Shown here: positions 1 through 64,000 of the stretch, one piece after another | Position numbering within the stretch: the stretch's first letter is position 1 | Layout of the letters: every line of letters begins with the position of its first letter | NCBI GenBank assembly: GCA_020137815.1 | Contig: CM035350.1 | Coordinates: 9,424,001-9,488,000, forward strand | Source of the DNA: Hormiphora californensis | Taxonomy: Eukaryota > Animalia > Ctenophora | Direction of reading: 5' to 3' | Length of the DNA stretch: 64,000 bases | The notes under the pieces: model-generated | Databases searched by the model: none | Told to the model about the DNA's origin: nothing | The model's input: the letters and a program-made list of their open reading frames with translations, nothing else | Position numbers and translations under genes: made by a program

Positions 1-631
1 GTTTGATGGGTTTCAGGCCGGATTTCTGTGATTTAGCTCCATAAAATAGTCCAACTCCTAGTTTTTCACTAACCTATCGAATAGATGGATGGAAATGGGC
101 GTGGAGTGGGCTGAATCTTGGTTTTATGGCCCTAAACAATTCAGAGAGGGTCTAAGGTAACTCTACAGACACCAAAAGTTCAAAACCTGTAGTGTGGGGT
201 AACTTTGGCACCCCGTCCAAAGTTACCCCAAAATTCAAAAAATGGTGGGGTAACATTAGCCACCCCTATTAGTCTCAATTAAAGTAATTGATCGGGTTTG
301 AAAAATGGTGCCCCGAATTATTTGATCGAAACCCTTCCACTCTATGGAGCAAACTTGATTCGGTCATTAGCCCGGTCAAATCTATGGTACCCATTTTGAT
401 TTGAACATTTTTAGCGATTTTGACATCAATTATGTTTGCCCCTAATTAGGAGCTAATTAGCATAGAATTGAAAAAAATAATTGTACCGTTAGTTAGACAT
501 TTGTGAGTCAATTACTTGTACACCCAAAAATTATGCCTAATCTGTCGTTATCTGTTGGTAATTTTGGACTAAAGCCAAATTTTGAAAGTGTCCAAAGTTA
601 CCCTGCAAAACAAAGTTACCCCAGATTACGG
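1..631. mobile_element. Right end of a non-autonomous TA-flanked DNA transposon (Tc1/mariner/pogo-like), truncated by the window edge
   Basis: Ends ...CAAAGTTACCCCAGATTACGG followed by TA (632-633). The motif GGGGTAACTTTG/CAAAGTTACCCC recurs in both orientations (about 195-230 as a hairpin, 247, 592, 611). The ACGG-TA terminus resembles the element at 31441-32317. Confidence 0.5.
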
Positions 632-747
632 TACACTCTCTGTTTCAATAATTTTTGTGTAGTCCTGGACCTCGCCCCGCTTTAATTAGTAACAATTAAT
701 GTTACAATCAGTTCAATATATTCAACTTTTTTCAGCGGGGAAGAACG

Positions 748-791
748 ATGGTTCTGTGCAGGGTAAACGATACTTTACCTGGTAAGTGTAT

Positions 792-830
<39 letters not shown>

Positions 831-832
831 TT

Positions 833-889
<57 letters not shown>

Positions 890-1722
890 CTCTCTCTCTC
901 TCTCTCACTTTCTCTCACTTTCTCTTGATTTCTTTCTTTTACTGTATTCTGGTTTATCTTACCACAAAAGTCCGAGAAATAGACAAAGAAATAAAAACTC
1001 TATAAGTACACGAGGGAGGTAGAAAGAGGGAGGGAAAAGAGAGCTAAATCGAGAAAACCAACCTGTGCCTAGAATATACACTAAACTGTCTGAAATGAGA
1101 TATACTAACTATCCAGTGTCTAGTTAGTATAATATTTAATTTTATTATTTATTTCCCCTTCCTACTGCATGCAAGCCTGGTCACATGCCTCTCTCGTCTC
1201 TAATTTTCTATCCATCCTTTCCCTCTAAATATCTGGGATATGTCTTGCTGACCTAGCAATTTCCATCCTGCTAGCTGCCCTGTGATCAGGGTTCGGCAGA
1301 GGAAAATAAATCCTCTTTCCTCTGATACAATTCCCTAATCAATCCTCTTTCCCCAGCCATAGTTTCTTAGTCAATCCTCTTTCCCCAGCCATAGTTTCTT
1401 AGTCAATCCTCTTTCCCCAGCCATAGTTTCTTAGTCAATCCTCTTTCCCCGAGCCATAGTTTCCTAATCAATCAACATCCCCCTTGCAGCAAGCCAGGTC
1501 ACGGTCTAATGGTGAAACCACATAAAGTTACAGTGCACGGAATTACAGCCAGCAAGCTGATCGACGTTGCTGACTATCCAGCCTAGTAGTCAGATGGACG
1601 TTAGATTGACAGAGATAAACAGAGATAGAAAGAGAAACAGAGAGACAGAGAAAGAGAGATAGACATAGAGGTAGAGTGTAGATATAGCGAGATAGACATA
1701 GAGATAGACAGAGAATTGAAAA

Positions 1723-1814
<92 letters not shown>

Positions 1815-4800
1815 AGAAGGAACCAGGGATTAAACCCTGGGAATTGCATTCATTTATTTTAACTATCCCGTGATAATTTCAATTACATATTACTTTGTGA
1901 CTAGCTAATACTTTTCTTGCGTGTGTGTGTGTGTTATGTTTTCGGGTCACTGATAAATATTTTGGGTTGTTTTCTTCTTGCTTGACACGATCATGATAAC
2001 ATATTATTTCTGATTTCTTGGCATCCCAATATCCCATATATCCAGTCTCCATTGATCCTGCTGCTGTAACGCGCGGGCACTCTCCAGTGGGGGAGCCCGC
2101 GCGCAGACCCCCAGCTGCTCAATCGAGTGTTGGTGACCCCTCCCTCGTTGCTAGCGATCTCTGTTTCCAAACCCCACTTCACTTCTCCCTCTCTTCCGTT
2201 AATAGTTGATGGTACAATGGCAACAAAACGGGGTAGAGCCTGGCAGATGGTCGATATTACAGTTAAAATATTCACTGGACGGACCCTGTCCTTCCAGCAA
2301 CTACCCCTAAATACAACCATTGGAGAACTGAAGTTAAAGGTTGAGGACTCTTGTGGAATTCCCTCCCAATGTCAACGGATCACGTATCTAGATATGTGTG
2401 ATTTGTTTGACCATCGGACCTTGGAACAATGTGATGTTGTCAATAAAGCACGACTAGACATGCAGGTAGTGAGCTGGGGAGATTGATCGATCATTGTAAT
2501 AGGGTCTATGGAGTAAATACCACATGAACTTGCATTCATTAATCGGCTCTTTCCTACAGGTTTGGGCCCCGTTTATCAAGCTTGCCACTGCTGCCTCATC
2601 TGGTCTTATAGCCCAAACTTTCCAAGCGGGCATAATCAACAATCGAGGTTTCATTAGCCAGGTATGTTATTGCCCTGTTATGTGGCCTCACTCAGCAAGT
2701 GTGGGAAGTAATACTTCAAGTTGTGTAGAGTTCTGGTGTTTTTATTTATAGCAACTGTCAATAACGATACAGTCGGCCGGTCTTGTTTTGGTAAATTGAG
2801 GGATTGTATCCAACCGAATCTCGTGTTAGTGTCACCCTAGTATTTTATTGGGGACGTGACACGTATCTCTAGGGAATACCTTTTCCCGGTAAGAGATACA
2901 TCACGTGCGAGAGAACTGGGTAAAGTTCTGGTGTGTGTTGTTAGAATAACTTTCAATAAAGTTGATACAGTTGGCCGGTCTTGTGTTACCCTAGTAACCC
3001 AGTGTTTCTCCCAGGACGAAGCCTCGATAGCGCTCTACATAGCGTCTCACTGTGGTCACATTCGACTGGCCCTCATGTTACTGTCCTATGGGGTTGAGGT
3101 TAATTCAACTACCAAACTGGATAGGAGTGCCCTTCACGCAGCAGGTTGGTACAGACCCTGTCAGAGCATTGGCGGAGTGGGCGAGAACTGTGGTCAGAGC
3201 ATTGGCCTGACAGAACAGACAGTCGGTTTGGTTACTAACATACCCCCTTCTAGTTGAAGAGACAAGGTGGCTGGTTATTAACACACCCCCGTCTACTGAA
3301 AGAGATCTAGTTCTAGCCTAAATCCCCCGTCCAGGCATCAAAGGTCAGTGGTCCATACTGTGCCTACTAATTAACTGGGGAGCAAACATCTACAGTAAGG
3401 ATGTAACGGGTAACACTGCTATGGACTATGCCCGAGCATTTGGGCACCGGCAATCCGCCCGGGGCCTTGCGCTTTATGAGTGGCATCTTAACAAGGTTTG
3501 TTTGTTTGTTTGTTTGTTTGTTTGTTTGTTTGTTTGTTGTAGAATGCCCCCAGAACCCTCTATAATCACCTGCCCCGCTATCTGTACAGGAGCAGAGGGC
3601 GACCCAAAAGCACCCCCCCCCCCCTAAATACCCCACCCCTCTCTAAAACCCTCCCATTACAGGAGCAGAGGGCGACCCAAAAGCACCCCCCCCCCCCCTA
3701 AATACCCCACCCCTCTCTAAAACCCTCCCATTACAGGAGCAGAGGGCGACCCAAAAGCACCCACCCCTCTAAATACCCCTCCCACCTCTTACACCATCTC
3801 ATTACTTGTTGTTGCCACCCCTTATTACTCACAGGAGCAGAGGGCGACCCAAAAGCACCCCCTCCCCCCCTAAATACCCCACCCCGGCCCTCTCTAAAAC
3901 CCTCCCATTACAGGAGCAGAGGGCGACCCAAAAGCACCCCCCCCCCCCCTAAATACCCCAAACCCTCTCTAAAAACCCCTCCCATTACAGGAGCAGAGGG
4001 CGACCCAAAAAGCACCCCCCCCCCCCTCTAAATACCCCACCCCTCTCTAAAACCCCCTCCCATTACAGGAGCAGAGGGCGACCCAAAAAGCACCCCCCCC
4101 CCCCTCTAAATACCCCACCCCTCTCTAAAACCCCCTCCCATTACAGGAGCAGAGGGCGACCCAAAAGCAGGGAACACCCCCTAAATACCCTCTCCCTTCT
4201 AACACCATCACATCCCCATCACATTACACTTCACAGGAGCAGAGGGCGACCCAAAAGCAGGGCGCACCCCCTGGAGATGGTGGTAGGAACATAATGGATC
4301 AGTTTCCCTCGCACTGGCTGACCGAGATACCCGGGTGCAACACTCCCCAGATCCTCTGCCCTCCCATGACAATGAACCTGGTCGCGGCACGGGCAGCCAA
4401 CATGCTCTCCATCCTTCCAGGTAGTTTACTTGTTAATTAACTAGTTGATTAGTTTCTAATTAATTAAGAAATAGTGAGATTGAAAACTTCTGGAACTTTG
4501 CCTTCCATAAAACTTCCTATCTTATCCAGGAGGCGGATCTAAAGCAGCGGCGATATCAGTTCCGACCACTCCGGAACTAAGGGGTGACCCGGTATACAAG
4601 TGTGGGAAGGACCATCAAATTCCAGGGTCTCATGCTCTGGGTGTGAAAACTAAGAAAACCCTCCCTCCCATCACCTCTACACCCTCTAGGTGAGATGCAA
4701 TTGGGGTACTTTCAGAGTTCATTTTCTTGTAATAATAATAATAGTATGGGGTTTTGATATATCGCTCGGACAGAACAGGGCCAGAGCAAACAAACTTACT

Positions 4801-5159
4801 CATATAGACTGACACTGAGCCTGCAGAGGGAAAGGTTCCCAGAAGCCCACCTACTAATTTCCTTCTCTTTTATTACCAGCTGCATCTCCACCCATCTCAC
4901 ACAATTTACTCCTCCCAGGTTGGTGATCCCTACCTATGACGACTGGTTAAAGGCTAAAACGGAGGCCAAGATAGAGCGGCAGAGACAGATCCAGGAGGCA
5001 AAGGAAAGAGAGCAGCAGGAGGCCTTATTGAAAAGTGAAAGAAGGAAAAGTCAAGCTGCTGAGGCATTTTCTGCGTGGATAAAACAGGACAGGGCTTCAC
5101 GGCACAGTTTGCGGCAGAGTACGAGTCGTGTTACAGCCGTTACCATTGAAACAGCTTGA
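748..5159 (+). CDS. ANKRD60: Ankyrin repeat domain-containing protein 60-like (N-terminal ubiquitin-like fold, ankyrin repeats, C-terminal coiled coil), multi-exon
   Basis: Phase-consistent exons: 748-781, 2206-2465, 2560-2661, 3015-3144, 3335-3495, 4237-4420, 4530 to about 4689, 4919-5159. UBL segment TTIGELKLKVEDSCGIPSQCQRITYLD and ankyrin segments ALYIASHCGH, RSALHAA, LLINWGANIYSKDVTGNTAMDYA match the ANKRD60 layout as recalled (GIPFNLQRLQYLD, ALYVASHRGH). The first exon is less certain. Confidence 0.8.
796..925. repeat. (CT)n microsatellite
   Basis: Directly visible dinucleotide run. Similar (CT)/(AG)n runs at about 1727-1810, 6590-6722, 16414-16630, 23810-23895, 27320-27435, 38008-38062, 43065-43132, 43550-43627, 44320-44410, 45160-45223, 60542-60584. 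Confidence 0.95.
1338..1472. repeat. About 32-bp minisatellite, about 4 copies, in ANKRD60 intron 1
   Basis: Unit TCAATCCTCTTTCCCCAGCCATAGTTTCTTAG repeated in tandem. Confidence 0.9.
3585..4262 (+). repeat. About 75-95-bp tandem repeat built from a splice acceptor plus the first 23 nt or so of ANKRD60 exon 6 (9 copies)
   Basis: ACAG|GAGCAGAGGGCGACCCAAAA at about 3586, 3659, 3733, 3831, 3910, 3987, 4065, 4143 and 4233. Only the last copy continues into the open exon. Confidence 0.9.
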
Positions 5160-6616
5160 TGAGCGAGGGGGGGAAAAGAGACTGTTTATTAGTTTATAAT
5201 TTTTAGATTTTTTTAGTTCTCAAATTTTTATTCCAGATTCAGAGGTGTGTGAATAATATGGCCCAATATAATAATTTATTTAGAGCGTGATTCCAGAGCC
5301 ATTGTAAATACTATATATTGAAAGATCTGTTGTGTATATTGCAGCTAATTATGTTCCTGCTGTGACATACAACACACGGCAACATCTTAAACCTTGCAGC
5401 TTACTCCCAACATAACTTATAAGCAGGTGTCCTAGCTCCTAGTTCTCTCTAGATTATAATATAGCAGGTCATTGAGCCCGCCCCCTCGTTAAGCAAGATC
5501 CTCAGCACCCAACCTGCGGCCTAACGACATCCACCTTGTGGTGCAATTCTCACCCTCACTCAAAATAACCCTACTTGGAAAAGTCGCCCTGTCTGTTGTA
5601 CGTCTCTTCCCCATCTCACCATGTCGTCTCACCATGTACATGTCAATATATCCATGACAATACTATTAGTAAAACTGTACAAACTGTATAGCTGTAGTCT
5701 GTTTAGGAAGAGCACTAATATATGGTTTGGTGGTCTTGGCCCTTGGGGACCGCGTCTTAGCTCTCCCTGTCAGAGCATTGGTCTGACCCTATTCTGTGAA
5801 AACTGTGGTCAGATCATTGGTCCGTTAACGGTGCTTGAAACCGGGGGCCCACTTACTGTTATAGCTCTCATACGGCCATTACTCAACGAGTGTACACTGA
5901 TTAACTCCTACTGGCCTGCAGGTGCTCCAATCCCCATTACTGTAGTTGGAGTTATCTATAGGACTAATTTGCACAACTAATAGACCGAACCTAAGCACTC
6001 AACTAACTATATCACCTTGCTCATTGGTCAGTATAATTTGCAGCTCATTAAAATCGTCTGGCACTGAATCGTCTGGTAATGTAGTCCGTGTCCTCTTTTC
6101 TGATAATTGATAGTGTCTCATCAATGAATAAACACTAACCTGGTGGCCCCCACTAACCTAGACCATACAGTACAATAATTGTTCACACTGGTTCACCATT
6201 ACACTAACCTGCGGGCCCCCACTAACCTAGACCATAACAATTGTTCACACTGGTTCACCATTACAACAGCTGTAGTTAATAGTTCCACTTTCTACTTCAC
6301 AGGTGGGCCGGGTAATCACCATCTACCTTCCTAGAATTTCTATGAAGGGAGATGGTGATTACCCGTTAGGCTTATTGAGTGTCCACTGTCCAGTGTCCAC
6401 TGTCCACATGCCTGCCTATTGGGCGCCTTGTTTAAGCACTACAACAGAGAGAGTTTTTGACTTGTTGAGCAAGGTCTTACAATGGGATGCTTTGTCTATG
6501 TTAGGGGGACAATGGCTCTCATCACTCCCGACAATAAACCAACTCTAGCTTAAACAAACGTCGGCGCACGTGGTACCTTGTAGAGCTCTATAGAGAGAGA
6601 TATAGAGAGAGAGAGA

Positions 6617-6727
<111 letters not shown>

Positions 6728-6868
6728 TGAGAAAGATTAGAAAAAAAGATACCCAGCTCAATTTCTTCATTTGCACCACGTGCCTTGACTTCCATTTTCC
6801 TCTCTTGCTCTTTATATTAACACGATATTAGACCGATCAATTCCATTATTGGCTTTAGCTTTTTTCCA

Positions 6869-10606
<3,738 letters not shown>

Positions 10607-10999
10607 GTAACAGATCTTCAGTGAAACAGAAGGGTCCATGGTGGGAGGTTTGCATGAGGTTACTAATTTGGGGTATATCACTGGGTTGGAGTGTGCAATT
10701 AAATTGCATGACAATATTTGACAGCTGTCTTTACTTGACAAGACAACTCGCTGAGGTACCCCGTTCACTGCACTGTCCAGACTTGTTCCCCTTACCCAAC
10801 AACTTAGGTTCAGACAGTTTGGTCAGATCGGGTCACCAGACACCCAATTGTTGCATGAACCACAATCATTGCATGGAACACACAATCATGGAACACAACC
10901 CCTTTTTTGCAGTTTTCCTTACTAAAAGATATCCTAACCAAACCTACTAGGTTACCTAGGAGCTGTTGTAAGATGACAACAATGACAACAATGACAACT

Positions 11000-11543
11000 T
11001 GGATCCATCGCATCCTATTCTCGCTCCGCGAATAATAGGATGCCGGCCCGTTGAGAGCAAGAACTCACGTGCGCGCGATATAAAGCACGTTTTCAGCAGA
11101 TCGCGCGTGATAGACCGTTTTTGGAGACCTTTTTAGCTGACCTAGCACTACTCAAACGTCAATTACCGCCTCATTTCGCATCGTGATGAATCGGCGGGTA
11201 TTTTCCCATACTCACAAGGCCATGACGATTCCCCCAGTACCCGCAGATTGTTCCAGGACCGAGTACGAGCTTGCAGCCAGGTCTTTAAAGAATTGCTCAT
11301 GTTTAGCGTCAATTTTGACCCACTATTCCTCAAATGCTGATACTCGCGGGTATTTTCCGTAAAACTAGAGACAATTAGCTGCCAGGAGCAACAAACGAGA
11401 TGCAAATCGGTTCAGCAGTTCCTTGCAGCCAGGTCTTTGAAAAAGTTTGCTCTAAAATCAATAACGCGCCGGAGGCCTAGATGTGAGATCGATCTCGGTC
11501 GCTGCGCGACCTCGATCTCACTCAGGCATCAATGTGGCCAAAA
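11000..11543 (-). mobile_element. Putative Helentron-associated (HINE/DINE-like) non-autonomous element with a hairpin near each end
   Basis: Stem-loop GCATCCTATT...AATAGGATGC at about 11010-11043 and palindrome GTGAGATCGA..GGTCGC-tgc-GCGACC-TCGATCTCAC at about 11483-11521. ATGACAAC motifs on both flanks. No ORF. Confidence 0.4.
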
Positions 11544-11779
11544 TGACAACAATAATATATGTCGAAAGGCATTGTCGCAATGCCATCACAATGTATAGTG
11601 GGGTGGGACAAGTACAAATTCAGGGTTTCTGAGAAACCCTGAATTTCTACTTGTCCCACTCTACTATACATTGATCACCTGCACACCCGGTGCAATGAGG
11701 ACGGTAACTGACCAGGAGTAGTCGACTGGGGATCACTGAGGCGGGCTTCAGTAGGAACCATAGCAACCCGACCCTATCG

Positions 11780-12022
11780 AATGCCGTCACCATGTCGACC
11801 AACAATGCGGTCACCATGTCGACCAACGGTGCTATCACCATGTCGACCAACAATGCAGTCACCATGTCGACCAACAATGCTGTCACCATGTCGACCAACA
11901 ATGCAGTCACCATGTCGACCAACAATGCTATCACCATGTCGACCAACAATGCAGTCACCATGTCGACCAACAATGCAGTCACCATGTCGACCAACAATGC
12001 TATCACCATTGTCGACCAACAA
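11780..12022. repeat. 24-bp minisatellite, about 10 copies
   Basis: Unit AATGCAGTCACCATGTCGACCAAC; open in one + frame as (MSTNNAVT)n. Confidence 0.95.
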
Positions 12023-12350
12023 CGCCGTTTCCACGACACTGTATTTCAAAAGAAGAAGCTCATCGAACAAACTCGAGGGTATAAATTTAGTGTATACAAG
12101 AAGAGAGAGAGAGAGAGAGAGAGAGAAGCCCTTGTGAGGGGCCGAAGAGAGACATTATATTGTTTTTAATAGAGGTGATATTGTTCGAGAGCTTCCACTT
12201 GCAAGGATGACATTGAAAAGTCGTATAATTTAGTTTTTGGGAAATAAAAATTTATTCGCATGGCCAATGTACTTGAGAACTGTTCGTAATTAACGTCAAA
12301 TAAAATACACCACGTTAAATTAAAAACAAAACTTGACACATGGTTAGAAG

Positions 12351-12459
12351 CAGGAACCGACCGAAACAAGTAAACAACCAATCAGAACTCGTAATTTAGG
12401 TCACATGACTGGTTATCAGCCAATCAGGGACCAGTATTTTCTGATTCGGTCGGTTCCTG
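12351..12459. mobile_element. 109-bp hAT-type MITE
   Basis: 15-bp TIRs CAGGAACCGACCGAA / TTCGGTCGGTTCCTG. Perfect 8-bp TSD GTTAGAAG at 12343-12350 and 12460-12467. A partial reverse copy lies at about 36940-37017. Confidence 0.9.
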
Positions 12460-12774
12460 GTTAGAAGCTTCTTCGAACCACTCTGTATATATATATACTG
12501 TGCAGTGCCTGGAATTCACATCTCAAACCGCTCATAATCATTATACCCTTGGAACCGGGCTATCTGAAACTCCGTGCACTCTTGTTAATTCTAGAACTCT
12601 CAATCTCTCCCTCGAGCGGATAACTTTTGACCCAATCTACGAAACTTATTCTCTCTCTCTCTCAAATACAAATTGTCTCTCTCTCTCACTCGCTGTACAA
12701 CTGATGATATATGTATCTGAGCTGAAAACAGTTCTGGATTTCTTCCTCTTTTTCTCTCTGGTTGTTGGTTGTTG

Positions 12775-23585
<10,811 letters not shown>

Positions 23586-23806
23586 GACTTTCACAACACA
23601 GCAATACTAGTATATTGACAAGGGAGATAATGCGAGCTAGAGAAAGAGAGAATGGTTTAATTTGGTTAGTGCACTAATTAGGCAAGCAGCAGTTCGAGAG
23701 AGAGAGAAGTCAGAAAGTCAGGGAGAGAGGGGAATGGATAAATTGTAGAGGAGAGAGAGAGAGAGAGAAGTCAGAAAGTCAGGGAGAGAGGGGAATGGAT
23801 AAATTG

Positions 23807-23897
<91 letters not shown>

Positions 23898-24602
23898 GAG
23901 ACAGGGAAAAGAGGGATAGGAGCAAGGTTGAGACGAGGTTGTTTCTGCAACCGTATTCGCTTTGCTAATGCATTCTGCAAATTTAGTGGAAGGTGGAATT
24001 ACAGGGCACTATAATATAGCATCCTGCAATGGAAAGAGGGGCAACCATTCCTGTAAGCGGGGGTATAACAACAATAGAGAGAGGTTTCAACACAAACTCA
24101 CACAGTACACTGATACAGCTGAAGTGAGAGTGTGTGTGTTTGCGTGTGTTGCAGTACACTATTAAGCTATTAGAATAGCCGTGACTCAAAATATATAAAC
24201 CATATTTAAATTTCTCTTTTTCCTGTTTCTCAGTGTCGTGTCTTCTTTCTCTCCTCCCTTTTTTCTATTTATCCCGGTTTCGTCAGGGCTAGTTTATACC
24301 ACAATTCAGCGTCATATAGCGCCTTATTGGCTGCAGTTAACCACATGTCAGTAAGGTGGTACACTTATATTTTACAGCAGCATAAATCCGGGGCATGTGT
24401 GTAACTTAGGCTACATTGCCCGGTAGAAGCCTGATAAACGCCCACCCCTGTTGAATTCTCGTGGAGGCTTATCAGGGTAACTATAGAGACACATCTAGTG
24501 GTGCAGAAATATCACATATTGAACATTCCAATCCCAACCCGCTGAACCAATTTCTTCCCAATCTCCCAGGCCCAGTCACAACCTTAACCCCTTGTCAGCG
24601 CC

Positions 24603-28724
<4,122 letters not shown>

Positions 28725-29972
28725 ATTTTAATAAACACAACACAGAACGAAGAAGAAAAATAATAACCGCGAGAGAAGACCTAAAACGAGCGTGTGAAAA
28801 AGTGACAGCAGAGAAAAAAGAGTGAGATCTGGTATACAGTTACTCACAACCCAGGCGCGTGTGGTGAGAGATTTACGGTAGAGCAGGAAGCGTGAGAGAG
28901 AAAGAGAAGCATTAGCCAATGGTGCACGTTATTGTTGCATTTTATGCTAATCAAATACCAAACCCGGGCTCGATATTGGACAACCCTAATACCCCTTTCT
29001 TTCTATTCCACACCATCTGTACCAAGTAGAGACCCCCATTTTCCTGGACCCCCATGACGGGTCACGCCTTTTCTCCCGTGCCCTTCTCCCCTGGCTGTAT
29101 GACGTGTGAGATCATATCATCATTCTGTTCGAGTCATGATTTGACGGTGGCGGTGACGAGTAGATAATGGATATCCAATATCCACTGGATACTGGATATC
29201 CATGGATGGAGCAAACAAGTATTATAACTATTTTTGTGGGTGTTTTAGACTACGATAGTAATTGTTAAACTTACGGCCGTTAGTACTTTTGTAGTCTTCA
29301 ACGTCCATATCTTCCATAGCTAGAAGTAAAGGAATGTTAGAAACATGGAGCCACTTGGAGATAACGAATGTGACAATACAAATTGATCTCCAATGTATAT
29401 ATCTGTAGGTGTGAAGTATCACCCTGTCAGTTGACTAGAAATTAATATCCCTAAGTGCTCTCTTTTCTATTTTTTTAAATAACCGTCTCCCTCCTCAAGG
29501 GCCAGAGTCTCTGGCCCAGAGAATAATATTTTCGTAGGGAATTAAGTACTGAATAATGCATAATCCTGATTTACTGTAGAAAATTGCGGGCTAGGTTTTT
29601 AGACTCTTCTCTAATTTCAAAACATACAAATCACACTCCACACCCGTTCTATAGAACGCCATATAGGGCGTGAAGCCTATGCCACTTCTGCCTCAAGATA
29701 CACCTATCCAGCACTCTACCTCTTTACCCCTCTTTAGTACATATCAGAAGTAGAGAAATTGGTGATGAAAACAAGAAATAAATAAAACGAGAAGCGTTTA
29801 AAAGTGATATGTTAAACCAAAACACGAAACCGTAAAACGCAGTTAGGGGGCAACGCAGAACAAAATTAAGGCCGGGTGGTAAAACATTGAACAACACACA
29901 TCGAGGACAGATGTGTAATTGGCCGGACTAATTAACGAGCAAATAGGGCAACAATTAGGCAGGCGGGTGAAG

Positions 29973-31169
29973 TCAACATGACAGGTAAAGAGAGTATGAA
30001 TAATCCGGGGGTCGGGTACGTAGGTAGTCCGTCGAGTATTTTTCCAACTTCCGTAACCAGGGATGTCTCTGTTTGTAGACTTTGTATGTGGGACGCTTTA
30101 ATCTGGTAACTTGATATCTCCCCTGTCTCACATGAGGTGTTACAGCATTCTTCACATGTACTGCCTCACCTAGCATAGACTGCTCAAATATGTCAGTATC
30201 TTCCTCCAAATCAATATCCTCTGAATCTTCCTCTGATATAACTGGGTCCCCCAAATCTTCCTCTAACATAACTGGGTCCCCCAAATCTTCATTTAAAATA
30301 ACTGGGTCCCCCAAATCTTCATTTAAAATAACTGGGTCCCCCAAATCTTCCTCTGATATAACTGGGTCCCCCAAATCTTCCTCTAACACAACTGGGTTCC
30401 CCAAATCTTCCTCTAACATAACTGGGTCCCCCAAATCTTCCTCTAACATAACTGGGTCCCCCAAATCTTCCTCTAACATAACTGGGTCCACCAAATCCTC
30501 TCCTAACACGGGAAACTTCCCCAAATCCTCCACTGGTTGAAACTCTTCAGATAAAACGGGAGATTTCCCCGTATTTGATTCATCCAAATAATTTACTACC
30601 TTTTTAGGCACCACACAGTCTTTTAAAACACTCAATATTTTCCCAGTGAGAGTCTCTGGTTGAGCAAGGAGGGAGTAAATCTTTGAAGTCAGAGCCATTA
30701 CCACCATCAGTATTCTTACAAATTCAGTGTTAGAAATGTAAAAGTGGAGCTCTCTTATTAGATTTAAAATGAATTGCCGAGTATCATGTACAGTTTGATT
30801 CAACTCAACTGTCTCCAGGTAGAACTTCTGAAGACGATCAAGACAGAATTCGCCCGTGGACAGTGTTTGACAGAGGGAGTTAGTAGTGGTTGCATAATCT
30901 CGTAAACGCTGCACCGCTTTGGGAGTACTGCAACACAGCTGGCGAGTAAGTCGGAGATATTTCCGAGTTCGCTGTTGGGGGCGGTTCCTCTGCTCGACTT
31001 TAGAAAGTACATCAATTTCCGCTACAATTGCGTCTGCATTCACGAGTTTGTTGAGCGTTATTTTACGAAGAAAAAGATACAGTTGCTTCGTAACGTTACT
31101 TTCCTTTGTCATTATACAACCTACAATAATTAAAGAATATTTAGGGACCTGAACTCTATTTCTCTTCAT
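29973..31169 (-). CDS. NEPRO: NEPRO/RMP64-like (DUF4477) nucleolar RNase MRP-associated protein, intronless CDS
   Basis: IVAEIDVLSKVEQRNRPQQRTRKYLRLTRQL and FYISNTEFVRILMVVMALTSKIY resemble the DUF4477 pattern (E..VL....YRN.NQHR; EF..L..V...L.SR). The downstream EDLG.PV motif is recalled from this family. The true start may be the second Met (MTKESN, 31112). Confidence 0.6.
   Translation of the reverse strand: MKRNRVQVPKYSLIIVGCIMTKESNVTKQLYLFLRKITLNKLVNADAIVAEIDVLSKVEQRNRPQQRTRKYLRLTRQLCCSTPKAVQRLRDYATTTNSLCQTLSTGEFCLDRLQKFYLETVELNQTVHDTRQFILNLIRELHFYISNTEFVRILMVVMALTSKIYSLLAQPETLTGKILSVLKDCVVPKKVVNYLDESNTGKSPVLSEEFQPVEDLGKFPVLGEDLVDPVMLEEDLGDPVMLEEDLGDPVMLEEDLGNPVVLEEDLGDPVISEEDLGDPVILNEDLGDPVILNEDLGDPVMLEEDLGDPVISEEDSEDIDLEEDTDIFEQSMLGEAVHVKNAVTPHVRQGRYQVTRLKRPTYKVYKQRHPWLRKLEKYSTDYLRTRPPDYSYSLYLSC
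30220..30535 (-). repeat. 30-bp coding tandem repeat (EEDLGDPVxx), about 10 copies
   Basis: Unit ACTGGGTCCCCCAAATCTTCCTCTAACATA on the + strand, inside the NEPRO-like ORF. Confidence 0.95.
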
Positions 31170-31440
31170 TAAACTTGAAAGCTAATAATCAATTAGGTGG
31201 GCTCGCCGCTCGTTCAGGTTTGTTAAACGTCAATCATGGACAAAGTCGTATTTTTTAAGTTGTCGCCACAAGCTCGTCCGTGTGTGATTTTTAGTACTTT
31301 TGACTCCCTCTCACCAAACGTTAGCTTGTGATGGAGGCGCTAAACATCATCATCATCATCATCAAACATTTAATATCCCGCTTTATAGCATATTGGTAAG
31401 ATAACACTTCCTTCCTGCTTTCAAAAGCGGTTTTTCTCTA

Positions 31441-32317
31441 CCGTGTGCGGCAAAAAAAAGCCCCCCCCCTAGACCACCATAGTTGCCGATGTGGTGGAGA
31501 GCTGTAACTTGGCAGGGTTGCTCCACTATGTCTATCTTGATCCTGACAGAAAAATCAGAGCTCTAGCTCAAAATTCATTTTCATGAACGGAATGAACATT
31601 GTCATTCATTCCAGGAAAAAATATTTTCCGGTTCAAAATTTAACTAATTATGTTTGGCTATCGATTTGCTTTCCAATGTGACCAAGATCAGCTAAATTGG
31701 ACAACCACAAGAGACACAGTGTCATGTTGCTTTAAGTTAGTCAGGTCATGTGATCTTCACCGAATCGTTGAGTTTCCGGGATTGCTAATCGGGCCAATGG
31801 GCAAAGGAATCTCGTATCATGGCCGCTAATTGGGTATGTGTACCAATACAGGGTGATGTGATTCGAGGAAAGAGGACATTTATCAAAGAGCTACAGATCT
31901 GATGACCAATCAGCATCGTCATCCCTCATTAGCAGATGTGATACGTGATTCTCTACCACTTAGACCAATTCGTAATACTGAACACGATCAACGATTCAGT
32001 AAAGATCACATGACCTGACTAACTTTAAGAAACATGACACTGTGTCTCTTGTGGTTGTCCAATTTAGCTGATCTTGGTCACATTGGAAAGCTAATCGATA
32101 GCCAAACATAATTGGTTAAATTTTGAACCGGAAAATATTTTTTCCTGGAATGAATGACAATGTTCATTCCGTTCATGAAAATGAATTTTGAGCTAGAGCT
32201 CTGATTTTTCTGTCAGGATCAAGATAGACATAGTGGAGCAACCCTGCCAAGTTACAGCTCTCCACCACATCGGCAACTATGGTGGTCTAGGGGGGGGCTT
32301 TTTTTTGCCGCACACGG
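31441..32317. mobile_element. TA-flanked MITE with about 330-bp near-perfect TIRs (Tc1/mariner superfamily-like)
   Basis: TA|CCGTGTGCGGCAAAAAAAAGCCCC... and ...GGGGCTTTTTTTTGCCGCACACGG|TA. The inversion extends to about 31770 / 31989. The core is non-coding. Confidence 0.9.
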
Positions 32318-32363
32318 TACTATGATCGATAAATTAGAGTCCAGATCTAGATTATATAAATGT

Positions 32364-33086
32364 TCAAGAGTCCCTTGGTGCTTCTAACACCCTCTTTCCA
32401 CGGATGATGTAGTGGGTTCCAGGGGACTGCTTTGCCTTCTCCTTCAGTTCAATTACAAGCTGTTTCCGTTCTCCCCGTTCTTCAACTGTTCTATCAGGAG
32501 AAATAAAAACTTTGCCGAACTTGTCATTCCCTTTCAGCAGGGATTTCTTCGACAGGATCGACATTTGAGCGTCTCTGCTCCTCAGCACGACTTTTACAGG
32601 TCTTGCAGATGAGGACTGCTTTCCCAAGCGCTCGACAGATTTCATTTTCGGAGCCTCTTCAAGCTCAGTAAAAAGAGACTTTATCTGAGTTTCAATTTCA
32701 ATTTCAGCACTCTCTTCCAAGCCATGGATGATAATATTACACCCACGATCCTCAGAGGCAGCAACAATCGCTGACTGAATCTTCTTCGGCGCCAGAGCAC
32801 TAGCACATTTCTTCTCCAGGACAGAAGCAAAACTCTTTATTTCTTGCTGTGCTGTTGACTGCACAGCTGTTATCTCAACCTCCCTTTTCTCTAGTAACTG
32901 CCTCTGAATATTCAGTAGTTCCTCCTGTGCTGCTACAAGGGCCCTTTGGGTTTTGATAAGCTCTTTACTGTGACTTTTCAGCTCCTTCTCATACTGATTC
33001 ATCATCGTAGTTTCATACCCCATATGTGACAACTGTTCACCAACTGGGAAGCTCTGTTCAATGAGAATACGGCATGCACTCTCCAC
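32364..33086 (-). CDS. LINE ORF1p-like protein (coiled coil + RRM + CTD), N-terminally incomplete
   Basis: Coiled coil followed by NIIIHGLEES...VERLGK...RPVKVVL...ILSKKSLLK...VFISPDRTVEER, the ORF1p RRM/CTD signature of CR1/L2/L1-type elements. Confidence 0.8.
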   Translation of the reverse strand: MESACRILIEQSFPVGEQLSHMGYETTMMNQYEKELKSHSKELIKTQRALVAAQEELLNIQRQLLEKREVEITAVQSTAQQEIKSFASVLEKKCASALAPKKIQSAIVAASEDRGCNIIIHGLEESAEIEIETQIKSLFTELEEAPKMKSVERLGKQSSSARPVKVVLRSRDAQMSILSKKSLLKGNDKFGKVFISPDRTVEERGERKQLVIELKEKAKQSPGTHYIIRGKRVLEAPRDS

Positions 33087-33246
33087 AAGGCCTAAAATAA
33101 TAAATAATAATAATAAAAATGACAGTTTATATCCCGCACTGACACAGTTTTAATTACAGACAACTCGTTTTCCTTCATTTGAAAGGGACTGCAGCAGACT
33201 GCCTGCTCCTAGCACGGTTCTCTGATAACGGTGAATTAGTCGGGAA

Positions 33247-34212
33247 CTATCCCACTTGGATAACATTGTTACGGATAAAATAGCAGCCGTCTGGATCTTC
33301 TAGTCGTATCCGTTTCAAAGTGGACCTGAGAGCTTTTTGCTCCTTCAGTTCAGAGGGCGTTAGATCCGGAGATAGATAAACAGCCGAAAACTGTTTGGAG
33401 TCTTTGAGGTTTCGTGCCTTTCTGAGGAGCGCGAGGAGAGTCGCTCTCTTCTCCAGGGATACTAAGAGCGGTCTAGGACGTTTCTCATTTCTTTCCCCGA
33501 TGCGTTTTATCGTTGTCACTTTCGGTTTCTCTTGCAGTTCCTCAAAAAGTTCGTCTAAAGTAGTTTTAGCTACTCTATCGGTTGTTTCTTGGAGACCAAA
33601 CACAATCAGGTTCTTCTCTCTTCCGGGCTGTTGGACGGGAGTAGGGTGGTGCGACGTTAGTGGTTTTACCACTTTAGGGGAGGTTGCAGCACAATTCTGT
33701 GCAAGCACAGAAGAGTAGGCTTTCACCTTCTTCACCGAAGTTGACACTGCACTTAGTTGTTGCTTTTGGGCTTCAATAACCGTTTGCTGAAGCTCAATCA
33801 CGCTAAGACGGTGGCGATCAAGTTCTTCTTTGCATTCACGTAGTTGCTTCTCGAGTTTTTCTGCGCTGATAACATTTTCAAAATTGTTCATTGTTGCTCT
33901 GGCAAGTTTCATACTGGAGAGAAAAATACGCGAAGTAGCCTCAATAATTTCATTCGCAGTTAAGTCCTTGAGACAGTGACTGAAGTACGAACCCCAGTGA
34001 TTGCAAGGGGAAGCTACACTGTCGTTGGTTAACATTGAGTCGGGTGCAGCTTGGATCGATTTATAACATTGAATAAACTGATCCGATGTGATACTCGTCG
34101 TGTTGGGATCATCAGCAGAGTTCAACCAGTAAACTTCAGAAACAAAGTCGTTTACTGTCTCTTCCAATCGTTTTATCGCAGGGTTATCGCCCTCGTACTT
34201 CGTTTCTGACAT
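33247..34212 (-). CDS. LINE ORF1p-like protein, full length (about 321 aa)
   Basis: REKNLIVFGLQET...IKRIGE...RPRPLLVSL...LLRKARNLK...VYLSPDLTPSE, with an upstream coiled coil. ATG at 34212. Confidence 0.85.
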   Translation of the reverse strand: MSETKYEGDNPAIKRLEETVNDFVSEVYWLNSADDPNTTSITSDQFIQCYKSIQAAPDSMLTNDSVASPCNHWGSYFSHCLKDLTANEIIEATSRIFLSSMKLARATMNNFENVISAEKLEKQLRECKEELDRHRLSVIELQQTVIEAQKQQLSAVSTSVKKVKAYSSVLAQNCAATSPKVVKPLTSHHPTPVQQPGREKNLIVFGLQETTDRVAKTTLDELFEELQEKPKVTTIKRIGERNEKRPRPLLVSLEKRATLLALLRKARNLKDSKQFSAVYLSPDLTPSELKEQKALRSTLKRIRLEDPDGCYFIRNNVIQVG

Positions 34213-34214
34213 TA

Positions 34215-34553
34215 TCAACGTTTCGTTTTTCTGCCCTTTGGGGCTGTTACATCGGATTCATCTTCCTGCTCAATAAATAGTTTTACGTTGTAGTTGATGG
34301 AAGTTTGAAGCACTGACTTGTTCAGTGCACTGAGTTTGTTCCTGGAGGGAACTTTCAGATTATCCCAGATTTCCACTATATGTGGTCCGTACTTCACTTG
34401 GCTCGGATCTGTTTCACCAAACCCTCCAGTTAGCGTTAATATCTCGCTTACCCACTCCACGGTTTGTTCTTGGCAGTGTTGGATGATATCCTCTTGTACG
34501 TCTGTTTCCCGGATGTAGATCCGTGTATCCATTTCAGTATCGGAGCTCGTCAT
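34215..34553 (-). CDS. 112-aa ORF abutting the ORF1-like gene; possibly an isolated ORF1 N-terminal module
   Basis: Its TGA lies 2 nt before the next ATG. QEQTVEWVSEI resembles EETVNDFVSEV in the neighbour. Its 3' part (34231-34310) is duplicated, degenerate, at 34561-34640. Basic C-terminus PKGRKTKR. Confidence 0.45.
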   Translation of the reverse strand: MTSSDTEMDTRIYIRETDVQEDIIQHCQEQTVEWVSEILTLTGGFGETDPSQVKYGPHIVEIWDNLKVPSRNKLSALNKSVLQTSINYNVKLFIEQEDESDVTAPKGRKTKR

Positions 34554-35299
34554 TTTCTTGCTGCCCTCTTGGGCTCTTACATAGACATTTGCTGAAACTC
34601 AATAAATAGTTTTACGTTGTAGTTGATGAAAGTTTGAAACAAATCCCCGGAGGGGTGACGACTTCAAAACCGACTTGACAAACCACTGAAAAGTATCGCA
34701 GCAGAGTAGTCCCAGAGATTAAGGCGCCACATTGTCACAATAAATGTCTTTGTGTGGCTTTTGAGCGAACAGGGAAGTAAAAGTCGCGCAAAAACGCCAA
34801 AAAGTTGGCATACGTTGCAGGCCCCTTATAATATAATATTGCGGGGGTGCGCGCATGAGGGGGCTGCAGCGCATTCCAAGCCAAAAAGTCTGAAAATTTT
34901 CACTTTCCAACACACACAAAATTCAAGGTCCAGGGCGCAGCTCAGGGAGAACAGATGCGCGGCACAGTGTCGCGCCGGTAAAATTGTTTTTGTCGCGCGG
35001 CTTTGAAAACGTAACGCGCGGTTGAATCATATTTGAGCTTGAACGAGTCGATCTCGATCTCGTTTTCAAAAAAGTTTGTTTTTGTAAAAAAATTCTTCTG
35101 TCCTGAGTCCTCTGGTGTTCTTCGTCCTCGGTTCTTCGGGCTGATAGTTGATGCCTGATAGGTTGCCTTTTTAGGTCTTTCTATCGAGATGAATATTCAA
35201 ACAAGAATTATTGCATTATGTATTCATAATGCGGTGTTTCCCTGCCCCAGATGAGTGTAAAATTGATGACTAAGCTTCAAATTCAGATTTTCCGGTGAA

Positions 35300-35837
35300 T
35301 TTTGCACTCTAAGAGCAATTTTTGGCTTATACGATGTTAGTTGCTATGGTAACCAGGGTGGTTGCTATGGTAACCAAGGCAGTTGTTATGATGACCAAGA
35401 CAGTTGCTTAGGAGACCCTAGTTGGTGACCAAGCGCTTCACCTTTACCCTCATGCCTCAGTCATCTTAACACCAGTCACTTGCAATTAATGTGTGATAGT
35501 AGTTTCGTGCTTGGAAGACTTGCTACCACGTCCGGTACGGCTGAAGGGTACCCAAAGTGATTTCTTGTGAAAGTAGGAAGTGATACGAGTGAGTAATTGC
35601 GCGCCACAATCAGTGTTAATCATTTCCTTTGTTGCATCAACAAAGTGTGAGTTGAAAGATTTATGAAGGAGCAGACTTTGTTGCTATGTGTAACGGTGGA
35701 CAGACGGACAGACGGACATTTTAGTTAACTACACAATCTGCTGATTTCTAAACCCTGAATGATCTTTTTAGCACGTGCGTGCTAAAAACATCATCCCGGG
35801 TGATTGCCTTCGGCAATCACCCGGGCAGGGAAAAAAT
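35300..35837 (+). mobile_element. Putative HINE/DINE/pearl-like element (internal tandem repeats, GACA/GACG microsatellite, 3' hairpin); left boundary unknown
   Basis: 21-bp-spaced GTTGCTATGGTAAC repeats at 35340-35416. GGACAGACGGACAGACGGACA at about 35698-35718. Perfect 14-bp stem CCCGGGTGATTGCC-ttc-GGCAATCACCCGGG at 35795-35825 followed by an A-run. Confidence 0.45.
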
Positions 35838-36011
35838 ATTTAATAAGTTGGATTCACTTTTTTGCACCCGATCAGATCGGGCCGATCTGGCACGCTGTGC
35901 TGCAATTTGCAACCCCGTTTCTCTCACCTGCAGTAGTTCTTTTCAACCGATAAATAAAAAATGCACTATTGTGTTAGCGACGTGTGACATAATCGTTTTC
36001 CACAGCTCCAA

Positions 36012-49662
<13,651 letters not shown>

Positions 49663-49896
49663 GAGACAGTATTAAGAAATTGAAAGAAATAGAGAGGACT
49701 GTGTGTGATTTTTGATTTGTTTAATGCCCCACACTGTATTTGTTATTTACCGCGTAACCAAAAGCAATTTGTTAAGTTTGATTTTTGTTTGCAATTTATT
49801 TAAATAAACGAGTTTTCATTTGCTTTACTATTTTATCATAATTCAATTTATTTAAATTTAATTTAAATTTTTGTTGAATTTTTGGTACGCGCATTT

Positions 49897-50077
49897 AAAA
49901 CCCGCGCAATACTTGAATATTATATGCGCGCGGTCTAAAATTTGGAGTATTAAAGTAGTGGGAGACACTAAAGTCGGATTTTTTGAAAACCCGCGCAATA
50001 CTTGAATATTATATGCGCGCGGTCTAAAATTTGGAGTATTAAAGTAGTGGGAGACACTAAAGTCGGATTTTTTGAAA
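49897..50077. repeat. Direct tandem duplication of about 90 bp
   Basis: AAAACCCGCGCAATACTTGAAT...CACTAAAGTCGGATTTTTTG occurs twice consecutively. Confidence 0.9.
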
Positions 50078-50139
50078 CTGTCACCCCCCAAAATTTGTCA
50101 TATCTCCGGTTCCTGATAAGATAGAGGCTTGAAATTTGG

Positions 50140-50600
50140 AGGTTCGGAAGAACTGTCGCCTTCTTCCATGCTTCCTTCAGGCGAGATAGAGCAATAGCAG
50201 CTGAACAATTCTGTACAAGGACCTTGGAGTAGTCATGCAACTGCTTTTGGACAGACTCTGACATCGAGTTGTTTTCACGGTTTTGTAATTCAATCAAACT
50301 ATTTTGTGCTTCTATCAGCTTCCCTTGCAATGCAATCCTTGCTACCATGATTGTTCTGACTAATCTGATAGTTCTATTACAATCCTCCAGTTGCAGGCGT
50401 TCTGAAATTTAGAATATTTGTGGTGCACGCTACACGTTAACATGTGATAAACGGCAAACGCACCAAAACAATTCCGCGTACGACTTTGGGGGGTGAACAG
50501 TTGAAAAAAATGGAGTATACTTCCTTCCCTAACTGAAGAATGTAACGACTTCAAAAAATCCGACTTTAACTCATCCAGAGAGACTAAATCCAAGAGCGCA
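50140..50600 (-). pseudogene. Degenerate, truncated ORF1-like fragment of the family at 32.3-34.2 kb
   Basis: LQGKLIEAQ...SVQKQLHDYSKVLVQNCSAAIA aligns by eye with LQQTVIEAQ...VKAYSSVLAQNCAA and IKSFASVLEKKCASALA. It is interrupted and lacks the RRM. Confidence 0.65.
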
Positions 50601-51043
50601 CCTCATCCAGAAGAGACTAAATCCAAGAGCGCATCACACTCTGAATAGCGACTGTTCACTGTTGAGTGTTGGTACAAACTATTAACTAAAAACAATATCC
50701 AATTGGGGTTTTGAAAAAGAAAGTGTTGACATATTTACAGCTTTAAATTTAATAAAATCTCTAAAAAGCAAAGATGGTAGATGAAAAGCTAGATATTTTA
50801 AGATATTATTTCGTTCGATGTCACTTCAATCCACACAGGTGTGAGGTGATTCCAATCGATTACATTTTCAACAAAAAACTAAAAAGCATTGTTCATAAAC
50901 ATCGAGCTAGTTCTTCCTCATTTCAAAGTTTAACATTAGTTCAGTGTTGAATTCTTTCTCCGTGAAGTGGAATCATACACAGTCGTGATAATATCAAACT
51001 CCAAAAAACGTGAACATTTAGAAAGGGTATATCTTTAGATATA

Positions 51044-54000
51044 TCACTTGAAGGTGACGATATCTGAATGAATAGCGGTTTCTTGGATAATGTCTCTGGT
51101 TGTCACCATATTATCACAGCAACTAGGATGATTCATCTGCACGTTCGTGTTATCAGTTGAATGACATTGCTCTCCTGTCACTGGTTTGCTAACACAACTA
51201 GTGCTGTCCAGGCGAGAATTGTTGACAATTATTTCATCAGCTGGCTCGGGTGAAACTGGTACTCCACGGAACATGGCAAATATTCTATTAACGGCAGGCC
51301 TCAACACGTCAAACACTATAGTCAGTGTATCACTGTACAAAAGTGGGTTTATTATAGAGTGTATAGGTAGGATGTTGAGGGAGAAGACCTGGTACCACGG
51401 TGACATATCGACAACCTCAGCCGTATGGAAGGCACAACAGATCAAAAAGGGTAGCCAGCAACAAAAGTCCGTTACACACACCAAGGTCACTTTCCGACTG
51501 AGTCGACTGTTGATGCGTCGGTTAACCCCAGGCACCTCCACTTTATTCGATAAAACTACTATTAAGATATGGCACACCGCAACGGACACAAAGCAGAGGA
51601 AGTGAAGGCTGATGTAGAACCAGACAAAGACAACCTGGGGATCATCGGAGAGGATAAAGAACTTAAACATACCAACTGGATCGTTACCGTAGATGACCCT
51701 TTCTTCCCGAAACAGTCCCATAATCCGTGGAAAACATTTCCGCGACCATTCCCTGAATTGTATTCCAGGATATGTCTGCCTTCCGTCGGGAGCGTTCAGT
51801 GTACCTTGCCCCGTTGTAACCATACACAATTTGCAGAATCTGTGTCTTATCCACCGTACCAAGGAAGAGTGATGTATCCCTAGGGAACACAAGACCGTTC
51901 ACAAACCAGTCCTCGAGAGTATCCAAAAGAGGGACTAACGCAAAAACGAGAGCAATAAGCATAATGGACAATAGGCATATAATAACTTTAAGCCGAAGCT
52001 CCTTCGATACATCGTCAGACTGCCTGTAATGAAGAGCTCTTCTTGTACCATAAAGTCGGTAGACACTTATACCGGCCATGGCTAAGGAGGAAACTGTCGC
52101 TCCGACCGTGTTATGTTAAGTACCCTATGAAGTTGCAAGACCTTCCACTCATCCACTCCAAACGCTGTACACAGAAATCTGTGTTTTATCCAGTGCAGAG
52201 TATCAAGTTACAGACTTAGCAGATAGCAGGGGTAAAAAGATCTCCAAAGGAGATTGCAAGTACAAATATATGGTTCACAAAGGCCCCGCTTTTCTCAGGG
52301 AGTTTCTGGGAGATGTTTCACCGAAGGTGGAAGTCTATAACGAGTCCCAGGACTCCCATGAAAAATCCAATCACAGTCATTGTATGATCTTCAACTACTT
52401 TTCTGCTGCAGCTACTATTGCATTCATCAGAAAAGTCCTTGCAATCAGTTTTTCCATCGCATTTCTGGCTCGAGGTAAGAACGAGGATTATCAGCACACC
52501 GAAAATTGTTGTCACACCCGGCTTCCTCATCAGACCTGTCCCCACAGTATCAACCAGATCACACACTCTCTCAAAGAGAATACATCTTTTATTTTTGCAC
52601 ACGAACACGTTGTTATGAAATGCAGTTTTATATCGGAAAACCGATGTCACAACAATTAACTTTGTGTTAAGCGAGTAAAACAGAATCTGATTGTGACAGG
52701 AGTATGAGAGCCCGTCTTTCAAAGGGCATTCGGCATTTGTACATTGTCCAGTACAGCTATAAAGACGTATGCCTCACCGTTAAAGTATCTGCAATCTTGC
52801 TTCCGGTGCACCGTAACAATGGATGTTGTGAGGTTTTTACCGAGAATTGGTGAAATGAATGGTTGAATTTTGTTCTGAACATTGCTCTTTCAATGAAGGA
52901 GCACCGATGATAGACCTTTGTTGCATACATTTCCAACCAGTACCTCATTTCCAAATACGTTTCCGGTTGGAGATGGAAAAGGGCTTTCTTTAGATTTACT
53001 CTTCTTCTTGCACTCTGACAGGCCCCATTGTCACAGCTCTGTATCGAAGAACACATGGTGGAAGTTTCCAGGAATTCTGAATGGTTACCATGACACAAAA
53101 ACACGTTCGAGCATGGTGCCGTATCCACCTTAATCCGCAGAGTGGTGCCATTGCCACACTTTTCCCAATCGCGTTTTTCGTCGATGCCGCTCTCACAATC
53201 TACTACCCCATCTAGGATCCAATCCACCGGAACTCGAGAAAATTTTCCAAATCGCCTCTGACAAGTGTGAGTGGTAAGTTTGCCAACTCCGCAGAACATT
53301 TTACCCTCATCCATACCACCTGCACAATCTTCTATACCATCACAAAGCCTGTGTTTGTGAATGTAACAGTACCGACCAATTCTGACACATTTCAACTCTA
53401 TCCCATCATCACACAACTGCGGAGATGTATTGCCATCACAGATCACATAGATGGAAATTGTGCTAGGATAACCGTTCACCAGACAGCTGCCCCCAACCTT
53501 TGCTGGATCGGTGCAATTAGTTTGGTCAAACCCAGTGTCTATGCAGTAGGTTGACCTTTGATCAGTGTAAACGTTGTCATTTCGACCTTTGATTGTCAAA
53601 AAACATCTTGACCCGTTATACAAGGGAAAGTTGCCTCTCGGTCCATGTCAGTGCTTCACAAAAAGTGCATCTTGATCCCAAGGAGGGGTGGTTCCTTTTT
53701 TCGGCATTCCTTGGAAAGGCATGAACACCAGATCGTTTGAAATACTTCCGTAGACGATCCCCCCACCACAATCCCGCTCCTCGACACATGTCAAATCGAG
53801 ATTCGGTGTGAGAGCTTTGTCCATCCAGATATCGTCACATATCCCATCACAAACCCCTCCCAGTTTCAAGGTGACCTCGACAATACTTCCATCCTGTAGA
53901 GTGAGCGGATGAAGCATAGTACCCGCAGTTATATCGCTACACGTCTGAACGTCTTTTTGAACAAAGTTACCTTTCAAGCCATCGAGACAGACAACTCCAC

Positions 54001-54427
54001 AAACAGGCGGCAGGTCGAACATTTCGACGATACTCCAACGAACGCTAAAGAAATTATCGCTTTTAAATGACCCACATGCCTGGTACATAGCGTCGTCATT
54101 TGGGCATCGCAAAGAATACTCAGTTGTGACTAAACGTGTTCTCATCTCGTAGGTTCCTTTCCTTGTGTAGGTCACATTGGGTGCGGTAATGCACTGGAAG
54201 GTAGCCTCACGCACCATCGAATTGTCATCCTTGCTACAAAGCTGGACTAGGAATTCATGGTGATTAACAATGGGACAAAGATGCACCTCTTCATAAGTAT
54301 CAGGCGGCGATGAATTGACCCTGGACATGGAGTTAACTAAACTCTCATCTCTAGTGAGGTTTGTTGCCCAGAGAGAACTGGACCTGGCTGTTGGAAGTAG
54401 CACGAGTCCAATCATTGAAAGGAACAT
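51044..54427 (-). pseudogene. Intronless LDLa-repeat class A GPCR (GRL101/LGR-related 7TM, no LRRs), disrupted by multiple frameshifts
   Basis: Signal peptide MFLSMIGLVLLPTARS. LDLa motifs CDGIEDCAGGMDE, DGVVDCESGIDE, CDGKTDCKDFSDEC. TM3 AGISVYRL, TM6 VTDFCCWLPF, TM7 ILPIHSIINPLLYS. The coding sequence is split over at least 6 ORF fragments in different frames. Confidence 0.8.
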
Positions 54428-54605
54428 CTTCCTGTAGACATTGTATAATTGGCATACGTTACACTTTAATTAACAGATAATTAACAGATAATTAACAGAT
54501 AATTAATAGATATAGGAGGGAATATCAGGCAAACTCTTCAAGTGCAAATGAAAGAGGCAGCCTCACGTATCAAAAAGAACTTTTACAGACAGCTTCACGT
54601 ATTAA

Positions 54606-55981
54606 AGGCCCTCTGACCCGAAAATCAATTTTCTATTTTTGACTTATTATGACACTACGTGGAAAATCATGAACAATGATGTATGTTTCACCTCATAGTT
54701 ATCTCTAAGGGGTCTAATTACAGTGGGAAGTCGGGAGGCAGCACATGGGAAGGGGGGCTCTTTGTATTTGTGTGTAAATGTCAGTTATGTTTACATTTTG
54801 TTCAGTTTATTGTCGTCTGAGATTATTTATGGCTTATAGGTTTATTAAGTTGACATTTTCACATCAATATTAAGTATCTTATGAATTTCTGTGACCCTTG
54901 ACTTAATAAATTCTGCTACACACAATCTATGCTAAAGGTTGTCTTTACTCCTTGGGTTGATTTGTAAACCGGTACAGGTGTTATTTCTAGGAATAGAGCA
55001 ATGGTTAGGTTAAACGCCCTGGTAGATGACCCTCTGTTGTTACTAAACATCCGGGGGGGGGGGGGGATTTCCCTTAGACCCTTAATTCTAGATACCCCTT
55101 CAACTCTACACCTCACAGCTTAGTAGATACCCTCCGTTTTCCCTCGGATCCAGTATAGGACTTCAGAATTTCTAAATACGTTAGTAGCTAACCCTCTGAC
55201 CCTTTTAGACACTCCTCTGACCCTTCTAGATACCTCTCAGATCCATCGACTTTATCTAGTAGGATCTGAGGGTCATATTATACACTCTGACGGGTGTCCA
55301 GTAGGGTTTGAGGTATATCTAGAGGCGGCTAAGAGATGGGTAACAAACTCGTAGTCTCTAGCAGGGTCTGAGGGGTATTGAGAGGGTCAGAGGGGTGTTT
55401 GGAAGGGTCTGGGGATATAATAATATCTAGTAACATATGAGAGGTATTTCCCAGTTTTTCATATAGGATGTGAGAGGTATCTAATAACGTCTGAGGCTAT
55501 AGTAGGCTCTGAGGCGTATCTAGCAGGCTCTGAGGGTATCTATCAGGGTGTGAGGGGTATCTAGTGGGCTCTGAGGGGTATCTAGTAGGCTCTCAGGGGT
55601 ATCTAGTGTGCTCTGAGGGATTGACAAAAGTATTTAATACTAATTTTCATGTGTTTAATTCATGTATTTAAATACAAATCATTCACTAATTTGAAGAAAC
55701 GTGTTTTGAGATTTCCTTTTTATGTATCATGGATAATTTATGATATCACACTTGTCAGTAATGTCATTGTTTGTAAATGTAATCAGTTTTTGTGTGTAAA
55801 CACAAAGGGGGGAGAGGTCCTATGTGCTGCCTCAGCTCGGAAGGGGTGGCGTGGGGCAACCTTTTAACGCCTAATTAGAGGGGGAAGGAGGAATCCGTAG
55901 AGTGTGAGATAACCTGGGATCTTCATGATTTTTCATGTACTGTCAATTTAGACAAAGTTGTTTTTTCGAGTCAGAGGACCT
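54606..55981. mobile_element. TTAA-flanked non-autonomous DNA transposon (Kolobok-like)
   Basis: TTAA|AGGCCCTCTGACCCGAAAA ... TTTTCGAGTCAGAGGACCT|TTAA. Imperfect subterminal inverted similarity extends about 170 bp. Internal degenerate CTCTGAGGGGTATCTAG repeats occur in both orientations. Confidence 0.8.
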
Positions 55982-56858
55982 TTAAGCTTTTCCCTCCTCC
56001 AATGAGAACGCTCTATATGTCGAGGGGGGCGACATCTAGTTTCTTCTGAGTGGTTCATGGTCTCTTAATTCATGGGCAATAGTTGTATAAAATTGGGATT
56101 GAGGACAACTAAACTAAAATCAACTTTGCCATATTGAGAGTTGACTATAAAAATGCCCTATTTAAGGGACCTCAACTATCTAAATAGTTCTAAGTGGTCA
56201 ATATTGTATGACGTTTTTGATTTGATTGAAGGAATTTAATATAGAACGAAATATAGAAAAGTAGAAAAATCAAACACCTTAAAATCAGTCCGTAATCTCA
56301 ACTATTCAAACTTCAAATTGCTCAATATTGTATGACGTTGCAGAGAATTTCTATCCTCAATTCGCAGGATAAAATATAAAGGATTGCGCTTTTACAACAT
56401 ACCACACGAGGAAGAAATCACACGACCGTGATTGTCCGCATCATACGTAGAATTCTATTTTCTGAATAATCCGAGCTAGAATTCTAATATTTTGATATTA
56501 TACCAAAAACTAACAGACACCTTTGGCAATGGTCCTTTTCTCCCGGAGATCACTATTTTATAAACCCCGATAGCTTTCTTATCAGTCGTTTGAAGATTTT
56601 ACGTAAACGCGTCAATTGTGAGTTGGGGAATTACACACCCTGCTCGCGATTTAACAGACCAGTGCCCTTTCACGGGGAGGTCTAAAAAACACATTTGGAA
56701 CCCTTTTCAATGTTATCTCTCTCATCAAGAGGCAAAATAATCGCATTCCATTCTTTTCTCTCTCTCATTCTCTCTTTTACTGTTCAATATCTCTCACTGT
56801 GTGTACTCGCGCTGGGAACAGCCAACTGTATAACGCACCAAGCTACATGATGATGTGG

Positions 56859-57408
56859 GTTAACAGTTAATTTTGTAGCCCATGTGATAAGGATCTTCAG
56901 AAATGGCATGTCCTGCTCACCTCTTGTGGTAACATACACCTCTTGTGGTAACATACAGTTAATTTTGTAGCCCATGTGATAAGGATCTTCAGTAATGGCA
57001 TGTCCTGCTCACCTCTTGTGGTAACATACACCACTTGTGGTAACATACACCTCTTGTGGTAACATACACCTCTTGTGGTAACATACAGTTAATTTTGTAG
57101 CCCATGTGATAAGGATCTTCAGAAATGGCATGTCCTGCTCACCTCTTGTGGTAACATACAGCTAATTTTGTAGCCCATGTGATAAGGATCTTCAGAAATG
57201 GCATGTCCTGCTCACCTCTTGTGGTAACATACACCTCTTGTGGTAACATACAGTTAATTTTGTAGCCCATGTGATAAGGATCTTCAGAAATGGCATGTCC
57301 TGCTCACCTCTTGTGGTAACATACACCTCTTGTGGTAACATACAGTTAATTTTGTAGCCCATGTGATAAGGATCTTCAGAAATGGCATGTCCTGCTCACC
57401 TCTTCCAG
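56859..57408 (+). repeat. Compound minisatellite: 6 copies of a unit of about 73 bp plus 19-bp subunits, forming the intron before the first conserved MED12 exon
   Basis: CAGTTAATTTTGTAGCCCATGTGATAAGGATCTTCAGAAATGGCATGTCCTGCTCACCTCTT occurs 6 times. The last copy ends in the real acceptor CCAG. Confidence 0.92.
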
Positions 57409-60400
57409 GACAGAGACCTAAAGAGAGGACTGAGAGCTCCTGATGTCTACCCTCAGGACAAAGACCAAAAAGAGGATAAACTGAACGAGATAAGTCTGAA
57501 AAAGGTCGGTTTAAAGTTAATTGTGATCAGTCACCGGTTTTATAACATATTATTAATTATATACACCCCAATTACATCCAATGAAGAGTGAAGACTCTAA
57601 CCCTCATTCCTCAGGGTTACTCGAACACCCCAATAACATCCAATGAGTGTGGGTCAGCTAGGGACAAAATCAAAGCTAAGGGGTTGGCGGCCCTCCAGCA
57701 AAGTATCTTAGCGTCAACTAAGGAGCTGCTGAGGTTGAAACAATCACTAAACACAGTCACTGACAATAGCTCCCGTCGAATCCCCACCATCCAGAGAGAC
57801 CAGTTCTGGTCCGTCAACCAGAGGTAATGAGAAGTCCCTGTATAATCATACTACTTACTATTCAAATTATCAGTGCTACATCACCTAGCAACTACACCTG
57901 CACGTGCAATTATTAGAGCAACTTAGAATCCCTACCATCCAAAGAGACCAGTTCTGGTCCGTCAACCAGAGGTAATGTTGTATTGTTCATACTATTATGA
58001 GGGGAGGTGGGGGAGGTGCAACAGCACAGAGGTAATGAAGCGAGAAGTCCCTTTAATATTATGGAATGAAAATATTTTCGATTTACGTCCTTTTCTAAAG
58101 GACAAAGGATAGAAAAATACCGAAATCAGCATCTTTAAAATATTTGCATTCCGTTTGAGGTCACTGGTGACCCCAAGTACAGAAAAAATATGATAGAATG
58201 AAAATTATATTTCTGCTTTCAACTAGGCTTGTTGGGAGTGACTCCAGCGATTTTTAAACAATTCTGTCGACGGCGCCACTATCGGTCCAAAGGGTTAACA
58301 ACTTCTAATTTAGCTATTATTTACACGTTTTACAATCGTCAATAATCATCCATTACACACGCTACACATACCATTTCTCTTGTTTAGGTCTAATAGACAG
58401 ACGATAAAGAAGTTTTGTAATGACCTGGCATCTGTCAGTAGGCCCCTTTCTCATCTGGTGAAAGGTCGGATTCCCACTTTCCAGAAGAAAGAGGAGATCC
58501 TTGACAACATGGCTGAGCACCAGGTATAACATGGCTGAACACCAGGTATAACATGGCTGAACACCAGGTATAACATGGCTGAACACCAGGTATAACATGG
58601 CTGAACACCAGGTATAACATGGCTGAACACCAGGTATAACATGGCTGAACACCAGGTATAACATGGCTGAACACCAGGTATAACATGGCTGAACACCAGG
58701 TATAACATGGCTGAACACCAGGTATAACATGGCTGAACACCAGGTATAACATGGCTGAACACCAGGTATAACATGGCTGAACACCAGGTATAACATGGCT
58801 GAACACCAGGTATAACATGGCTGAACACCAGGTATAACATGGCTGAACACCAGGTATAACATGGCTGAACACCAGGTATAACATGGCTGAACACCAGGTA
58901 TAACATGGCTGAACACCAGGTATAACATGGCTGAACACCAGGTATAACATGGCTGAACACCAGGTATAACATGGCTGAACATCAGGTATAACATGGCTGA
59001 ACACCAGGTATAACATGGCTGAGCACCAGGTATAACATGGCTGAGCACCAGGTATAACATGGCTGAACACCAGGTATAACATGGCTGAACACCAGGTATA
59101 ACATGGCTGAACACCAGGTATAACATGGCTGAACACCAGGTATAACATGGCTGAACACCAGGTATAACATGGCTGAACACCAGGTATAACATGGCTGAAC
59201 ACCAGGTATAACATGGCTGAACACCAGGTATAACATGGCTGAACACCAGGTATAACATGGCTGAACACCAGATATAACATGGCTGAACACCAGGTATAAC
59301 ATGGCTGAACACCAGGTATAACATGGCTGAACACCAGATATAACATGGCTGAACACCAGGTATAACATGGCTGAACACCAGGTATAACATGGCTGAACAC
59401 CAGGTATAACATGGCTGAACACCAGGTATAACATGGCTGAACACCAGGTAAAGTGTTGTTCAAACAATTACAGGCAACGCGGTACACCATCACTTTAGGT
59501 ATGGTACCTAATACGGTACGATTACGCTCCTCTTTCTCAACAATATATCATCACATCAGGTACCAGTTTTAAGGGCTATCTGGTTTATGAAGATCACTGC
59601 TGTGCACATGAACACAATAAGTAAGAAGAGGAATCAGTGCAGTGCTACTGAGTGGACAAAGTGTGTAACTGAGTATCTCAAAGATTGCCTCTCCAAGTTC
59701 GCAGATCAACCCATGGGCGTAAGTCCACTGTTTATGACTGTTTATATTTCTTGCCCCGGGGAATCGGCGGGAGCCCGAAACTTATTCTGGGTTAACGGTT
59801 TCCCCTTCTTCATTCGTTACTGGTTACAATAAATACCTCTATCTCTGTTTAGACCCATCAGGACTACACCAAGACAGTGATGAATATGGGAAACAAGGCA
59901 CACGCAGAAACATACGCAGCCAAGAACAGGTGGAACTACTGTCTTCGACTTGCTCACGTTATGTATCAGGTGGGAGATAGTGTAACTAACTAAGATAGTT
60001 TAACCATCAATGATCACGTTGACTGGTGAGATCACAGTTTTATCGTCTAACCTGGTCTAACTTCACTTTATACCATTTTAATCTGTGTCCAATTTAGGAT
60101 GGTCTCTTGGACAGGCACGATTTTCTGTTGTTTCTAATAAAGTGGGTTCACGAACTGAAACTATCGGAAGCTGATGACACCCTCAAACATCTAGTTCAGG
60201 TACAACACTACCTTACTATTTGTTATGTTTTAACCCTCCTTTACACGGAGCGCACGGAAAGAGAGTCGAGCTAGGCAACCTTTCTATACATAACAGTGTT
60301 TTTACAGTGTTTTTACACATTGTCAATAAATTCCATTCATCCCAAATTTATTTCCATTTGATTTCCCTTTATTATTTCAGGTTATATTGACATATTATTT

Positions 60401-60535
60401 CAGGTTATATTGACATATTTTGATGACGTAACAGAGAACTTTGTACTGGCCCGGTGTACCGCTTACATGTGTGTCACAAAGTTGGGAAGTCTCACCGAGA
60501 TCAATAACATTAGGAGTCCTTTTGAGTGGGGTAAG

Positions 60536-60586
<51 letters not shown>

Positions 60587-63500
60587 TGCTACGTTTCCTT
60601 CCATTTACTCCTTGTTGTTTCCTACCATCCCCCCATTTTCAGACAGTGCAGTGAAGGATTGTCGTGTTCCAGAGCGATCTAACTGTCACTATCATGATAC
60701 CTTACTACTCATCTTCTCAACCCTTCTACAACGAATCACTCTGGAATGTCCCACTGCTCTCGTTTATCAACGCAGCTGGGTTAGTGTGACTCTCATTCCA
60801 TTCACGTGAAGGGAGTGACCCCTGTGGTTCAGAGTTTTATCAGGCATAGAACCAGAGGTTGCTTTCATTCGCAGTAGTGTTGTTTCAACTTGTATTGTGT
60901 ATCCTGTGCAAGTTCTGAGTTTTCCCATTACCAAATACCAATACATAACTTTGTCCTGAACCTCTCCCCGACCCTGCAGGTCTGCCCACTCCTTCCTCCC
61001 GGGGGTGCTATTGATTCTATCTCTAAGGAGAGCCCCCTCGACAAACTACCCTGCTACCCTGCCTCCCTACCCTTCCCTAAAGATCTCACTACGGAACAAA
61101 TCGAACAGGTAAATAGCGGTTTGAAATCTTATTAGATAATGTTAGTATCATGATGTTAGATTAACATGTCTCCCCGCCCCCAGATGAGATACGAGAATAT
61201 GTTAGTATCATGTTGTTAGACTAACATGTCTCCCCGCCCCCAGATGAGATACGAGATAAGCGAGAGTACTGAGGATGTGAGAGTGAGAAGTGTCATATCG
61301 GAGGAGAGGTGGTTGATGTGTGAGGACAACTCCCCTCCCTCTGCCCTGGCCATGTTAGCTGCACTCGATGAACACAACTTCTACATCTCACAGACAGGTT
61401 TGCAGGTTACACACATCCTGGTCACACAGGTTTAGGGGTTACACTTAGCACCTGAAATGTTAAAAATAATATTTTTGGGGCCATCCCGGACATCATTACT
61501 AATTTAATAAAGCGTAATAATCTCACTATCATACAGGAATCATCTCAACACACCACACATCAATCAACCTGTTACAGATCACAATAACAGGTTTAATTTG
61601 CTCGACCATTCCCACCGCGCCCTGGAGGGTTAAACATAACAGGGGTGGATCACATGAGTCCCTTCTCTCTCTCTCTCTCTCTCTCCTAAATTCTCCTCCA
61701 GATCGCACCCTTCTCTCCTATTTATAATCCTCTTCCCTCCAGATCGCATCCTTCTCTCCTATTTATACTCCTCTTCCCCCAGATCACAGTAGGGTAGGTA
61801 GTGTGGCGACTATCTACAAAAAGATATTCGGTCCAATCAACAAGCCACTCACCGAACAGCTCAGGGATGATGCCCCCATAGTATCTGGATTGTGTGAGTG
61901 GGCCGTCACCCATCGGAGGACCGGGTCACATAGGTGTCTGGTGGTTGCGGAGTTGTTGAAGAAGAGACAGGGGTCACTGTTAGAGACTCAGGATCAGCGA
62001 AAGAAAAAGGAATCTGACTCGATATTCCAGGAGATTCTCTTCAGATATTTGAATGAGAATGCCCCTACTTGGACAGGTTAGTACAGAGCTAGGCAGGGGT
62101 GTATTTTACACTTTACAGGCACCAGTTATTGTTTAGTTCTTTTCATTGACTATTGCAAACTGATCTCGGAGTATTGATAGTTCACCATAGATTAATACAA
62201 TTGTGTAATTCTGTTGTTATGTTCTAACCCTCCCTTTACATTTGTAAACACAGTCTAGCCAGGCAATAATTCTGCAACTAACCGAACTGTAACAGGGAAC
62301 GAAGAGGACAGGATCCAGTTCCACAACATGATGACGCTATTTGGAGAGTTAGTCCGATCAATGTTCAGTTACAACAAATACCTCAACAAGCTGATCTCCC
62401 TTGGCCACCTCTCCTCCCCCAAACTGGTTTACAGCCAGGAGACTATAACTACCCTGGGACCAGACCTCCAGACCCTCCCCAGACATCGGCAATACGTGCT
62501 GTGCCTGCCTGTCAATGATCTACAGAAGGTAGGGAACATGTTTACAACGAAGTGCCTACAATTAAAGAAAACAACGATGTGGCAGTACTTAAATTCAATT
62601 AGGAATCAAGAGCTTTCGGATGAACTATGTCAATCGTCTTCAGCTGTGACTACGGTTCTGGGTTCAAAAAAGATAAATCCTAGTTTATTCATCTAACTAA
62701 CTCCACCTCTCTTCCTGCTAGGATAAGAGTGCGAGAACACTGGTGTACGGGACAGGTCTGGGGAATATGGATAGCCACTTCATGTCAATTCAGAAAGAGT
62801 TGGCCAGTTTATACCAGAGTTTGGGGCCAGGGGCGGGTAACACAAACCCATATGCTACCCTCCAGCAATGTCGACCTGTAATTGAGGGTTTCAGGCAACT
62901 CCTACCAGTGCACAAATATACGGTATGCGACATAAAACAGAGGGTTAATTAATTTTTAAATGATCTTTGTCGGTGCTCGTATCGTGCACAATTGAAAGTG
63001 AAAAGACATCAAACCTGAGCTGCAATGTTTGCAGTTGCAAATTGTGTACCGCGCGCTGAACTCGTCACTATTAAAGTACCTGATTTCAGCACCACGCGCA
63101 CAACACTGCCCTTTTCTCGGCACCACGCGCACAACCCCCGCTCTCTTCTGATCACACAGGTCACAACCCCCTCTCTTTTGAGTCGCTTGACACTGTGTCC
63201 GTGCTCCGCATGAACAATTCAACCTCTCTTCAGATCACACAACGCCTCATGGAACCCATATTACCGGGTGCCCAAACCAAGCAGACCGGAATGGCTGTAC
63301 CGACTGTCCTACAGATGGAGCTGATGTACACCCTTATGGAGCTGTCAGGGGATGTCAGGTGAGAGAGAGACATCATAGCCGTTATAAATAAACATGAATC
63401 GCAATTCCACTTAAATCCACAATAAATATCCGCAAAATCGCATTTGTAAGACAATCGGCCGTTATTTGATTGAGATTTTGTGGTTCGGTAGAGAGCGAGT

Positions 63501-63671
63501 CTAACCTCTTCTTTCCTCATTCCAGGTCCATGATGACTCTTTCCATGTTCTGTCTCACTGGTAGTGGACCCAGTGTTCCCCTTAACATTTACCACTCCAT
63601 AATTGCCGTGTTGAAAAAGTATAAAACCTGCCTTCTCATCTCTGAGAAAGATACCGCTACCGTCTTTGAAG
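57409..63671 (+). CDS. MED12: Mediator complex subunit 12 (kinase module), 5' part; continues beyond the window
   Basis: LKRGLRAPDVYPQDKDQKEDKL|GYSNTP..NECGSA (human [23 protein letters not shown]...DEHGSA). VPVLRAIWFMK...EWTKCVTEYL. DGLLDRHDFL. LQRITLECPTALV. SPLDKLPCYPASLP. LCEWAVTHRRTGSHRCLVVAELLKKRQ. LFGELVR.MFSYNKYLNKLISLG. The start exon is probably near 56848-56858 (uncertain). Confidence 0.96.
58505..59450 (+). repeat. 22-bp minisatellite, about 43 copies, made of a MED12 exon 3' end plus donor site
   Basis: Unit AACATGGCTGAACACCAG|GTAT. The first copy is the coding exon end (N-M-A-E-H-Q), and the last ends CAG|GTAAAG. Confidence 0.97.
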
Positions 63672-64000
63672 GTCAGTCTCATGTTTGTTCGTACCTGTTC
63701 GTGGTTTGAGATATTCAGAATAAGTCAAGTTTTCAGTTGTCATTCAGATTGCAACATATATCTCCAATTCAACATTCTTTTTTGGAACTGTCAAAGGAAG
63801 GAAAAAGAGAGGCATTGGAAATGTGTTTATGTGGTTTTTAATGCGTTTGACGTAGGAAATCACAGAGTATCTTTTAAAATGAATATTAATACCCAAAGAT
63901 AAGAGAATCTAGAATTAAGAATCATCTTAGTTAATTACAAGAAAGCCCCCCAAAAGTAAGAAACCCAAAAAGAGATTTCTGACGTGTAGCACGAATTAAA

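What the first reader, a model, noticed from the sequence alone, without database searches (positions are those of the whole stretch)
58490..59560. MED12 5' splice site amplified about 43 times as a 22-bp minisatellite, with an in-frame stop right after the first donor
Seen: the repeat unit is the last 18 nt of the exon plus GTAT. The exon reads AAC ATG GCT GAG CAC CAG|GTA TAA, so use of any downstream donor copy includes an immediate in-frame TAA. The last copy carries a different donor (CAG|GTAAAG), probably the ancestral one. Inference: an essential gene tolerates about 42 near-identical decoy donors, which implies strict first-donor selection or a copy-number-tunable NMD loss.
Basis: partly seen in the sequence, partly recalled or inferred. 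Interest (0 to 1): 0.72.

Follow-up and report, generated by a model that had tools for sequence, protein, structure and literature searches.

The report
Splice-donor minisatellite in comb-jelly MED12
In the MED12 gene of what is likely a comb jelly, a 22-base stretch covering the end of one exon and its splice signal stands 43 times in a row, some individuals likely carry a single copy, and the cell likely keeps using the first signal, an oddity already known from lancelet and human genes.

Summary
The array is real: 43 x 22 bp at 58506-59451, spanning the exon 3 donor of a MED12 gene. Best hits of a neighbouring gene point to a ctenophore. Forty of 42 downstream copies keep GT, and any of them would stop the protein after residue 157.

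It is not an assembly artefact. Contigs of run X1, likely another individual, are strongly enriched over it. Run X5 holds what is most likely a single-copy allele with the last donor (GTAAAG), so that donor is ancestral and the array is polymorphic. One spliced RNA contig (genotype unknown) has the one-copy junction.

The stop is no sign of design: 7 of 33 introns here hit a stop by codon 2, as do 18% of simulated duplications.

This is a 'mirage' minisatellite, known from amphioxus and from human F7, CBS and 6-16. The scan has noted the type before in shark, camelid and annelid DNA. Locally, 8 of 80 modelled splice sites in four genes are duplicated, always on the intron side; the enrichment is modest and post hoc. 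Likely near-neutral, with the first donor used. Tunable NMD is untested and unsupported.

The parts
58388..58523 (+). MED12 exon 3 (136 nt); its last 18 nt are the exonic part of repeat copy 1
   Evidence: Pfam PF09497; open model; RNA contig loose end identical to 58488-58517
58506..59451 (+). 22-bp minisatellite, 43 copies; 41 GT donors including the real one, 2 dead (copies 35, 38)
   Evidence: contig depth in X1 and X5
58524..58529 (+). First donor GTATAA (productive); read-through gives GTA TAA, a stop after residue 157
   Evidence: matrix score 6.9 bits, 19th of 40 real donors from the bottom
59448..59559 (+). Ancestral 112-nt intron 3 left intact behind copy 43: donor GTAAAG (8.1 bits) to the exon 4 acceptor
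   Evidence: single-copy allele inferred from X5
59560..59718 (+). MED12 exon 4, begins GTAC
   Evidence: RNA contig with GT..AG joints at 59718/59853 and 59969/60098
57778..57977 (+). Duplicated exon 2 end and donor (52 nt, 148 apart); one copy is absent in an X5 contig
   Evidence: joint 57777 to 57926
60370..60415 (+). 23-nt duplication of the exon 7 acceptor; the upstream copy is non-productive
   Evidence: spanned without gaps by an X1 contig
61134..61256 (+). 60-nt duplication of the exon 10 acceptor; the upstream copy is non-productive
56863..57404 (+). MED12 start region in 6 copies; five upstream copies encode a 9-residue peptide then stop

Best explanation
This is a 43-copy minisatellite built from the MED12 exon 3/intron 3 boundary, likely a recent and still polymorphic expansion of one 22-bp tandem duplication, which likely persists as near-neutral DNA because the spliceosome likely keeps using the first donor. 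Shown: the array, the gene model, the stop after any downstream donor, and a spliced contig with the one-copy junction. Inferred step 1: a 22-nt duplication across the donor pushed the old donor and its 112-nt intron downstream and gave exon 3 a new donor (GTATAA). A single duplication of the one-copy allele reproduces the unit with one mismatch. Inferred step 2: slippage or unequal exchange amplified the unit; 36 of 41 inner copies are identical, and variants recur at copies 24/25 and 35/38. Inferred step 3: the exon-proximal donor wins, as in F7 intron 7 and under exon definition. Any leak to copies 2-43 would give a premature stop with at least 11 introns downstream and would likely be removed by NMD as noise, not as regulation.
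For: Array and variants. Present in raw-read contigs: X1 summed depth 2,363 and 2,001 in array bins against 23-47 in adjoining unique bins; X5 2,599 against 349-559. X1 differs from the window at full depth at 6 places, so it is likely another individual. Single-copy allele in X5: 2 contigs leave the window at 58528 with loose letters beginning GTGTT, as behind copy 43. A 183-nt contig (depth 152; exons 3 and 4 about 350-400) fits 59430-59581, but its 31 further letters do not fit the previous repeat copy. 31 is the length from the unitig break to the first unit. RNA contig in X7 (894 nt, depth 8.5): loose end 30 of 30 identical to 58488-58517, joined to exon 4. Stop at chance level: 7 of 33 introns read through stop by codon 2; of 320 simulated 22-nt duplications at other donors, 18% stop within 2 codons and 77% within the array. 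No structural difference between donor copies 1-8 (pairing 0.57-0.61). Precedents: PMC1557585, PMC3087553, PMC3902484, PMC9225289. Seven more duplicated splice sites in the window, all with the spare copy on the intron side.
Against: The single RNA contig comes from a seawater metatranscriptome with its own alleles, so it may derive from a one-copy allele. Contigs drop rare isoforms. The ancestral donor scores higher (8.1 vs 6.9 bits, matrix from 39 local donors) and still fronts an intact 112-nt intron, which an intron-definition rule would favour (PMC9225289). In human 6-16 and CBS the next two pseudo-donors are also used (PMC1557585 introduction), so leak is plausible. Contig depth is not copy number (tool warning). 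The single-copy allele is inferred from two tables; no contig was displayed in full.
Confidence: 0.72

Rival explanations
1. Leaky or tunable allele: downstream donors, above all the stronger ancestral donor at copy 43, take a real share of splicing. Array alleles then make less MED12 through NMD, in proportion to length or simply by presence.
For: Copy 43 keeps the whole ancestral 112-nt intron and a better donor. 17 of 38 local introns are 200 nt or shorter. Pseudo-donors are partly used in human 6-16 and CBS (PMC1557585). A one-copy allele appears to segregate, so variation exists for selection to act on.
Against: No RNA evidence of downstream use. The stop is at chance level. Both X1 haplotype contigs at the array end appear preceded by repeat sequence, which suggests array homozygotes exist. 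Amphioxus mirages are reported not to disturb splicing (PMC3087553, PMC3902484).
Confidence: 0.17
2. Two-step rescue: the ancestral intron is removed first, then the array is removed as a new intron from donor 1 to the CAG that ends a copy. This regenerates the correct junction, as in intron birth by AG|GT duplication.
For: Every unit ends CAG|GT and exon 4 begins GTA, so such a splice would restore the frame exactly (sequence). A duplication can create a working intron (PMC3265369, abstract).
Against: The unit CAG scores 0.6 bits as an acceptor. Only 1 of 40 real acceptors scores lower (median about 8.3), and 17% of 850 ordinary intronic AGs score as well. There is no pyrimidine tract.
Confidence: 0.06
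3. Assembly artefact or inflated copy number.
For: Copies are 99% alike. The window shows a 1-nt frameshift in the first modelled FAK exon against homologues, so the assembly may have errors. No read spanning the array was seen.
Against: High contig depth over array units in two runs from different studies. Seven variant copies at defined places. The exact number 43 remains unverified.
Confidence: 0.04

Closest known systems
'Mirage' minisatellites of amphioxus (Adh3, globins BflGb6 and BflGb9, TnC, PGBD5; PMC3087553 passages, PMC3902484 passage; the original Adh3 paper not seen)
   Same: [quoted passage not shown]
   Different: Here in a likely ctenophore, far from chordates; 43 copies; a likely one-copy allele still segregates. 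No ctenophore report appeared in searches.
Human F7 intron 7 37-bp VNTR, and 6-16 (25 pseudo-sites), CBS intron 13 (15-20), LMNB2, PDGF as listed in PMC1557585 (abstract, introduction, discussion read)
   Same: First unit spans the donor; identical pseudo-donors follow in the intron; polymorphic length; in F7 only the most upstream site is used.
   Different: More copies (43 vs 5-25) and tighter spacing (22 nt); the unit is mostly exonic (18 of 22 nt); the first donor is the new one and the stronger ancestral donor is last; donor use was not measured here.
Intron gain by tandem duplication of an AG|GT site (PMC3265369 abstract; PMC4974935 search listing only)
   Same: The unit contains CAG|GT, so each copy could in principle be acceptor and donor.
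   Different: The duplication spans an existing donor rather than lying within an exon; the unit has no credible acceptor; no new intron is shown.

Membership tests
Mirage minisatellite (splice-boundary tandem repeat) | Tandem unit spans a real exon-intron boundary | tested here: met
   18 nt exon + 4 nt intron; boundary supported by Pfam, homologue alignment and an RNA contig
Mirage minisatellite (splice-boundary tandem repeat) | Many but not all copies keep the splice signal | tested here: met
   40 of 42 downstream copies keep GT
Mirage minisatellite (splice-boundary tandem repeat) | Length differs between alleles | tested here: met
   Indirect: multi-copy in the window and X1, one-copy contigs in X5; allele lengths not measured
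Mirage minisatellite (splice-boundary tandem repeat) | Core homogenised, boundary units distinct | tested here: met
   36 of 41 inner copies identical; copies 1 and 43 each differ at one base
Mirage minisatellite (splice-boundary tandem repeat) | Normal splicing is preserved | tested here: inconclusive
   One RNA contig with the one-copy junction, genotype unknown
Mirage minisatellite (splice-boundary tandem repeat) | Somatic instability (reported for Adh3) | not testable with these tools
   Only contigs were available
F7-type donor VNTR | Only the most upstream donor is used although downstream ones are functional | not testable with these tools
   No raw RNA reads from an array carrier were listed
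Intron born by AG|GT duplication | Duplicated segment contains AG|GT | tested here: met
   CAG|GT in each intact unit
Intron born by AG|GT duplication | Duplicated AG is a usable acceptor (pyrimidine tract, branch point) | tested here: not met
   0.6 bits, below 39 of 40 local acceptors; sequence score only
Regulated unproductive splicing (AS-NMD) | Stop-bearing isoform is made and its placement is selected or conserved | tested here: not met
   Stop position at chance level; array likely absent from some alleles; isoform not seen in the one contig
MED12 | Med12 (PF09497) and Med12-LCEWAV (PF12145) domains in order | tested here: met
   27-32% identity over about 600-790 aa to 7 homologues

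The most novel reading that the evidence does not exclude
Mirage duplications are a genome-wide feature of this ctenophore, hitting about a tenth of splice sites (8 of 80 here). Its spliceosome picks the outermost, exon-proximal site even against a stronger ancestral donor sitting on an intact 112-nt intron. Cross-exon site choice would then already operate in an early-branching animal with short introns, and the segregating one-copy and 43-copy MED12 alleles would be a ready natural test of it.
Probability: 0.3. Interest if true: 0.55.

Novelty: new member of a known kind. Interest (0 to 1): 0.27.

Why it matters
On its own it is an extreme but familiar oddity. Its value is as a test case. 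Exon-definition-type architecture is proposed to have risen mainly in bilaterians (PMC6142364, passages), and in human data short introns favour the downstream donor (PMC9225289). Here an intact short ancestral intron with the stronger donor has to be bypassed, and likely one-copy and long alleles coexist, so allele-specific RNA sequencing could read the site-choice rule of a ctenophore directly. It also warns annotators that decoy sites are common in this genome.

Tried and rejected
No whole genome is held, so the enrichment test is limited to four genes in the window. No RNA holder was listed by the run search; X8 laid 0 contigs and X7 laid 0 on the left flank; these blanks are no evidence. 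Reads were laid on the flanks with 2-3 repeat units only, so array length was not measured. Homologue search with exon 3 alone found nothing. The metagenome scan with exon 4 found 0 relatives among 167 pattern matches. The protein atlas gave no answer. The representative search gave 144 hits; 6 of the 7 looked up had no name. A first enrichment test with a fixed centred core gave 3-5 of 59 sites against 2-3.5% of intron positions (P 0.04-0.12). The filter dropped tandem events and was replaced. With at least 5 nt required on both sides of a site, the ANKUB1-like array is not counted, and enrichment without MED12 is not significant (2-3 vs 0.9-1.3, P 0.08-0.33). I relaxed this to 3-4 nt after seeing that. 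Antisense ORFs of 365 and 370 aa across the array were rejected: the reverse 66-nt period simply lacks a stop. RNA structure does not single out donor 1. A GAT allele at 58503-58505, which would make the duplication exact, is suggested by unitig breaks at 58504 in X1 and X5 but was not seen. Paper searches for VNTR + UPF3A and MED12 + ctenophore returned 0. No supplements were read.

Full report
Observation. Tandem Repeats Finder reports a 22-bp array of 43.0 copies at 58506-59450 with 99% matches. Unit by unit, 36 copies equal the consensus and seven differ at one base. Copies 35 and 38 have lost the GT, and copy 43 ends GTAA and runs into unique intron. Forty of the 42 downstream copies keep GT.

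The gene. Exon 3 (58388-58523) matches Pfam Med12 at the curated cut-off, and a later exon matches Med12-LCEWAV. A 15-exon model with GT..AG introns is open for 793 residues. All 7 homologues covering the exon 3/4 junction, of 9 tested, align across it without a gap when donor 1 is used. Each of the 42 downstream donors gives a stop after residue 157; 28 of them would also shift the frame. Copy 43 stands 112 nt before the exon 4 acceptor, a normal short intron here. A neighbouring focal adhesion kinase exon has its two best hits in Bolinopsis and Mnemiopsis (72% and 68%), so the animal is likely a ctenophore; the species was not sought.

Real and polymorphic. Only assembled contigs of public runs were available, and they were laid on the two flanks. 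In X1, summed contig depth is 2,363 and 2,001 in the array bins against 23-47 in adjoining unique bins. X1 carries other letters at full depth at six places, so it is likely not the source animal. In X5 the figures are 2,599 against 349-559. The tool warns that such depth is no copy number, so I take it only as evidence that many copies exist in raw data. X5 also has two contigs that leave the window right after copy 1 with letters beginning GTGTT, the sequence behind copy 43. It has a 183-nt contig at depth 152 that fits 59430-59581, while its remaining 31 letters do not fit the preceding copy. Thirty-one is the distance from the unitig break at 58504 to the first unit, and exon 3 shares only 7 of those 31 letters with the repeat. 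The simplest reading is a one-copy allele using the GTAAAG donor, which makes that donor ancestral. This is an inference from two tables.

Splicing. Run X7 (seawater, guessed RNA) holds one 894-nt contig at depth 8.5 that joins exons 4, 5 and 6 at GT..AG introns. Its loose end before exon 4 is identical to 58488-58517, so it carries one copy of the exon 3 end. This confirms the productive junction. It does not show which donor an array allele uses, because the animal's genotype is unknown and contigs drop rare forms.

Origin. One 22-nt tandem duplication of the one-copy model reproduces the unit with a single mismatch. The mismatch would vanish if the codon before the unit had been GAT; unitigs of both X1 and X5 break there, but the other letter was not displayed. 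Repeated variants at copies 24/25 and 35/38 fit slippage or unequal exchange (inference).

The stop codon. Of 33 modelled introns read through, 7 reach a stop by the second codon. Of 320 simulated 22-nt duplications at other donors, 18% stop within two codons and 77% within the array. The TAA therefore needs no explanation by selection. That a stop with at least 11 downstream introns is an NMD target is general knowledge of junction-dependent decay and is not tested in ctenophores here.

Site strength. With matrices built from local sites (39 donors, 40 acceptors), copies 1-42 score 6.9 bits as donors and copy 43 scores 8.1. The CAG ending each unit scores 0.6 as an acceptor, below 39 of 40 real ones. 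Folding gives no advantage to donor 1 among copies 1-8. So position, not strength or structure, must favour donor 1, and two-step rescue through the unit CAG is unlikely.

Surroundings. Other boundaries are duplicated too: MED12 exon 2 donor (absent in an X5 contig), exon 7 and exon 10 acceptors; FAK exon 4 and 15 acceptors and exon 14 donor; and an ANKUB1-like exon 5 acceptor with eight upstream copies, seven of which stop at once. With the finding that is 8 of 80 modelled sites in four genes; a fifth intron-bearing gene lacked homology support and was left out. Leaving the 43-copy array out, 5-7 local duplications span a site against 2.0-2.8 expected from random non-exonic placement (P 0.004-0.056 over the settings). 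Without MED12 it is 2-4 against 0.9-1.5 (P 0.02-0.33). The test is post hoc, and purifying selection on the exonic copy can keep such pairs visible longer, so the excess is suggestive only. In every case the open frame needs the outermost site: first donor, last acceptor. The position of decoys on the intron side is forced by survival, but the tolerance of them points to exon-proximal choice.

Comparison. Human F7 intron 7 has a 37-bp VNTR whose first unit spans the donor; only the first site is used, by a 5'-3' preference. The paper lists 6-16, CBS, LMNB2 and PDGF as similar, with leak to the next two sites in 6-16 and CBS (PMC1557585: abstract, introduction, discussion). Amphioxus genes carry such repeats at both boundaries, named mirages, length-variable and reported not to disturb splicing (PMC3087553 and PMC3902484, passages). 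In human data, equal-strength donors resolve upstream under exon definition and downstream under intron definition (PMC9225289: abstract, first part of results). The ctenophore Hormiphora has high indel heterozygosity in introns and common trans-splicing (PMC8527503, passages), which is background only. Searches showed no report of mirages in a ctenophore; most subscription journals are outside the library.

Verdict. A real, likely polymorphic mirage minisatellite; a new member of a known kind. Most likely near-neutral with first-donor use (0.72). A leaky allele remains possible (0.17) because the stronger ancestral donor and its short intron are intact. Interest 0.27, rising to about 0.55 if mirages prove genome-wide and exon-proximal choice is shown in this lineage.

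Noticed in passing
window 3586-4257: Mirror case: the acceptor and first 21-25 nt of exon 5 of an ubiquitin/ankyrin (ANKUB1-like by domain content) gene stand in 8 upstream copies (74-78 bp unit); 7 stop at once, the eighth is in frame, the last is the real acceptor.
   Followed up: partly
window 56863-57404: The MED12 start region is present six times; five upstream copies encode a 9-residue peptide then stop. Each carries an acceptor-like TTTTGTAG 24 nt before the ATG, which could be a trans-splice site with the last copy used (untested).
   Followed up: partly
window 36905-37072, 47888-47937, 48216-48316: Three duplicated splice sites in the FAK gene (two acceptors, one donor).
   Followed up: partly
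window 36080-36105: The first modelled FAK exon has one extra base relative to Bolinopsis and Mnemiopsis homologues, shifting the frame; assembly indel or real allele.
   Followed up: no
window 57834-57950: The spacer between the two exon 2 donor copies holds a piece of a very high-copy element (contig depth 13,889 in X1 and 607,869 in X5).
   Followed up: no
window 59441-59450 and 59553-59562: The two ends of the ancestral intron 3 share a 9 of 10 nt direct repeat around CAG|GTA, a possible trace of intron origin by duplication.
   Followed up: no
window 59467-59552: X1 has a second haplotype whose intron 3 differs here (84 nt replaced by a longer stretch), so the unique part of the intron is polymorphic too.
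   Followed up: no
window 14920-16375: Foldback-like element: 17-bp and 64-bp tandem arrays in inverted arrangement.
   Followed up: no
window 18354-23606 (-): A 1,751-codon open frame with internal repeats upstream of TACC-like exons at 12775-13911; possibly one gene.
   Followed up: no
window 51047-54469 (-): LDL-receptor class A plus 7TM receptor coding sequence split over several frames; frameshift errors or a pseudogene.
   Followed up: no
window 1339-1473 and 50570-50633: Further short tandem repeats with acceptor-like motifs in unannotated regions.
   Followed up: no
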